Assembly (NCBI GenBank): GCA_963796275.1
Contig: CAWCKY010000003.1
Coordinates: 512,001-576,000 of the forward strand
Direction of reading: 5' to 3'
Origin: an uncultured Acidobacteriota bacterium
GTDB lineage: Bacteria; Acidobacteriota; Blastocatellia; RBC074
Length of the DNA stretch: 64,000 nt
Shown here: positions 1 through 64,000 of the stretch, piece by piece
Position numbering within the stretch: the stretch's first letter is position 1
Layout of the letters: each line of letters begins with the position of its first letter
Program-made: the position numbers and the translations under genes
Notes under the pieces: generated by a model
The model's database searches: none
Seen by the model: only the letters and a program-made list of their open reading frames with translations
Told to the model about the DNA's origin: nothing

Positions 1-348
1 TTCGTCGAGCAGACGCCGATCCGTGATGGGATCGTGCAAATTTCTTCGTTACATACGACGGCTGGCGTGATGCTAAATGAGACCCAGGGCGCTTTGCTCT
101 CCGATATCTCCTCGTTCTTCGAACAGCTCATTCCGCGGGGGGTATATTACAAACACAACGATCCTCTACTTTCCGATTGCGACCGTAAGAATGCTGATGC
201 CCACCTGCGTGTACTGGTTGTCGGTCAGAACCTGACAATCCCAATCGTCGACGGCAAAATGCAGCTGGGCACCTGGCAGAACATCCTCCTGACCGAGTTC
301 GATGGCCCAAATAACCGAAAAATTCATGTTCAGGTAATGGGAATCTGA
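1..348 (+). CDS. yjbQ: YjbQ/UPF0047 family protein (5' end outside window)
   Basis: Frame open from base 1. Motifs HTTAGVMLNE, NADAHL and LGTWQNILLTEFDGP are typical of YjbQ. Confidence 0.9.
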   Translation, partial: FVEQTPIRDGIVQISSLHTTAGVMLNETQGALLSDISSFFEQLIPRGVYYKHNDPLLSDCDRKNADAHLRVLVVGQNLTIPIVDGKMQLGTWQNILLTEFDGPNNRKIHVQVMGI

Positions 349-357
349 GATAGATAT

Positions 358-420
358 CAGTTTTCAATTTTCAGTTACTCAAAACTGGAGCAGGTAACTG
401 AAAACTTAAAACTTATAACT
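358..420. repeat. Heptamer (TTTTCAG/CTGAAAA) inverted intergenic repeat, copy 1
   Basis: cagttttcaattttcagttac ... gtaactgaaaacttaaaactt. Confidence 0.7.
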
Positions 421-1410
421 ATGCATGCATTCGTCACTGGCGCGACCGGATTCATCGGCTGTAACCTGGTTCGCGCATTGCTCGCGGGGCGGCACCGGGT
501 CAGGGCGCTGGTCCGGGAGGGAAGCGACCGGCGTAATATAGCGGGATTACCTGTCGAGGCGGTCACGGGGGATCTCGATGATCAGAAGAGGCTGGTAGAG
601 CAGATTGGGGGCTGCGAGGTTGTCTTTCACCTGGCAGCCCATTACTCGCTCTGGAGGAAGGACCGCGAATCGATCTACCGCGCGAATGTGGCAGGGACGG
701 AAAATTTATTGGCCGCCGCAACTGCCGCCCGGGTCAAGCGATTCATTCATACAAGCTCGGTCGCAGCCATAGGAGTCCCTCCGCTGGATCGGTCCGGGAC
801 AGAAGAGCAGCAAACGAGTCTCGCAGAGTTAGTCAGCGATTATAAAAAATCCAAGTTTCTTGCCGAACAGGCCGCGCAAAATGCAGTCCGAAATGGCCTC
901 GATGTTGTTATCGTCAACCCGTCAACGCCGATCGGCCCCTACGACATAAAACCCACACCGACAGGCGAGATAATCCTGAGATTTTTGCAGGACCGCATGC
1001 CCGCGTATGTACATACCGGACTAAACCTGATCGATGTTGAAGACGTCGCCGCCGGACACATACGGGCATGGCAAAAAGGTCGGACCGGAGAACGGTATAT
1101 TCTTGGGAATCGCAATCTTACGCTCAAAGAGCTGCTAGAAATACTTTCGGCGCTCACCGGCAAACGGGCCCCCCGCATCGTAGTACCGCATTTCATCCCG
1201 CTTGTCGCTGCATATGTTGATGAAATGATTCTGGCGCGTTATTTCGGCAAAACGCCGCAAGTTTCGTTCTATTCGGTTCAGATGTCGCAGCATCCGATGT
1301 ATTACGACCCATCGAAAGCGGTGCGCGAATTGGGATTGCCCCAGAGCCCCGTCGAAAAGGCTGTGCAGAAGGCTGTTGTGTGGTTTGAAGAGAATGGGTA
1401 CGTTCGTTAA
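421..1410 (+). CDS. hpnA: NAD-dependent epimerase/dehydratase, hopanoid-associated HpnA-like
   Basis: GATGFIG Rossmann motif, YKKSK catalytic motif, NPSTPIGPYDIKPTPTG signature. Confidence 0.8.
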   Translation: MHAFVTGATGFIGCNLVRALLAGRHRVRALVREGSDRRNIAGLPVEAVTGDLDDQKRLVEQIGGCEVVFHLAAHYSLWRKDRESIYRANVAGTENLLAAATAARVKRFIHTSSVAAIGVPPLDRSGTEEQQTSLAELVSDYKKSKFLAEQAAQNAVRNGLDVVIVNPSTPIGPYDIKPTPTGEIILRFLQDRMPAYVHTGLNLIDVEDVAAGHIRAWQKGRTGERYILGNRNLTLKELLEILSALTGKRAPRIVVPHFIPLVAAYVDEMILARYFGKTPQVSFYSVQMSQHPMYYDPSKAVRELGLPQSPVEKAVQKAVVWFEENGYVR

Positions 1411-1566
1411 ATTTTCTTATCGCCTGTTGCGCCGCCTCCCTAACAAGGGTGGAGCGAAGCTGCTGGAACCCATCGCCGGAAAGCACCAAGCCCAGAAGGG
1501 AGCGCTGGCGAGCGATCGATTTATGGCGCGCCCCGAATGTGGATTCGCCCCACCCTCGGCTTCAAC

Positions 1567-3177
1567 TCAATCCGATTTTGGCCCCGATGCTTTCACCTCA
1601 TCGGACACGCCGGCGGCGAACTGCTCGAAATTCTCGCGGAAGAGTTTGGCCAAATGGCGCGCTTTTTCATCGTAAGCGCCCGGATTCTTCCAGGTCTTGC
1701 GGGGCTTTAGCACCTCGGCGGGAACATCCGGGCACGATGTGGGGACCTGAACGCCGAATATCGGATCCAGTTCGACCGTCACATTCGCCAGCCGCCCATC
1801 GAGCGCCGCGTGAACCATCGCGCGGGTATAGGCGATCTTCATACGCTGGCCTTCACCATAAGGCCCGCCCGACCATCCGGTATTGATCAGCCAGCAATTC
1901 GATTTGTGCTTAGCGATGCGTTCGCGCAGGAGCTCGGCATACACGCCAGGATGGTGAACCATGAAAGGCGCTCCGAAACAGGCCGAGAAGGTTGCCTGCG
2001 GCTCTTTGCCCAGCCCCTTCTCAGTTCCTGCCACCTTCGCTGTATAACCCGAGATAAAGTGGTACATCGCCTGTTCGGGCGTTAGTTTCGATACGGGAGG
2101 AAGTACTCCGAAAGCATCAGCCGTCAGCATAATGATATTCTTCGGATGCCCGCCCAAACCCGACGGTTCGAAATTGGGGATTTGCGAGAGGGGATAGGCG
2201 GCGCGTGTGTTCTCCGTCAGCGAGCCGTCATTCAAATCCAGGCGACGCGTCACCGGGTCCATCACCACATTTTCGAGTACCGTGCCGAAACTGCGAGTGC
2301 AGGCATAAATATCCGGCTCGGCTTCCGGAGAAAGGTTGATCACTTTTGCGTAACAACCCCCTTCGAAATTGAAGACCCCTCGATCCGACCACCCGTGTTC
2401 GTCATCGCCGATCAGCTTTCTTGCGGGGTCGGCCGAAAGCGTGGTTTTTCCGGTGCCGGAGAGACCAAAAAAGATAGCCGTATCGCCGCCCGCGCCTATG
2501 TTCGCCGAACAGTGCATTGAAAGCACGCCGCGGAGCGGCAGAAGATAATTGAGCAGCGTGAAGATCGATTTTTTGGTTTCGCCGGCATAGCTCGTGCCTC
2601 CGATCAGGATCAGTTTCTTCCCAAAGTCCATTAGAATGAACGTCGGTGAATTGGTGCTATCGGTCTCCGGATCTGCCAGGCAATTGGGGACATTTATGAC
2701 CGTAAATTCGGGCACATGCCCGGACGCCTGTGTGGCCCAATCCGGTCGCACAAACATATTGCGCGCAAACAGACTGTGCCAGGCATATTCGGTGATAATC
2801 CGAATCGGAATGCGATACTGCGGGTCTGCTCCCGCGAAACAATCCTGCACATAAACGTCTTTGCCCCGCAGGTGCGAGAGGACTTTGTTTAATAGCTTGT
2901 CGAAATTTCCCTCGAATGACCGGTTCACCTTCCCCCACCAGACGTGCTTTTCAGATGAAGGCTCACGCACGAGAAATTTGTCGTTCGGCGAACGCCCCGT
3001 GTGCAGCCCCGTATTGACGGCCAATGGCCCCATGTGAGCAATCAAGCCTTCACCACGTTTGACCGCATGCTCGTAGAGCTCGCCTGTAGTCAGATTCCAA
3101 TAAATATTTCCGGCGTTATTTATTCCGTGATTTGTGAGATCGTATGAACTCGGGTTCCAACCTGATTGCTCTGCCAT
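1567..3177 (-). CDS. pckA: Phosphoenolpyruvate carboxykinase (ATP)
   Basis: TGRSPNDKF, GLSGTGKTTLS P-loop, LIGDDEHGW, NFEGGCYAK. Confidence 0.97.
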   Translation of the reverse strand: MAEQSGWNPSSYDLTNHGINNAGNIYWNLTTGELYEHAVKRGEGLIAHMGPLAVNTGLHTGRSPNDKFLVREPSSEKHVWWGKVNRSFEGNFDKLLNKVLSHLRGKDVYVQDCFAGADPQYRIPIRIITEYAWHSLFARNMFVRPDWATQASGHVPEFTVINVPNCLADPETDSTNSPTFILMDFGKKLILIGGTSYAGETKKSIFTLLNYLLPLRGVLSMHCSANIGAGGDTAIFFGLSGTGKTTLSADPARKLIGDDEHGWSDRGVFNFEGGCYAKVINLSPEAEPDIYACTRSFGTVLENVVMDPVTRRLDLNDGSLTENTRAAYPLSQIPNFEPSGLGGHPKNIIMLTADAFGVLPPVSKLTPEQAMYHFISGYTAKVAGTEKGLGKEPQATFSACFGAPFMVHHPGVYAELLRERIAKHKSNCWLINTGWSGGPYGEGQRMKIAYTRAMVHAALDGRLANVTVELDPIFGVQVPTSCPDVPAEVLKPRKTWKNPGAYDEKARHLAKLFRENFEQFAAGVSDEVKASGPKSD

Positions 3178-3459
3178 ATCGCTCCTTTGATGAACTGTGT
3201 CTTTCTTGGTTATACCAATGTTTGACCAAAATTGATTAAAGCGCGGACAGGGCCCGCGCTCCGATGGTGTTTAAAATTTTTATAGCACCATAACGATAGC
3301 TAAAAAGAGCTGGCTTGTCGAGAACCTTACATTGAAAGAGAATTGCAAACCGCTAAGGAAGGAAAAAGAGCGATGGATAGGAGATCATCTATCTCTTTAT
3401 ATCTTTTTGATAGTTGGTCAGACGATTCCTTGTGCGACCATCGATATATGTTCGCTAAT

Positions 3460-4353
3460 TTATGTTGATGTACCCAGCCGATTGGTGCGCCAGATGACCA
3501 GGGTGGCGATAATGATTACGACCGTTGCCGCCGCCCCGCCTTCACAGCCGTAGCTTCCTCCTGTCAGCCAGGTAGGGTTCTCACTTGTCGAGGTAAAGAT
3601 AGGGGTTCGGGGAATAATGTAGCCGCTGATCGGCAAGCCGAAGAATGCGCCCATCATCCAATTCCAGGAGACATGAAGCGCGGAAGTGAACCATAAGCTG
3701 CGTGTTTTCAGAAATGCGACCGAGAGCCAAATCCCTGCCAGAATCGTGTTGGCGGTCGATAGGAACGTGGTGCCGGGATTACCCCGATGGCTGATCCCGA
3801 AAAATATGGCGAACAGCGCGATCGTCACTGAGGCCGGGGCGCCGCGTAAGAGCGTTTGAAACGGATAACCGCGAAAGATCAGTTCCTCGTAAGAGCCAGA
3901 GAGCGTCAAGAGGCCGAGCACCGCGAGCGTTTCAATGGCCATGGTTTGCAGGCCAGCGTAGTCGATTGCGCCGCCAGCCCACCAGGCGAGATTCGGTTCG
4001 ACTCGCGTTCCGCCTCCGATAATTTGCAAACCGACTATTGAAATTATCATGAGGGCGCCTATTCCCCATCCTGTCAGAATTTGGCGCCGCCAGCTTTTGC
4101 TGAACCCGAGCGATTTAAGGTTTAAATCCTCGAAGAAGCGCAGACAAAACCAGGATAGCAGGACAGTCCAGGTGATCACTATGGCGTAGTGGAGGAAAAT
4201 AGCGATGCTGGTTTCGAAGGCCGCCCGGTTCTCCTGGCCGCCCGAGCGGGTAAGCAGAAAAAATTGAGGCGAAAGCGTGATGAATACAAGGGTGCGCCAG
4301 GGGCTGCGCAGTACATTGGTTTGCGGGTTGATAAAAAGTGTAGTCGGGTTCAT
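3460..4353 (-). CDS. CPBP (CAAX/Abi) family intramembrane protease
   Basis: EELIFRGY, FGISH and HVSWN motifs; multiple TM segments. Confidence 0.9.
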   Translation of the reverse strand: MNPTTLFINPQTNVLRSPWRTLVFITLSPQFFLLTRSGGQENRAAFETSIAIFLHYAIVITWTVLLSWFCLRFFEDLNLKSLGFSKSWRRQILTGWGIGALMIISIVGLQIIGGGTRVEPNLAWWAGGAIDYAGLQTMAIETLAVLGLLTLSGSYEELIFRGYPFQTLLRGAPASVTIALFAIFFGISHRGNPGTTFLSTANTILAGIWLSVAFLKTRSLWFTSALHVSWNWMMGAFFGLPISGYIIPRTPIFTSTSENPTWLTGGSYGCEGGAAATVVIIIATLVIWRTNRLGTST

Positions 4354-4392
4354 ATTCTCTTCAGCGGTCTGTTAAAATCATATTGAATCACA

Positions 4393-6698
4393 ATGTCTAT
4401 ACCAAATCGTACGTCTCAGACGTCTGCACCATCGTCTCCGCCCCCAGCTCCAGAGGTTGCCAAGCGCCGGCACAAGCGCCGCCGCACGCGCATTATCTTA
4501 TTGTCTCTGGTGACAGTCCCTGTCTTCATCCTTCTCTTCGTGCAGGCGGCCTTCGATACGAATCAATGGATCATCCCCTCATCGGTCAATGAGACTATAA
4601 GTCTCTATGTCCTCTCGACCATCAATTTCCTGGCATTCATCGTTCTCCTAATGGCGCTGGTACGTAATATCATCAAGTTGCGCCAGGAAGGATTGGAACG
4701 GAAGCTCGGAGGGCGCTTCAAGACCAGGCTGGTCAGGTTCTTTATCATAGTCTCCGTCCTTCCCGTGACCTTTCTCTTTTTTGCGACTACCTCCTGGATC
4801 GGTCGCAATATGGACAAATGGTTCAGCCAGGACGTGGATAAGATGCGGGGAGAGGCAAATTATATAGAATCTAACTATGTCAAAGGCGAGGTGGCCAACT
4901 TGAACGGCCTGGCCGTCACGCTCGCCAGGATTGCAGCCCAGATCCCCGATGAAGCGCTTCCGGATACCCTCGCTGCCGAGATACAAACGCAGCAACTCCT
5001 CCTCGCACAACTATACAGTAAAGATGGTAGCCTGATCGCGCAAAGATTGAATATCGACCTCGATCAAGTGAATAGCAGCTTTCGCAGAACGTTGGCGCAT
5101 GTCCGCTCCGACGCCATCCAGGGTGTTGCAACGGCCGCGGAAGTGCCTGAGCGTCTGTCCAGCCCGATCTATCTGATCGCTGCGGCTCCTGTCTCGACCG
5201 AACGAGGCGGCGCGTTGGTCATCGCACGGTCGGTGCCGCTCAATTTCGCGCAGAACATCATCAACCTGAGAAAGTTTCAGAGTAATTACGACGAGCTCAG
5301 GGGAAATCAAAAGGTGTTCAAGAACTCGGCCATGCTGACGCTCGTCTTGATAACGACGCTGGTCATCTTCAGCTCTTTCTGGTTAACGCTTTATCTAGCT
5401 CGCACTATCGCAGACCCTGTCCGGCAGCTCGCCGAGGCGACCGAACGCATCAAAGCCGGTGACTTGAGTTACCGGACCGACGTTATCGGGGATGATGAGC
5501 TCGCTGCGCTAGCCCTGTCGTTCAACGAAATGACGGCCGAACTGGGTGAGAATCGCCGCCGGCTCGAACAGTCGGCGGACGATCTGCAGCAGAGCAATGC
5601 ATCGCTCGACGAGCGGAGGCGCTATATCGAAACGGTCCTTCAGAGCCTGTCTGCAGGCGTCATCTCTCTGGATGAGAATGCTAACGTGACGACGATCAAT
5701 GAGGCTGCCATGAAGCTTTTGCGGATCGACAGCAGGCAGATGACGGGAGTCGCGTTCGAAGGGCTTCTCTCCGAAGAGCACCGCGAGGAGTTGCGCAAGA
5801 TGATTCTGCGCGCGGCTCGCCTGCGTTCCGTCACGCGCGAGGTTCAGTTCACGCTCGCCGAGGATCATTAAGCTCGTTGCGACGGTAACGGTCACCGCCT
5901 TGCAGGACCCTCGCGGACAATCCCGGGGTGCCGTGATCGTGATCGAAGGATCTGACCGAATTGATAGAAGCGCAGCGGAGGGCGGCCTGGAGCGAGGTCG
6001 CACGCCGGATGGCGCACGAGATCAAAAATCCGCTGACCCCGATCAAGCTTTCAGCTGAGAGGCTCGCCAAAAACCTGTTGGGAGAGGTGAACGGCAAGGA
6101 CGGACATGACCTGCTGAGCGATCGTCAAACCAAGATCGTTCGCGAATGCACGTCGATGATCGGGGCTGAGGTCGCGACTCTCCAGCGCATGGTCGACGAG
6201 TTCTCGAATTTCGCGCGTCTGCCGAATGCCAGGCTCGAGCCCACCTCGCTCAATGACGTGGTTGAAAATACTCTTAGACTCTACGATGAACGGCTGAACG
6301 GAATCGGGCTGGAGAGCAACCTGGATACCGAGCTGTCCCCCGTTTTGATAGACCGCGAGCAGATCAAGCGAGTGCTCGTCAACCTCATCGACAATGCTGC
6401 GGAGGCTTTGGCGGAGACTTCGAATGGGAATGGAGCGAATCCTTACATAAAAGTCAGTACGCGCGAAATTCCCGAACGCGAGGCGGTCGAACTGGTCGTC
6501 GCCGATTCCGGGCCCGGCATCGCGCCCGAGGACCGGGAACGAGTCTTCGATCCGTATTTTTCGACGCGAAAACGCGGGACAGGGCTCGGACTGCCCATCG
6601 TCAGCCACATCGTGGCTGAGCATCAGGGACGCATCCGGCTCCAGGAAAATACACCTCGAGGCGCCTTATTCGTTATCGAATTGCCGGCAGCAAAATAG
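4393..6698 (+). CDS. NtrY-like sensor histidine kinase (HAMP-PAS-HisKA-HATPase), split by two +1 frameshifts near 5862 and 5948
   Basis: N-terminal TMs, HAMP and PAS in ORF 4393-5871. A bridging frame reads IIKLVATVTVTALQDPRGQSRGAVIVIE, then DLTELIEAQRRAAWSEVARRMAHEIKNPLTP and the HATPase boxes. Confidence 0.88.
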
Positions 6699-6805
6699 CT
6701 TTCAGTTTTTAGTTTTCAGTTTTCAGTATACAGGTTTCAGTTGGACGCACAATTGAGAGCTGAAAGCCGAAAACAAAAAACTGAAAACTGAAAACTGAAA
6801 ACTGT
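6699..6805. repeat. Heptamer inverted intergenic repeat, copy 2
   Basis: tttcagtttttagttttcagtttttcag ... aactgaaaactgaaaactgaaaactg. Confidence 0.8.
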
Positions 6806-6807
6806 TC

Positions 6808-8154
6808 ATGGCTCACTCTATTCTCATTGTTGATGATGAACCTGGCATCCGCCAGTCACTGACCGGTGTGCTCGAAGATGAAGGCTTTATCGTCTCTTCC
6901 GTCGCAAGTGGAGAGGAATGTCTCACCGCATTCGAGAAAAGGCTCTACACCTGTGTCCTCCTTGATGTCTGGCTGCCGGGCATTGATGGTATCCAAACGC
7001 TGGAGAGGTTGAAATCGAGTTATCCTGACGTCGGTGTCGTCATGATCTCCGGTCACGGAAGGATCGAGACGGCTGTGCGCGCGACGAAGCTCGGAGCCTT
7101 TGATTTCATCGAAAAGCCGCTCTCGCTCGAGAAGACCATCCTGGCGGTCAAGAATGCCATTCGCCAGCGTGAACTAGAAGCGACTAATTCGGATCTCCAG
7201 GCCAAGCTCGCAAAAAGCTATGTCATGATCGGTAATTCGGTTCCGATGCGCGCCCTGCGCCAGCAGATCGCTTACGCCGCGCCGACTCATGGGCGTGTGC
7301 TGATTTATGGTGAATCGGGCACGGGCAAGGAATTGGTGGCGCGCGCCCTACACGGACAGAGTGCACGCGCGTCGCGGCCATTCATCGAATTCAATTGCGC
7401 GGCGATCCCGGAAGAACTGATCGAATCGGAGCTGTTCGGCCACGTCAAAGGGGCCTTCACCGGCGCCACGCAAGCCAAACGCGGCAAATTCGAACGCGCG
7501 GACGCAGCGACGCTCTTTCTCGATGAGGTCGGCGATATGAGCTACAAAATGCAGTCGAAAGTACTTCGTGTGCTAGAGGAGCAGAGCTTTGAGCCGGTGG
7601 GTTCTGAAACATCGGTCAATGTCGATGTGCGCGTGATTGCGGCGACCAACAAACGCCTGGAAGCCGAGATCGAACGTGGATCCTTTCGGGCGGACCTTTT
7701 CTACCGACTCAATGTCATCCCCTTCGAAATCCCTCCGCTGCGCGAGCGGCTGGAGGATATTCCGTTGCTCGTCCAGCATTTCAATCTGGAATACTCGCTC
7801 GCCAACGGCCGCACGCCCAAAGACTTCAGCGAGTCAGCCTGGTCGCGGATGCAGAGTTATTCCTGGCCCGGGAACGTGCGCGAGCTTCGTAACACGGTCG
7901 AACGCGTCATCATTATGAACGTGCGCAATGAAGTCGAAGCTGACGACCTGCCGATCCTGAGCGGCGAAGCCTCTCCTGCCTCGAGCTATAACTTCGATTC
8001 CTACCGCGAGGCCGCCGAAGCTTACGAACGCGAGTACATACTCAGGAAGCTCTCGGAGACAGACGGCAACATCAGCCGCACTGCCGAGTTGATGGGGATT
8101 GACCGCAGCCATCTTTACCGCCGCATGAAAGCGCTCGGAATCAACCGCGTTTGA
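6808..8154 (+). CDS. Sigma-54-dependent response regulator, NtrX-like
   Basis: Receiver domain, GESGTGKE, GAFTGA, C-terminal Fis-type HTH; follows the NtrY-like kinase. Confidence 0.92.
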   Translation: MAHSILIVDDEPGIRQSLTGVLEDEGFIVSSVASGEECLTAFEKRLYTCVLLDVWLPGIDGIQTLERLKSSYPDVGVVMISGHGRIETAVRATKLGAFDFIEKPLSLEKTILAVKNAIRQRELEATNSDLQAKLAKSYVMIGNSVPMRALRQQIAYAAPTHGRVLIYGESGTGKELVARALHGQSARASRPFIEFNCAAIPEELIESELFGHVKGAFTGATQAKRGKFERADAATLFLDEVGDMSYKMQSKVLRVLEEQSFEPVGSETSVNVDVRVIAATNKRLEAEIERGSFRADLFYRLNVIPFEIPPLRERLEDIPLLVQHFNLEYSLANGRTPKDFSESAWSRMQSYSWPGNVRELRNTVERVIIMNVRNEVEADDLPILSGEASPASSYNFDSYREAAEAYEREYILRKLSETDGNISRTAELMGIDRSHLYRRMKALGINRV

Positions 8155-8249
8155 TTGCGAAAATTCACCATAAATAGCGAATCAAGGAAGCTCATCATTT
8201 GCAGATTCTCGTATTGCCCTTGCCCATTAGTCAGTTGCGGGCGGAGGTA

Positions 8250-10991
8250 TTAATCCCCCTCCCTGCCAACGGAAACCGACCACATGGGTTTCTCACTCAC
8301 TGGCGCACGGGCAGCCTGCTGCTCCATACGCTCCGCACGTAGTTCGGGATTGCCGGGATCCGGCAATGCGCGGCCCTGCCTATCTTGAAACTCCGCCAAA
8401 ATACGTTCCTGCACTTCCTGAGGAAGAGAAGTGAATCTTCGGGCGCGTTCCAGGGCCTCCTCATCGGAAAACCACAACGCCTTGGCCGCCTCTTGCTTGC
8501 GCTTGTTTCCATCGAAGACATTCCGATCTTCTTCGCCAAAGCGCACCGCCTCGAGCCATTCATAGCCTTCGTCGCATGGGAACCCCTTCGGTAAAAGTTT
8601 TCGGGAAGCCTTTGACGGGCGAACGAAACGCCCGTCGGTCTGAGGTATCCAATCAGAGTCTCTCAATATGCAGACAAGCTGCGATGCCGCCGTTCTGACT
8701 GGATAGTGGGAATTCTTACGGTACTTTGCCAAAAGCCAATCGCTATTCCGCATGTCACAGAGAGTTCTCCATATCAGCCGCGACAATGCTTCATCGTTCC
8801 GGATCAGGTTAGATGTCAGCCCCTCAATTGTGTAATCTTGATTAATACCATAGGTGACGGACCAGTTACCCTGCGCATCATATATGAGATGCTCTACCGC
8901 AGGGTTTTCGTCGCAGGAGGCCTGCTTGATTTCCAGTCGGAATAGAACCCCGACTGCCTCGGCAAATATCAGGAATTTTTCTCTCGGAATTCGCGCTTTC
9001 CGGTAAGAATCAGATAACGCTACACGACCTTCGTCAGGTCCGACCGCATCGTAATAGGCGCTTAACCCCGTCTCCCGGAATGGGGAGTCGATATAAATTC
9101 CGCTTGGACTGCGCCATTGGCCGTCCGTGCCCTTGAAAATATAGAAATCTGCGAATAATGCAGCCGCATCCGGCTTTTTCTCCAACAACGCGATAAAGCG
9201 ATTGATATCCTTCAAATGTTGCTTCTCATCCGGAATCTCCGCCTCATAGGAGTATCGCCGCTTCAAAATGCCCTCAACCTGCTCAGTCTCGCCGGCTTCG
9301 CGAACGCCGATCTCCTCCAACAACTTTCTGGCCTCTTCCTGCTCCGCCTTGTTCTCGCCGGATGAATAAACGCCCTCGGTCACGCGTGGAATAGCGTCAT
9401 CGAGCTCAATTCCACTGCCTGGGAAATAGCACTCGCTTCCCTTGCCGTATCCCCCGTTACTGAGGCGGACGATGTGAAGGCGTTTCAAGCAATCGAGAGC
9501 ATAATTGCGTTCAGACTCAGACCATGCATGGATATTCGCATGAAACAGCGCATACATTTTCTGCTGCCATTCATCCGGCTTGGCGGCGAGCCAGTCCATT
9601 AGCTGTGCCCTCGTCATATTGTATGGCGGGCCTGATGATTTGAAGTATGTTTTATTCCATAACAGCTCCATGAATTGATCGATATCCCACTCAGTGATTG
9701 CTAACCCTGATAGAAATCGATCCACGTCGCTATTCTTCTCCGCCGCGCCAATCGCCCATTGAAATGGCACGTCATCATAATCAATCAGGTACTCGATGTC
9801 CTCAGGTGAAAGAAACTCTTTGACCGATGCGTTCCCCTGCAACAATCGCGTGGCTGGGGCATATGCCCCGGAATGGGTCGGTGTTAGCGACTCTTTGTTC
9901 ATCTCCTCGATGATCGCCGAACGAATGGATTCATACTGAGATGGTAAGGAGTCGTGCGGATTGGGAAGCACGCCGAGAAATTCTCCGGTAAGTAGATTCA
10001 GATCGCGAATACTATGTAAAGAGGCGGCCGTCAGCTCGGCGAGTTGCTTGAACAATGGGTCGTTGGCGGGCGTCTTTTTAATACTGGCCCGGCTCAGTTC
10101 CGGCACAAAAGGCGCGTGGAGATGGAAGCGCAAACCGGATGCCTCTTTTTCCGCAGGGAAAAATACAGCGACACTGCCCGGATCGACCGGGACTATTTTA
10201 AGTTGCTTCGCCAGCGCCCGTTGGGGATCAAACTCATTAACGTCAGAAAGGAAGTCCAGTTCGAACGCGATTGAAACATGCTGCTTATCCACGCCTTCCG
10301 CGGAATTCGAGAAACGCAGGAAATGAGAACTCGCTTTCGTTTCACCATCTGCCTTTTTCACTATCTCGATATGATTCTCAGAGAACCGGGCACGCCGAAC
10401 CTCGCCGGACACTTTCTTATCAATCTGCCAGCTGATGGACTCCAAATTCGACAGGAAGAGAAGTGTGGTCTCCGCCAGTTCCGTCAACGCCGCCTTAACC
10501 TCTGAGTAAGCCTCTTCAGCGCTCTTCCTGGGATTGTTGAAGGGAATTTCGAACCGAGTCTTGCCCCCTATCTTTGGATCGACTTTTATCGGTTCCGGGT
10601 GAACGAGCTTTGAAATCTTGAACGAGAATTCTTTTGAGTGAATTATCGGAGTAATGGTGTAGACGAACACGGATTTAAATCCGATACCGAACTTTCCGAT
10701 TTGATCCGGCGCATTGGTCTTGGTGCTGTTGTGAATACCCGTGATGGCCTTGACATCAGATTCGGTAAACGCTCTCTTGCCGTTATGCTCAAAAACACAA
10801 CTCGTTCGCGTGAGCAAAAAAGCGGCTTCTGTGGCTTCCGCATCCTCGGCATTCTGAAGTAACTCGAAGATAAAGTGGGCCTGGTCGGGATAAAAATCCT
10901 CGAATATATCTAAATTGATATCCCCCTCGTTATCATCGAGAGCTTGAAGGAACTTCCACCGTTGGGCGGCGAGTTTAGAGATGAATGACAT
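8250..10991 (-). CDS. Sacsin-like N-terminal GHKL ATPase domain protein, possibly C-terminally truncated
   Basis: FIFELLQNAEDA, HNGKRAF, IGKFGIGFKSVF and FHLHAPF motifs of sacsin-type HATPase repeats. Confidence 0.8.
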   Translation of the reverse strand: MSFISKLAAQRWKFLQALDDNEGDINLDIFEDFYPDQAHFIFELLQNAEDAEATEAAFLLTRTSCVFEHNGKRAFTESDVKAITGIHNSTKTNAPDQIGKFGIGFKSVFVYTITPIIHSKEFSFKISKLVHPEPIKVDPKIGGKTRFEIPFNNPRKSAEEAYSEVKAALTELAETTLLFLSNLESISWQIDKKVSGEVRRARFSENHIEIVKKADGETKASSHFLRFSNSAEGVDKQHVSIAFELDFLSDVNEFDPQRALAKQLKIVPVDPGSVAVFFPAEKEASGLRFHLHAPFVPELSRASIKKTPANDPLFKQLAELTAASLHSIRDLNLLTGEFLGVLPNPHDSLPSQYESIRSAIIEEMNKESLTPTHSGAYAPATRLLQGNASVKEFLSPEDIEYLIDYDDVPFQWAIGAAEKNSDVDRFLSGLAITEWDIDQFMELLWNKTYFKSSGPPYNMTRAQLMDWLAAKPDEWQQKMYALFHANIHAWSESERNYALDCLKRLHIVRLSNGGYGKGSECYFPGSGIELDDAIPRVTEGVYSSGENKAEQEEARKLLEEIGVREAGETEQVEGILKRRYSYEAEIPDEKQHLKDINRFIALLEKKPDAAALFADFYIFKGTDGQWRSPSGIYIDSPFRETGLSAYYDAVGPDEGRVALSDSYRKARIPREKFLIFAEAVGVLFRLEIKQASCDENPAVEHLIYDAQGNWSVTYGINQDYTIEGLTSNLIRNDEALSRLIWRTLCDMRNSDWLLAKYRKNSHYPVRTAASQLVCILRDSDWIPQTDGRFVRPSKASRKLLPKGFPCDEGYEWLEAVRFGEEDRNVFDGNKRKQEAAKALWFSDEEALERARRFTSLPQEVQERILAEFQDRQGRALPDPGNPELRAERMEQQAARAPVSEKPMWSVSVGREGD

Positions 10992-11454
10992 TGCTGTACT
11001 CCCCCTTCATCAAACTAATCTTCTCGCACTGGCCGCCCTGAGCCATTTCTCCCAATTACGATCGACGAGATCGGCAGAGTGCGGCAGGCGCCTTGAAGTC
11101 TTCAAGGGCTAGGTGATCTTGTGTTTTTTCATTTAACCGGATAACCGGTGAAGAAATTATCCACTGGTTCTAAAAAGAAATGATGGGCTTGTGAGATTGG
11201 ATTATTGAAACGAGGTGTCTTGGGGCAGTACCGTCGATAAGCGGTTACAACAATCTCTCAAAAAAATTTCTCGATTTCGTCAGCCCCATCGAACACCGCG
11301 TTTTCTCCAGCACCGCCAAGCGGCACGGACTGGAGTTTATCAAACGCTCCGATTTTTGCCAATCTTTTCTATACGCGGTGCGGCTGGTAAGTCGACCCAA
11401 AATCGCCTCACGAGCAGAGAATATAAACTCCGACTTAAACGACTTGCACCCGGG

Positions 11455-11500
11455 TTAGTGTATATTGTACACTACCTCCATCGTGTACAAGATACACTAA
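11455..11500. promoter_or_regulatory. Two NrtR-like operator boxes (GTGT-N7-ACAC) upstream of nadA
   Basis: ttaGTGTatattgtACACtac (11455-11475) and atcGTGTacaagatACACtaa (11480-11500). Confidence 0.65.
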
Positions 11501-11540
11501 GTAATTGAAATAAATATAAACAGAGACGAAGAGGAGACAG

Positions 11541-12690
11541 ATGAACGAGAATAATGAAAGGACAGGACTGGCAACGGTGCTTGCGCCGGTTACCGCGCCG
11601 GGTCGAGGGGGCGTCAAACCGATCGACGAATATCTCAATTATGGGGAAGTCGAGCTTTACGAGCGGATCGGGGAAGCGAAGCGCAAGCTGGGCGATCGCG
11701 TGGTAGTTCTTGGGCATCACTATCAGCGGGACGATGTGATCTGTCATGCCGATTTGACGGGCGATTCATACAAGCTGGCGCAGATGGCTGCGCGGCGGGC
11801 CGAGGCGGAATTCATCGTCTTCTGCGGGGTGCATTTTATGGCCGAATCGGCGGACATCCTGAGCGGCCATCATCAGCAGGTGATTCTCCCGGATCTCGCG
11901 TGCGGGTTGTTCGATGGCCGATATGGCTCAGCTCGAGCAGGTCGAGACTGCCTGGGAGCAGCTGCAGGAGCTGGGCCTCGATTCACTGATGCCGATCACC
12001 TACATGAACTCCGCGGCGAACATCAAGGCCTTTTGCGGGCGGCAGGGGGGCGTAGTCTGCACTTCGTCAAACGCGGTCCCGCTTTTCGATTGGGCGTTAA
12101 AAGAGCGCGAGAAGCTGTTTTTCTTTCCCGATGAGCATCTGGGCCGCAATACTGGGATGAAATTCGGAATACCGCTCGATCAAATGGTCGTGTGGGATCC
12201 GCGGCTGGACCTGGGCGGCAATACGCCCGAGAAGTTGAAAGACGCGCGCATAATTCTTTGGAGAGGCTTCTGCTCGGTTCATGGACGGTTTTTGCCGCGC
12301 CACGTCGATGAGCGGCGCGCGGAATATCCCGGAATCAGGATTCTGGTCCATCCCGAATGCCGGTATGAGGTCGTGACGAAATCGGATCTCAATGGATCGA
12401 CCGAGTTCATCATCAAGACCCTGGCCGAGGCCGAATCGGGCAGCCGTTGGGCTGTGGGAACGGAATTGAATCTGGTCAACCGGCTGGCGAAGAGACATCC
12501 CGATAAGTTCGTGACTCTGCTCGCGCCCGACCTCTGCATGTGCGCGACTATGTTCCGCATCGCCCCCGAGAATCTGCTCTGGTCGCTCGAAAATCTGGTC
12601 GATGGCCATGTGGTCAACCGGATACGGGTCGACGAGGAGACTGCCAGATGGGCGAAGGTATCTCTCGATAGGATGCTGGCGATCCAGTGA
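11541..12690 (+). CDS. nadA: Quinolinate synthase, with a +1 frameshift near 11895-11901
   Basis: LGHHYQR, FCGVHFMAESA, VILPDL|AGCSMADMA across the shift, YMNSAA, CTSSNA, CSVH, VHPEC, CMCATM. Confidence 0.93.
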
Positions 12691-12705
12691 AACGGGCGCG
12701 CAATT

Positions 12706-12778
12706 AGTTGCGCGAGCGTCAGCGCGCGAGTTTTCCGCGAGCTTTTTAGAACAAAGCGCGCGACTGCTCGCGCAACTT
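12706..12778. terminator. Imperfect inverted repeat between convergent genes
   Basis: agttgcgcgagcgtcagcgcgc ... gcgcgcgactgctcgcgcaact. Confidence 0.45.
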
Positions 12779-13156
12779 ATTCGTTCGCCACAGGAATTCA
12801 GAAAAGAGTATCGCGAAACCCAGGTCGACCAGTGCAGGGAAGAAGCCGGCCCGTGAAATCAGGCCGCGGAAATAGGCGATCGCATAAATAAGAAAGAAAA
12901 GGGATTTGGAAATTGCCCCGAGCCAGGCGAAATCGCGAAAGCGTTTTTGATCGATGGCGATGAGCGCGTAACCGATTCCCCACGTGGCCACGCTGGAAGC
13001 GAACGATTGTGCGAGCAGCCGCGCCGCCGAATCGCTGATGCCCAATCGCGCGAGTAAAAATTCAGGCTTGAGGATCAGCATTATCGCGGCGCCCAGATTC
13101 CACGCGGCGGCGATGCCGAAAAGCATGCTATCGTAGATTTTTCGCTTTGAGTCCAT
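12746..13156 (-). CDS. Hypothetical membrane protein (about 4 TM)
   Basis: Hydrophobic helices; starts 6 bp downstream of the Rieske gene on the same strand. Confidence 0.75.
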   Translation of the reverse strand: MDSKRKIYDSMLFGIAAAWNLGAAIMLILKPEFLLARLGISDSAARLLAQSFASSVATWGIGYALIAIDQKRFRDFAWLGAISKSLFFLIYAIAYFRGLISRAGFFPALVDLGFAILFSEFLWRTNKLREQSRALF

Positions 13157-13162
13157 GCTCTC

Positions 13163-13489
13163 TCAGCAGCGGACGAATAGATAATCATCTTCGATCTTGA
13201 CCTCATAGGCTTGCACGCGCAGCGATGGGACGGTCGTGCATTCTCCCGTCCGCAAATTGAAATCGAAGCAATGCCATGGGCAAAAAACTTTGCCGCCCTC
13301 GATAAAACCTTCGCTGAGAGGTGCGCCGCGATGTGGGCAGAGATCGTTGATCGCGTAATATGCGCCGTTGAAATGGAAGACCGCAATTTCCTGTTCTCCG
13401 ATTTCAAACCTTTTGCCGAAACCCGGCGGAATCTCGTGAACGGATGCTACTTTGTAAAAATGCTTATCTTCTTCGGGAGACAATTCCAT
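13163..13489 (-). CDS. Rieske [2Fe-2S] ferredoxin (NirD-like)
   Basis: CPH...CPWH ligand motifs. Confidence 0.92.
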   Translation of the reverse strand: MELSPEEDKHFYKVASVHEIPPGFGKRFEIGEQEIAVFHFNGAYYAINDLCPHRGAPLSEGFIEGGKVFCPWHCFDFNLRTGECTTVPSLRVQAYEVKIEDDYLFVRC

Positions 13490-13706
13490 ATTCGTATCTC
13501 TACTCGATTGTTACCTGCGCAAATTAAAGTGATGACATCGTTAAAAAGAACTTTAATGTATGCAATCTTCACTTTTTTCTTGCTCAATTCGGAATTCTGG
13601 CAGAAAATGTGCCCGCCATTTCAAAGGTCACCCCTTAATACGACTTGCCAAATGTCGTATAAGCTCCAATAAAAAAGCATAGCTATTTTTCAAATGGAGG
13701 CGATCT

Positions 13707-14111
13707 ATGAAAAGACTCTTTTTGTCAATCCTCAGTCTTATCTTGCTTCTCTTGATTTCAATGACGCTCCTTGTCCGCACCACCCCAGCTGTCAGCGGGC
13801 AATCGAGCGACGCGATGATGAAGAAGGGGAGCGCTACAAAAGCCAAGAATGAAACGACTCCCAAGAGCGATGTTGAAATCCAGAAATGCATTATGGATAA
13901 ATTTTCCAATTCGGAAAAGCTCAGGTCACAGGGTTTCAACGCATCGGTGAGCAATGGCGAAGCCAGGCTCGCCGGCACCGCGCGTAACTCCGGCAGCAAA
14001 GGCGCTGCGACGCGCATCGCCCGGAATTGCGGAGCGAAGACCGTGACCAACGATATCACTGCTCCCAATATTCCAAAACCTAAGAAAGTTGAGTCAGAAA
14101 AGAAGAGCTGA
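13707..14111 (+). CDS. Exported BON-domain protein
   Basis: Signal peptide; ASVSNGEARLAG...VTNDIT BON pattern; GGAGG RBS. Confidence 0.8.
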   Translation: MKRLFLSILSLILLLLISMTLLVRTTPAVSGQSSDAMMKKGSATKAKNETTPKSDVEIQKCIMDKFSNSEKLRSQGFNASVSNGEARLAGTARNSGSKGAATRIARNCGAKTVTNDITAPNIPKPKKVESEKKS

Positions 14112-14346
14112 TTCCAACCTTCCCTTTCATTTATTCTTATGCCCTTGGGAGGTCATCGCTTTGATGTCATCGCTTTGATATTGATATGAAGCGGGCCTCC
14201 CATTTTTCCGGTAAATTTTGTCGGTTAGTTTACGCTAAGCTCGACGCTTGATTTCTTCTCAATTATGGCAAAAAATTAACAAGCAGCATTCAGACAGTTA
14301 GCGGATGGTTGCGAAGAAACTAACGACTGCGATGAGGAGGGTATCA

Positions 14347-14826
14347 ATGAACATAAAAATGAAAATAAAAGTGAAGAAGATATTGTCAGGGATGAGCGGA
14401 TTAGCGCTTTGTACGGCAATGTGGTTCAGTGCCGGAGCCCAGGTAGTCGATAAAGCGAAGCAGGCCGGGGATAAGACAGTAGATACGACAAAAAAGGCAG
14501 CGGAGAAGACTGCGGATGCCACGGTTAGTGGAGCTCAGAAGGCCAAGAATACTGTTGCGCCGAAGAGCGACGAGGAGATTCAGAAGTGCATCACGGATAA
14601 CCTGGGTGCCTCAGCGAAACTCAAGACCCTCGGTCTCAGTGCCACGGTATCCAATGGAGAAGCGACACTGATGGGCGAAGGCAAGAGTAGTGGGAATAAG
14701 AACGCAGCGGCGAATATCGCCAAGAAATGTGGGGCGAAGAAGGTGACCAACAATATCACCATTCCGAGTCCGCCAGCGACGAAACCGGCTGCTGAGAAGC
14801 AAACGGACCCTAGCAAGAAACCATAG
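14347..14826 (+). CDS. Exported BON-domain protein, paralog of the upstream gene
   Basis: GAGGAGG RBS before ATG 14347; PKSDEEIQKCI...VSNGEATL...KCGAKKVTNNIT. Confidence 0.8.
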   Translation: MNIKMKIKVKKILSGMSGLALCTAMWFSAGAQVVDKAKQAGDKTVDTTKKAAEKTADATVSGAQKAKNTVAPKSDEEIQKCITDNLGASAKLKTLGLSATVSNGEATLMGEGKSSGNKNAAANIAKKCGAKKVTNNITIPSPPATKPAAEKQTDPSKKP

Positions 14827-14880
14827 GCGACAGGACGCATTGCTGAGAAAAGTCTGATGCGGTTGGCATGGACGGAAATC

Positions 14881-16224
14881 TCATTGTTCCTTTGCGGGGA
14901 TGCGCTTCAGCGCCTTAACGAACTCAGGGTGATCTCGCAGGGCTTCCAGATCAGGATCCTTCTCGAACGATTGGAGGTCGCTAAAGCCTGCGTCGAATGC
15001 GCGTATTACCCATTCCAATGCCTGATCAATTCTGCCGGCGCGGGCGTGAGCGCAAGCTACGTTAAATGCTATATGAGGGCCGCCACCCCGCTCGAGAGAA
15101 AGAACTCCGGCTTCCGCGGAAAGATCATACTGGCCGGCTTCGAAAGCTATTGTTTGCATAAGCGCGTAAAGCCCGGTGGCGTGTTGTGCGAGACGGGGGT
15201 CGGCGATCAACGGCATAGCTTCGGAAAATCGGTGTGCGCCGATCAGGGCGTGGGCATACATCATGCCCATCATCGATGATTGATACGACATGTATACATA
15301 CTCGATCAGGGGCAGTGCGCGGGGCCAATCTTCTGTTTCACAGCTTAACAGGGCTTGTTGTGACGCATCGGGCCCATAGATCGCCTGCAAGCGCACTAAT
15401 TCCTTCTTGGCCTCGTCTAAATTGTTCTCAAGAATAAGGCCCTGCACCAATAACTGCTGCGCGGAACATCTAACTGCGTCGGATCCGGCGGTTTTCAAAA
15501 TCTCCTGTGCCTGTCCGACCACTGCGGCGCCGTCTCTGTTCTTGAACGATAACTGAGCCTGCTCGAGCGGCGGGTGCAACCGCCTGTCGCGATAAGTGTG
15601 AAATCGTCGAAGGAGGGCGGTCAGGTTGATCCAAACGAAAAAGCCCATCAGGATAGCCATAAATAACTGGCTAATTGAGAACGCCCAGAGTGCTATCCCG
15701 GCGGCTACGATGAGAGAGAATGCTGGCGCAACCAGCCCGCCCGTCTTCTTCGACACCAGTTCCTCGATGCTGCCTATGACATGCCCGCCATCCATCGGTA
15801 GCACGGGAAGAAGATTGACGATCCCCCAGAATAGATTGACGATCAGCAGGTCTTCATACACCCTTTGACCGAACTCAGAGTCAATCAGGCCCGGAAAATT
15901 GCTTTTCGTCAGAAAAACCACACCGAAGAAGAGGAATCCAGCGAACGGACCAGCCAGGCTGATTGCGATGTTCTTTTGCGGAGAGATTCTGATGTTGTCA
16001 TTCCAAGAAGTTAGTCCACCCATCGCATAAAGCTGGATCTGCGGTGAGAGGCCGAACTGCCGGCAGGCGAGGGCGTGACCGAGTTCGTGGATGAGGATGG
16101 AGATAAAAACCACAAACATCCACTCGACTAAAAGCACCGGATTATTGAGCCGGTTGCTTGCGAATATCGCTCCGACCAACAGAAAACTGAAATCGACTTT
16201 TACCGGGATGCCGAAGACCTTCAT
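14881..16224 (-). CDS. Site-2 protease (M50) with C-terminal TPR region
   Basis: HELGH, SLAGP, NLLPVLPMDGG; FNVACAHARAG TPR end. Confidence 0.88.
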   Translation of the reverse strand: MKVFGIPVKVDFSFLLVGAIFASNRLNNPVLLVEWMFVVFISILIHELGHALACRQFGLSPQIQLYAMGGLTSWNDNIRISPQKNIAISLAGPFAGFLFFGVVFLTKSNFPGLIDSEFGQRVYEDLLIVNLFWGIVNLLPVLPMDGGHVIGSIEELVSKKTGGLVAPAFSLIVAAGIALWAFSISQLFMAILMGFFVWINLTALLRRFHTYRDRRLHPPLEQAQLSFKNRDGAAVVGQAQEILKTAGSDAVRCSAQQLLVQGLILENNLDEAKKELVRLQAIYGPDASQQALLSCETEDWPRALPLIEYVYMSYQSSMMGMMYAHALIGAHRFSEAMPLIADPRLAQHATGLYALMQTIAFEAGQYDLSAEAGVLSLERGGGPHIAFNVACAHARAGRIDQALEWVIRAFDAGFSDLQSFEKDPDLEALRDHPEFVKALKRIPAKEQ

Positions 16225-16439
16225 TTTGATCTAACTCCTACGTTCAATATTATCGCCGTTAATCTTATTCAGACTTTTGAAAAACACAACTTTGGATCAT
16301 GAGTGTTTGCCCATCTGCTGAGTTGATGGTAAAAATTACTGACGCGAGAATGCAGGAGACCGGGAAAACCTCCCTGAAGGTCCTGCCGTTCAACTCTTCC
16401 TCTTCCGAGAGGACCCATCTCAACAAGGAGACTTTTTCT

Positions 16440-16811
16440 ATGAAATATAGCATTGCGGTTCTTGCTGCCTGTATCGCTCTATCTGGATTATCGATAGCCT
16501 ATGCATCTGATGTAACGGGGAAATGGGTCGCCCAGGTTACCGGGCGCAATGGCCAGACCCGCGAGGTGACCATCACCCTCAAGGCTGAGGGTGAAAAGCT
16601 CACGGGAACCGTTTCCGGGCGACAGGGTGACAACCAGATCTCCGACGGCAACATCAAAGGCGACGACCTTTCATTTACGGTGACACAAAATGTACAGGGC
16701 AACGAGGTGAAGGTCACCTATAAGGGGAAAGTAAGCGGTGACGAGATCAAGTTTACTCGTACCATCGGGGACCGTCCTCCGGTTGATTTCACGGCAAAAA
16801 GGGCGAAATGA
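16440..16811 (+). CDS. Hypothetical exported beta-rich protein
   Basis: AAGGAG RBS, signal peptide, DVTGKW start of mature chain. Confidence 0.75.
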   Translation: MKYSIAVLAACIALSGLSIAYASDVTGKWVAQVTGRNGQTREVTITLKAEGEKLTGTVSGRQGDNQISDGNIKGDDLSFTVTQNVQGNEVKVTYKGKVSGDEIKFTRTIGDRPPVDFTAKRAK

Positions 16812-16883
16812 ATTTCCGCAGCCAGGTACAACTTTTTCATGTGAGGCCGCTCATGAGAAGATAGCGGGAAAATGGGAAATAGA

Positions 16884-16942
16884 TGGGATTTGTCAGGATT
16901 TATCGGACCGATGAAATCTTGATTAAACCTGTAAATCCTATC
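16884..16942. repeat. AATCCTGT-type inverted intergenic repeat
   Basis: gatgggatttgtcaggatttatc ... aatcttgattaaacctgtaaatcctatc; related copy at 62005-62070. Confidence 0.55.
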
Positions 16943-17009
16943 TATTTATATCTTTTATTTTCCAGGGTTCTTTTACTGGTTTCTTTCAGAGGATAAGGAG
17001 GAGCGAGAT

Positions 17010-18189
17010 ATGAATTTGATCGGCCGGGTTTCTTACCTTTTAATCCTCGCAGTAATACTAATCGCCAATGCGGCAAATGCCTCCGGTCAATCTCCTGCGG
17101 GTGTGGGAGCAGGCGCGACAGCAGAGGGGCTTTCGGCCGCGGAATTTGCACGCCTCAACCAAGATATATCCGAAGAGGGCGGATACTTTCGCTCGGATAA
17201 TTTCACTTCCAACGAAACCCCCTACCTGCACGTGGTTGATAAGTTGAAGAAACTCGGCGCAAATGGTGGTGCCTACATCGGCGTCGGACCGGAGCAGAAT
17301 TTTACATATATTGCGAAGGTCCGGCCCCGCATCGCTTTCATTGTGGACATCCGCCGCCAGGCAATGATCCAGCATTTGATGTACAAGGCGGTCTTCCATC
17401 TATCATCCAACCGCGTTCAGTTCCTTTCCCGGCTTCTGAGCAAACCATTGCCTTCTCCGCCCAAAGAAAAAGGCGTATCGCCCAACATATCACCAAATTC
17501 CCCGCTCGACGATCTATTGAACTTTTTCATCGCGACTCCGGGAGACGACCAGGCCTTTGCCACCAATCTGGCCGCGGTCCGCAAAGCGATCAAGGATGAT
17601 TTTCTGATAAATCTTTCCGAAGAGGATCAGAAAAGCCTGGAATATGTCTATAAATCCTTTCGTACGGAGGGATTGGATATCGCATTCCGGATGGACGGAT
17701 CGCGGGGCGGATATTTTCCCACTCTGAAGGACCTGATAGTTCAGACGGACCTCAACGGAAAGCCGGGCAACTTTCTGGCAGGGCCGGAGGATTATGAATT
17801 CGTACGCGGGCATGCACTTGAAAAATCTGATCATCCCGGTCGTGGGGGACTTCGCGGGAAAGAAGGCGATTGCGGCGGTCGGTGAGTACCTGAGGAAGAG
17901 CGGGTTCACGGTGACAGCGTTCTACACTTCGAATGTCGAGCAATATCTCTTCGAGAGCGAATCGTTCGCAGCTTTTGCAAATAATATAAGAAAACTGCCT
18001 ATCAACGATCGAAGCCTCTTCATCCGGTCAGCCTCCGGACGTTACTCGCATCCGGCGCGCCTGCCGGGGCACAGGTCGGCCACTTTATTGCAGCAGATCA
18101 CCGTATTTTTGAAGGATTTTGACGATGGCAGGTATCAAAATTACTTTGACCTGATCATGACCAACTACATTTCGGCTGAGAAGCAGTAG
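17010..18189 (+). CDS. Hypothetical exported protein (resembles LIC_10091-type family), +1 frameshift near 17809
   Basis: Signal peptide; GGAYIGVGPEQNFTYIAKVRP. Removing one G from cgcgggcatg joins YEFVRG to MHLKNLIIPVVGDFAG...FYTSNVEQYL. Confidence 0.7.
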
Positions 18190-18200
18190 ACAAACAAAGA

Positions 18201-18287
18201 TTCAGCACGAAAAGCAAGAAACTACAAAAGCCACATAAGGAAGAGATTCTTATGTGGCTTCTGTAGTTTCTTGTTTTTCGTGCTGAA
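18201..18287. repeat. 39-bp-arm inverted repeat (REP-like or terminator)
   Basis: Arms 18201-18239 and 18249-18287 are complementary except at 2 positions. Confidence 0.85.
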
Positions 18288-18481
18288 ATACTACGGTCCT
18301 ATCGGTTGCAGTTCAAACCATATTTTGACATTGGAACCGATGACAATGAGCTTGTCGCCTTCGCGCACGATAGTGAAAACATCGCCCTGCCCGAGGTTGC
18401 TCCCGCTACGAAAGGGCGGACATTAATGGATAAATTTCGCGGCTCTGAGGCGCTTTTGATACTGGTGGCGAACCTGTTTAG

Positions 18482-18708
18482 CCCGGCCAGGGAATGTGCC
18501 TGGCTCTTTGCGGTATTGGATTGGGCTTGCTGGCCGCTTATGGTTTTACCCGAGTTTGACCGGTTTATTGTTTGGCGTGAGGGCCGCCGATCCAATGACT
18601 TTTATTGCTACTCCCTTGTTACCGGCGGTGGTGGCAATGCCAGCGTGCTTCTTGCCAGCGCGACGAGCAACGAAGGTATATCCGCTTGTGGCGATGCGGC
18701 ACGGATGA
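18482..18708 (+). pseudogene. C-terminal remnant of an ADOP-type (MacB/FtsX) ABC permease
   Basis: GQGMCLALCGIGLGLLAAYGFTRV, then a frameshift to LTGLLFGVRAADPMTFIA...ACFLPARRATKVYPLVAMRHG*. Confidence 0.8.
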
Positions 18709-18791
18709 ATCCGGCTCAATAAGGTTAAAACGGCATCTGGGAGTGAGCGTAGAAAATCGCCGGAATATCTGACCATTCGAGACTCGCCGTG

Positions 18792-19907
18792 CTATTTTAA
18801 AATCATGCGCTCGATCAGCCAATAGCCGCCGGCCAGGGCGACTAGTATCGAACAGGCTGGGACATAACTGATGACGAATCGCCGTCGTTGGCGGAGCTTC
18901 CAGATCAGAGGCAGGACGAGCGCAGCCACCGCGATCTGACCGATCTCGACGCCGAGATTGAACGAGAGCAGCGGCCCGACCGCTTTGACCCCTGCCCCGA
19001 CGCCCAGCTCTCTCAGAGCCGAAGCGAAGCCGAAGCCATGAACGAGGCCGAATGCGAACGTCAACAGCCAACGGCGTTCGATCTTGCGGCGCAAGATGTT
19101 CTCGAGACCGACATAGATGATCGAAGCGGCTATCAGTGGCTCGACGACGCTCGCCGGAATGACGATCACTTCAAGAGTGGCCAGCGCCAGGGTGATCGAA
19201 TGCGCGACCGTGAACGAGGTGATTATTTTAGCGGCCTCCCGCAGCGTCCCGCCCGCGATCAAAAGCGCAAACAGAAAAGCCAGATGATCGAAACCCAGCA
19301 GGATGTGTTCGATGCCAAGCGTTAAGAACCCCCAGAAAGCGCGTGGCCGCGCTTGGGAACTGAGAAACGCGGCCAGATCGCATTCCAAGGAATTGCCCGC
19401 TGCATCGAGCATCCGCTGCGCTTGAGGGTTTCCTCCCGCGTCCCGCAGCGCCAGGAACTGACGATGTCCGCGCGGGAGTTTATCGATCAGAAGAGAACGC
19501 AGCGTGAGTCTCGATCCTGGTAAGATCGTGAACTCCAGGTCGAAATGAACCGCGTCGCTTTCACTGAGGCTGACCGCGACCGTCATCGGCGAGACATCAC
19601 GGTCGTCGATGATAAGGGCGAACGATTCTTTAGCAAGAGATTCGATATGGGAGCGAACCGCATCGAACTCCGGTTGAGTGATCAGCCCGTCACGGTCAGC
19701 GTCCATGGGCGCGATCGTCGCGATATCGCCGCGTGCGAATGTCAGCCGCGCGACCGCTTTATTTCCGTCAAGCTTAATTTCGGCGGTGCTCAGCCCAGGA
19801 TCATGCGCTAAGGCGGAGGTTGCCGCCAGCATCATCAAAACCAGCGGCAACCAGATTGTATGCCAGGAGCGCAAGAACCGATCTGCGTGATTCAGCTCGT
19901 CGAACAT
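18792..19907 (-). CDS. HupE/UreJ-family membrane protein with N-terminal exported domain
   Basis: ALAH cleavage site, GIEHILLGFDHLAFL, FTVAHSITL, FGLVHGFGFA, FNLGVEIGQ; start position uncertain. Confidence 0.88.
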   Translation of the reverse strand: MFDELNHADRFLRSWHTIWLPLVLMMLAATSALAHDPGLSTAEIKLDGNKAVARLTFARGDIATIAPMDADRDGLITQPEFDAVRSHIESLAKESFALIIDDRDVSPMTVAVSLSESDAVHFDLEFTILPGSRLTLRSLLIDKLPRGHRQFLALRDAGGNPQAQRMLDAAGNSLECDLAAFLSSQARPRAFWGFLTLGIEHILLGFDHLAFLFALLIAGGTLREAAKIITSFTVAHSITLALATLEVIVIPASVVEPLIAASIIYVGLENILRRKIERRWLLTFAFGLVHGFGFASALRELGVGAGVKAVGPLLSFNLGVEIGQIAVAALVLPLIWKLRQRRRFVISYVPACSILVALAGGYWLIERMILK

Positions 19908-19911
19908 CCTC

Positions 19912-21504
19912 TTATTGGGAGAAACCGACGATCTTGCGACCGTTTTGCGGGGTCGATTCATAGGGGAAGACTTTGTTGAAGCCCAACTCATTGCCGGTCA
20001 CGCCATCGTAATTCCCACTGAAGGGATCATTGATCTTAAGATTGGCGGGATCGCGCAGATCGCTGAGCAACGCGATGATCGCGATATCAACCACGTCGTC
20101 GCCAAAGCGTCGCCCGTTCGGCCATCCGCCGGGCACGAAGAATTTGCCCGCGGGCATTCCGAGGAACTGGCTCGGTAGACGGAACGGGTGCCCGTCGGCT
20201 TGGCTCTCCAATATATCCCCGCCGAAGATACTCAGGCGGGAGAAGCCCGTATCATCAGGGTTGGATGCATCGCCAGCTCCATTGCCGGCAAGACGAACCG
20301 GGTCGGTCGAGAGATCGACCTTGATCAGGTCGGGAATGAAGATATTCCTGATGTCGGTGCGCCCCGTCGGAATCGCCAGTTGCTGTCCCCCGCCGATCAG
20401 CAGGTTGATCAATCTGGCCAGTTCGGGATTCTCGGCGTATTTGCGGAATATCTTGCCGTCAACGTCCGGCAGCGTGCGGCTGTAAATGTCTTTGTCTTCC
20501 AGCGCGACAAGCCCTTCATTGAAGAGAGGATTCCCCTGGCGTGCCACCTGCTTATATAAGAAGGAGTCGCGGAAGAGGTCGAGCAGGTCGTGACCGCGGC
20601 CGTGATCTTTATCCTTATCTTTGTCGTGATCTTTATCTTTATAATCGTTTATCACGGGAAACACTCGACGACTCGTGGTCGCGAATACGCCGACCGTCTG
20701 TTGATCGCCACCTAGCTCGCTGAGCGGGACGCGGAGGGACATCATGTGTATGTTGAATCCACCTTGCGAGTCTTTGCCCGGATTACGCAGCTTGAGCAGG
20801 TCGAAGATCGATTGCACATCGGCGTAGAAGCCGTCATCGCGCTGTCCTGCAAACGCCGTATAGCCCTTGGAAAAAGCGAAGATCGATTGCCGGGTATATT
20901 TATCCAGTTCATCTGCCGTCGCGACGCCTTTGCGCGCAGGGTTTTCGCCGTTGTTGCCTTCATTGTAAAAAGGGGTGGCGTTGCCCTGGTTGTTCGGCGG
21001 AACGATTCCCTCGCCGATCGTCGTCGTCCGATCTGTGCGGTTGTCAATCTTCTTTACAGTGTAGAATTGTGTCAGATTCTGGTTGGCGTCGTTGACATCA
21101 TTGATGACACCGAGAAAGGACTGGAGTATCGTCTTGCTGTTTTTAAACACGGTCTTGAACTCGAACCGGTAAGTAACGGTCGGGCGTCCGGCGGCGAGGT
21201 CGCGACCGAGTGCAACGTGCAGGTCGTAGCGCACATTGTCATCGAAGTTGTATTTGTTGGGGCCGACACCGGGATTCTCGTGCGGGTAGACGCTGAGCGC
21301 GAGTGTCAGATACTTATTGCTGTTCTCATCGGAACTGACGAACCCGTAAACGTCTGTCGTGTTGGCCGACGGATCGTTAGTTATCAAAGGCGCATCCATG
21401 TGGCTGGAAGCGAGTGCTGGAACCGATAGCGTCGGCGCGAATCCCATCAAAGCAACGAGTGACAAAGCCAGCGCGCGACGCAGTCTGAAAGGAATTATAT
21501 TCAT
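19912..21504 (-). CDS. DUF4331 domain exported protein
   Basis: ASSHMDAP after the signal peptide, FAGQRDDGFY, QVARQGNPLFNE, GGWPNGRRFGDDVVD. Confidence 0.88.
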   Translation of the reverse strand: MNIIPFRLRRALALSLVALMGFAPTLSVPALASSHMDAPLITNDPSANTTDVYGFVSSDENSNKYLTLALSVYPHENPGVGPNKYNFDDNVRYDLHVALGRDLAAGRPTVTYRFEFKTVFKNSKTILQSFLGVINDVNDANQNLTQFYTVKKIDNRTDRTTTIGEGIVPPNNQGNATPFYNEGNNGENPARKGVATADELDKYTRQSIFAFSKGYTAFAGQRDDGFYADVQSIFDLLKLRNPGKDSQGGFNIHMMSLRVPLSELGGDQQTVGVFATTSRRVFPVINDYKDKDHDKDKDKDHGRGHDLLDLFRDSFLYKQVARQGNPLFNEGLVALEDKDIYSRTLPDVDGKIFRKYAENPELARLINLLIGGGQQLAIPTGRTDIRNIFIPDLIKVDLSTDPVRLAGNGAGDASNPDDTGFSRLSIFGGDILESQADGHPFRLPSQFLGMPAGKFFVPGGWPNGRRFGDDVVDIAIIALLSDLRDPANLKINDPFSGNYDGVTGNELGFNKVFPYESTPQNGRKIVGFSQ

Positions 21505-21529
21505 ACTTTATTCTCCTCCTGGAAATGCC

Positions 21530-21604
21530 CGACAAACTGCCAGCTTGTCGATGGATTTGTGAGTCGCCCTCTTTCGGCAGTAACGACAAGCTGGCAGCTT
21601 GCCG
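21530..21604. repeat. Pair of ~21-bp REP-like palindromes
   Basis: cgacaaactgccagcttgtcg (21530-21550) and cgacaagctggcagcttgccg (21584-21604). Confidence 0.7.
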
Positions 21605-21721
21605 TACGGTCCACGCCGCGCTTTTCATTATTCAGGGCACAGCGCAAAGTCATGAACGACTACTCTCTTCGGCGATACATGGGTTGGAGATTCATCAATC
21701 TTCATTCTCCCACACAGCAGC

Positions 21722-23062
21722 TTAAACACGTTTCAGTTGCTCGAGCTGAATCCTTTCGCCTGGCAGCAACGAGAATACTGACCTCGCCGCCTTTCCGGCG
21801 TAAATCCTCGCCCGCGCGGTTTCGCCAGCCTGTGCGGAGATCGCGGCGGCATGCAGGTAGAGCCGCGCATCTACCGTACCCAGGGCCAGAGCCGATTGCA
21901 TCGTCTTCCAGGCTTCGGCCGCGTCTCCTTTGGCGTGCTGCGCCCAGGCCAGCGCGTCAAGCGTGTAAACGTCGCGGCGGACTTTAAGCTCTTCTTCCGC
22001 GAGCCGGAGCGCGACATCGGTCTGTTGGCCTCGAGTCGCGAGGAAGAGCGAATAGGAGCGCGGATCGTTCGCCTCGCCTGTCGCGACGATCTGCCGCTCG
22101 ACCTTTGCTGCGTCGTCCTCACGGTTAGCGGCGCGCAGCGCGTCGGCCAGCGCCCATTGATACTCAGGCAGCGGGTTGAGCCGAGCAGCGCGTTCGAGCG
22201 CGGAGGCGGCTTCGCTGTTCCTGTTTTCGGCAAGCAGGATGCGCCCGCTGGCGAGCAGCGCAGGGGGATAATCGGCCAGCGTCCGCAAGGCTTCGTCGCA
22301 GACCGCGTGGGCGCGTTTCATCTCGCCGGATTGCAGTTCATATATCGCGAGCTTGCTCCATGCCCACGCCGCCGATTCGGGGTCGCCCTGTCCGGCGGCC
22401 TGGGCCGACATCAGCATCAGAGCGCGAGCTCCCTCGGTGTCGCCTTTCAACCATCGCACGTGCGCGGCGCGGCCATAGGCCTGCGGCCCGGGCCGCATCT
22501 CCATCATCTTTTGATAGGCCTGCACCGCCTCATCCGTCTTGCCTTGTTCGATCAAGGCATCGCCGAGCAGTCCGAAGTCGTAAGCCAGCCCGCGCATATC
22601 GACCAATTCCCGCGCTATCTTTTCGACCTCGCCGAAACGATGCAGATTGTGCAGCACATGGCCGCGCAACAGCAGGGCGGCCGAGCGTATCGATTGGGGC
22701 GTCGAGAGCGGCTGGTCGTCCGATTGGTCGGGCGATTTGGTTTCGGACTGCCTGGATTCGAGGCAGTGAGCGGACTGCTCGGCCAGTTTGTAGAAGCCGG
22801 AGTCGAAGCTCTGGCGGGCCTTCTGGACGAAGCTCCAACCGAGCTTTTCGATCATTGCATTGCTCTGAAATGGTTTGGCGTTCGAGCGAATCTCCTGTTG
22901 GAGTCGCGTGATCTCCTGATCGATTTTCGCGTCGCCCGAATGTGCAGCGAGCGCGATCTCGCAAGGAGAGGCCTTGGCTGGCGCGCCAACCAAAACCCGC
23001 CGGCAAGCGGTCGACGCGATCAACGAGGCAGAGATCAAGATGATAGAAATAAATCGGTGCAT
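21722..23062 (-). CDS. TPR-repeat protein, possible lipoprotein
   Basis: Hydrophobic N-terminus ending STAC; tandem TPR-like helices. Confidence 0.85.
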   Translation of the reverse strand: MHRFISIILISASLIASTACRRVLVGAPAKASPCEIALAAHSGDAKIDQEITRLQQEIRSNAKPFQSNAMIEKLGWSFVQKARQSFDSGFYKLAEQSAHCLESRQSETKSPDQSDDQPLSTPQSIRSAALLLRGHVLHNLHRFGEVEKIARELVDMRGLAYDFGLLGDALIEQGKTDEAVQAYQKMMEMRPGPQAYGRAAHVRWLKGDTEGARALMLMSAQAAGQGDPESAAWAWSKLAIYELQSGEMKRAHAVCDEALRTLADYPPALLASGRILLAENRNSEAASALERAARLNPLPEYQWALADALRAANREDDAAKVERQIVATGEANDPRSYSLFLATRGQQTDVALRLAEEELKVRRDVYTLDALAWAQHAKGDAAEAWKTMQSALALGTVDARLYLHAAAISAQAGETARARIYAGKAARSVFSLLPGERIQLEQLKRV

Positions 23063-23194
23063 TTGATTTTAAATGACGAAAATCTCGTTCCCGGAAGACT
23101 CAAACTTCGTCATTTCGAGTCTCGTGTGAGGTGTGAAACAAGGGTATCAACGTGTTAGTTATCTGAGTTTATTGCATGGCGTTTCGTCTGACTC

Positions 23195-23219
23195 TACGGA
23201 GGAGTGTTAATTGTTGGAT
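23195..23219 (-). promoter_or_regulatory. Candidate ECF-sigma promoter (ATCC-N17-CGTA) for the TPR-DUF4331-HupE cluster
   Basis: Minus strand reads aaATCC aacaattaacactcctc CGTAga. Confidence 0.4.
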
Positions 23220-23370
23220 TTGTGAATGGGAGAAAAGCCGATTTTAGCGTGGCTGATGGGATAGAGGCCTACCCACTGAAATTCCGCGATATTGAGGCTA
23301 AGTTGTGGGAGACGATTTGGGGAATGATGGAGATGTACAGGATCGACTTCCCGTAATTTATTGAGGAAGA

Positions 23371-23413
23371 TTGACTCTTCAGGTAGAAATCGAACCTACA
23401 CCTTCGGTTACAC
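23371..23413 (-). mobile_element. Degenerate copy of the tRNA-Asn 3' half (att-site scar)
   Basis: ttgactcttcaggtagaaatcgaacctaca matches 23761-23790 at 26 of 30 positions; similarity continues to the anticodon arm. Confidence 0.7.
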
Positions 23414-23758
23414 ATATCCTTATGCTCTCACATCAGAAATATCGCTAAATAAATATCGCTAAATGAAGATATTCGCTTAACCAAGCTGCACAGGTGTTTA
23501 CTAACCATTTTTAGGGAGGGAGCTTAGCTGCCTCATTAAAGATAAGATAATGTCAGCCATGAGTCAATCAATATTGGGATCAAGGAGAGGGTAATATAAA
23601 ATCCGCTCCGCCTAACAGGCTCAGTCCGAGCTTCAAAATTTCTAGCGGGCGCATGATCACATCCTACCGGCAATCCACAACTATCACACTGATGCCAACG
23701 TTGGCTCAATGTGCAGAAAATGATTTTGAATTGAGGGGGGTGGCCAAGTTACAGAAAA

Positions 23759-23844
<86 letters not shown>

Positions 23845-23861
23845 GTCAAAATGTAATTCAG

Positions 23862-23934
<73 letters not shown>

Positions 23935-23949
23935 TCGAAACAAGCGTGG

Positions 23950-23978
23950 ATATTAACCACTGGTTCGCGCGCTGTCAA
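23950..23978 (-). promoter_or_regulatory. Sigma-70 promoter for the tRNA pair
   Basis: TTGACA-N17-TAATAT on the minus strand. Confidence 0.7.
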
Positions 23979-24039
23979 GGCACGTAACCGATTTGCCGAC
24001 TCTCTTGATTCAAGCACAATTGCGGTATATTGAGACGAT

Positions 24040-24708
24040 ATGAATAAACGCCGCAATTTACCAAGCGATTCTCAATCAGACAGTCTCTTTGGCGATCTCT
24101 CCGCACTCGAGACCTTCATTCACACTGAAACCATCAGTGTTCCTCCGGATGACTCGCTTGAGAATATACGAGCCGATGTGAAGAACAACCATTCTTGCGG
24201 CGCTTGCAAACCTGGAATGCCGGTCGTCTTCGGCTTCGGCCCGGCCCGGTCCGAATTGATGTTGATAGGCGAAGGGCCGGGAATTGACGACATCAAATCG
24301 GAATTGCCGTTTCAGGGGCAGGCGGGCGTTCTCCTCGAACGTATGCTTGCGGCTATCAGCGTCGCTCGATCCGACTGTTATATTTGCAATGTGATCAAAT
24401 GTGTTCCGCCCGGCGAACGCAATTTTTCTCTGGAAGAGATCGAAGGTTGTAGACCCTTTCTGCTGCGCCAGATACTGGCGGTCAATCCGAAGTTGATCGT
24501 CGCTTTTGGCGCGCTCGCGGCGCAGACGCTGCTGCGGTCGAAGAAGACAATTTCTGATCTGAGGGGACGCCAATACACGCTACGCATCAATGACCGGGAG
24601 TTTGCGCTGATCCCTATCTTCAACCCGGCCTATCTTCTTCGTGCGGCCGAGAAGAAACGCGAAGCGTGGGAAGATTTAAAGATGGTTCGGGAATTTCTGA
24701 GAGGCTGA
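24040..24708 (+). CDS. Uracil-DNA glycosylase, family 4-like
   Basis: IGEGPG, PFQGQAG, NVIKC, NPAYLLR. Confidence 0.88.
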   Translation: MNKRRNLPSDSQSDSLFGDLSALETFIHTETISVPPDDSLENIRADVKNNHSCGACKPGMPVVFGFGPARSELMLIGEGPGIDDIKSELPFQGQAGVLLERMLAAISVARSDCYICNVIKCVPPGERNFSLEEIEGCRPFLLRQILAVNPKLIVAFGALAAQTLLRSKKTISDLRGRQYTLRINDREFALIPIFNPAYLLRAAEKKREAWEDLKMVREFLRG

Positions 24709-24709
24709 G

Positions 24710-25840
24710 TCACGCTTTCCCCGTATCCAACGGATTTGCCAGTATCAACTGTTGTTGCGGCATCGGAGCTTTAATCCCCTCCCGTTCAAAGGCGAATTTG
24801 ATGCGGCGGCGAAGCTCTCTCCCGATTTCGAAATGCTTAGTCGGAGATGTCTTGACCATCAGTCTCAGCGTCACGCTCGTCGAGCTCAATTTATCGACGC
24901 CCAGCATCAACGGTTCTTCCAGGATGTCGTTATGCATCTCCTTTTTTATCTGTTGCGCCGCGTCGACCATCAGCTTCATGGCGCGATCGATATCCTCGGC
25001 ATAAGAGACCTCGACATCCAGCACGACGCGAGACCAGTCCTTTGACATGTTGGAGACGATCGAAATGCTGCCGTTGGGGATCGATGTCAGTGCGCCGTCC
25101 AGGCCCCGGATGCGCGTAACGCGCAATGTCAGTTGTTCGACTGTGCCGCTGGCATCTCCGATCTTGACCGTATCGCCGACGCTGTACTGATCTTCGAGCA
25201 GGATTAGGAGTCCCGAAAACAGGTCTTTGATCAAACTCTGAGCGCCAAAGCCGACCGCGATACCGAGGACGCCGGCGCTCGCCAGGATGGGGGCGATGCC
25301 AACCGCGAGCGACTCGAGCAGGAACATCAAACCGATAAACGAGATGATCGTCTGAATCGCGCCACGAAAGATCGCCGAAAGCGTCTGTAATCTCCTGCGC
25401 GCCGCCTCATCTTTGGGGCCGGCCGCCCGGCGCTCGAACAGGCTGAAGACCGTTTTGATCAGCTCTGATGCGAATCGCATGAGAAAGATCGTAATGACTA
25501 AAGAGATGATGGCTCTGATGCCCTTTTCCGATATCCATTTGACTGTAGATCCCTGTATCCGGGCGAGCGTCCCCCCGAGGTCTTTGAAATCTTGCGACGC
25601 ATTCGGTAAGAGGTTTAGCAGGAGAAGGAAATAGAGAAACCAGACCAGCGTGCGTAAACCATAACCCGTCCATTCGAATATCAGAATTTTGACCGAGCGG
25701 CCCGCATCACCGTTTTCTCCCGCAGCTGGAACGAAACGACGCACCAGGCTTCGCTTCGCAACTCCGATCAGGAAGTGCAATACGGCGCACACCCCTGCCC
25801 CTGCGAGAAGAAACAGCAGGATTTTGTTGGGCTCAGTCAT
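24710..25840 (-). CDS. MscS family mechanosensitive channel
   Basis: GIAVGFGAQSLIKDLFSG, YSVGDTV, IPNG. Confidence 0.92.
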   Translation of the reverse strand: MTEPNKILLFLLAGAGVCAVLHFLIGVAKRSLVRRFVPAAGENGDAGRSVKILIFEWTGYGLRTLVWFLYFLLLLNLLPNASQDFKDLGGTLARIQGSTVKWISEKGIRAIISLVITIFLMRFASELIKTVFSLFERRAAGPKDEAARRRLQTLSAIFRGAIQTIISFIGLMFLLESLAVGIAPILASAGVLGIAVGFGAQSLIKDLFSGLLILLEDQYSVGDTVKIGDASGTVEQLTLRVTRIRGLDGALTSIPNGSISIVSNMSKDWSRVVLDVEVSYAEDIDRAMKLMVDAAQQIKKEMHNDILEEPLMLGVDKLSSTSVTLRLMVKTSPTKHFEIGRELRRRIKFAFEREGIKAPMPQQQLILANPLDTGKA

Positions 25841-25868
25841 TTGTCAATTCGTTCAGGCCTTCCTTATT

Positions 25869-26720
25869 TTACCGGTTAAACACATTGGCCTGGTAGGTTA
25901 TACCGAAACTGACGCCGCTGCTCGCGCTGTCGCGATACACACCTTTGATCCCCGCGATATCGAAGGTCAAGCCCGCCGCGCGAATGCGGGCGCCGAGCCG
26001 CGCGCCTCCGTCCGACTCGGTCCCGAGCGGCGCTACGCTTCGCGTGCTGTGCCGCCCGTTGATTTCGCTCACCAGCGTGAATCGTTTGTTCAACCGGTAT
26101 GTCGCCGCCAGGCCATAAAGTAGCACGTCGTTCTGCGTGAAAGATGCGGCCGGCGCGGTCAGAATTCCGATACCGAGATTGGCCATAAGGTTGACCCGCT
26201 CGTTTGATCCGAAATGTTTCCCCGCCAGTACGGTCCCGAAGAAGTTGGTTTGATTCAACCCGATGCCGCGCGTTTGATTCGTGGTCGGCAACTCGGCGCC
26301 GAAACGAAAACCGAGTCCGGGCAGGCGCCGGCCTTCGGAGCGCAGTCTTAGCTTCGATGCCAGGTAGAAGTCGCCGACGTCCCTCGTAGAAGTTCCACTC
26401 GCATTCAACTGCAGGGGAACCGCGCTGGCTTGGTATTGCCGGGTTATGCTCAGATAATTCTGCACAACGCCGCCCATTTCCACCTCGACATTGGTTGCGA
26501 GGCCCGCCGTCAGCGCGATTACGCCGAGGCGCGACAGATCACCGTTTAAACCGGAAAGAGGAAAGTTCTTATCCTGCAGAAGCTCGAAACCGAGCTCGAA
26601 TCGAACTTCTCCCTGTTTGACGATCTCGACGTCTTCAGTGATGAGTGGGCGCTGCTGCGCGTTAACGGTTATGCTGATTAAGACAAAGAGGGGAAACAAT
26701 AGTGCAAAATTTTTAAGCAT
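25869..26720 (-). CDS. Putative outer-membrane beta-barrel protein
   Basis: Signal peptide, QRPLITED start, alternating beta-strand pattern. Confidence 0.65.
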   Translation of the reverse strand: MLKNFALLFPLFVLISITVNAQQRPLITEDVEIVKQGEVRFELGFELLQDKNFPLSGLNGDLSRLGVIALTAGLATNVEVEMGGVVQNYLSITRQYQASAVPLQLNASGTSTRDVGDFYLASKLRLRSEGRRLPGLGFRFGAELPTTNQTRGIGLNQTNFFGTVLAGKHFGSNERVNLMANLGIGILTAPAASFTQNDVLLYGLAATYRLNKRFTLVSEINGRHSTRSVAPLGTESDGGARLGARIRAAGLTFDIAGIKGVYRDSASSGVSFGITYQANVFNR

Positions 26721-26800
26721 GAAAACCTCTTTTATTGCGAAATTATTGAGGCCTGTCCCACGTTGAAGGCGTATTTTTTATTATTCTAGATTTATTAATG

Positions 26801-26906
26801 CCCGTTTATCACAGAGGCGCGGGGGATGAGGAGAAGACGCAATGCTGTAACTATGAATAAATGGTTGCGCCTTCTCCTCGTCCACCGCGCCTCTGTGGTG
26901 AACGGG
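26801..26906. repeat. 42-bp-arm imperfect inverted repeat
   Basis: Arms 26801-26842 and 26865-26906 with 5 mismatches. Confidence 0.8.
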
Positions 26907-26936
26907 TTATTCTCTTCCTCGAGCACGGCCTCCGAT

Positions 26937-28211
26937 TCACTCTGTAATTTCTCGAACGACTCGAAAACCGACGTCGAAGCGCGATAAGGTGGGGAAGTGG
27001 AAGTTGCGCTCTGCGGTCCGCGTTGAAATCAGGCCAGGCGCAAAAGCACCTCCTCTAATGACACGCGCTTCTCCTTCACGGCCCAGCGCCTTCACCGTTT
27101 TACCGCGCGATGGACCTTTCGGATTGTTGCGCTCGACATCGCCATAGTATTCGGGATCGTACCAATCCTGGCACCATTCCCAAACTACGCCGATCGATTC
27201 GTAATTGTTGCCGATCAGCTGGGCAGCTTTTTCCCATTCCGCTTCAGTCGGTAGTCGATAGCGCTTGCCGGTCTGTCCCGAGAGCCACTGACAGAAGGCG
27301 ACCGCATCCTGCCAGCTAACTAACACGACGGGCCTGTCTGCGTGTCCTTCCGGATAATCGTTGCCGTTCCACCCATAAATGGCCCCGCGCGGGCCCGTCC
27401 GGCGCGTCGCGTCGACGAAGTGTTTGTAAAGTCGGTTCGTCACCTCTCTGGTTGATATCTCGAATTCTGAAATGAAGATTGTATTTGCGGGGCGCTGATC
27501 GCGCGGCCCATTATCGCTTCCTCTGGTTAAATTGCCTTCACTTACCAGCAGCATCTCAAGCTCGAGGTCCGGTTTGAGCGCAACACTGACGATCAAGGTC
27601 TCATCCGGATTGAGCGTCACTTTTATGTTCAAATCCTGAAACCCTTCTTTCACGGCGCGTAGTTGCTGCGGCCCAGGCTCCAGATCCTCGATAAAGGTAG
27701 TTTTTCCCGGATTGATCCTGACGCTGCCTCCGTTATCGATAAATACATCTATCTCCGGTTCATTGGCGACCAGAGCGATACGGGCGGCCGCAGGTTTCTT
27801 TTTTATCGGTACGTCGAATCTGTTTCCCGCACTGCTCATCGTGAAAGCGCCTTCCCAGTTCTCGTAGCCTTCGGCGCGGACACTCAATTGATGTTCGCCA
27901 GTCGTCACACCTGTCAGGATCAGTCTCCCGTCAACGCCGGAGAAGCCGCGCGATCTGCCATCGATTTCGATCAACGCCCCAGGCGGCGCGACGATAGTCA
28001 ATTTAGGATTGACAGCTGTCGGGCGCGGCTCGGCTGACTGCGAGTCTGTCAGGCGCGGCTCAACTCGCTCCGCCGGACGTTTGGCGGTCTTGACCACGGG
28101 CTTTTTCTTCGAAACTACACGGCCGGAAGGGTCTTGCGCGAGAAGAGAGAGGCACAAACAGGGGGCGATGACCGTTGTCAGACAGATAATAAATATTTTT
28201 TTGCTGATCAT
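26937..28211 (-). CDS. Exported PEGA + FGE-sulfatase (SUMF1-like) domain protein
   Basis: Two PEGA-like repeats, EVTN, RLPTEAEWEKAA, VWEWCQDWY, GFRVV. Confidence 0.88.
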   Translation of the reverse strand: MISKKIFIICLTTVIAPCLCLSLLAQDPSGRVVSKKKPVVKTAKRPAERVEPRLTDSQSAEPRPTAVNPKLTIVAPPGALIEIDGRSRGFSGVDGRLILTGVTTGEHQLSVRAEGYENWEGAFTMSSAGNRFDVPIKKKPAAARIALVANEPEIDVFIDNGGSVRINPGKTTFIEDLEPGPQQLRAVKEGFQDLNIKVTLNPDETLIVSVALKPDLELEMLLVSEGNLTRGSDNGPRDQRPANTIFISEFEISTREVTNRLYKHFVDATRRTGPRGAIYGWNGNDYPEGHADRPVVLVSWQDAVAFCQWLSGQTGKRYRLPTEAEWEKAAQLIGNNYESIGVVWEWCQDWYDPEYYGDVERNNPKGPSRGKTVKALGREGEARVIRGGAFAPGLISTRTAERNFHFPTLSRFDVGFRVVREITE

Positions 28212-28258
28212 GCTTTTATTGGATTGCGGGGGAATCTGTGATTCTCAGGGTCTGAGAG

Positions 28259-29947
28259 TCATTGCATTACATCTCGCACGCAGCGGAAACCGGTCTTGTC
28301 AAATCCTTTATCCGGTGGAACGACGCCGCGGTAGGTCGTCGTCGCGCGCGCTCGGGGGACATCATAGGCTCCTCCTCGTATCACCATGCCTGGAAGTATC
28401 ACTTTCGTTACCTCAGCATAATCGAACAAATTTCCAGAGGTCAACTCCCAGACATTGCCACACATATCGAGAGCACCGAACGGGCTGGCGCCCTGGCTGT
28501 AACTGCCGACGGCCGTTACTTTCCCTTTATTGCCGCGGTTGGCATTAGCATAACCCGTTTTCCACTCGTCCCCCCAGGGATAGATAAACTGTTGAGGGCC
28601 ACGCGCCGCGAATTCCCATTCGGCTTCAGTGGGCAATCTTTTACCCGCCCATTTTGCATAGGCGCTCGCATCCAACCATGATACGGTGACTACCGGATGT
28701 TTAGCTTCGCCCGCCTTGAAAGATTTTCCTCTCCAGCTGGTGGGCACGGGATATCCCGTGGCGCTGATAAACTTCATATACTCTTCGTTAGTGACTTCAG
28801 TGCGATCGATAAAGAATGGACCGACGATAACGCTGAGCGGCGGGGTCGCGTATTCACCGCCCTGAACGCGCCCCATCTGGAATTCCCCCCGCGGGACATA
28901 GACCATTCCTTCAACAGGCGCAACGGGCGCCCCCCCCGCGGTCCCCTGGTTACTTGGGGCGGCCGCATTTTCCTTGGCCGCCGCAACCGCGACCGGTATA
29001 GGTGTGGCAGCGCCGGGGGAAACATCTGTCCCCGCTGATGCCTGTGATTTGGTTTCCTCATCTGCAGGAGGGGGGGAGGCTGTCTCCGATCGCGAGAACC
29101 AAAAGACCAATACGCCTGAAATTATCAACGACAGCGCGATGCCGGTGATCACGCGGGGCGACTGAAGGGCCCTCACCACCCGGCCCGGTTCCGGTAATCG
29201 GTTGGCAACCAGTCGCCGCGCAAATCTTTTTATCTCTTGGATATTGGCTGGTGGTAGAGCTTGTCCCTTAAGCGGCTCAGCAGCATTGGATGGTAGAACC
29301 CGTTCCTTCACCGGCTCGCCATTGCCCGGACGCGCAGCGGATTGTTGAATGGTTGCCTGGCGCCCAGTGGCCACATGAGAAACATCGATAATGTCCCCCT
29401 CTCCACTCGCCGGAACCGTGACCGATATCGCCTCTTCGGATTTCGTTGTCAGCGAACTCGACTCATGCGTGAGCCATAACTTACCCTGGATTTCAATCTC
29501 CAGATTGATCCCGCATGTCTCGCAGAAGCGCGAGTACGGTTTCGCTTCCGCCGAGCATTCGGGGCATAAAACCTTTTCAATCCTGGAAGGCTCTTCGACG
29601 ATCTTGAGATCCTTGGCTCGGAGCTGGACCGGCGAAGCCGGCGCCGAAATCGGAGGCATCAATGAGCGATCGCGGTCGAGGCCGCACGTCTTGCAGAAGA
29701 ACCAGTCGCTGCGCCAGGAAGTCCCACAGTAATAGCAGGCGCCTACGAGCGCCTCCTCTGTTTTTACGCCAAGACGATATCCGCACTGTTGACAGAAGTT
29801 CTCGCCGCGAGTCACGCGCGCCCCACACCGCGTACAGCAGATCGATTCGACTACTGGTTCAACCGCAGTGCGAACGAGCGTTTTCCCACATCGACGGCAA
29901 TAATTCAGATGATCCGGATAATGTAGATCGCACGCCGCGCAGAACAT
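28259..29947 (-). CDS. Multiple zinc-ribbon + TM + FGE-sulfatase domain protein
   Basis: Eight CxxC motifs at the N-terminus, one TM, RLPTEAEWEFAARG, GNVWE, GFRCV. Confidence 0.88.
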   Translation of the reverse strand: MFCAACDLHYPDHLNYCRRCGKTLVRTAVEPVVESICCTRCGARVTRGENFCQQCGYRLGVKTEEALVGACYYCGTSWRSDWFFCKTCGLDRDRSLMPPISAPASPVQLRAKDLKIVEEPSRIEKVLCPECSAEAKPYSRFCETCGINLEIEIQGKLWLTHESSSLTTKSEEAISVTVPASGEGDIIDVSHVATGRQATIQQSAARPGNGEPVKERVLPSNAAEPLKGQALPPANIQEIKRFARRLVANRLPEPGRVVRALQSPRVITGIALSLIISGVLVFWFSRSETASPPPADEETKSQASAGTDVSPGAATPIPVAVAAAKENAAAPSNQGTAGGAPVAPVEGMVYVPRGEFQMGRVQGGEYATPPLSVIVGPFFIDRTEVTNEEYMKFISATGYPVPTSWRGKSFKAGEAKHPVVTVSWLDASAYAKWAGKRLPTEAEWEFAARGPQQFIYPWGDEWKTGYANANRGNKGKVTAVGSYSQGASPFGALDMCGNVWELTSGNLFDYAEVTKVILPGMVIRGGAYDVPRARATTTYRGVVPPDKGFDKTGFRCVRDVMQ

Positions 29948-30080
29948 TTGGTACCCTATCAACGATTAAAGTTATCTTAGCGAGGCACCTTCTCGGTCGT
30001 GGAATATCAACCCTAATCATAGGGCACCAGGATTTGTGTCGCAAGCACCGATGGCGGTCAGAATTTTCCGCATTTTCCGC

Positions 30081-30115
30081 TTGACATCCTTCGACGATTT
30101 TCGGTATATTTTCGG
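30081..30115 (+). promoter_or_regulatory. lexA promoter with overlapping direct repeat (candidate SOS box)
   Basis: TTGACA 30081-30086, TATATT 30105-30110; ATTTTCGG at 30097 and 30108 (11-bp period). Confidence 0.55.
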
Positions 30116-30137
30116 TTGTAAAAGGAGGCTACCGAAA

Positions 30138-30743
30138 ATGGCATTAACGCCAAGACAGCTTGAGATCTTCGATTTTCTGCTTCGTTTCCATCAGAAGCAT
30201 GGTTACGCGCCGACGATCGCGGAGATACAGAGCCATTTTGAGTTGAGTTCTCCCGCGACAATACACGAGCAGCTAGCCGTCCTCGAACGAGAAGGTAAGA
30301 TTCGGCGGCGGAAGAACATTCAACGCGGGATAGAAATTCTTCAGTCTTCCTTTACCGGGGGCGAATATGAGATACCGCTACTTGGTCAGGTCGCCGCAGG
30401 CTCGCCTATTGAAGCGATTTTACAGCGCGAAACGATATTGGTTGCGCCGGACCTCTACGGGCCGGAACGTTTTGCCCTCCGCGTTCGCGGAGATTCGATG
30501 AAGGACGAACAGATAGCCGATGGCGATTTCATCGTGGTCGAGCCGGCCGAAACCGCCCGCAACGGACAGACGGTGGTCGCTCTGGTTGACGACCACGAGG
30601 CGACGGTTAAGAAGTTATATAAAGAGAGCGGGCAAATCCGCCTCCAGCCGGCCAACGATCAATACAAACCCATAATTATCAAGCCGCCCCATAGAGTGAA
30701 AGTACAGGGATTAGTTGTCGGTCTCATCCGGCGATACAAGTAG
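30138..30743 (+). CDS. lexA: SOS repressor LexA
   Basis: AAGGAGG RBS; LTPRQ/PTIAEI wHTH, VAAGSPI cleavage site, GDSM catalytic Ser, TVKK catalytic Lys. Confidence 0.96.
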   Translation: MALTPRQLEIFDFLLRFHQKHGYAPTIAEIQSHFELSSPATIHEQLAVLEREGKIRRRKNIQRGIEILQSSFTGGEYEIPLLGQVAAGSPIEAILQRETILVAPDLYGPERFALRVRGDSMKDEQIADGDFIVVEPAETARNGQTVVALVDDHEATVKKLYKESGQIRLQPANDQYKPIIIKPPHRVKVQGLVVGLIRRYK

Positions 30744-30899
30744 AAGTTATTTTAGTGCTGCTGCTTGCTATCCCATTCTCTCTTAATTGTGCCGGTTGGA
30801 CGTATTGATTGTTGCATACTTGGGACGCAGATTGTTACTTGAAACTTTTATTATTCGGTTTCATTACGGGCTGGAATTCGGGCAAGTAATCAGGAATTG

Positions 30900-31560
30900 T
30901 AGAGAGTTTTCGATATCTCGCCTGCACCACTTGAACACTCAGCCATAGGGCGTCCACCCATCTCGGTTACCCGCGCCGGGATGGGTGTGACCAGCGCCCT
31001 GATAGATGGGCAGAGCGAGGTTGTGTTGAGTTTTTGATCAGACCCTCATCAGTTCTCTGGGAGTAGTCTGTTTGGTGATCGGCGCTCATGTTGATTACCT
31101 GATGGTCCATTGGTGCCGGTTTCACCGGTTGTTCTCAGAGGAGCAAAAAAACTCGAATCGAATTATTTGTTGTCGTGCTCCGAGGGCTCTGCCGTGACCG
31201 TTTAACGGCAGGGTAGTAGTCGAAGTCCGTCGTGTTGGGGAGAGATATCTCGACCCGTTAACTTAGGTTCACTCGTTTTGATACGAGATTATGAAGCCAT
31301 CATTGTCCGCGATAGTGGCTTTGATCTTAGCCCCGTCTTTGAGGTTGGTAGGATTCGAAAAATCCGGTTGCGCTGCGAGAGGAGTCTCGATTTTCAATTT
31401 AGCGGCTTTTGCTGCAATCCATCGAGTTATAGGACGGTATGTAATCGACGCTACCGGGTAACTAAATTTACCTCAACCAATCAGTTTTGCGAGGCCGGTT
31501 TAGGATCAAAAGCCGCGGCGCGGCAAGGTATCGAATTGCAAAATACCGGTTTTCAACAGG
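30900..31560 (+). ncRNA. Candidate large structured RNA (or ssDNA-folding element) of unknown family
   Basis: At least ten hand-identified stems; mispaired positions within stems are G-T on the + strand; no credible ORF. Confidence 0.45.
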
Positions 31561-31618
31561 AGCAAGTTGAGGGCTTTACAATCTTTATTAAAGATTTGGA
31601 GAAAGATTTGGAGAAAAT

Positions 31619-32320
31619 ATGACCAATGTTCAAGATACATTCAAGCACAATCGGGCGCGTAAAAACGTCATTGTCGGTGGCATGGTGATTCTAGTCGCAA
31701 TTACTTTACTGAGTTGTGTGTCTAGTTTCATGATTTATCGGGAAGGTTTCGCCGATCTACCGCCGATCTTCCAGCACGCGCTTGCTATGTTTGCCGTGAT
31801 CGTTGTCGAGGGGGCATTTGTCTGGCTGGTTTACGGCTTTACGAGGGCCTTCTCGTCATTTTGGGAGAGGATGATCTCATTTTTGGCGATGTGGGGACTG
31901 GCTGCGGTAATGCTCATCAATATCATCACTCATTTCATGATGGTTAAAGGGAATGGGCTTCATCCTTTCCAACAATCCTGGCTAGCCTGGGGAGCGGTCT
32001 CGGTATTTATCGGAGTACTGGTCATCGTTCTCGCCATTACGCTGGCAGACCCTGTGATCAGATTGATCAGGCTTGAATTAAAGTTCCTCGGCAAACAGCA
32101 GGAGACGATTCTGAATGCCAAGAGTGAAGGGCTCGAGAGCGAACGCGTTCACCAGGCTATGGCGCAACGAGCCGAGATAGAGTCCGAGCAACTGGCCGCG
32201 AGGATACTCGGCAGTTCCAAATATCTGCAACCGCAAATGATCAAGGGGTTCTCGGATGGAGGGCAATCATCAAGTTATAGCTATTCGCCGGGAAGCAAAG
32301 ATTATGACCCAAAAGCATAG
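31619..32320 (+). CDS. Hypothetical 4-TM membrane protein with C-terminal helical tail
   Basis: GGAG RBS within a 12-bp tandem duplication (31590-31613); four hydrophobic segments. Confidence 0.8.
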   Translation: MTNVQDTFKHNRARKNVIVGGMVILVAITLLSCVSSFMIYREGFADLPPIFQHALAMFAVIVVEGAFVWLVYGFTRAFSSFWERMISFLAMWGLAAVMLINIITHFMMVKGNGLHPFQQSWLAWGAVSVFIGVLVIVLAITLADPVIRLIRLELKFLGKQQETILNAKSEGLESERVHQAMAQRAEIESEQLAARILGSSKYLQPQMIKGFSDGGQSSSYSYSPGSKDYDPKA

Positions 32321-32325
32321 CGCCG

Positions 32326-32928
32326 TTGAGTCACGAGGCGTTATTAGGGATAACGCAGACAGCAGCGCCAGATCGCTCGCAGGATTCAGCGGCGCAAGCA
32401 CGAATCGCCATAGGCAATCCTGTGGCCAATCTGGATGGTCGCAGGCTTCGCCTGCTTTCCCGCGGGGAAGATGGTGCGAAGAGAGAGGGGACCGGGGAAA
32501 AAGATAGCGAGACCTCACAGATCGAACTCAGAAAGGAAGGAACGAACGGCCAACCTGTTGTCACCATAGCCCCATACATTAAACCCGCAAAAAGTCCGAC
32601 AAAGGGGCCGGCCAGGAGGGAGAAAACCGGGGAGGCAACCGGGGAGGCAAAGAAGACGAATCCCGGCATCAAAAAACGCCGGGGTGGAAAAAAGGGGGAG
32701 GAGGATATGCCACCAACGCCCTGGGGATGTGAATGGCTCAGGACCGACGATGGCTGGAATCTCTGGCGATATTGGTCGGAGAAGGATCGCCTGACTGGCC
32801 AGAGGATCAAGAAGAGCCGGTATACAGGTTATGTCAGTCATGATGCGTGGCAGGTTATGAAGGGGTACGACTATGAAACGTTCATCTCGATCATCGGCCA
32901 GCGGTTTCGCCGATACGGCCAGCGGTAA
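32326..32928 (+). CDS. Hypothetical protein (disordered basic N-half, Trp/Tyr-rich C-domain)
   Basis: 200-codon ORF; the C-terminal PWGCEWLRTDDGWNLWRYW...SRYTGYVS region looks globular; start uncertain. Confidence 0.6.
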   Translation: MSHEALLGITQTAAPDRSQDSAAQARIAIGNPVANLDGRRLRLLSRGEDGAKREGTGEKDSETSQIELRKEGTNGQPVVTIAPYIKPAKSPTKGPARREKTGEATGEAKKTNPGIKKRRGGKKGEEDMPPTPWGCEWLRTDDGWNLWRYWSEKDRLTGQRIKKSRYTGYVSHDAWQVMKGYDYETFISIIGQRFRRYGQR

Positions 32929-33139
32929 TCCGTTCGCCGTCTTTGAGATCATCGCCGATGCCAAAAAAATTCAGGAACAAGCTGGCAGCTCGGAGATAGG
33001 TGAGAGCGCCAGAAGAATCGAACAGCACGCAGACGGTATGGTGAAAACGATACTTGGGACTGCCGATATGTCTACTGCTGAACTGCCTGCCAGGGTCATA
33101 GAGCAGATAGTGGAGATGTTGCGCGCCTATCGACAGTGA
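32873..33139 (+). CDS. Hypothetical small helical protein
   Basis: Overlaps the previous ORF; amphipathic helical pattern. Confidence 0.55.
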   Translation: MKRSSRSSASGFADTASGNPFAVFEIIADAKKIQEQAGSSEIGESARRIEQHADGMVKTILGTADMSTAELPARVIEQIVEMLRAYRQ

Positions 33140-33184
33140 AGACCGAAAGGATGGGGATTTGAGAAACTCTATGTCCCTGATTGC

Positions 33185-33526
33185 ATGCGGATTGTCGCCG
33201 GAGCGGCTCTGATCGCGCTTATTGGGATGATTTTACTGGAAGAACGCGTTGTAAAACGCATGATAGCTTTGCCACAACCGCCGAAGGCAGTCTGCGTGTT
33301 ATTAACGATTTCGCAAACGCACCCGGATGGATCAAAAGTGTGGAACGGATATCTGATGGCAACGGTCATGAGGTCTGGCAGGAAGAAGATCGACGAGGTA
33401 CGAGCTGGAAACAATCAAATCGATCGCTCCCCGACGGCTCGTCCTGCGCATCAAAGACGAAAATTTCATTCGGAGGTATTTGGAATACGATATTACTGTG
33501 ACAACCGGAGGGCGGCAGTCAAATGA
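33185..33526 (+). CDS. Hypothetical protein with N-terminal hydrophobic anchor
   Basis: IVAGAALIALIGMILL segment; stop overlaps the next ATG (ATGA); true start may lie at 33136/33151 across an indel. Confidence 0.5.
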   Translation: MRIVAGAALIALIGMILLEERVVKRMIALPQPPKAVCVLLTISQTHPDGSKVWNGYLMATVMRSGRKKIDEVRAGNNQIDRSPTARPAHQRRKFHSEVFGIRYYCDNRRAAVK

Positions 33527-33717
33527 TCACCACGGATTGCGGAAAAATAAGAAATCCGATCTACCGATTTTTGTCGCGATTTATTTTCGGGTATGAGACG
33601 AGCCTCGATGATTACCTCAACGCACGCGCTGCCAGCTTCGGCGGAGGTTCTGCAATCACCGGTGAATCCGCCCTGGTTTTACGGTCGCTTCAACTAAGAA
33701 GGAGATTTCCCGCCCCG

Positions 33718-35055
33718 TCATCCGACATTCTCCATAATAACGCGCGCGAGCGCTTCCGCCTGACCGCGGATGATCGTTTCATCCTGGCCTTCTATCATTA
33801 CGCGAGCCTTGTTTTCGGTGCCGGAATAACGTACGAGCAATCGCCCCTTGCCATCTATATCCCGCTCGAGAGCGGCGATCGCATCGTTGATTGCCGGCAC
33901 GCTCTCGAAAGGCGGTTTGTGATTGACGTTCACATTTATTATGAATTGCGGATACCGTTTGAACCGACCGGCCAGATTGCTCAGCGACCGATTCGATTCG
34001 ACCATGACCCGAAGGACTTCGAGCGCCGTAATCATGCCATCCCCTGCCAGACTGATCTGGGGGAATATGATGTGACCGGATTGTTCGCCGCCTATGCTGC
34101 CCCCGGCTTTCAATAGTTCATCGAGAACGTTCTTATCGCCGACCGATGTGCGGGTGAGCCCGATGCCGAGCTGCGAGAGCGCTATTTCAAGGCCGAGGTT
34201 GCTCATAACGGTTGCAACTACCCGGTTGCCGGAGAGACGCCCTCTGGCAAAGAGATAATCGGCCATAACGAATAATATCTGATCGCCATCGATCAATTGT
34301 CCGACTTCGTCCACCATCAACAGGCGGTCGGCATCGCCATCGAATGCAATCCCCAGATGAGAACCGGTGCTCAACACGGCCTGCTGCAATTTTTCCGGAT
34401 GTAATGATCCGCAATCCAGGTTTATGTTTCGGCCGTTCGGTTCAGCGTTGATCACCGTCAATTGCGCTCCCAGCTGGGTGAAAAGACGTGGAGCGAGGCG
34501 ATACGATGCTCCGTTCGCGCAATCAATGACAATTTTCATCCGAGTCAGCTCAACGCCAATCTCATCGCACAAAAAAACCAGGTATCTGTCTTGAAGAGTC
34601 GGGTCGTTCTCCGCCGTCGTTTCAATGAACGGAGGCAGGCTTGATGGGTCATCCGTTAATGCGCGCTCGATCGACTGCTCTGTGGCGTCATCGAGTTTTT
34701 CTCCGGAAGGCGAGAATACTTTTATACCGTTATCCTGATACGGATTGTGTGATGCTGAGATTACGATGCCGGCGTCGGCACCGAGAGCGCGCGTCAGGTA
34801 AGCCACGCCCGGAGTTGTAATGATGCCTGCCGATCGCGCGCTGGAACGAGCCGCGTGTATGCCCCGAAGGATCGCCGCTTCGATCCATTCGCCCGATTCC
34901 CGGGTATCTCGTCCGATGATGATCGCGGGTGCGCGGTCGAGTTTCAGCGTCAATTCTTTAGCCAGCTCATATCCTATCCGTTCGATCGTCTGCGGATCGA
35001 GAGGATAACGTCCGGCCACACCTCTGATTCCATCTGTGCCGAATAATTCGCCCAT
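33718..35055 (-). CDS. glmM: Phosphoglucosamine mutase
   Basis: LFGTDGIRG, GRDTRESG, ISASHNPYQDNGIK, DGDADR, GEQSGH, RYSGTE. Confidence 0.96.
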   Translation of the reverse strand: MGELFGTDGIRGVAGRYPLDPQTIERIGYELAKELTLKLDRAPAIIIGRDTRESGEWIEAAILRGIHAARSSARSAGIITTPGVAYLTRALGADAGIVISASHNPYQDNGIKVFSPSGEKLDDATEQSIERALTDDPSSLPPFIETTAENDPTLQDRYLVFLCDEIGVELTRMKIVIDCANGASYRLAPRLFTQLGAQLTVINAEPNGRNINLDCGSLHPEKLQQAVLSTGSHLGIAFDGDADRLLMVDEVGQLIDGDQILFVMADYLFARGRLSGNRVVATVMSNLGLEIALSQLGIGLTRTSVGDKNVLDELLKAGGSIGGEQSGHIIFPQISLAGDGMITALEVLRVMVESNRSLSNLAGRFKRYPQFIINVNVNHKPPFESVPAINDAIAALERDIDGKGRLLVRYSGTENKARVMIEGQDETIIRGQAEALARVIMENVG

Positions 35056-35154
35056 AATCTTGTTGACGATGCTCAATCTTCAGTTATCCGGTTTTGGTTC
35101 GTATTGACTCTTCGTCTCTGAAAAAATCTGGAAAACTGAAAACTTATCGTCGTT

Positions 35155-36087
35155 TCAACCCCTCTTCTTCGAAATGATTTTATTGATGATCTTATCCAGT
35201 TTATCCGGGAGGATAACCTGTGGCTGCCAATTTTCTACATCCGACTGCGATCCGGCTGTATCCAACTCTACTCGGATATCGCCGGCTTTTAAGTCTTTGA
35301 AAGCTGATTGTGGGCCATAAAGCTCAAGGTCGACTGACCTGTACGGCGGGCGAGTCCCGGGGCTTAGATTGAGCCATTGCACCGGAATTTTCATGAAGTG
35401 TCGCGTTACCCGGCGTTCGCCTATCTCGATAGTTAGCGTGATCGGACCTTGTGTGTTGACGCGAATAGAATTGTGGGGAGTTTCGACATCCAGCGAAATA
35501 CGGAAACTGTTGCTTTTACCTGTTAAATTGACCGTCTCGGTCATTATCTCATGCAGTTTTTCCACCTGTGATTTCGGGCCTTCGATCTCGATGAACGGCG
35601 GCTCGACGATCTTGCGATAGACCTCCATCTTATCCGCCAACTCGCCCTCGAACTGGGGCTCGACTGTGATGGAACGCTTCATCGTTTTTTCGAGCTTCAA
35701 TCTAATGCTAGGAGGGACTATTTGTATGACCTCAACATTATCCGGAGGGGAAACATCATCGGGTCGGAGTTGAACATTTCGCTCCCCCGAGTCTTTGTTG
35801 CTCAGATTGGCTATCACCAGGAGCTGATTGGGAGAAAGGCTTCTGACAACATCACGGGGACCGCGCAGCCGAACGCTGACGGTTTGTGCGACATCCCCGC
35901 TGATTTCAAGTCCCCGGCTAATTCCGCGGAATTCCAAGGGGACGCCGCTCATCCTTACCTCGGCGAGGGGCTGTCGCGATACCGCAAAAAGCAGGAGCGC
36001 CAGGAGGAAGGCGAGGACTTTGAGTCCCAAATTTTCAACCCGGCTATGGTGCAGCCGCTGGGATATTCGTGCGACTCGGCCTCTCAT
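35155..36087 (-). CDS. cdaR: YbbR-domain diadenylate cyclase regulator
   Basis: N-terminal TM, repeated V.GP.. YbbR units, located between cdaA and glmM. Confidence 0.85.
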   Translation of the reverse strand: MRGRVARISQRLHHSRVENLGLKVLAFLLALLLFAVSRQPLAEVRMSGVPLEFRGISRGLEISGDVAQTVSVRLRGPRDVVRSLSPNQLLVIANLSNKDSGERNVQLRPDDVSPPDNVEVIQIVPPSIRLKLEKTMKRSITVEPQFEGELADKMEVYRKIVEPPFIEIEGPKSQVEKLHEIMTETVNLTGKSNSFRISLDVETPHNSIRVNTQGPITLTIEIGERRVTRHFMKIPVQWLNLSPGTRPPYRSVDLELYGPQSAFKDLKAGDIRVELDTAGSQSDVENWQPQVILPDKLDKIINKIISKKRG

Positions 36088-37028
36088 ACCGACGTGCCCT
36101 CCTGAACGCCTTCGGTTTTCGAAGTCCGCGCAATTTGACTCTTGCTCGATGCGACCAGTTCATCGATCTCGCGCTCCCTCTCGCGCTCCTCCGCTTCAAG
36201 TTCCGCGCTCTCAGCGTCGCTGCGCCACGGCTCCATGGCTTGTTGGACCATCCGGCGCAGACCGGGGCCGTCAAGGTTACGCTTCAAACGCCCCTCGATG
36301 GAAAATGAGATTACTCCCGTCTCTTCCGAAACGATCACGGCGAATGCATCGGTGTCCTCGGTCACTCCGATCGCCGCGCGGTGGCGCGTCCCGAGCTCTC
36401 GCGAGATGAGCGGGTTCTGGGTCAGCGGAAGGAAGCAGCAGGCGGCTGTGACGCGATTGTTCCCGATAATCACTGCGCCGTCATGGAGCGGCGTGTGTGT
36501 ATTAAAAATTGTGACGAGCAAATCGTAGTTCACTCGCGCGTCGAGCCGGATTCCGCTTTCGGTGTAGGTCTTCAAACCGATATCGCGTTCGAATACCATG
36601 AGGGCCCCCGTCTTTTCGGAGGCCAGAGTCGTAGCGGCGAGGACGACTTCGTCATACCACTCCTGGCCGAACGGATTATCCTTCGGTGTGCTTGTCATCG
36701 GCAGGCGGATTTTCTTGCCCAGATGTGTTAATGCCTGGCGGATTTCGTGCTGAAAAAGAACGATCACGGCGAAACCGAGGTAGACCACGGCATTGCGCAT
36801 CACCCATTGGACTGTGGTCAGTCCGAAAATGCTCGAGACTTGATAGATGACGGCTACCAATACCAGCCCTACGGCCATCTGGACAGCACGAGTCCCTCGC
36901 ACAAGTCTGAGTACTTCATAGATCAGAAATGAGACGATGAGAATATCAATAACATGCCTGGGCTCTACAGATTGCAGGACCCAGAGTGCTCTTGGATAAA
37001 ACTCGTGCATAATTTCAGAAAGTTCCAC
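36084..37028 (-). CDS. cdaA: Diadenylate cyclase
   Basis: Three N-terminal TMs, PLHDGAVI, GTRHRAAIG, VSEETG. Confidence 0.95.
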   Translation of the reverse strand: MELSEIMHEFYPRALWVLQSVEPRHVIDILIVSFLIYEVLRLVRGTRAVQMAVGLVLVAVIYQVSSIFGLTTVQWVMRNAVVYLGFAVIVLFQHEIRQALTHLGKKIRLPMTSTPKDNPFGQEWYDEVVLAATTLASEKTGALMVFERDIGLKTYTESGIRLDARVNYDLLVTIFNTHTPLHDGAVIIGNNRVTAACCFLPLTQNPLISRELGTRHRAAIGVTEDTDAFAVIVSEETGVISFSIEGRLKRNLDGPGLRRMVQQAMEPWRSDAESAELEAEEREREREIDELVASSKSQIARTSKTEGVQEGTSV

Positions 37029-37400
37029 AATCGCTCTATGTTAGCGTTATGGATTTTGCCCCGCGATTAACCGGTGCCATTCTTTAATGATTATTCCGCA
37101 GCCCGCTCCTAGCATACCATATCCGCTATCTCCGGTATGAAGGAAATTAATGCGTTTGAATTGCTTAAGGGGATCGCAGTTCAGGGAGTTGTCGGGGGAA
37201 TAGAGTTTTGTTAGACTACGACCGTGCGCCAACCCCCCGGCATTGCACCCAACATTACGATGTAGAATGCAGTAATTATCGACTGTTATCGACTCCTGTC
37301 ATCGGTTGTCGTGCGCTAGCGCCGTTACTGCTAGTTGCCCCATCTCCCCGTGTTAGAAGTACTATGAATACCTTCTCCGCGGGCAAGGAAAGGGAATGAA

Positions 37401-38780
37401 ATGAGGAAGGTATCCAGCGTCCTCGCGACGCCCAAGGCTGGTTTGCTTTTTACCGTCATTTTTACAATTCTCGTGGGATTTTTCTTGACCGCCGGGGCAA
37501 ATGCCAAGGCGAGCTGGCAAACAGGCACCACGTCGGCAACGAAAAAAAAGGCAACCACCAGCAAATCTGCATCGAGCCGCAGGCGGACGGCAAAAGCGAG
37601 TTCAAAGCGTAAAAACCGCGTCGCCCGTAACAAAAGACGAAGCACATATTCTAAATCCAGAGCCACAGTCAGCGACAATGAGGCCAAATCGTTAGTGAAG
37701 AAGCGTGGCAAATTGACGCGCGCCGAACGCCAAAAGCTCTCATCATATCGGTCTGCGCGGCGACGTCGCGCCCGGGCTCGTTATCTCGCGCGTCTGCGCG
37801 CTCTGCGCGCGCGCGCCGATGCCCTTCTCAACATCACCGCAGCGAACATTCTCAAGGACAATACGAGCGGCGAGGACCCGGATATTCGACGTGCTGTGGT
37901 CGATGCATTGGAAGGCCGTTCCGGAACGGTAGTCGTCATGGACCCGAGTACTGGGCGCGTTTATACAGTAGTCAATCAACAAATGGCGCTCGGCTCTCCT
38001 GTCAAACCGTGTTCGACCGTTAAATTGATCGTAGGTCTGGCAGCGCTTCACGAAGAGGTCTTCGATCCCAATCAAGATGTTCAAACTTCCAGACGCGTGA
38101 GCTGGAATCTCACCGATGCGATGGCACGTTCGAATAACCCGTTTTTTCAGGTACTCGGACGAAGGCTCGGGTACGAGAGGGTGATCAAGTATGCTGGTGA
38201 CTTCGGATTTGGTGATCTGACCGGCATCAACTATCCCGGCGAGAAACCTGGCTTCTTGCCAGAGGAAGGCGAACAGGAGACCGGCTTAATGTCGAGCCAC
38301 GGCGAGAATTTCGGTGTGACGGCTATCCAACTCGCCGCCTTCACCGCCGCGATCGCCAATGGTGGGTATCTTTACACTCCCTATATTCCGCGCACGCCGC
38401 AGGATGAGGCCAGTTTCGAACCAATCCTGAAACGCAAGATAGTGATGTCATCGGAGGACAGGTTGAGGCTGATGGCAGGTATGAGCGGGGCAGTCAATTT
38501 CGGGACGGGTAAACTCGCTTACAATGCCCTCGGGCAGGTTGCTGGCAAGACCGGAACCTGTACGGGCAGCCGTGATAAGCTGGGACTCTTCACATCGTTC
38601 TCAAGCGTCGACAATCCCAGGCTGGTCGTTACGGTCATTACCACTGGTTTTACGGAGGCCGGCTCCCGAGCAGCCGCGATTGCAGGAAAAATTTATGCCG
38701 CGATCTCTCCCAGGTTTTTTAATGAAACGGAGGTCAAACCCGCATCTGCGGCCACTGATCCCAGTACCAGCTGGAAATAA
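37401..38780 (+). CDS. Penicillin-binding transpeptidase-domain protein with Lys/Arg-rich N-terminus
   Basis: STVK (SxxK), SNN (SxN) and KTG motifs; signal/anchor segment. Confidence 0.85.
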   Translation: MRKVSSVLATPKAGLLFTVIFTILVGFFLTAGANAKASWQTGTTSATKKKATTSKSASSRRRTAKASSKRKNRVARNKRRSTYSKSRATVSDNEAKSLVKKRGKLTRAERQKLSSYRSARRRRARARYLARLRALRARADALLNITAANILKDNTSGEDPDIRRAVVDALEGRSGTVVVMDPSTGRVYTVVNQQMALGSPVKPCSTVKLIVGLAALHEEVFDPNQDVQTSRRVSWNLTDAMARSNNPFFQVLGRRLGYERVIKYAGDFGFGDLTGINYPGEKPGFLPEEGEQETGLMSSHGENFGVTAIQLAAFTAAIANGGYLYTPYIPRTPQDEASFEPILKRKIVMSSEDRLRLMAGMSGAVNFGTGKLAYNALGQVAGKTGTCTGSRDKLGLFTSFSSVDNPRLVVTVITTGFTEAGSRAAAIAGKIYAAISPRFFNETEVKPASAATDPSTSWK

Positions 38781-39332
38781 TCACAGAAGCTCCGACTGCA
38801 AGCAAAATAATATCCAGGGGTGATCGGCGCGTAGCCCCTGGAATACTGCAACGAAACTAGTCGATAAGACGCCAAAGGAATGATAGTGACTGAGTCGCCC
38901 ATTTCAGGCTTGGCGACTCGCCTGCCGCTTACCGTGGCTTCGCTTCACCTAGTAGCCACAACTATGCGCGGACACCGAGATGGTGGACACCAGTGGGGAA
39001 TTTCGCAATTTCGCGTTAGCAAGCCACCACAACCGATTGTGGCCGTGTGCCTGCTGAAAACCAGCTCCCATCGATGTGCCAATTCGTTCACTGTTAAATC
39101 TCATCTAACGCCCCTTGCATAATTGTAGGTGCTTGGGCTTATCCGTTTCTACCCACGCTCATCCCAATTTTCTACTCTCACATCCTATCCCTATCCGGCG
39201 CTAATGGGGGAACTCAAAACCTAGTTCCGTCGTTCAATCAAAGGATTGGGGACAACAGGTTCACCAAACTTTTGATTGCGCCTGGACTCTGAAACCTGCC
39301 CGCTTTCAGCTTGGAAACTGAGTCGTTGACCA

Positions 39333-40010
39333 ATGACAAGGAGCGAAAAGTTCATTGCCCTGCATGTAATTATTGGAGCCGCATTATTGCTTGCGGGTCT
39401 CCTTGGGCTAGACAGGATTGTTGCCGAATACTTGCACAGCTCTGGGCATGAAGGATTGTGGATTTTCAACGAAGGCACCTCGTTTCTTGACACGGTAACT
39501 GGTAAGGAGATATCCAAGTTTCTGATAGGATTCCTTTTGTTGAGCTGCTCACTTGCTCTACTGGTACCCGCAAGAACAAGGACTATCAGCTGGAGCAACA
39601 TGTTCATTAGCCTTGTACAACTACTTGGCACACTGCTAGCCGGAGTTAGCAAAAACGCCTTCGGGCGGCTTCGCCCTTTCCAGTTATTGGAGAGTGGAGA
39701 TTGGAGCCAGGAATGGTTTGCCGGTGGGAGCGCATTTCCTTCTGGACATGCGGGGTTCTACTTTGGCTTATTTATGCCACTGGCGTATCTGTTCCCTCGG
39801 TGGCGGTGGTTGCTCATGCTCGTGCCTTGGTTCATTGCTATGGCGCGCGTCAATGCCAATGATCACTTCACCAGCGATGTCGCTGCATCGATTGTCTTGG
39901 TTGGGTTGCTTACGCTGATTTTTGCCAAGTTGACAAAGCAGCGGAAGGGGCCTAACAGTTCATTCAAGCCGAAGCCGCTTCGCGGATCGGCTTCGCACCT
40001 AGAATCGTAA
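39333..40010 (+). CDS. PAP2-family membrane phosphatase, integron-cassette-like
   Basis: KNAFGRLRP, FPSGH, RVNANDHFTSDV; C-terminus reads through an attC. Confidence 0.88.
   Translation: MTRSEKFIALHVIIGAALLLAGLLGLDRIVAEYLHSSGHEGLWIFNEGTSFLDTVTGKEISKFLIGFLLLSCSLALLVPARTRTISWSNMFISLVQLLGTLLAGVSKNAFGRLRPFQLLESGDWSQEWFAGGSAFPSGHAGFYFGLFMPLAYLFPRWRWLLMLVPWFIAMARVNANDHFTSDVAASIVLVGLLTLIFAKLTKQRKGPNSSFKPKPLRGSASHLES
39950..39993 (+). mobile_element. Truncated integron attC site
   Basis: GCCTAAC (RYYYAAC) AGTTCATTCAAGCCGAAGCCGCTTCGCGGATCGGCTT; the right-hand end with GTTRRRY is missing. Confidence 0.8.
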
Positions 40011-40502
40011 GCCGCGCAGTTCGAGCACAATGTCCTTGACATCATCTTCGGTAACTTTTCCCGGCGCATCGACTTTGACGCTGAATTCAAGCGACTCGCC
40101 CGGTTTCAGCGGTTCTTTGCGAATGCGCGGTATCGGAACGCTCGTCGCCTGTGCGATCACTTTGTCTTGCAGATCGAGCATCTTCCCGACCACCTCGACG
40201 CCAGTTACAGGGCGCTCGCCGCGGTTGTGCAATCTTGCTCTCACCTGGAGCTGCCACAACCCGATCATATTCGGATAAACCATTTTATCGATCACTTCGA
40301 ATTGTATCTTATCCTTATAACCATCGAAATCGACCGAGCCGGAACGCGCGACATTCTCGAGCGTTGTTGGGCGATTTTCCGGGTTCAGATGAGTCAATAT
40401 CCATATGAGAGCTACGATTAGCAGCACTGCGACGCCGCCAACCCAGATAAATGGACGGATGGGATTTCGCTCGTTTTTTGGTTCAAGGTCAGGTTCAAAC
40501 AT
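39999..40502 (-). CDS. Hypothetical membrane-anchored Ig-like protein
   Basis: One TM; NRGERPVTGVEV...PLKPGESLEF pattern; overlaps or abuts the pmbA stop. Confidence 0.7.
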   Translation of the reverse strand: MFEPDLEPKNERNPIRPFIWVGGVAVLLIVALIWILTHLNPENRPTTLENVARSGSVDFDGYKDKIQFEVIDKMVYPNMIGLWQLQVRARLHNRGERPVTGVEVVGKMLDLQDKVIAQATSVPIPRIRKEPLKPGESLEFSVKVDAPGKVTEDDVKDIVLELRGLRF

Positions 40503-40515
40503 ATATGTACCTTTT

Positions 40516-41862
40516 CTATTCTCCACTTACCATCATTCGATTAACTTTGATCGTCGGCGCAGCAAGTTTGCCGCGAAAACGCAGATCATTTCCGATCATC
40601 TCAATACCGAGAAGCATCTCGCGAAAATTGCCCGCGATCGTTACCTCTTCGACCGGGAAGGCTAGTTTACCGTTCTCAATCCACCACCCGGCTGCACCGC
40701 GCGAATAATCTCCGGTCACGGGATTGAACCCGAAGCCGATCATTTCCGTCACATAAAACCCGGTTTTGACTGAGCGGATAATTTCCTCGGGTGAATAGAC
40801 CCCGGGCGCGATGAAAAAGTTGCCGTTTCCGACGACCGGTGCCCCGGTGAGGCCGCGCGCGGCGTTGCCGGTCGAATTCAGGCCCAATTTGCGCGCCGTG
40901 TAAGTATTAAGCAGGTAGCTATTTAGAACACCATCCTTGACAACCGCCGTTTGCCTCGTCGCCAGCCCTTCACCGTCGAACGGCCGCGACCCGGTTCCCC
41001 CTGGCAGCTGGCCGTCATCGATAATGTTGAGCTCCTCTGCCGCGATCTTTTCGCCGAGTTTATCTACGAGAAAAGACGCTCTTTTGAAGATAGAAGTTCC
41101 TTCAATGGCATCGAAAAAGTCGCTCAGCAGATCTTCAGTCGCGGTCGACTCAAATACAATCGGGACTTCCTGCGTTTTCACTTTCGTTGCGCCGAGTTTT
41201 CTGAGCGCACGGCGTGCGGCTTCCTTTCCAATCTCTTCCGCCTTATCGAGTGCAGCCAGAGAACGGTTGCGGTCACCCCAGTAGCCCACCTGCATCTGGT
41301 CGCCGTCTTTCGCGATCGGCGCGACTATCAGTCCACATGTTGTGCTTCGATACTCACCGGCAAATCCCGAGCTTGTCACAAGAGTCACCTTGCCGATGCT
41401 CGTTGAGCAGGCAGCTCCTTCTGAGTTGGCAATCCGCTGATCGAAATTGCGCGCGGCCGTCTCACCGACGAGTGCGAGTTCGATTTTCTTCTCGGTTGGC
41501 AGATCAGGAATTGCGGGGTCGTAGATTTCCAGATCGACTATCTCTTTCGCCAGCTCGTCCCGTGACGGAAGTTGCGCGGCCTCATCTACGGATGTGCGCT
41601 TGGCCAGCCCGACGGCGCTGGCGATCAGTTCATCGATCGCTCGTGCATTGAGGTCGGAGGTAGAGCAAGATGCCTGACGCCCTCCGTAAAGAATCCGGAG
41701 TCCCACTCCGCGAGAAGCCGCTTCCTGCAGCTTCTCTACCTGACCGAGGCGGACTTCGACGTGAAAGTCGGTCGTTTCAATCCCTATTGCTTCGGCATCT
41801 GTCGCTCCCTGCTTGATGGACCGGCCGACGATTTCGAGGAGAAAATCTGTTGAAATATTCAT
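40516..41862 (-). CDS. pmbA: PmbA/TldE protein
   Basis: FDGEG, NPVTGDYSRGAAG, PVEEVTIAGN; overlaps the tldD stop. Confidence 0.92.
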   Translation of the reverse strand: MNISTDFLLEIVGRSIKQGATDAEAIGIETTDFHVEVRLGQVEKLQEAASRGVGLRILYGGRQASCSTSDLNARAIDELIASAVGLAKRTSVDEAAQLPSRDELAKEIVDLEIYDPAIPDLPTEKKIELALVGETAARNFDQRIANSEGAACSTSIGKVTLVTSSGFAGEYRSTTCGLIVAPIAKDGDQMQVGYWGDRNRSLAALDKAEEIGKEAARRALRKLGATKVKTQEVPIVFESTATEDLLSDFFDAIEGTSIFKRASFLVDKLGEKIAAEELNIIDDGQLPGGTGSRPFDGEGLATRQTAVVKDGVLNSYLLNTYTARKLGLNSTGNAARGLTGAPVVGNGNFFIAPGVYSPEEIIRSVKTGFYVTEMIGFGFNPVTGDYSRGAAGWWIENGKLAFPVEEVTIAGNFREMLLGIEMIGNDLRFRGKLAAPTIKVNRMMVSGE

Positions 41863-43286
41863 TTCGTCCCTCCAACCGTCATTTCGGATATCTTGATCGT
41901 CGGGAGACCGACTCCGACAGGAACGGACTGACCATCTTTGCCGCAAGTTCCGACGCCTTCGTCGAGCTCAAGATCGTTGCCGACAGCTACGACCTTGGTC
42001 AACGCATTCGGTCCATTACCGATGAGCGTCGCACCTTTAACCGGAGCCGTCACTTTGCCGTCTTCGATCAAATATGCCTCGCTGGCGGAGAAGACGAACT
42101 TGCCGTTTGTGATGTCTACCTGTCCGCCGCCGAATTGAACGGCGTAGAGGCCGCGTTTGACCGAGCCGATTATATCGGCGGGAGCGCTCTCGCCTCCGAG
42201 CATATAGGTGTTGGTCATGCGCGGCATCGGCATGTGGCGATAACTTTCGCGGCGGCCGTTTCCGGTCAGACGCGCGCCGGTGAGGCGGGCGCTCAATTTA
42301 TCCTGCAGGTAACCGCGCAGAATACCTTTCTCAATCAATACCGTCTGAGAGGTCGGGTTGCCTTCGTCATCGATGTTTAGCGAGCCGCGGCGGTCCGGTA
42401 TCGTGCCTTCATCGATAACGGTACAAAGCTCGCTGGCGACCTTTTGTCCGAGGAGGCCTGCGAAGGCCGATGTGCCCTTACGGTTGAAATCTGCTTCGAG
42501 GCCGTGACCGACGGCTTCGTGGAGCAGGATGCCGGGCCATCCCGGACCGAGGACTACCTCCATGATTCCGGCGGGCGCGTCTGTCGCTTCGAACTGAACG
42601 ATGGCTTGCCGTGCCGCTTCGTTGGCATAATGCTCGACCAGCTTCTCGTTGAAGAAGTCGAACCCGATTCGCCCGCCGCCGCCGGAGACTCCCGATTGCA
42701 GATTGCCGTCATCATCTGCAATGCACATCACGCGTAAACGAGCCAGAGGTTGCACGTCACCGATCAGTAAGCCTTCGGAGGTGGCGATCAGGACGACCTT
42801 GTATTCATCGGCGAGGCTGCTCTGCACTTCGCGGACGCGGCGATCATATGCTCGCGATGTGCGGTCGATGCGAGAAAGCAATTCGATCTTGCGTTCGATC
42901 GGCTCATCGGATAGAGGTTGCGCGACAGGATAGAGATCATGCTCGGGCCTGCCCGCTGAAACATTGACCGGGCCGGATTCGATATGACTCTTAGCGATAT
43001 GGGCGGCAGTCAAGGCGGCTTTAGTGATGGCGTCGACCGCGATCTCATCACAAAAGGCATAGCCGGTACGCTCGCCCGAAATCACGCGTACTCCGACTCC
43101 CTGGCGGACGGAGCGATTGGCCGATTTGATGATCTGTTCTTCGAGATTGAGGCTGTTGACGACCGTATACTCGAGGTAAACATCCGCGTAATCTCCGCCT
43201 TTTGACATGCTGACACTCAACAGATTCTCGAGGTCGGAAATTGCGATGCTGAACTTTTCAGCGAAAAACTTTTGAGGTTCGATCAT
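41859..43286 (-). CDS. tldD: Metalloprotease TldD
   Basis: GWPGILLHEAVGHGLEADFNRK, PMPRMTNT, CGKDGQSVPVGVG. Confidence 0.96.
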   Translation of the reverse strand: MIEPQKFFAEKFSIAISDLENLLSVSMSKGGDYADVYLEYTVVNSLNLEEQIIKSANRSVRQGVGVRVISGERTGYAFCDEIAVDAITKAALTAAHIAKSHIESGPVNVSAGRPEHDLYPVAQPLSDEPIERKIELLSRIDRTSRAYDRRVREVQSSLADEYKVVLIATSEGLLIGDVQPLARLRVMCIADDDGNLQSGVSGGGGRIGFDFFNEKLVEHYANEAARQAIVQFEATDAPAGIMEVVLGPGWPGILLHEAVGHGLEADFNRKGTSAFAGLLGQKVASELCTVIDEGTIPDRRGSLNIDDEGNPTSQTVLIEKGILRGYLQDKLSARLTGARLTGNGRRESYRHMPMPRMTNTYMLGGESAPADIIGSVKRGLYAVQFGGGQVDITNGKFVFSASEAYLIEDGKVTAPVKGATLIGNGPNALTKVVAVGNDLELDEGVGTCGKDGQSVPVGVGLPTIKISEMTVGGTK

Positions 43287-44035
43287 AATTCACGTTCTCC
43301 CAGATAAACGGCCACAACGCCGCTCAGCAAGTTATGATAGCAGACCTTGGAGTAGCCTGCTTCTCGCATCATCGCGCATAGGCTTTTTTGATCGGGGAAA
43401 TTGCTGACCGATTTCGGCAGATATGTGTAAGCGCTTCTCGATCCGGAAATTATTCCGCCAATGCGTGGCAGTATCCTTTGAAAGTAGAATTCGAATAATT
43501 GGCGAAATATGGGAATGACCGGCCTGGAAAATTCCAGAATCGCGGCACGCCCGCCTGGCTTGAGCACGCGAAATATCTCGGAGAGGCCGCGTTGAACGTT
43601 CTCGACATTTCGCAGGCCGAAGCCGACCGTCACGGCATCGAAGCTCAAATCGGCGAACGGCAGGGTCAGGGCGTCTCCTTCAATCAGAAACGCATTGCTC
43701 GCACGTCTGGCGGCGACCTTTTGATTTCCGATGACCAGCATCGGATGGCAGAAATCGCAACCTATAACGCGCGCGTGCCGCTCGATGTCTAGGGTCAGGT
43801 CCCCGGTTCCGCAACACAAATCCAAAGCGAGCGCTCCGGGACGCGCGAGCACATCTTTCAGCTTATCGACCGTAAAGTTACGAAAGCGCGAATCGGTGTA
43901 GACAGATATAACGCGATTGACTCTGTCGTAAGTGGTCGCGATCTCAGCGAACATCTCACGCACGGCCTGCCCTTTTCCCGGGGCATTCAATTCCGGGTCG
44001 GGCATCCCGGCATTGTGATATTGTCGATACTGCAT
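43283..44035 (-). CDS. ubiE: UbiE/MenG quinone C-methyltransferase
   Basis: MFAEIATTYD, LDLCCGTGD, FGLRNV, AYTYLPKS. Confidence 0.9.
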   Translation of the reverse strand: MQYRQYHNAGMPDPELNAPGKGQAVREMFAEIATTYDRVNRVISVYTDSRFRNFTVDKLKDVLARPGALALDLCCGTGDLTLDIERHARVIGCDFCHPMLVIGNQKVAARRASNAFLIEGDALTLPFADLSFDAVTVGFGLRNVENVQRGLSEIFRVLKPGGRAAILEFSRPVIPIFRQLFEFYFQRILPRIGGIISGSRSAYTYLPKSVSNFPDQKSLCAMMREAGYSKVCYHNLLSGVVAVYLGEREL

Positions 44036-44101
44036 TAGTTGAAAAAGATAATTTACCGTTGATACGCATTAAGCGATTGGTGAACTTTGCGATCCGTCAC
44101 G

Positions 44102-45457
44102 TTACGGATTGGTTTTGAAACCCTCGTTGATTTTCCCAAACACAACAACTGTTAACGCATTCGATTCGAACAATTTTTTGGAGACACGCTCGATGTCGGT
44201 AAGGGAGATCGATTCGATCTTCTTAACAACCTCGAGCGGATAATTGCGCGGCAGCGAATAGACCTCGATCTCGCGCAAATAAGCTTCCGGAGGCAGCGCG
44301 GCATATTCGTTCGTCAGCGCCGTTTTTGCGGCGGCGAGCTCTTCCGGCGAAACGGGGGATGTCGTGAAGGTCCCAAAGATATCAGTAGCGCGTCGGGAGA
44401 ACGCAGTGGCCTGTTCCGCCGGCACGGAGGCTGAGAGGAAAAATGGGCCGGGTAAGACGCGCGGCACTGATTGGACCGTGAACTCTCCCGCGTCTTTCGG
44501 GAGTCTAGCGGACAGAATTTTCGCCAGGACCTGAGTCGTCAGATAGTCGCTATCGTTGTGTTTGACGCCGAGCACGCCACATCGTATTTCGACCTTGGAG
44601 GCATCGGGCGCTTCGATCTTCACGAGTTTCAATTGGGCGATCTGCTTGGGCGGGCGAAACGTTGATGGTACAACCTGACCTTTCGTCCATCCGCCGAAGT
44701 AGACCTTGAAGGGTCTTATCGCGCGCTCGTTTGTGATACTCCCGGTGACTACCGCAATTGCGTTATTCGAAATGTAGAAGCGCCGCACGAAATCATATAC
44801 ATCTCCACGCTTTATAGTGGGGACGCTTTCAACGCTCCCATCGATGTTATGGCCATAAGGGAAATCGCCGAAGAGTGCCTTCATGAAAGAATCGTCAGCC
44901 TTCTCAGCGTTTGATAAGGTTGTCGATTTTAGCCTATTGATATGGTCTTCCAATGCGCTGTTGAATGATTCGGCGCGAATGGTCTCAACGACGAGCAATC
45001 GTCCGACGATCTCGAGGACTGTGTCCATACTAGACAGCGGAGTTTCGATGTGAAACCACGTCGAATCCCAGTCCACGCCCCAATCGATCTTTGCCTGCAG
45101 CGATTCCAATTCTGCTTTCAAATTGGGATTGACGGCGAGCAGAGTCTCCTGGCTCAATTTGGCGAGCCCGGCCTTACCTGCCAGATCGAACTTTGCGCCG
45201 CCCTTGAGCACCAGATCGATTTTGATTGACGCATCGCCGGATCGTCCCAGCGTGATGATCTGCATGCCGTTGAGCAGAGACTCGCGCGTCACCTCGCGAT
45301 ACGGGTTGGCCGGCGTGAGTATAGGCCGTGAATCTTGATCATCGTCTTTTTTCTTATCCTGAGCCTCGACTCGCACTGCCCAAAATCCGTTGAGTAATAA
45401 CAACAGAGGGATAAAGAGAAACGTGAGGATGAAATAATGCTTAATTCGGAGGCTCAT
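44102..45457 (-). CDS. M16 (insulinase) family protein, non-catalytic type
   Basis: LLNGMQI, GKAGLAKL, FPYGHNIDGS, FYISNNA; no HxxEH motif. Confidence 0.8.
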   Translation of the reverse strand: MSLRIKHYFILTFLFIPLLLLLNGFWAVRVEAQDKKKDDDQDSRPILTPANPYREVTRESLLNGMQIITLGRSGDASIKIDLVLKGGAKFDLAGKAGLAKLSQETLLAVNPNLKAELESLQAKIDWGVDWDSTWFHIETPLSSMDTVLEIVGRLLVVETIRAESFNSALEDHINRLKSTTLSNAEKADDSFMKALFGDFPYGHNIDGSVESVPTIKRGDVYDFVRRFYISNNAIAVVTGSITNERAIRPFKVYFGGWTKGQVVPSTFRPPKQIAQLKLVKIEAPDASKVEIRCGVLGVKHNDSDYLTTQVLAKILSARLPKDAGEFTVQSVPRVLPGPFFLSASVPAEQATAFSRRATDIFGTFTTSPVSPEELAAAKTALTNEYAALPPEAYLREIEVYSLPRNYPLEVVKKIESISLTDIERVSKKLFESNALTVVVFGKINEGFKTNP

Positions 45458-45662
45458 CTTGCCTCGCAGTCGCTCTTTATGTTTTTTTTCCACGGCGCCC
45501 TGGTTTCGTATCAATCCATGCATGTGAACTCCGCTGTACTCAAAATTTGTTAGAGATTGAAGTTAGTTGAAAAGTTTAGCCGTCAGTCGGCCTAGCGTCA
45601 ATCAACCGAGTCGACAGATTTTGAACGTACATGATCCATTATATTGCACTCCCTGGTTATTG

Positions 45663-46493
45663 TTATTTCTCGCGCGCCTGCCTGGGATCGAGCCATTCGC
45701 GCAGCCCGTCGCCGACGAAGTTGAAAGCTAGCACGGTGAGCATTACCGCGAGGCCCGGGAAGACCAGCAGATGAGGCGCGAACCGCAGGTAGCTGCGGGC
45801 ATCGTTTAACATGACGCCCCAGCTGGGGGTCGGCGGTTGAACCCCGAGGCCCAAAAAACTAAGGCTCGCTTCCGCGAGCACGGCGCCTGCCATACCTAAG
45901 CTCGCTTGAACGATCAGCGGCTGTATCGCATTAGGCAGGATATGGCGGAAAAGTATCCGGGCATCTCCGGCGCCCAATGCGCGCGCGGCGGTCACGAAGT
46001 CGTATTCCCGAACCTTCAAAACCTGCCCGCGCATCAGTCGGGCGTATCCGACCCACCCGATCACCGAGAGCGCCAGTATCAGATTGTTGATGCTGGGGCC
46101 GAGAAACGCGACCATTGCAATAGCGAGTAAAATGCTGGGAAATGCGAGAAATACATTGAATAGGAACCCGGAGAAAATGCGATCGACCCATCCGCCGTAA
46201 TAACCTGAAAAAGCGCCGATGATCATTCCGATCGATGCCGAAATAAGCACAACCAGCACGCCAACCTGCATCGATACACGAGCGCCGTAGATGATGCGCG
46301 ATAGCACATCTCGTCCGAGATCATCGAGACCGAGGATGTGTCTGCGCGTCGGGGTTAAACGCTCTCCCGGCGCGGCATCGCTCGCGGATGGTTCCTGTAC
46401 CGTCGGATCATAGGGTGCAATCACGGGGGCGAAGATCGCCACAAAAAAGAAGACGGTGATGATTGCCAGACCGATTTTGCCTAAGCGGTTCAT
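45663..46493 (-). CDS. Peptide/nickel ABC transporter permease (DppC/OppC-like)
   Basis: LGLDDLGRDVLSRIIYGAR, AARALGA, EASLSFLGLG. Confidence 0.93.
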   Translation of the reverse strand: MNRLGKIGLAIITVFFFVAIFAPVIAPYDPTVQEPSASDAAPGERLTPTRRHILGLDDLGRDVLSRIIYGARVSMQVGVLVVLISASIGMIIGAFSGYYGGWVDRIFSGFLFNVFLAFPSILLAIAMVAFLGPSINNLILALSVIGWVGYARLMRGQVLKVREYDFVTAARALGAGDARILFRHILPNAIQPLIVQASLGMAGAVLAEASLSFLGLGVQPPTPSWGVMLNDARSYLRFAPHLLVFPGLAVMLTVLAFNFVGDGLREWLDPRQAREK

Positions 46494-46499
46494 ATTTTT

Positions 46500-46641
46500 C
46501 GGTAATCGGTAGCCGGGTGTCGGTAGTCGGTAGTCGGTAGTCGGTTGCGTAAGAATTTGTCGAACTACCTCTTCTAAACCGCCAACCGCCAACCGCCAAC
46601 CGCACAACCGCACAACCGCACAACCGCCAACCGAAACCGAC
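46500..46641. repeat. Heptamer tandem repeats in opposed blocks
   Basis: (CGGTAGT)-like units at 46500-46546, then (AACCGCC/AACCGCA)-like units at 46577-46641. Confidence 0.85.
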
Positions 46642-46645
46642 AACA

Positions 46646-47578
46646 CTATTCAACCTTTATTCGCGGATCGAGCAATCGATATGCGAAATCAGTGAGCAGG
46701 TTGGCTATGATGTATGTCAGGGCGATCATCAGGATGCAGCCCTGCACCATCGGGTAATCGCGTGAATTGATCGCGTCGATGGTTAAGCGACCGAGTCCGG
46801 GCCAACTGAAGATCACTTCGGTGATAATCGCTCCCGCCAGTAAAACGCCGAATTGCAACCCGATCACTGTGACAACAGGAATCAATCCATTTTTCAGCAC
46901 GTGTTTATATATCACCTGCAGTTCACTCAATCCTTTAGCGCGCGCGGTACGCACATAATCTTCATTCAACTCCTCGATCACGCTCGAGCGAACCATCCGT
47001 GTGAGAATCGCCGCCAGCGCGGCGCCGAGCGTTATCGCAGGTAAAATCAAATACTCCACCCTATATCGCCCCGAGACGGGGAGCAGATCGAGCTTGATTG
47101 CGAAGAGATATATCATCAACGGGCCGAGCACGAATCCCGGCGTGCTGATGCCGAGCAGGGCAACAACCGAAGCGATGTTGTCCATCGCTTTTCCTTGATT
47201 GGTTCCGGCGGTGACCCCCAGCGGAATCGCGATCAGAATGGCAACGGTGAGCCCGGCCAGCGCGAGTTCGATCGTCGCCGGATACCGCTTGAGTATACTC
47301 TCCAACACTCGGTCGGACGGATTGACCAGACTCTCGCCCAAATCTCCGCTCAAAACACCACGCCAGTAATTGAAATATTGTTGCGAAAGCGGCAGGTCAA
47401 GACCCAGCCTGCGTTTGAGTTCAATTACTTGAGCCTCCGTCGCATTGTCACCAAGCGCGTTGCGCACCGGGTCGCCAGGAACGATATGAATCAGTAGAAA
47501 TACAAGTGTCACGACTGCCCAAACCACCGGGAGCACAAGCAACAAACGCTTTGCCAGCACAAATATGATGGTTCGCAT
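46646..47578 (-). CDS. Peptide/nickel ABC transporter permease (DppB/OppB-like)
   Basis: PGDP, LGLDLPL, EDYVRTARAKGL, FSWPGLG, LDPRI. Confidence 0.93.
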   Translation of the reverse strand: MRTIIFVLAKRLLLVLPVVWAVVTLVFLLIHIVPGDPVRNALGDNATEAQVIELKRRLGLDLPLSQQYFNYWRGVLSGDLGESLVNPSDRVLESILKRYPATIELALAGLTVAILIAIPLGVTAGTNQGKAMDNIASVVALLGISTPGFVLGPLMIYLFAIKLDLLPVSGRYRVEYLILPAITLGAALAAILTRMVRSSVIEELNEDYVRTARAKGLSELQVIYKHVLKNGLIPVVTVIGLQFGVLLAGAIITEVIFSWPGLGRLTIDAINSRDYPMVQGCILMIALTYIIANLLTDFAYRLLDPRIKVE

Positions 47579-47908
47579 GCGCGGGATATTACCTTATGCC
47601 GCCCTGATTAGCCACCGGTTAACCTTCTATTAACCTTATAGTTTAAGAAGTGTCCGTTTTAAGTCACTTGTGATCCTGAAATGTATAATATTGATATACA
47701 CGCACATCCATAAATTCCATTTCAGATTTACCCTGGTCATTTATTTTCTTATATGTATGATGATTAGTATTTGCTTTTCAACAGGCTCTCAAGTATTTCT
47801 CTGAAGTGGAAACTAGGACTAGCAACTTTTGGCATCAAGATTGCCTCTAATAGCAGAATTAAACAGTGTCACAAAATTGGAAGTATGGAAGGGAGGACTA
47901 AAAGCACG

Positions 47909-48242
47909 ATGGTCAAAAAAACAGGGGAAGTAACACTGGCGACCTCGACCAAAGAGCTCGTCGCAGTCAATCAGTCGGTTGAAGTGGATCATACAACTAG
48001 AAAATGAGACTGTTCCACTGACCCGGCCACAGATGCAACAGCAGGTCAATAATATTATCCACGAGTGGTTGACCGATATGTGGCTTCTCACCACGGGTGA
48101 GGAGATCGAGATTGATTTCAATGGTAGTAAAAAACACAATGGACGTCCGCTAGCTGTCGTTTGCGATGGCCAGCTGAAACTGATGGAATCAAAGATTACT
48201 ACACTAGACGCATTGCGATCGGTCGGCATAGAGATGTCATAG
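47909..48242 (+). CDS. Hypothetical ~110 aa protein, probable +1 frameshift near 47986
   Basis: GGAGG RBS; MVKKTGEVTLAT...SVEV joins IIQLENETVPL... if one G of gtggatc is removed. Confidence 0.5.
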
Positions 48243-48404
48243 ATACCTCTCCTTTAGCTGAGTTCTTCTGAAGACGTGGGGCTGGGTGCATTATCAAGCA
48301 CTCAGCCCTTTTTTACACACCGTTCGATAAAAATTACGTTATCGATTTGCCAATTAAAATTACAGCATCGATGGATGGAAAATATAAGCCTATCTGTTCT
48401 GTAT

Positions 48405-48890
48405 TTATCTCTTCTGCCTTTCCGATTCGAATTGCTGGGTCGGTTCTTCAATAATGCTGTTATACGCGGTTGACGGCTCGTGGAGCACGCGATTAGTGCC
48501 TCTCGGTATTTCAGCGGGAGAATAATCGGTAGGCCTGGATGGCTTTTTCTCCTCGACCTTGCCGGCAATTTTGATCAATCCGAGCAGGTGGCGGCAAATA
48601 AGAATAAGAGCGCCGAATCCGCTCATCCCGAAAAGTATCGGGATCGGCGTTTTCCCCTCGTCGATCACCATAATTATTACAGTTCCTATCGTAATGAAGA
48701 GAAAGCCGAAGATACTGAGCCAGGCGACGATCTTTATTACCGACGATGGTTCAAATTGAGGGACATTCGCGCCTGTCGTCATCTCGCTCACGATTTCACG
48801 TGCGCGATCGATCGCGATCAGATTTGTCCCGCATCGTGTGCAGTACTTCTGACCTTTCGAATTTTCAGCCCCGCAATCCGGACAGAACAT
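48405..48890 (-). CDS. Zinc-ribbon domain membrane protein
   Basis: MFCPDCG...YCTRCG, two TMs, GAGGAG RBS. Confidence 0.82.
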   Translation of the reverse strand: MFCPDCGAENSKGQKYCTRCGTNLIAIDRAREIVSEMTTGANVPQFEPSSVIKIVAWLSIFGFLFITIGTVIIMVIDEGKTPIPILFGMSGFGALILICRHLLGLIKIAGKVEEKKPSRPTDYSPAEIPRGTNRVLHEPSTAYNSIIEEPTQQFESERQKR

Positions 48891-49039
48891 GCCGCATCTC
48901 CTCCTCGCCCAACATATTTTTCAAACTATACTCGGTAAGAAAAACATTTTCCATTTTTCATCTTATATTTTTCATGTTTATCTTCCCGGGCTTGACGGAC
49001 TTACCCGATGCGTTGTAAGGTTCAGCTTCTAAAATTTAA

Positions 49040-49090
49040 TCGTGGTGATTTATGGCGGCTTGCTCCACGTAAATAATGCGCTAAAAAGCC
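49040..49090 (+). promoter_or_regulatory. SAM-II-like riboswitch aptamer 1
   Basis: P1 CGTGG/CCACG, loop TGATTT, TTGC pairing with GCTAA, GGCT/AGCC; matches the SAM-II pseudoknot pattern. Confidence 0.8.
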
Positions 49091-49114
49091 CGATGGCTCC
49101 TGCAGATAGGAATT

Positions 49115-49152
49115 GAAGCCTCGCGCTTTTGGGCGCGGGGCTTTTGAATTTT
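49115..49152 (+). terminator. Intrinsic terminator after aptamer 1
   Basis: AAGCCTCGCGC...GCGCGGGGCTT followed by a T-rich tail. Confidence 0.8.
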
Positions 49153-49172
49153 TGCCGAAAATATTTTTACAG

Positions 49173-49211
49173 AAGATTTTTTGTAAAGATTTTTTGTAAA
49201 GATTTTTTGTA
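49173..49211. repeat. 13-bp tandem repeat, three copies
   Basis: AAGATTTTTTGTA x3 between the two riboswitch units. Confidence 0.9.
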
Positions 49212-49275
49212 AAGATATTTTCTAGAAGCTATCTGGTTAAGCAGTCATCTGGTAATAAGCTGTTTTGAAAATATG

Positions 49276-49325
49276 AGGTGGCGATTTAGGCGACTTGCTC
49301 CACTGGAAAAACTGCTAAAGAGCTA
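49276..49325 (+). promoter_or_regulatory. SAM-II-like riboswitch aptamer 2
   Basis: P1 GGTGG/CCACT, CGATTT, TTGC...GCTAAAG. Confidence 0.72.
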
Positions 49326-49332
49326 GGTGTTT

Positions 49333-49371
49333 TAGGCCCTACGCTGACTTTAGCGTAGGGCCTATTTTATT
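49333..49371 (+). terminator. Intrinsic terminator after aptamer 2
   Basis: TAGGCCCTACGCT...AGCGTAGGGCCTA followed by TTTTATT. Confidence 0.85.
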
Positions 49372-49419
49372 GATCGCGGTCATCAATCAACAAAATGGAA
49401 ATACGGGGCGGAAATATCA

Positions 49420-50190
49420 ATGCTTAGTTTCAATGATCAGATCGTGCTGATTACAGGGGCTTCGCGCGGGATCGGCCGTGCGGCGGCCCTCAAATTCGCG
49501 GAGGCGGGCGCGGCGGGGGTTGTCATCAACTACCATCGTGATAGCGAAGCGGCATCGCGGGTAGCCGAAGAGGTGGAGCGTGCGGGAGCGCAAGCTCTGG
49601 TTTGGCGGGCGGACGTCTCACGCGCGGATGAAACAGCAGCAATGGTGGAGCAAGCCATGACGCGCTTCGGCAGGCTCGATGTGATGGTAGCAAATGCGGG
49701 CATCTGGCCTCCGCAAGACCGCGCGATCATCGATCTCGATGAAGCTCAGTGGGAACAAACGATTCGCATCAATGTCGATGGGATTTATCACGTATGCCGG
49801 GCAGCTGCGCGCGTCTTCGTTACGCAGCGCCGCGGAAACATCGTCACCATTAGTTCGACCGCGGGACAGCGAGGCGAGGCGGGGCACGCGGATTATGCCG
49901 CTTCGAAGGGAGCGGTTATCAGCTTCACCAAATCGCTGGCATCCGAACTCGGTCGCTTCAACGTGCGCGCTAACTGCGTCGCGCCGGGTTGGGTCGACAC
50001 CGATATGGCTGCTCCCGCCCTGCGCGATGATGAGGCGCAATTGCATAAAATCAGAAATACGATTCCGATCGGCCGCATTGCCACGGCCGAGGATGTCGCA
50101 GGCCCCATACTTTTTCTGGCTTCCGATCTCGCGCGTCACATTACCGGTGAAATTCTCAATGTGAATGGCGGATCGGTGTTGTGCGGATGA
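49420..50190 (+). CDS. Short-chain dehydrogenase/reductase (FabG-like)
   Basis: TGASRGIG, NAG, YAASK, NCVAPG. Confidence 0.93.
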   Translation: MLSFNDQIVLITGASRGIGRAAALKFAEAGAAGVVINYHRDSEAASRVAEEVERAGAQALVWRADVSRADETAAMVEQAMTRFGRLDVMVANAGIWPPQDRAIIDLDEAQWEQTIRINVDGIYHVCRAAARVFVTQRRGNIVTISSTAGQRGEAGHADYAASKGAVISFTKSLASELGRFNVRANCVAPGWVDTDMAAPALRDDEAQLHKIRNTIPIGRIATAEDVAGPILFLASDLARHITGEILNVNGGSVLCG

Positions 50191-50195
50191 AAATC

Positions 50196-50279
50196 CAGTT
50201 TTTAGTTTTAAGTTTTCAGTTGGTTAGTCCCAAATAAATACTTAAAGCTGAAAACTTAAAACTGAAAACTGAAAACTGT
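50196..50279. repeat. Heptamer inverted intergenic repeat, copy 3
   Basis: cagtttttagttttaagttttcagtt ... ctgaaaacttaaaactgaaaactgaaaactg. Confidence 0.8.
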
Positions 50280-50295
50280 TTTCCGAGGAGGAGCG

Positions 50296-51537
50296 ATGAG
50301 TTACGTCAAGCGACTGAAGTGTAAAATTTGCAATACGCCTTATCCGGTCGAGCCGCTTTCAATTTGTGAGGAGTGTTTCGGTCCGCTCGAAGTCGATTAT
50401 GACTATGATGCAATAAAAGAGAAGCTTACGCGCGAGGAGATTTCTTCGCGACCGAAAACCTTGTGGCGTTACCGCGAGCTTCTGCCCATCGACGGCGATC
50501 CGACCGTCGGTCTACAAAGCGGGGGCACCCCGCTCGTGCGGGCCCATCGTCTGGCCGAGGCTCTGGGTGTGCGCGAGCTTTACATCAAAAACGACGCGGT
50601 CTCGCATCCGACTTTGTCGTTTAAAGATCGGGTCGTCGCCGTCGCACTCTCGAAAGCCCGTGAGTTCAAATTTGAGGCGGTCGGCTGCGCTTCGACCGGA
50701 AATCTCGCCAACTCGGTCGCGGCCAATGCAGCAGCGGCCGGATTCCCCGCATTTATTCTCATCCCTGATAATCTGGAAAAGAGCAAAGTGATCGGCACAC
50801 AGATATTCGGAGCGAATGTCATCCCGGTCCGCGGCAATTACGATGACGCCAACCGTTTATGCAGCGAGATAGCAGGACGCCACCGCTTCGCCTTCGTTAA
50901 CGTCAATCTGCGTCCGTTTTACGGCGAGGGATCGAAAACATTCGGTTACGAAATTGCTGAGCAGTTGGGCTGGCAAACCCCGGATGCGATCGTCGTCCCG
51001 ATGGCCGGCGGATCGCTGATCACAAAAATCCATAAGGCATTCAATGAGCTGGGCCAATTAGGCCTCATTACACCCGCCGAAACCCGGTTTTATGGCGCTC
51101 AGGCCACGGGTTGCAATCCGATATCAGCCGCGGTCAAAGCCGGGACCCGCGAAATATCTCCCGTCAAACCCAATACGATCGCGAAGTCGCTCGCTATCGG
51201 CAACCCGGCCGATGGTTATTTTGCTACCGGCGTCATCGAGGAGACGGGCGGCTGGTCTGAGGATGCGAGCGATGCGGAGATCATAGAGTCGATTAAATTG
51301 CTGGCCGAAACAGAAGGCATTTTTACGGAGACGGCGGGGGGCACGACGCTCGCCGTGACCAAGAAGTTGCTGGCGCAGGGCCGACTTTCCCCCAAAGATC
51401 GCATAGTCGTCGCGATTACAGGGAATGGTTTGAAGACTCAGGAAGCATTATCGCTTTCGAACCTCGATTCAATTGAACCAAAGCTTTCGGCATTCGAGGA
51501 GCTTCTGGGCGCACGATTGGATGCGCTCGCGGCGTGA
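50296..51537 (+). CDS. thrC: Threonine-synthase-like PLP enzyme, possibly an O-phosphohomoserine sulfhydrylase using a sulfur carrier
   Basis: N-terminal CxxC pair, [11 protein letters not shown] lysine, ASTGNLA, EGSKT, TGNGLK. Confidence 0.85.
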
Positions 51538-51595
51538 GCAGCCGAATTATCGGTATGATAGGTCTCCAACCTGTCCTACTCGCGGAGAAAAAACT

Positions 51596-51871
51596 ATGTC
51601 TCAAAGAGTGATAATTCCAACTCCATTGCGCCGCTTCACCAATGGTGCGGAAACAATTGAGGTGCAGGGTAAGACGATCGGCGAGATATTCGATCAATTG
51701 GAAGCCAGTTATCCGGGCATTCGCGCTCGCTTGTGCGAGGAGAACGGCGAATTGCGCCGCTTCATTAACGTTTATGTCGACGGCGAAGACATTCGCTTCC
51801 TCGATCGATTGCAGACCAGCGTTGGCGAGAAGGCCGAAGTATCGATTGTTCCGGCGATTGCCGGGGGGTAA
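51596..51871 (+). CDS. MoaD/ThiS-family ubiquitin-like sulfur carrier
   Basis: [25 protein letters not shown]-terminal PAIAGG. Confidence 0.93.
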
Positions 51872-51983
51872 TAATCACGATTTTAAAAGGTACATCTAGG
51901 TACATCGAGAGATAGGGGGAGAAAACTATTCGCCCTCTGCTTTTTGATGGCTTTTATTTTTGTATATTCTCGATGCGAACTTC

Positions 51984-52235
51984 TCAGTGCTTGTTCTTTT
52001 TAAACCGCACCGCGCCGAGCACCTCGCTGGTGTGTATCGGAGTCGCTTTATTTAGTACTGTATGATTGAGCATGATTAGCAATTGATCATCGCGGCCGCG
52101 GAAGCGACCGGTGAGAGGCTGATCACCGGTCTGCACTACCACTCCTTCTCTCACCATATTCCAGAATTGCTTCTGTGTGATCCAATACTCCTTTTTATCA
52201 TTGCAGATGATCAGGGCCGTCTTTTTTACTCTCAT
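51984..52235 (-). CDS. Hypothetical 83 aa protein
   Basis: Starts 2 bp after the aroF stop; protein-like composition. Confidence 0.6.
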   Translation of the reverse strand: MRVKKTALIICNDKKEYWITQKQFWNMVREGVVVQTGDQPLTGRFRGRDDQLLIMLNHTVLNKATPIHTSEVLGAVRFKKNKH

Positions 52236-52237
52236 AT

Positions 52238-53278
52238 TTATCGATTTTGGCTGACCTCCTTAATATTTTCTTTTTGACGTAGATCAAAATACGGTTGCAG
52301 GTCATCCATCATTTTAGCGAATTCTTCCAGGCGCAGAGACTGAGGACCGTCGGACCATGCTGTTTCCGGCGTCGGATGAACTTCGATCATCAATCCATCG
52401 GCTCCGACTGCTACTGCAGCCTTGGCAAGCGGGTGGACCAGGCTGCGCTTGCCCGTCGCATGACTCGGATCGACGATCACCGGAAGATGCGTCAATTCAT
52501 TGAGCAATGGTACGGCGGCCAGATCGAGCGTGTTTCGTGTGGCCGTTTCGAACGTACGTATGCCACGTTCGCAGAGTATCACATTGGGATTGCCGTGTGT
52601 GACGATATATTCGGCGGAGAGCAAAAATTCCTTGATCGTCGCCGAGAGCCCACGTTTGAGCATGACGGGCCTCGATATTTCACCGAGTTTTTTCAGGAGG
52701 GCGAAATTTTGCATATTGCGCGCGCCGACCTGCAATATATCGGCATATTCGGCGACCAGCTCAACATCCTCAGTGTCGAGCACTTCAGTTATCACCTTCA
52801 ACCCCGTACGCCTGCTCGCCTCGGCTAATAGTTTCAGCCCTTCTTCGGCGAGACCTTGAAAGTCGTAAGGTGAGGTGCGCGGTTTGTACGCACCGCCGCG
52901 CAATATCTGCGCGCCCGCAGCCGCTACGGCATCCGCGGTTTTGATCAACTGGTCGTAGCCTTCGACCGAGCAGGGGCCGGCCATGACGACGAAACCGCCA
53001 TCGCCGATAATGACGTTATCAATGGGGACCGGCGATTTCTGTTTCTTCACCTCTCTGCTGACCAGCTTGAACGGCTGCAGGATGGGAAATGCATTCTCGA
53101 CGCCGTCCGCTGATTTTAGGCTTTCGATATGCTCCTTCTTGTCACCCGGGCCCACGGCGGCGATCACGGTTCGTTCTGTGCCACGAATGACGTGCGGGGC
53201 ATAGCCGTACTCACGTATGCGGTCGCAAATATGGTTGATCTGATCATCCGTCGCTTCTGCTTGCATTGCTACGATCAT
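52238..53278 (-). CDS. aroF: DAHP synthase, type I-beta with N-terminal regulatory domain
   Basis: [37 protein letters not shown]. Confidence 0.95.
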
Positions 53279-53368
53279 ATTCTGTCGTTCCTCCGTATGT
53301 TTTTTAAGTTTCAGATTTTTCAATCGCCGATCGAGACCTAAATGAAACCGAAAATTTTCATCTCTTCT

Positions 53369-54214
53369 CTACTCGTTCTCTGCGGTCATATTTGGCGCTC
53401 GCCGGTAGCATCCTAAGGTTTTGATGTTTGTCGCGAATTCGCCCAGGTGCGCCAGCGCATTGCGGACGCGTGGTTCATCTGTGTGGCCGATGAAGTCCAG
53501 ATAGAAACTGTATTGCCAGGGATAGCCCACCAGAGGCCTGGATTCGATTTTCGTCAGATCGATCTCGCGCAGTGCGAAGACTGCCATCGCGCGAAAGAGC
53601 GATCCTGTGCAGTTCGCCAGAGCGAAGACTATCGATGTTTTGTCGGCATCCGTGGAGACATCACGCCCCGCGCGCGCGAGCAGGAAGAAGCGCGTGTAGT
53701 TTTGCCTGTCGTCTTCTATTCCCGAGATCAGCACGTCTGCGCCGTAGATTCCGGCTGCTTCTGCGCCGGCAATCGCTGCCGATCCTTCCTCCCGCCGCTC
53801 GATGATCATCTTGACGCTTCCCGCCGTGTCATATGCCGCGATGGGCACCATTTCCGGATGTTTATTGAAAAATCGCCGGCACTGCCCCAGCGCAACCAGA
53901 TGTGAGTACACGCGCCGGATTTCATCAAGCTTGGTGCCGGGCGAGACGATCAGATTGTGGACGATCCGTAATTTCGTTTCGCCTACTATCTGCAGATTAT
54001 GTTCGAGCAGGAGGTCATAATTCTGATAGACAGATCCGAAAAGCGAGTTCTCGATCGGCGCTATGCATAAATCACACGACTCATTTTCGACCGCCGCAAA
54101 CATCTCTTCGAACGTCGCATACGGAATTAGATCGATGCTGTAGCCGAGCAGCCTGTGCGCCGCTTCGCCGCTGAATGCTCCGGCTTCTCCCTGAAATGCC
54201 ACTCTCTGTTTCAT
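53369..54214 (-). CDS. pheA: Prephenate dehydratase
   Basis: AFQGEAGAFS, PIENS, NYTRFF, LTKIESRP (ACT domain). Confidence 0.94.
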   Translation of the reverse strand: MKQRVAFQGEAGAFSGEAAHRLLGYSIDLIPYATFEEMFAAVENESCDLCIAPIENSLFGSVYQNYDLLLEHNLQIVGETKLRIVHNLIVSPGTKLDEIRRVYSHLVALGQCRRFFNKHPEMVPIAAYDTAGSVKMIIERREEGSAAIAGAEAAGIYGADVLISGIEDDRQNYTRFFLLARAGRDVSTDADKTSIVFALANCTGSLFRAMAVFALREIDLTKIESRPLVGYPWQYSFYLDFIGHTDEPRVRNALAHLGEFATNIKTLGCYRRAPNMTAENE

Positions 54215-54229
54215 CGCAATCATTACCTC

Positions 54230-54275
54230 AAAAAAAGCGAAAGGCCCCTCGTTCGTATCCAACGAGGGGCCTTTC
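54230..54275 (-). terminator. Attenuator terminator upstream of pheA
   Basis: GAAAGGCCCCTCGTT...AACGAGGGGCCTTTC followed by GCTTTTTTT on the minus strand. Confidence 0.88.
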
Positions 54276-54303
54276 TGGCGTTCCGTTTGCGCTTGGCTCA
54301 GGC

Positions 54304-54420
54304 TCAGGAACCTCCCACCCCTCTGGAGCTGCTAAAGTAAAAGCCGTATCCAAAGGAGAAGCGCCAAGCAAAGATCCGACCTGTGCGCGAATTAGCGCTG
54401 TAAACGATTTTTTCTCTCAT
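54304..54420 (-). CDS. Aromatic-amino-acid-rich leader peptide (38 aa)
   Basis: MREKIVYSANSRTGRIFAWRFSFGYGFYFSSSRGVGGS*; stop is 28 nt before the terminator. Confidence 0.78.
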   Translation of the reverse strand: MREKIVYSANSRTGRIFAWRFSFGYGFYFSSSRGVGGS

Positions 54421-54457
54421 CACGAGCCGGATCTTCATAAATTTTCTATATAAGTCC

Positions 54458-54530
54458 TCTATATATCAAATACATCAAATATATCAAATATATTAAATAT
54501 ATAAATTATATATATTTATATATTTTTTGA
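54458..54530. repeat. AT-rich 9-bp tandem repeat
   Basis: ATATCAAAT-like units. Confidence 0.6.
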
Positions 54531-54569
54531 TCAGGACGTTTGTCTATTGGAATAACCAAATAGTGGAGC

Positions 54570-54598
54570 ATTATCCGAAATGCCAGCGGAGGAGTCAA
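54570..54598 (-). promoter_or_regulatory. Sigma-70 promoter for the pheA-aroF leader
   Basis: TTGACT-N17-GATAAT on the minus strand. Confidence 0.55.
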
Positions 54599-54681
54599 GA
54601 AAAATTGATAGTTGCCGATTATATTCGGTAGAACCGTCAATATTATTGTCAATCTATATATGAACTATCACCTATCACCCA

Positions 54682-55323
54682 TTATTTGATGGGCATTTTT
54701 TCTCCCAGTACGGTATCGGGCGAGACGAAATTCAAGTTGAAATAAGCCTTGAACTCAGCGGCCAGTTCGCGAAAGCTCTGGAAATCAATCTGTTGTTTCT
54801 GTCCTATATTCCCGGCCACTCCCACGGCGTCGAGTCCGAGTTCATTGGCGATATAAAGGGAGCGCGGCAGATGGTAACTCTGGGAGACGAGCACTACTCG
54901 ATTGAGCCCGAATACCTCTCTTGCTCTTAAACAAGTTTCGTAGGTCGACCGACCTCCGTAATCGATAATGACGTGTTGTGGCGCGACCGCGTGGGTGATC
55001 AGATATTCGTGCATTGCCTTCGGTTCATTGTAGCTCGGATGGCGATTGTCTCCTGAGACCAGTATCCGATCGACCTTCTCCGCGTGGTATAGTTGAATGG
55101 CCGTGTCGACGCGGTCTTTCAGCATCGGTGAGAGGTCGCCGTTGCTATAAACGCTAGCGCCAAAAACGATAGCGACGCGAGGGCGGGGCCATTGACTCGT
55201 ATCAAGATCGGTCATTTTTATTACGATACGTTCATCGTAACCATGCACTTTATAATGAACAAAGGAAAAGCCGAGGGCGAGGATGAAAAAAGGTAAGATG
55301 AGGAGTATGCGCCTGCGCTTCAT
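54682..55323 (-). CDS. SanA/YdcF (DUF218) family protein
   Basis: VFGA, LVSGDN, YNEP, DYGGRSTY, SQSYHLPR. Confidence 0.9.
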   Translation of the reverse strand: MKRRRILLILPFFILALGFSFVHYKVHGYDERIVIKMTDLDTSQWPRPRVAIVFGASVYSNGDLSPMLKDRVDTAIQLYHAEKVDRILVSGDNRHPSYNEPKAMHEYLITHAVAPQHVIIDYGGRSTYETCLRAREVFGLNRVVLVSQSYHLPRSLYIANELGLDAVGVAGNIGQKQQIDFQSFRELAAEFKAYFNLNFVSPDTVLGEKMPIK

Positions 55324-55432
55324 TTATTTGTCACAATACTGTTGTTGAACAACTTCAATTATCAAACTATTTCCAGGTTATACTGTCAAGTTGGTCGACC
55401 GGGAAAGTTAGCGCGGCATCCGCATAATATGG

Positions 55433-55462
55433 TTGACACCTCCCGACAGTGCAACATATAAT
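55433..55462 (+). promoter_or_regulatory. Sigma-70 promoter for rplU-rpmA
   Basis: TTGACA-N18-TATAAT. Confidence 0.75.
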
Positions 55463-55505
55463 CTCCAACTTTCTATTCAATTGGATCACAGGAGGTACCA
55501 CAATA

Positions 55506-55820
55506 GTGGCGTATGCAATAATCCGCACAGGCGGAAAGCAATTTAGGGTAAGTCCCGGTGATGTGGTCCGGATTCCGACGTTGGCAGATAAGAGTGCCGG
55601 CGATTTGGTTCAGTTCACCGAGGTTCTCGCAGCTGGGGATGACAACGGAGTACGAATCGGTTCGCCAACATTGGTCGGAGTACTGGTCACTGGCAAGGTC
55701 ATCAAAAATGGCCGCGGGCCGAAGATAATCGTCTTCAAATTCAAACGACGCAAACAATACAAGCGTAAGCAGGGGCACCGGCAGGCCTATACGGCAGTTA
55801 AGATCGAAGGGATATCCTGA
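55506..55820 (+). CDS. rplU: 50S ribosomal protein L21
   Basis: [17 protein letters not shown]; AGGAGG RBS, GTG start. Confidence 0.96.
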
Positions 55821-55823
55821 AGT

Positions 55824-56081
55824 ATGGCACATAAAAAAGGGGTAGGCAGTTCACGCAACGGGCGCGATTCATCCGCACAGAGACTGGGCGTCAAGAGATT
55901 CGGCGGCCAATCGGTCACGGGTGGTTCTATCATCGTTCGCCAGCGCGGGACGCGCATAAAACCCGGGAATAATGTCGGTCTGGGAAGCGACGACACGCTT
56001 TATGCCAAGGTCACCGGTGTCGTGAAGTTCGAAGATCGGGGACGTAAAGGGCGTTTCGTCAGTGTTTATCCCCCGGAATAA
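55824..56081 (+). CDS. rpmA: 50S ribosomal protein L27
   Basis: [16 protein letters not shown]...RLGVK. Confidence 0.98.
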
Positions 56082-56155
56082 TTTTCAGTTTTTAGTTTTT
56101 CAGTTTTCGGTTGAGGTTTTCAAACGGCTTATACTTAAAACAGAAAACTAAAAAC
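56082..56155. repeat. Heptamer inverted intergenic repeat, copy 4
   Basis: ttttcagtttttagtttttcagttttcg ... ttaaaacagaaaactaaaaac. Confidence 0.7.
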
Positions 56156-56162
56156 GATGTAA

Positions 56163-57188
56163 ATGTTCATCGATCGAGCGAAAATTCACGTTAAAGGCGG
56201 AAACGGTGGTAATGGAGTGACGGCCTTTCGGCGTGAAAAGTTTGTGCCGCGTGGCGGCCCTTCGGGTGGCGACGGCGGTCGCGGCGGATCGGTTTACGTC
56301 GAATCAACTGAAGGTCTCAACACCCTGCTCCATTTCCGCTACAACCCCGAACACACCGCCGGACGCGGTAGGCACGGCGAGGGCTCTAAACGGCACGGGG
56401 CGGATGGTGAAAATGTTGTTCTGAAGGTTCCGGTTGGGACGGTGATAGTCGATGAGGAGACCGGCGAAATAGTCCACGATTTCATAACCGCCGGCGATCG
56501 GGTTATTGTCGCCGCGGGCGGTCGTGGAGGTCGCGGGAATGCTCAATTTGCGACTGCTACAAATCGAGCGCCGCGGTATCACGAAGAAGGACATCCCGGT
56601 CAGGACCGCCGGCTTGTCGTTGAGCTAAAGCTGATCGCCGATGTCGGGTTGGTTGGCTTGCCTAATGCGGGCAAATCGACGCTGATATCGCGAATTTCAG
56701 CCGCGCGCCCCAAGGTAGCCGATTATCCGTTTACGACTCTCGAGCCTCATCTAGGCGTTGTTGATCTGGGCGACTACAAAACTATCGTGGTCGCCGACAT
56801 TCCCGGGTTGATAGAAGGCGCGCACGCGGGAGCCGGTCTCGGCGACCGATTTCTGCGTCACATTGAGCGGACCAAGCTGCTCCTTCATCTGATTGACATA
56901 TCCGGGCTCGCTAGCGATCCGGTCGCCGACTACAAGACGATCGCGGTAGAGCTGGAGGCTTACAGTAACGATGTGGCAGGAAAACCGAAGATAGTGGTGG
57001 CGACCAAAGTGGACGCTCTGGATGACAAGGATAATCTGCAAGGACTGAAAGATTTTTGTGAGCGCGAAGGTTTGAGTTGTTATGCGATCTCCGCGGCCAC
57101 TGGCCAGGGCCTGAAAGAGATGCTCGGTGCGGTGGAGCAGCGACTGGAGAAGATAAATCAGGGAGAAGAGGTTCCATTATCAGCATAA
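56163..57188 (+). CDS. obgE: GTPase Obg/CgtA
   Basis: Gly-rich Obg domain, [18 protein letters not shown]. Confidence 0.97.
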
Positions 57189-57197
57189 CTGAGCTAG

Positions 57198-57902
57198 ATG
57201 GAAGACCGTACAGATGACATAGTTGATAAACGTCAGCGGGTAGGTGTATTCGGCGGCACATTCGATCCGGTTCACAACGGCCATTATAAGGTGGCCGAAT
57301 CGGTCATGCGGGCATTCGCGATGGAACGCTTGATTTTCGTGCCTGCATATGTGCCACCTCATAAGCGCGGTCAGCCGCTCAGCTCGCCCTATCATCGACT
57401 GGCAATGTTGGTGCTTGCGACATTTGATTCGCCGCGAATGTTCGTTTCTACGGTCGAGCTCGATTCTCCCACGCGACCTTATACTATCGAGACGCTGCAG
57501 AGACTGCAGCTTGAGCGCCCGGAGTGGCGGCTGTTCTTTGTTATGGGAGCCGATTCGTTCAGAGATGTCTCTACCTGGTACGAATATGAGCGGATATTGA
57601 ACGAACATGATGTGATCGTCGCTACGCGGCCAGGATACAGCGATGACGAAAACATCGCCGCAGATATAGCTCGACTTGCTCCGGGATTACAGGCGAGAGT
57701 GATCGACTTGCGTTGCGGTCAGCTTCCATCGGAAGCGCAATTTACGATGCCCCACATCTACTTAACCGATTACGCAGAAGTTGATGTGTCGGCTACAACT
57801 TTGCGTGACATGGCGGCAAATGGAGGAAATATTGACGAGCTGATGCCCCCGGCCGTCGCAGGGTACATCAACAAATACGGCTTATATCTGAATTCGGAAT
57901 GA
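57198..57902 (+). CDS. nadD: Nicotinate-nucleotide adenylyltransferase
   Basis: [24 protein letters not shown]. Confidence 0.95.
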
Positions 57903-58300
57903 CAAAAGTCTTAAAAGAAGAGTTGGAGCAGACCAACACCCAGGCACTTTCGCAGGTAGATCAGGAAATATTCGATCAGGTGAAAAGTGCGGTGGGAGCC
58001 GCAGATGAAAAGAAGGCTCAGAATATGCTTGTGCTTCGCCTGGCAGCGATCACGGAGTTTACTGATTATTTTTTCATCTGCACGGGTAATTCATCGCGAC
58101 AGACGCAAGCCATTGCGGATGAGATAGTCGAGCGTTTGAAAAAAAGCGGTGTGCGATCCTTGAATATTGAGGGGTACAAAACTGCCGAATGGATCCTGAT
58201 CGATTTCGGCGCGTTTGTCGTTCACATCTTCACCGAAGAGTCGCGTCGTTTTTACGATCTCGAAAGACTATGGCGCGACGCAGAAAGGGTTGAAATTTAA
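57899..58300 (+). CDS. rsfS: Ribosome silencing factor
   Basis: WILIDFG..VVHIF...[10 protein letters not shown]. Confidence 0.95.
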
Positions 58301-58437
58301 TTATGGAGTTCGATGGCGGATGAAGATTCACCGCGAGAACACGGATATCGCACAAGATAGCGGAAGCTTCGTACTTTGTGATAGCTGTCTATCTCGGGGT
58401 TTTTACCCGCAATCCACCCTCCGCATTCCGCGATCAA

Positions 58438-58905
58438 ATGCATCTGCACTTTGTCTGGATCGGAAAAACGAAAGACCCCAATTGCCGGGCGTTGATTGAA
58501 GATTATCTGGAACGGATCAAACGGTTCGTTCGTGTCGATGTGAGTCAATTGAAGGAACAGGCGAGCGGCGCGGATGAAGCGCGCGTTATCGCGGCGGAAG
58601 GTGCGAAGATCCTTGAGAATATCGAGCGTGACGATTTCGTCATACTGTTGGATGAGCTGGGCCGAGGGTTCGCATCGCAGGAATTTGCGGAACTACTCAT
58701 TACCAGGCAGAACGCGGGCACGAAGCGGCTGGTTATGGTGATCGGCGGCTTTGCCGGCGTCAGCGATGGAGTGAAACGACGCGCAAACCTGCAGATGGCG
58801 CTCTCGCGGATGACATTCACGCATGAGTTGGCGCGCGTAATTTTGACCGAGCAGGTTTATCGCGCCTTAACTTTGTCGGCAGGACTGCCATATCACAAGT
58901 TTTAA
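58438..58905 (+). CDS. rlmH: 23S rRNA m3Psi1915 methyltransferase
   Basis: [29 protein letters not shown]. Confidence 0.94.
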
Positions 58906-59009
58906 TCCCCCCCGGGACGAGTGAAGCGTGGCAAGTGACTTGACCTACTTCAACATTCGTCCCGTAAATTTGTCACTTGTCGCTAAATTTTGCTTGAGGG
59001 GAAGATTGG

Positions 59010-59375
59010 ATGGACAAAAAGAAATTAAAAAACTATCGCGACCGTTTGGTAGAGGAGCGTTCGTCCCTGCTCGGCGTTGTCGGGCGTAACGAAGATTATG
59101 GGCGCGAGGCCGACATAGAGGCCACTCAAGACCCAGCAGATAAGGCATCGAATTCTTATACGAAGGAGCTGCTCTTCAGCCAATCTACCAATGACCGAAT
59201 TATCCTCAACCAGATTGAAGAAGCACTTCGGCGCATCGACGATGAAGAATTCGGTGTCTGCACCAATTGCGGCAATGATATCCTGCCCAAACGCCTGGAA
59301 GCTTTGCCATGGGTTCGCTATTGCATAAAGTGTCAGGACCTGCTTGAACGAGGCCTATTGAACGAAGAGGAATAG
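59010..59375 (+). CDS. dksA: DksA/TraR C4-type zinc-finger protein
   Basis: DPADKA coiled-coil tip (DxxDxA), CTNC...CIKC. Confidence 0.88.
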
Positions 59376-59388
59376 TTCTCACTCCAAT

Positions 59389-59480
59389 GAATTCAAGTTT
59401 ATCCAATTTGCAATTCGTTCATGATTCCCAATGAATAGCAAAATCGATGAGTGATTTGAAAATTGGATAAACTCGAATTT
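59389..59480. terminator. Long imperfect inverted repeat between convergent genes
   Basis: agtttatccaatttgcaattcgttcat ... atgagtgatttgaaaattggataaact. Confidence 0.6.
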
Positions 59481-59486
59481 TTATTC

Positions 59487-60029
59487 TTATTTCTTCTGCA
59501 ACTCAGCCAGCGCCGCCAGCACCTCCTCGCTGTGCTTATCAACTTTGACTGATGGGAATACTCGCGCAACCTTTCCTTCCGGGTCGATAAGGAATGTATT
59601 CCGCGCTGAGAGTTTATTGCCATTGTATTCTCGCACCGAACCGTAATTGGACGAGACGCTGGCATCGGTATCTGCAAGCAGTTTGAAGGCGAGTCCTTCC
59701 TTAGCACAGAAGTTCTTGTGTGAGTCGACCGGGTCAACGCTCACTCCGAGAATTACCGCATTGGCCTTTTCATAGGACGACAGGTCACGCTGGAAGTTAC
59801 GAGCTTGAATTGTGCACCCGGAAGTGAAGTCTTTCGGATAAAAATACAAGACTACCCACTTACCGCGATAATCCTTCAAACTGACTTCCTTGCCTTCGTC
59901 GTTCTTGAGTTTGAATTCGGGCGCCGCCTTGCCTACCTCGGGCATCTCAACCAGGGCGAGACCAAAATTGGGAATCGCCGTCAGAACGGCCAAAGCAATT
60001 AGCGTTATTGTTAGACGAATTTTGACCAT
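59487..60029 (-). CDS. bcp: BCP/PrxQ peroxiredoxin with signal peptide
   Basis: YFYPKDFTSGCT, GVSVD, RNTFLIDPEG. Confidence 0.92.
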   Translation of the reverse strand: MVKIRLTITLIALAVLTAIPNFGLALVEMPEVGKAAPEFKLKNDEGKEVSLKDYRGKWVVLYFYPKDFTSGCTIQARNFQRDLSSYEKANAVILGVSVDPVDSHKNFCAKEGLAFKLLADTDASVSSNYGSVREYNGNKLSARNTFLIDPEGKVARVFPSVKVDKHSEEVLAALAELQKK

Positions 60030-60239
60030 ATGTTAAATTATCCTCTAATTTGAATTGGTTGATGGGGGAAAGCTGTCGAGTGACGTTATTTCGTCGCTGC
60101 TTCATACTATCACTTTTACTATTACGATGCAGGGCGGTTTATCGTTTCGCCAATAGTTCGCTCATTTTTGAGGGATTTCGGTGGGAATTGTCAGCGACGG
60201 TAGATTTTCGCTTTTTTTTCTTCGCGCCTTCGCATCGGT

Positions 60240-61340
60240 TCACCGTTCCACGCGCGCGCTACCGCCTTTCATAACTCGTTCAACCTCGGTCAGGGTCGCC
60301 ATAGACGTATCGCCGGGGGTTGTCATGGCAAGGGCCCCGTGTGCTGCGCCGTACTCTACGGCGCGCTGCGGTCCCTGATTGGTCAGAAAGCCGTAGATCA
60401 ACCCAGATGCAAATGAATCTCCGCCGCCGACACGGTCATATATCTCAAGGTCCTCGCGCGGCGCGGCCTGATAGAGCCGGCCATCGTAATAACAGACCGC
60501 GCCCCAATCGTTAATCGTCGCGGTCTTCGCGCTGCGCAAGGTCGTCGCTACGGCTGTGAGATTCGGATAATCGCCTATAACGCGCTCGATCATCTTCTGG
60601 AAATTGCTCACATCGAGGTTTGATATGTGTTCGTCCAATCCTTCGACAACAAAACCGAGTGCGGCTGTGAAATCCTCTTCGTTGCCGAGCATGACATCGA
60701 TCAACGGCGCGAGACTACGATTGACTCCTCTCGCTCGCTCCTGACCGCCGATCGATCTCCATAATGAATCACGGTAATTCAGATCGTAAGAGATGATCGT
60801 GTCGTGTCTTCTGGCCATCTCCATTGCTTCGCGGGCGACGAGCGGAGTCGACTCTGATAATGCACAGAATATTCCGCCGCAATGAAACCATCTCGCTCCC
60901 TCGCGTTTGAAGATTCTCTCCCAATCGATGTCACCGGGTTTGAGTTGCGAGATTGCAGTATTTCCACGATCCGAGCATCCAAGGGCGGCACGCACCCCGA
61001 AGCCGCGCTCGGTGAAATTCAATCCGTTACGCACCGTTCGTCCCACTCCGTCGTAATTCACCCATTTGACGTGCGATTGATCGACCCCTCCCTGGAAGAT
61101 CAAATCTTGAACCAGCCGTCCGATCGGATTGTCCGCGAAGGCAGTAACCACGGTGGTCTCCATCCCGAAGCAGCGCTTGAGTCCGCGCGCGACATTATAC
61201 TCACCGCCGCCTTCCCAGACATTAAACGAGCGCGCCGTATGGATGCGCCCATCGCCCGGATCGAGCCTCAGCATTACTTCGCCGAGAGCGACCATGTCCC
61301 ATCTGCACTGATCTTTCGGTTTGATCTTTAAAGTCGCCAT
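60240..61340 (-). CDS. kdgK: 2-keto-3-deoxygluconate kinase (PfkB family)
   Basis: GEVMLRL, GGGEYNVA, DRVGGGDSF; immediately downstream of eda. Confidence 0.85.
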   Translation of the reverse strand: MATLKIKPKDQCRWDMVALGEVMLRLDPGDGRIHTARSFNVWEGGGEYNVARGLKRCFGMETTVVTAFADNPIGRLVQDLIFQGGVDQSHVKWVNYDGVGRTVRNGLNFTERGFGVRAALGCSDRGNTAISQLKPGDIDWERIFKREGARWFHCGGIFCALSESTPLVAREAMEMARRHDTIISYDLNYRDSLWRSIGGQERARGVNRSLAPLIDVMLGNEEDFTAALGFVVEGLDEHISNLDVSNFQKMIERVIGDYPNLTAVATTLRSAKTATINDWGAVCYYDGRLYQAAPREDLEIYDRVGGGDSFASGLIYGFLTNQGPQRAVEYGAAHGALAMTTPGDTSMATLTEVERVMKGGSARVER

Positions 61341-61345
61341 TGTTC

Positions 61346-61981
61346 TTATTTTTTCAGTTCATTGACAAGCGCTACCGCTTCTTTCACCAACTGCCTGACG
61401 CGGTCAAAATCACCGGCATTCAACAGTTCGGGCTTGACCATCCAGCTACCTCCGCAAGCGACGACCTCGCTCAGCGCGAGATACTGGCCGAGGTTATTCT
61501 GATCGATCCCGCCGGTAGGGATGAATCGCACCTGCCTGTAAGGGGCGCAGATAGCTTTGAGAAAACCGACTCCGCCCATGGCCTCCGCGGGAAAGAATTT
61601 CAATACATCGACGCCTCTCGCGAGCGCAATTTCAATCTCGGTCGGCGTGCATACGCCGGGAAAGATCGTTACGTCCTTGGACAGGCAATAATCGACCACT
61701 GCCGGATTCGTCCCCGGAGAGACGATGAACTGTGCGCCCGCATTGATCGCCGTCTCTGCCTGTTCGGTCGTCAAAACCGTTCCCGCGCCCAAAAAGATTT
61801 CAGGGAAACGAGCGCGAATCTCCATCATCGATTCAACTGCGGCAGCCGTGCGGAATGTCACTTCCGCACACGGCAATCCTCCTTCGAGCAGGCTTTCTGC
61901 AAGCGGTAATGCGTGTTCAAGTTTGGGGATGGTGACGACGGGAATAATACCCATTTGCCGCACGCGATCAATAATATCCAC
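61346..61981 (-). CDS. eda: KDPG/KHG aldolase
   Basis: EVTFRT, GAGTVL, FIVSPG, LKFFPA, PTGGI. Confidence 0.94.
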   Translation of the reverse strand: MDIIDRVRQMGIIPVVTIPKLEHALPLAESLLEGGLPCAEVTFRTAAAVESMMEIRARFPEIFLGAGTVLTTEQAETAINAGAQFIVSPGTNPAVVDYCLSKDVTIFPGVCTPTEIEIALARGVDVLKFFPAEAMGGVGFLKAICAPYRQVRFIPTGGIDQNNLGQYLALSEVVACGGSWMVKPELLNAGDFDRVRQLVKEAVALVNELKK

Positions 61982-62004
61982 TTTCTGGGACTCCTTGAAA
62001 AAAA

Positions 62005-62070
62005 ACAGGGTTTACAGGATTGTCGGGATTTTAAATATCGAATAATCTGGAAAATCCTATAAATCCTGTC
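62005..62070. repeat. AATCCTGT-type inverted intergenic repeat
   Basis: acagggtttacaggattgtcgggatt ... aatctggaaaatcctataaatcctgt. Confidence 0.7.
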
Positions 62071-62195
62071 GGCATTTTTATTAATGTTTATGGCCTTATC
62101 AAAAAGAGGAGCATCATATGGGATGAGCCTACAGAGACGCAAGCAATCATATTTCATGAATCAGGCATTCAGCTATAATCATCCTGCTTCGTATT

Positions 62196-63149
62196 ATGAC
62201 TTCTATTCAACCATCGAAAATCATCAAACCTCGAGCCCTGCTGGAGGGCGATTCGGTAGCGATCATTGCGCCGGCGAGCAATCTACAAGCGCCCTACCTC
62301 GACCGTGGGACCGCCGAGCTGGCGAAACTGGGTCTTCGGGTTAAATATGACGCCGGCATTCTCTCAAAAGATCGCTACACCGCAGGTACCGATGAACGCA
62401 GGGCTGAGGAGCTGATGAGCGCCTTCGCCGATCCGGAAATTAAAGCCGTCTGGGTGGCGCGCGGCGGCTATGGTGCGATGCGCCTCTTCGACAAGCTCGA
62501 TGAAAAACGATTGAGCGTGACGCCCAAGATATTCATCGGCTACAGCGACATCACCGCGTTGCACCTCTATTTCTATAGCCGATTCAATTGGGTCAGTTTC
62601 CACGGACCGATGGCGGCGAAGGATTTGGCGGGAGGTGAGGAGCACTATGATCGCGAGTCATTGATCAAGATGCTCTGGCAAACATCGCCGCCCGGCGAGA
62701 TCAAAACATCCAGGACCGAGATGCTGCATCGTGGCCCGGGCGGCCGTGTCAGCGGCCGTTTGCTGGGGGGCTGTTTATCACTGATTGCCGCGTTGATGGG
62801 AACTCCCGACCAGCTCGATACGCGCGGCGCCATCCTGTTTCTCGAAGATACGGCGACCAAGCCCTTTGCGATCGACCGAATGTTGCAACAATTGAGGCTG
62901 GCCGGAAAATTCGATGAAGTCCGCGCCATTATTTTTGGCGAGATGATCGATTGCGTACAGCACGCGGATCAAGGCTATCGTATTCAGGATGTATTGGCTG
63001 ACCGCACCAAAGATTTGGGCGTGCCCGTAATGTTCGGGTTACCCAGCGGCCACAGTCCGGTTGGAAATCTCACGCTGCCTCTCGGCGTAATGGCAATTCT
63101 CGACGCCGACCGCGGCGTGTTGAGTATCGATGAAGCGGCGGTTTGTTGA
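62196..63149 (+). CDS. ldcA: LD-carboxypeptidase (S66)
   Basis: RGGYG, GYSDIT, LFLED, SGH. Confidence 0.92.
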
Positions 63150-63230
63150 TTACGGGAATTAGTCGCAAAAAACTTGGAATTGACGCCGTTTCCTTCTTTT
63201 TTGATTATCGTGGCTATTCGTCTTTCGCAA

Positions 63231-64000
63231 TCAGTACCTAATCGTCACACTGAATGATCCGGCATTATCGCGAAAATAATCATCGTTGATACCCAGGAAT
63301 AGGCGGCCATATTCGTTGGCTTCAGTATTCCCGCCTCCGCGTGACCCTACGAATATGTAGTTGGAATCACGGCCGTCGCGATAGCGAATCTTGCCAATCA
63401 GAGCGCCGGCGGCCGAGCCCTCGAGGGGAAGACTGGTGGTGGCCGCGTTGCGATTACCGTCCGCAGTGCTGGAATTACGGTTACCTATCTCGATCTGGCC
63501 TTCGGCGATAAACTCGAATTGCATGTTGGGTACGACGTCGATTCCCGTATCCGTCCAGGGCTGATTGGCGGATACCGTGACGATCTTCTCCCGTTGCCCC
63601 TGGCCTGAAGGCCGTCCCGCACCCGGCTGTCCCGTGTTGGCGACGGCATTACCGCTCGCGCTTCGATCGACCGCGACATTTACGCGGAAAGATCCGCGAG
63701 CATTACGAGTCTCCCAATGATTTATCGTGAAATAGAGCGCTCCATCGCGATCGGCGATGAATTCACGAGATCGGCCGACATAGATGGGCGGCGAGTTTTG
63801 ATCCTGACCGATAGAAGCGATCAGAGCGCCGTCATTTTCCGTAGGCATCGGGGCATTAGGGTCGCGGCTGTCTTTCAAACCATCGGGCCCCGTTGGTGTT
63901 CGACCTTCGAGAAAAATTGATCCGCTGGCACCGACTCGTATCCGGTTCCCGCGCGAGACCACAGCCTGTGAACGTAACCACTGCCCTTCGAGCCTGACCT
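63231..64000 (-). CDS. Hypothetical protein with repeated LecA/PA-IL-like beta domains (5' end outside window)
   Basis: [42 protein letters not shown]; the same unit is partly repeated upstream. Confidence 0.65.

What the first reader, a model, noticed from the sequence alone, without database searches (positions are those of the whole stretch)
30900..31560. Candidate ~650-nt structured RNA between lexA and an orphan membrane-protein gene
SEEN: the 875-bp gap after lexA has no credible ORF but many stems. These include CACCCATCTCGG(30955-66)/CCGGGATGGGTG(30976-87), nested in AGGGCG(30947-52)/CGCCCT(30995-31000) and CTCGC-CTGC(30917-25)/GCAG-A-GCGAG(31010-19). Others are GGAGCA(31140-45)/TGCTCC(31176-81), CTCTGCCGT(31187-95)/ACGGCAGGG(31205-13), CTCGT/ACGAG(31272-87), GAAGCCAT(31293-300)/GTGGCTTT(31315-22), GGATT/AATCC(31351-65), CGAGA-GGAG-TCTCG(31376-89), TTGAGGT(31339-45)/ACCTCAA(31470-76) and GCCGC/GCGGC(31512-24). 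Non-Watson-Crick pairs in these stems are G-T on the + strand, which favours folding of the + strand, the same sense as the downstream genes. I do not recognise tmRNA, RNase P, SRP, 6S or group II intron signatures. KNOWN: OLE RNA is a large RNA encoded directly upstream of its membrane partner OapA; the protein here does not resemble OapA, so this is only an analogy. INFERENCE: a new large ncRNA linked to a membrane protein, or a single-strand origin of a mobile element.
Basis: partly seen in the sequence, partly recalled or inferred. Interest (0 to 1): 0.8.

Follow-up and report, generated by a model that had tools for sequence, protein, structure and literature searches.

The report
Small conserved RNA beside lexA
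The proposed 650-base RNA is really a conserved folded RNA element of about 105 bases at the head of a stress-type gene cluster next to lexA in one family of soil Acidobacteria, followed by about 600 bases of unconserved spacer.

Summary
The gap (30744-31618) and every listed stem exist. Excess folding is concentrated in the first ~105 nt: 30914-31022 (+) has z = -5.34, with 0 of 200 shuffles as good.

Only this stretch is conserved. Model R1 finds exactly one copy in 57 of 87 genomes of the same family. Model R2 finds none in 112 genomes of nine other families of the class. No Rfam family matches.

The long hairpin covaries strongly: 94.9% of cells are paired, 16 of 20 pairs have double changes, and 0 of 500 shuffles reach this. 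G-U pairs outnumber A-C cells 70 to 12, which points to the + strand.

The remaining ~600 nt is unalignable or replaced even in close relatives.

The membrane protein is not an orphan: it has 542 homologues. In 50 of 50 genome loci the first recognised downstream gene is co-oriented. It belongs to a variable cluster of membrane protein, orf2, orf3, a DinB-family gene and a glyoxalase/bleomycin-resistance-like gene.

Best reading: a new cis-regulatory leader RNA, with a stand-alone small RNA as the main rival. No transcript data were available.

The parts
30081..30116 (+). lexA promoter-like site (TTGACA, 18 nt, TATATT) overlapping a direct repeat TTTCGGT-N4-TTTCGGT at 30099-30116, the candidate LexA operator
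   Evidence: Promoter scan gives 11 of 12 matches. The repeat is conserved upstream of lexA in relatives. It is the only exact match in the window.
30138..30743 (+). lexA
   Evidence: Pfam LexA_DNA_bind 1.3e-17 and Peptidase_S24 5.2e-31. It is the only full-length LexA in the genome.
30914..31019 (+). The conserved structured RNA element (whole, closing stem included)
   Evidence: z = -5.34. CM hits of 37-110 bits, one per genome. The conserved island has sharp edges in close relatives.
30915..30925 (+). P1, 5' strand (pairs with 31010-31020)
   Evidence: MFE fold. The 5' 22 nt pair with the 3' flank better than shuffles in g1, g5 and g2 but not in g12: mean z -1.1, n = 45. RNAalifold predicts a 9-bp P1 in seven g5 sequences.
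30919..30946 (+). Conserved, apparently unpaired 5' block (GCCUGCACCACUUGAAC, a linker of variable length, then ACUCAGCC)
   Evidence: Alignments A3 and A4. Across relatives the linker length varies by up to about 13 nt.
30947..30952 (+). P2, 5' strand (pairs with 30995-31000)
   Evidence: Helices 1 and 2 are 85-95% paired.
30954..30967 (+). P3, 5' strand of the long hairpin (pairs with 30975-30988)
   Evidence: Helices 3 and 4: 13 of 13 pairs show changes on both sides, 95.5-97.7% paired.
30968..30974 (+). Conserved apical 7-nt loop (UACCCGC here; consensus URCCCGC)
   Evidence: Alignment A4. The closing pair varies C-G, U-A and U-G.
31010..31020 (+). P1, 3' strand, followed by a U-rich tract (31021-31037)
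   Evidence: GGGCAGAGCGA is conserved in L192. A31012>G in near relatives keeps a pair as U-G.
31021..31618 (.). Unconserved spacer with lineage-specific hairpins; not part of the conserved RNA
   Evidence: no conservation; 31150-31233 and 31361-31511 are replaced in near relatives. Unique in the genome.
31553..31582 (+). Weak sigma-70-like promoter match 37 nt upstream of the membrane-protein start
   Evidence: 9 of 12 matches; the scan found 7 sites against 3.8 expected, so this is weak evidence.
31619..32320 (+). Membrane protein ('memb'), first gene of the downstream cluster
   Evidence: 542 homologues, no Pfam family. Downstream of the element in relatives.
32326..32928 (+). orf2, a conserved protein of unknown family
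   Evidence: tblastn synteny. No Pfam, PADLOC or PHROG match.
32873..33139 (+). orf3, a conserved 88-aa protein
   Evidence: tblastn synteny at 60-85% identity.

Best explanation
The region is not one 650-nt RNA. Its first ~105 nt (30914-31019, + strand) is a previously undescribed, single-copy structured RNA restricted to one family of Blastocatellia (Acidobacteriota). The class name comes from source names on homologues of the neighbouring protein.

Anatomy: a closing stem P1; a conserved C/A-rich unpaired block; a short stem P2; an internal loop; and a long covarying hairpin P3 capped by a conserved 7-nt loop URCCCGC.

It sits at the head of a co-directional, variable gene cluster that lies between a SUMF1-like gene and glmM and is often just downstream of lexA. 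The cluster draws on a membrane protein, orf2, orf3, a DinB-family protein and a glyoxalase/bleomycin-resistance-like protein.

Inferred mechanism: it acts in cis as a leader or attenuator. The folded state, stabilised by an unknown ligand or protein, brings the 5' block and the 3' flank together in P1. In some lineages P1 is followed by a U-run and would terminate transcription before the cluster.

The ~600 nt that follow in this genome are a fast-evolving spacer.

Shown: existence, structure, strand, distribution and synteny. Inferred: that it is transcribed, that it acts in cis, and that it switches.
For: Conservation island.
- BLAST of the 875-nt gap against 40 relatives aligns essentially only gap positions 150-257, which is window ~30893-31000.
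- In a near-relative contig covering 30903-31150, all 11 substitutions and 3 gap letters lie at or after 31004.
- In contig L192, whose lexA product is 92% identical, the element including the P1 3' strand is kept while both flanks are unalignable.

Distribution.
- R1 finds one hit in each of 57 of 87 family genomes, in 12 of 17 genera.
- R2 hits 27 of 38 family genomes and 0 of 112 genomes from nine other families.
- As a negative control, 581 kb of GC-rich loci picked by a loose pattern gave at most 19.8 bits, against 37-110 bits for true hits.
- All 24 metagenome loci picked by a 5'-block pattern carry it: 23 full-length and 1 cut by the contig end.

Structure.
- 45 distinct sequences, 94.9% of cells paired, 16 of 20 pairs with double changes, 0 of 500 shuffles reaching the observed values; slid controls are 33-47% paired.

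Strand.
- G-U plus U-G 70 against A-C plus C-A 12.

Link to the cluster.
- In 50 of 50 genome loci the first gene recognised downstream is co-oriented: memb 30, a DDE_Tnp_1_assoc ORF followed by memb 9, an alternative membrane protein 4, glyoxalase 4, DinB 3.
- The same holds in 21 of 23 metagenome loci; the other two have 231 nt or less of downstream sequence.
- The element persists where lexA is not the upstream neighbour (18 of 50 loci). In L046 the upstream gene is divergent, so a separate promoter is required there.
- In g11 and g17 it lies 46-117 nt upstream of a DinB-family gene, and in g2 83-97 nt upstream of a glyoxalase gene.
- In g2 a 9-bp P1 is directly followed by U5-7; in L045 the hairpin is followed by UUUGUUUUU.
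- Genera lacking the element (g15 0/14, g7, g9, g13, g6 0/6) also lack close memb homologues.
Against: - No transcript evidence: the one RNA run covers only lexA 30293-30512.
- No promoter could be placed upstream of the element.
- Distances to the next gene are long and variable, 108-680 nt, and 617 nt in this window.
- In five genera (g1, g4, g10, g14, g16) another ORF lies between the element and memb.
- A promoter-like site lies just upstream of memb here.
- A second conserved block 40-60 nt upstream of memb in g12 and g5 could be memb's own promoter.
- U-runs follow the element in only 21 of 45 distinct sequences, against 12 of 45 upstream.
- P1 is not supported in g12.
- The co-occurrence of the element with memb is confounded by phylogeny.
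- A4 was fitted to the model, so pair counts lean towards the structure.
- 'First downstream gene' means the first one recognised by my 11 protein queries; unrecognised ORFs in between are not excluded.
Confidence: 0.5

Rival explanations
1. A stand-alone trans-acting small RNA of about 110 nt. The conserved unpaired C/A-rich 5' block and the C-rich loop would be seed regions. The GC-rich hairpin, or P1, plus U-run would be its terminator. Linkage to the cluster would be synteny only.
For: This is the classic small-RNA layout. Terminator-like ends are present in g2, in L045 and in G002 (U9), and a U-rich tract follows P1 in the window. Possible separate promoters lie close to memb. G002 has a clear terminator between lexA and the element. 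The element is single-copy and conserved in sequence, not only in structure.
Against: No U-run within 60 nt in 24 of 45 distinct sequences. The own genome holds no target complementary to the 18-nt 5' block at up to 2 mismatches; shorter seed matches were not evaluated. The element is always co-oriented with, and upstream of, one variable cluster even when its neighbours change.
Confidence: 0.22
2. A lexA 3'-UTR or intercistronic element (a stability, processing or terminator structure) that sets how much SOS-driven transcription from the lexA promoter reaches the downstream genes.
For: lexA lies 127-666 nt upstream and is co-oriented in 32 of 50 genome loci. No terminator is evident between lexA and the element in this window. 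Candidate LexA operators are found only at the lexA promoter.
Against: The element persists in 18 of 50 loci without lexA in the fetched flank; four of these have less than 700 nt of upstream sequence. In L046 the upstream gene is divergent. G002 has a terminator directly after lexA. A plain terminator would not need a conserved loop and a conserved 5' block.
Confidence: 0.12
3. One reading: one large (~650 nt) structured RNA spanning 30900-31560.
For: The whole region and the remainder alone fold better than shuffles: z = -4.44 and z = -3.32 for 31021-31618. All listed stems exist.
Against: The - strand is nearly as good, -4.11 and -2.90. The remainder is not conserved in the same genus or in L192. 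The segments 31150-31233 and 31361-31511, which carry several of the listed stems, are replaced by unrelated sequence in near relatives. In other genera the gap between the element and the next recognised gene is as short as 46-123 nt.
Confidence: 0.04
4. A DNA-level element: a single-strand origin, a recombination or attachment site, or a protein-binding site.
For: Inverted repeats are also DNA features, and the - strand of the element folds with z = -3.1.
Against: Compensatory changes keep pairing rather than sequence. G-U against A-C asymmetry of 70 to 12. One copy per genome in stable chromosomal synteny. No repeats. No replication or recombinase gene was recognised nearby in this window.
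Confidence: 0.03

Closest known systems
Orphan riboswitch candidates and cis-regulatory leader motifs found by comparative genomics (Weinberg/Breaker-type motifs); kind recalled
   Same: Size of about 100 nt. Covarying stems with conserved loop and junction nucleotides. Consistent position upstream of, and co-oriented with, a defined set of genes. Narrow taxonomic range.
   Different: No ligand, start site or expression platform is shown. Leaders are long and variable in many lineages. It matches none of the 4227 Rfam 15 models.
Terminator-embedded aptamer of the HMP-PP (thiS motif) riboswitch (PMC6478431; only the search listing and the start of the abstract were seen)
   Same: In g2 the closing stem of the fold is itself followed by a U-run, so fold and terminator coincide.
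   Different: No sequence or structural likeness. Here the stem encloses about 80 nt of structure. The U-run is lineage-specific.
OLE RNA with its membrane partner OapA
   Same: A structured RNA encoded next to a membrane-protein gene.
   Different: OLE is about 600 nt and conserved over its whole length; here only about 105 nt is conserved. No Rfam OLE hit. In some lineages the neighbour is a DinB-family or glyoxalase gene instead of a membrane protein.
DNA-repair-associated RNA motifs in Rfam (Pedo-repair, radC; names recalled)
   Same: Structured RNAs that lie beside DNA-damage-related genes.
   Different: No match to any Rfam model at E<=10 apart from one chance-level hit to Pseudomon-groES.

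Membership tests
Any Rfam 15 family (including OLE, 6S, tmRNA, RNase P, SRP, known riboswitches and ribozymes) | Covariance-model score at or above the family's gathering threshold | tested here: not met
   No gathering-level hit in the gap. At E<=10 the only hit is Pseudomon-groES, 15.9 bits against 50, on the - strand. ARAGORN finds no tRNA or tmRNA in 30000-34500.
OLE-like large RNA | Conservation of sequence and structure over about 600 nt | tested here: not met
   Only about 105 nt is conserved.
Structured non-coding RNA (generic) | Compensatory base changes that preserve helices across diverged sequences | tested here: met
   16 of 20 pairs have double changes, 94.9% of cells paired, 0 of 500 shuffles reach this, slid controls at most 47% paired. 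Caveat: the alignment was fitted to the model.
Structured non-coding RNA (generic) | Not protein-coding | tested here: met
   Hit lengths range from 83 to 96 nt, with linker indels that are not multiples of three. Conservation is nearly invariant, without three-base periodicity. There is no tblastn match to the neighbouring ORF family.
Riboswitch or cis-regulatory leader | Located in the 5' untranslated region of the regulated genes, on the same strand | tested here: inconclusive
   Upstream of and co-oriented with the cluster in 50 of 50 genome loci and in 21 of 23 metagenome loci. No start site was mapped, and promoter-like sites lie nearer the genes.
Riboswitch or cis-regulatory leader | Expression platform (a terminator or ribosome-binding-site sequestering helix that competes with the fold) | tested here: inconclusive
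   P1 plus U-run in g2, hairpin plus U-run in L045, U9 in G002. A U-run is present in only 21 of 45 distinct sequences. No convincing pairing with the memb ribosome-binding site.
Riboswitch or cis-regulatory leader | Specific ligand or protein binding that changes expression | not testable with these tools
   Needs in-line probing and reporter assays.
Trans-acting small RNA | Own promoter and terminator giving a discrete short transcript | tested here: inconclusive
   Terminator-like ends occur in some lineages only. No conserved promoter was found. RNA reads do not cover the element.
Single-strand origin or other mobile-element site | Association with a mobile element (replication or transfer genes, variable location, repeats) | tested here: not met
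   One copy per genome. Fixed chromosomal synteny from the SUMF1-like gene to glmM across genera. No repeats of the gap in the genome.

The most novel reading that the evidence does not exclude
The element is the aptamer of a new riboswitch class, or the sensor of a new protein-responsive attenuator. It would give a LexA-independent second input to a damage or xenobiotic-response cluster (an unknown membrane protein, orf2, orf3, a DinB-family protein and a glyoxalase/bleomycin-resistance-like protein) beside lexA. The closing stem would double as the terminator in some lineages.
Probability: 0.25. Interest if true: 0.75.

Novelty: new member of a known kind. Interest (0 to 1): 0.55.

Why it matters
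Acidobacteria are abundant in soil, and the searches run here found no described RNA regulator at this locus.

This is a well-supported new RNA family. It covaries strongly, is single-copy, and occurs in 57 of 87 genomes of one family. It heads a cluster that joins three uncharacterised proteins to DinB-family and glyoxalase/bleomycin-resistance-like genes next to the SOS repressor gene.

If it is a sensor, its ligand would indicate what this cluster responds to, and it would add an RNA layer to the neighbourhood of the SOS regulon.

It also corrects the record. There is no OLE-like large RNA here, and the membrane protein is a widespread Blastocatellia family rather than an orphan.

Tried and rejected
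- **Decayed gene in the gap.** tblastn with the DDE_Tnp_1_assoc ORFs that lie between the element and memb in relatives found nothing in the gap.
- **Repeat or MITE.** The gap is unique in the 9.46-Mb genome.
- **LexA control of the element.** The direct-repeat operator (TTTCGGT-N4-TTTCGGT) occurs only at lexA promoters. There is none near the element in any locus at up to 2 mismatches. A 3-mismatch site at 30853-30870 is at chance level, 10 found against 7.8 expected.
- **Promoter reading of the 5' block (sigma-70, sigma-54, ECF).** Rejected by eye, because the linker between its two conserved parts varies in length.
- **Pseudoknot between the loop or the 5' block and the flanks.** No consistent partner was seen. 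Loop against memb ribosome-binding site gives only about 4 nt.
- **Trans target.** No 18-mer antisense match at up to 2 mismatches; short seeds were not evaluated.
- **RNA evidence.** The one RNA run laid (X4) covers only lexA 30293-30512, so it says nothing about the element.
- **Protein clues.** Pfam, PADLOC and PHROGs gave nothing usable for memb, orf2 or orf3. The Atlas gave only unnamed clusters, some with phage members, for memb, and scores of 0.81 or less for orf2; these are leads only.
- **Loose genome scan.** It served only as a negative control.
- **Literature.** Four full-text searches and a term search inside PMC11109978 (0 occurrences of six terms) found no description of this element. 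Subscription papers and supplements were not searchable.

Full report
**What is in the window.** lexA is 30138-30743 (+), with Pfam LexA_DNA_bind and Peptidase_S24 matches. It has a strong sigma-70-like promoter at 30081-30110. An 875-nt gap follows (30744-31618). Next comes a 233-aa membrane protein at 31619-32320 (+) with no Pfam family. After it lie orf2 (32326-32928), orf3 (32873-33139) and a convergent glmM-like gene.

**The stems are real, but the folding signal is uneven.**
- 30900-31560 folds better than shuffles on both strands: + z = -4.44 and - z = -4.11, 20 shuffles each.
- Split up, the signal lies at the 5' end. 30914-31022 (+) has z = -5.34, with 0 of 200 shuffles as good.
- Later sub-windows on the + strand give -1.71, -2.36, +0.04 and -1.20.
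- The remainder as one piece (31021-31618) still gives -3.32 (+) and -2.90 (-). Two coding controls of equal length give -1.84 and +0.24.
- So the remainder is richer in inverted repeats than chance, but this is not strand-specific.

**Only about 105 nt is conserved.**
- BLAST of the gap against 40 relatives aligned essentially only gap positions 150-257, which is window ~30893-31000, in 11 of 24 genomes of the same family and 0 of 16 from other families.
- A finer blastn found nothing else significant.
- DNA contigs of near relatives cover 30903-31150 with 11 substitutions and 3 gap letters, all at or after 31004. They replace 31150-31233 and 31361-31511 with unrelated sequence of similar length.
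- A metagenome contig whose lexA product is 92% identical (L192) keeps the element from about 30913 to 31018, including the 3' strand of the closing stem. Both of its flanks are unalignable.
- A same-genus genome (G002) shares only the element and a few short blocks.
- The gap holds no decayed copy of the ORF found at this place in relatives and no genomic repeat.

**A new RNA family.**
- Rfam 15 has no match, and ARAGORN finds nothing.
- Covariance model R1, built from eight sequences, finds exactly one hit in each of 57 of 87 family genomes, in 12 of 17 genera, at 37-110 bits.
- Model R2, rebuilt from 50 hits, hits 27 of 38 family genomes and 0 of 112 genomes from nine other families of the class.
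- As a negative control, R2 was run on 80 of the 120 loci that the loose pattern returned, 581 kb of GC-rich sequence. It gave at most 19.8 bits.
- All 24 metagenome loci picked with a pattern for the 5' block carry the element: 23 full-length and 1 cut by the contig end.
- One positive genome, G004, the only member of genus g3, is unpublished. Without it the counts are 56 of 86 genomes and 11 of 16 genera.

**Structure and strand.** On 45 distinct sequences, 94.9% of cells form standard pairs and 16 of 20 pairs show changes on both sides. No measure is reached by any of 500 shuffles, and sliding the partners drops pairing to 33-47%. The alignment was fitted to the model, which favours the structure. 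Even so, the hairpin changes wholesale between genera while staying paired.

G-U plus U-G cells number 70 against 12 A-C plus C-A cells. The RNA is therefore read from the + strand, the sense of lexA and of the downstream genes.

The anatomy, from 5' to 3':
- P1, 5' strand (UCUCGCCUGC here)
- a nearly invariant unpaired block (CCUGCACCACUUGAACC)
- a linker of variable length, then ACUCAGCC
- P2
- an internal loop
- P3, of 10-14 bp
- a conserved 7-nt loop URCCCGC, whose closing pair varies C-G, U-A and U-G
- P2, 3' strand
- P1, 3' strand

P1 is lineage-dependent. The 5' 22 nt pair with the next 60 nt better than with shuffles in g1, g5 and g2, but not in g12. The mean duplex energy is -16.9 against -13.8 kcal/mol, with mean z -1.1 over 45 sequences. 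RNAalifold recovers a 9-bp P1 in seven g5 sequences. Genus g12 instead carries an extra covarying hairpin upstream.

**Context.** tblastn with eleven proteins on 50 oriented genome loci gives one map:

SUMF1-like gene (-) | [lexA +] | element + | [DDE_Tnp_1_assoc ORF] | membrane protein | orf2 | orf3 | [DinB-family] | [glyoxalase/Ble-like] | glmM (-)

The first recognised downstream gene is co-oriented in 50 of 50 loci:

| First recognised downstream gene | Loci |
|---|---|
| memb | 30 |
| DDE_Tnp_1_assoc ORF, then memb | 9 |
| a different membrane protein | 4 |
| glyoxalase | 4 |
| DinB-family | 3 (Pfam) |

- Metagenome contigs repeat this in 21 of 23 loci; the other two have 231 nt or less of downstream sequence. 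They also show the full order memb-orf2-orf3-DinB-glyoxalase.
- lexA is the upstream neighbour in 32 of 50 loci.
- In g5 the upstream gene is divergent, and G002 has a terminator right after lexA. The element therefore does not depend on lexA read-through.
- The candidate LexA operator, a direct repeat TTTCGGT-N4-TTTCGGT, is found only at lexA promoters.
- memb has 542 homologues, some named as from Blastocatellia.
- Genera without the element also lack close memb homologues. This pattern is confounded by phylogeny.

**Mechanism (inferred).** The element keeps its place at the head of a cluster whose content changes. It lies 46-117 nt from the next recognised gene in g11, g17 and g2. In g2, L045 and G002 a terminator-like end is formed by or follows the fold. 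Together these favour a cis-acting leader or attenuator, at about 0.5.

The points against are listed in full in the Against line. In brief:
- there are no transcript data;
- leaders are long and variable;
- promoter-like sequences lie nearer memb;
- U-runs follow the element in only 21 of 45 distinct sequences.

The rivals are a stand-alone small RNA (about 0.22), a lexA 3'-UTR or intercistronic element (about 0.12), the 650-nt RNA (about 0.04) and a DNA-level site (about 0.03). That the ~105-nt element is a real, conserved, + strand RNA structure I put at about 0.85.

**Comparison and novelty.** The element works most like an orphan riboswitch or leader motif, and it belongs to no family in Rfam 15. 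In four full-text searches and one in-paper term search I found no description of it; subscription papers and supplements could not be searched. The OLE analogy and the Acidobacterium LexA-box literature are recalled from memory, not read here.

**Verdict.** The finding is a new member of a known kind, of moderate interest.

Noticed in passing
window 30099-30116; relatives' lexA promoters: A direct repeat TTTCGGT-N4-TTTCGGT (three copies in g12) overlaps the lexA promoter and is conserved across genera. It is a candidate LexA operator for this family, of the direct-repeat type rather than a palindrome.
   Followed up: partly
window 31619-33139 and relatives (L202, L187, L201, L183, L186, L179, L188, L181): A conserved co-directional cluster of membrane protein, orf2, orf3, DinB-family and two-domain glyoxalase/Ble-like genes. 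The first three have no Pfam, PADLOC or PHROG family. In some g12 genomes the membrane protein is swapped for an unrelated one.
   Followed up: partly
L005:1813-2175, L002:776-1273 and seven further loci: A stand-alone 120-165 aa ORF made only of the DDE_Tnp_1_assoc domain (PF13808). It holds a fixed position between the RNA element and the membrane-protein gene in five genera. The own genome has no copy.
   Followed up: partly
relatives, 40-60 nt upstream of the membrane-protein start (for example L030, L025, L054): A second conserved block (about GGGAGAAGUGUGUCUUGAUC in g12, with a related form in g5). It may be the gene's own promoter or a second RNA element. It is not seen in this window.
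   Followed up: no
window 31150-31233 and 31361-31511: In DNA contigs of near relatives these two segments are replaced by unrelated sequence of almost the same length (82 by 81 nt, 149 by 146 nt), while the neighbouring sequence stays alignable.
   Followed up: no
window 49032-49105 (+): A marginal Rfam hit to the alphaproteobacterial SAM riboswitch (SAM_alpha, 37.5 bits against a gathering score of 36) in an acidobacterial genome. It lies about 315 nt upstream of a short-chain dehydrogenase gene that is followed by a threonine-synthase-like gene.
   Followed up: no
window 26937-29962 (-): Two neighbouring genes for proteins with SUMF1/formylglycine-generating-enzyme-like C-terminal parts (read by eye from the translations, no family search). 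The second has repeated zinc-ribbon-like N-terminal motifs. Its homologue is the conserved left border of the locus in relatives.
   Followed up: no
window 53336-53353 (-): A one-mismatch copy of the candidate LexA operator lies between what look like DAHP-synthase and prephenate-dehydratase genes (read by eye from the translations). It is probably chance.
   Followed up: no
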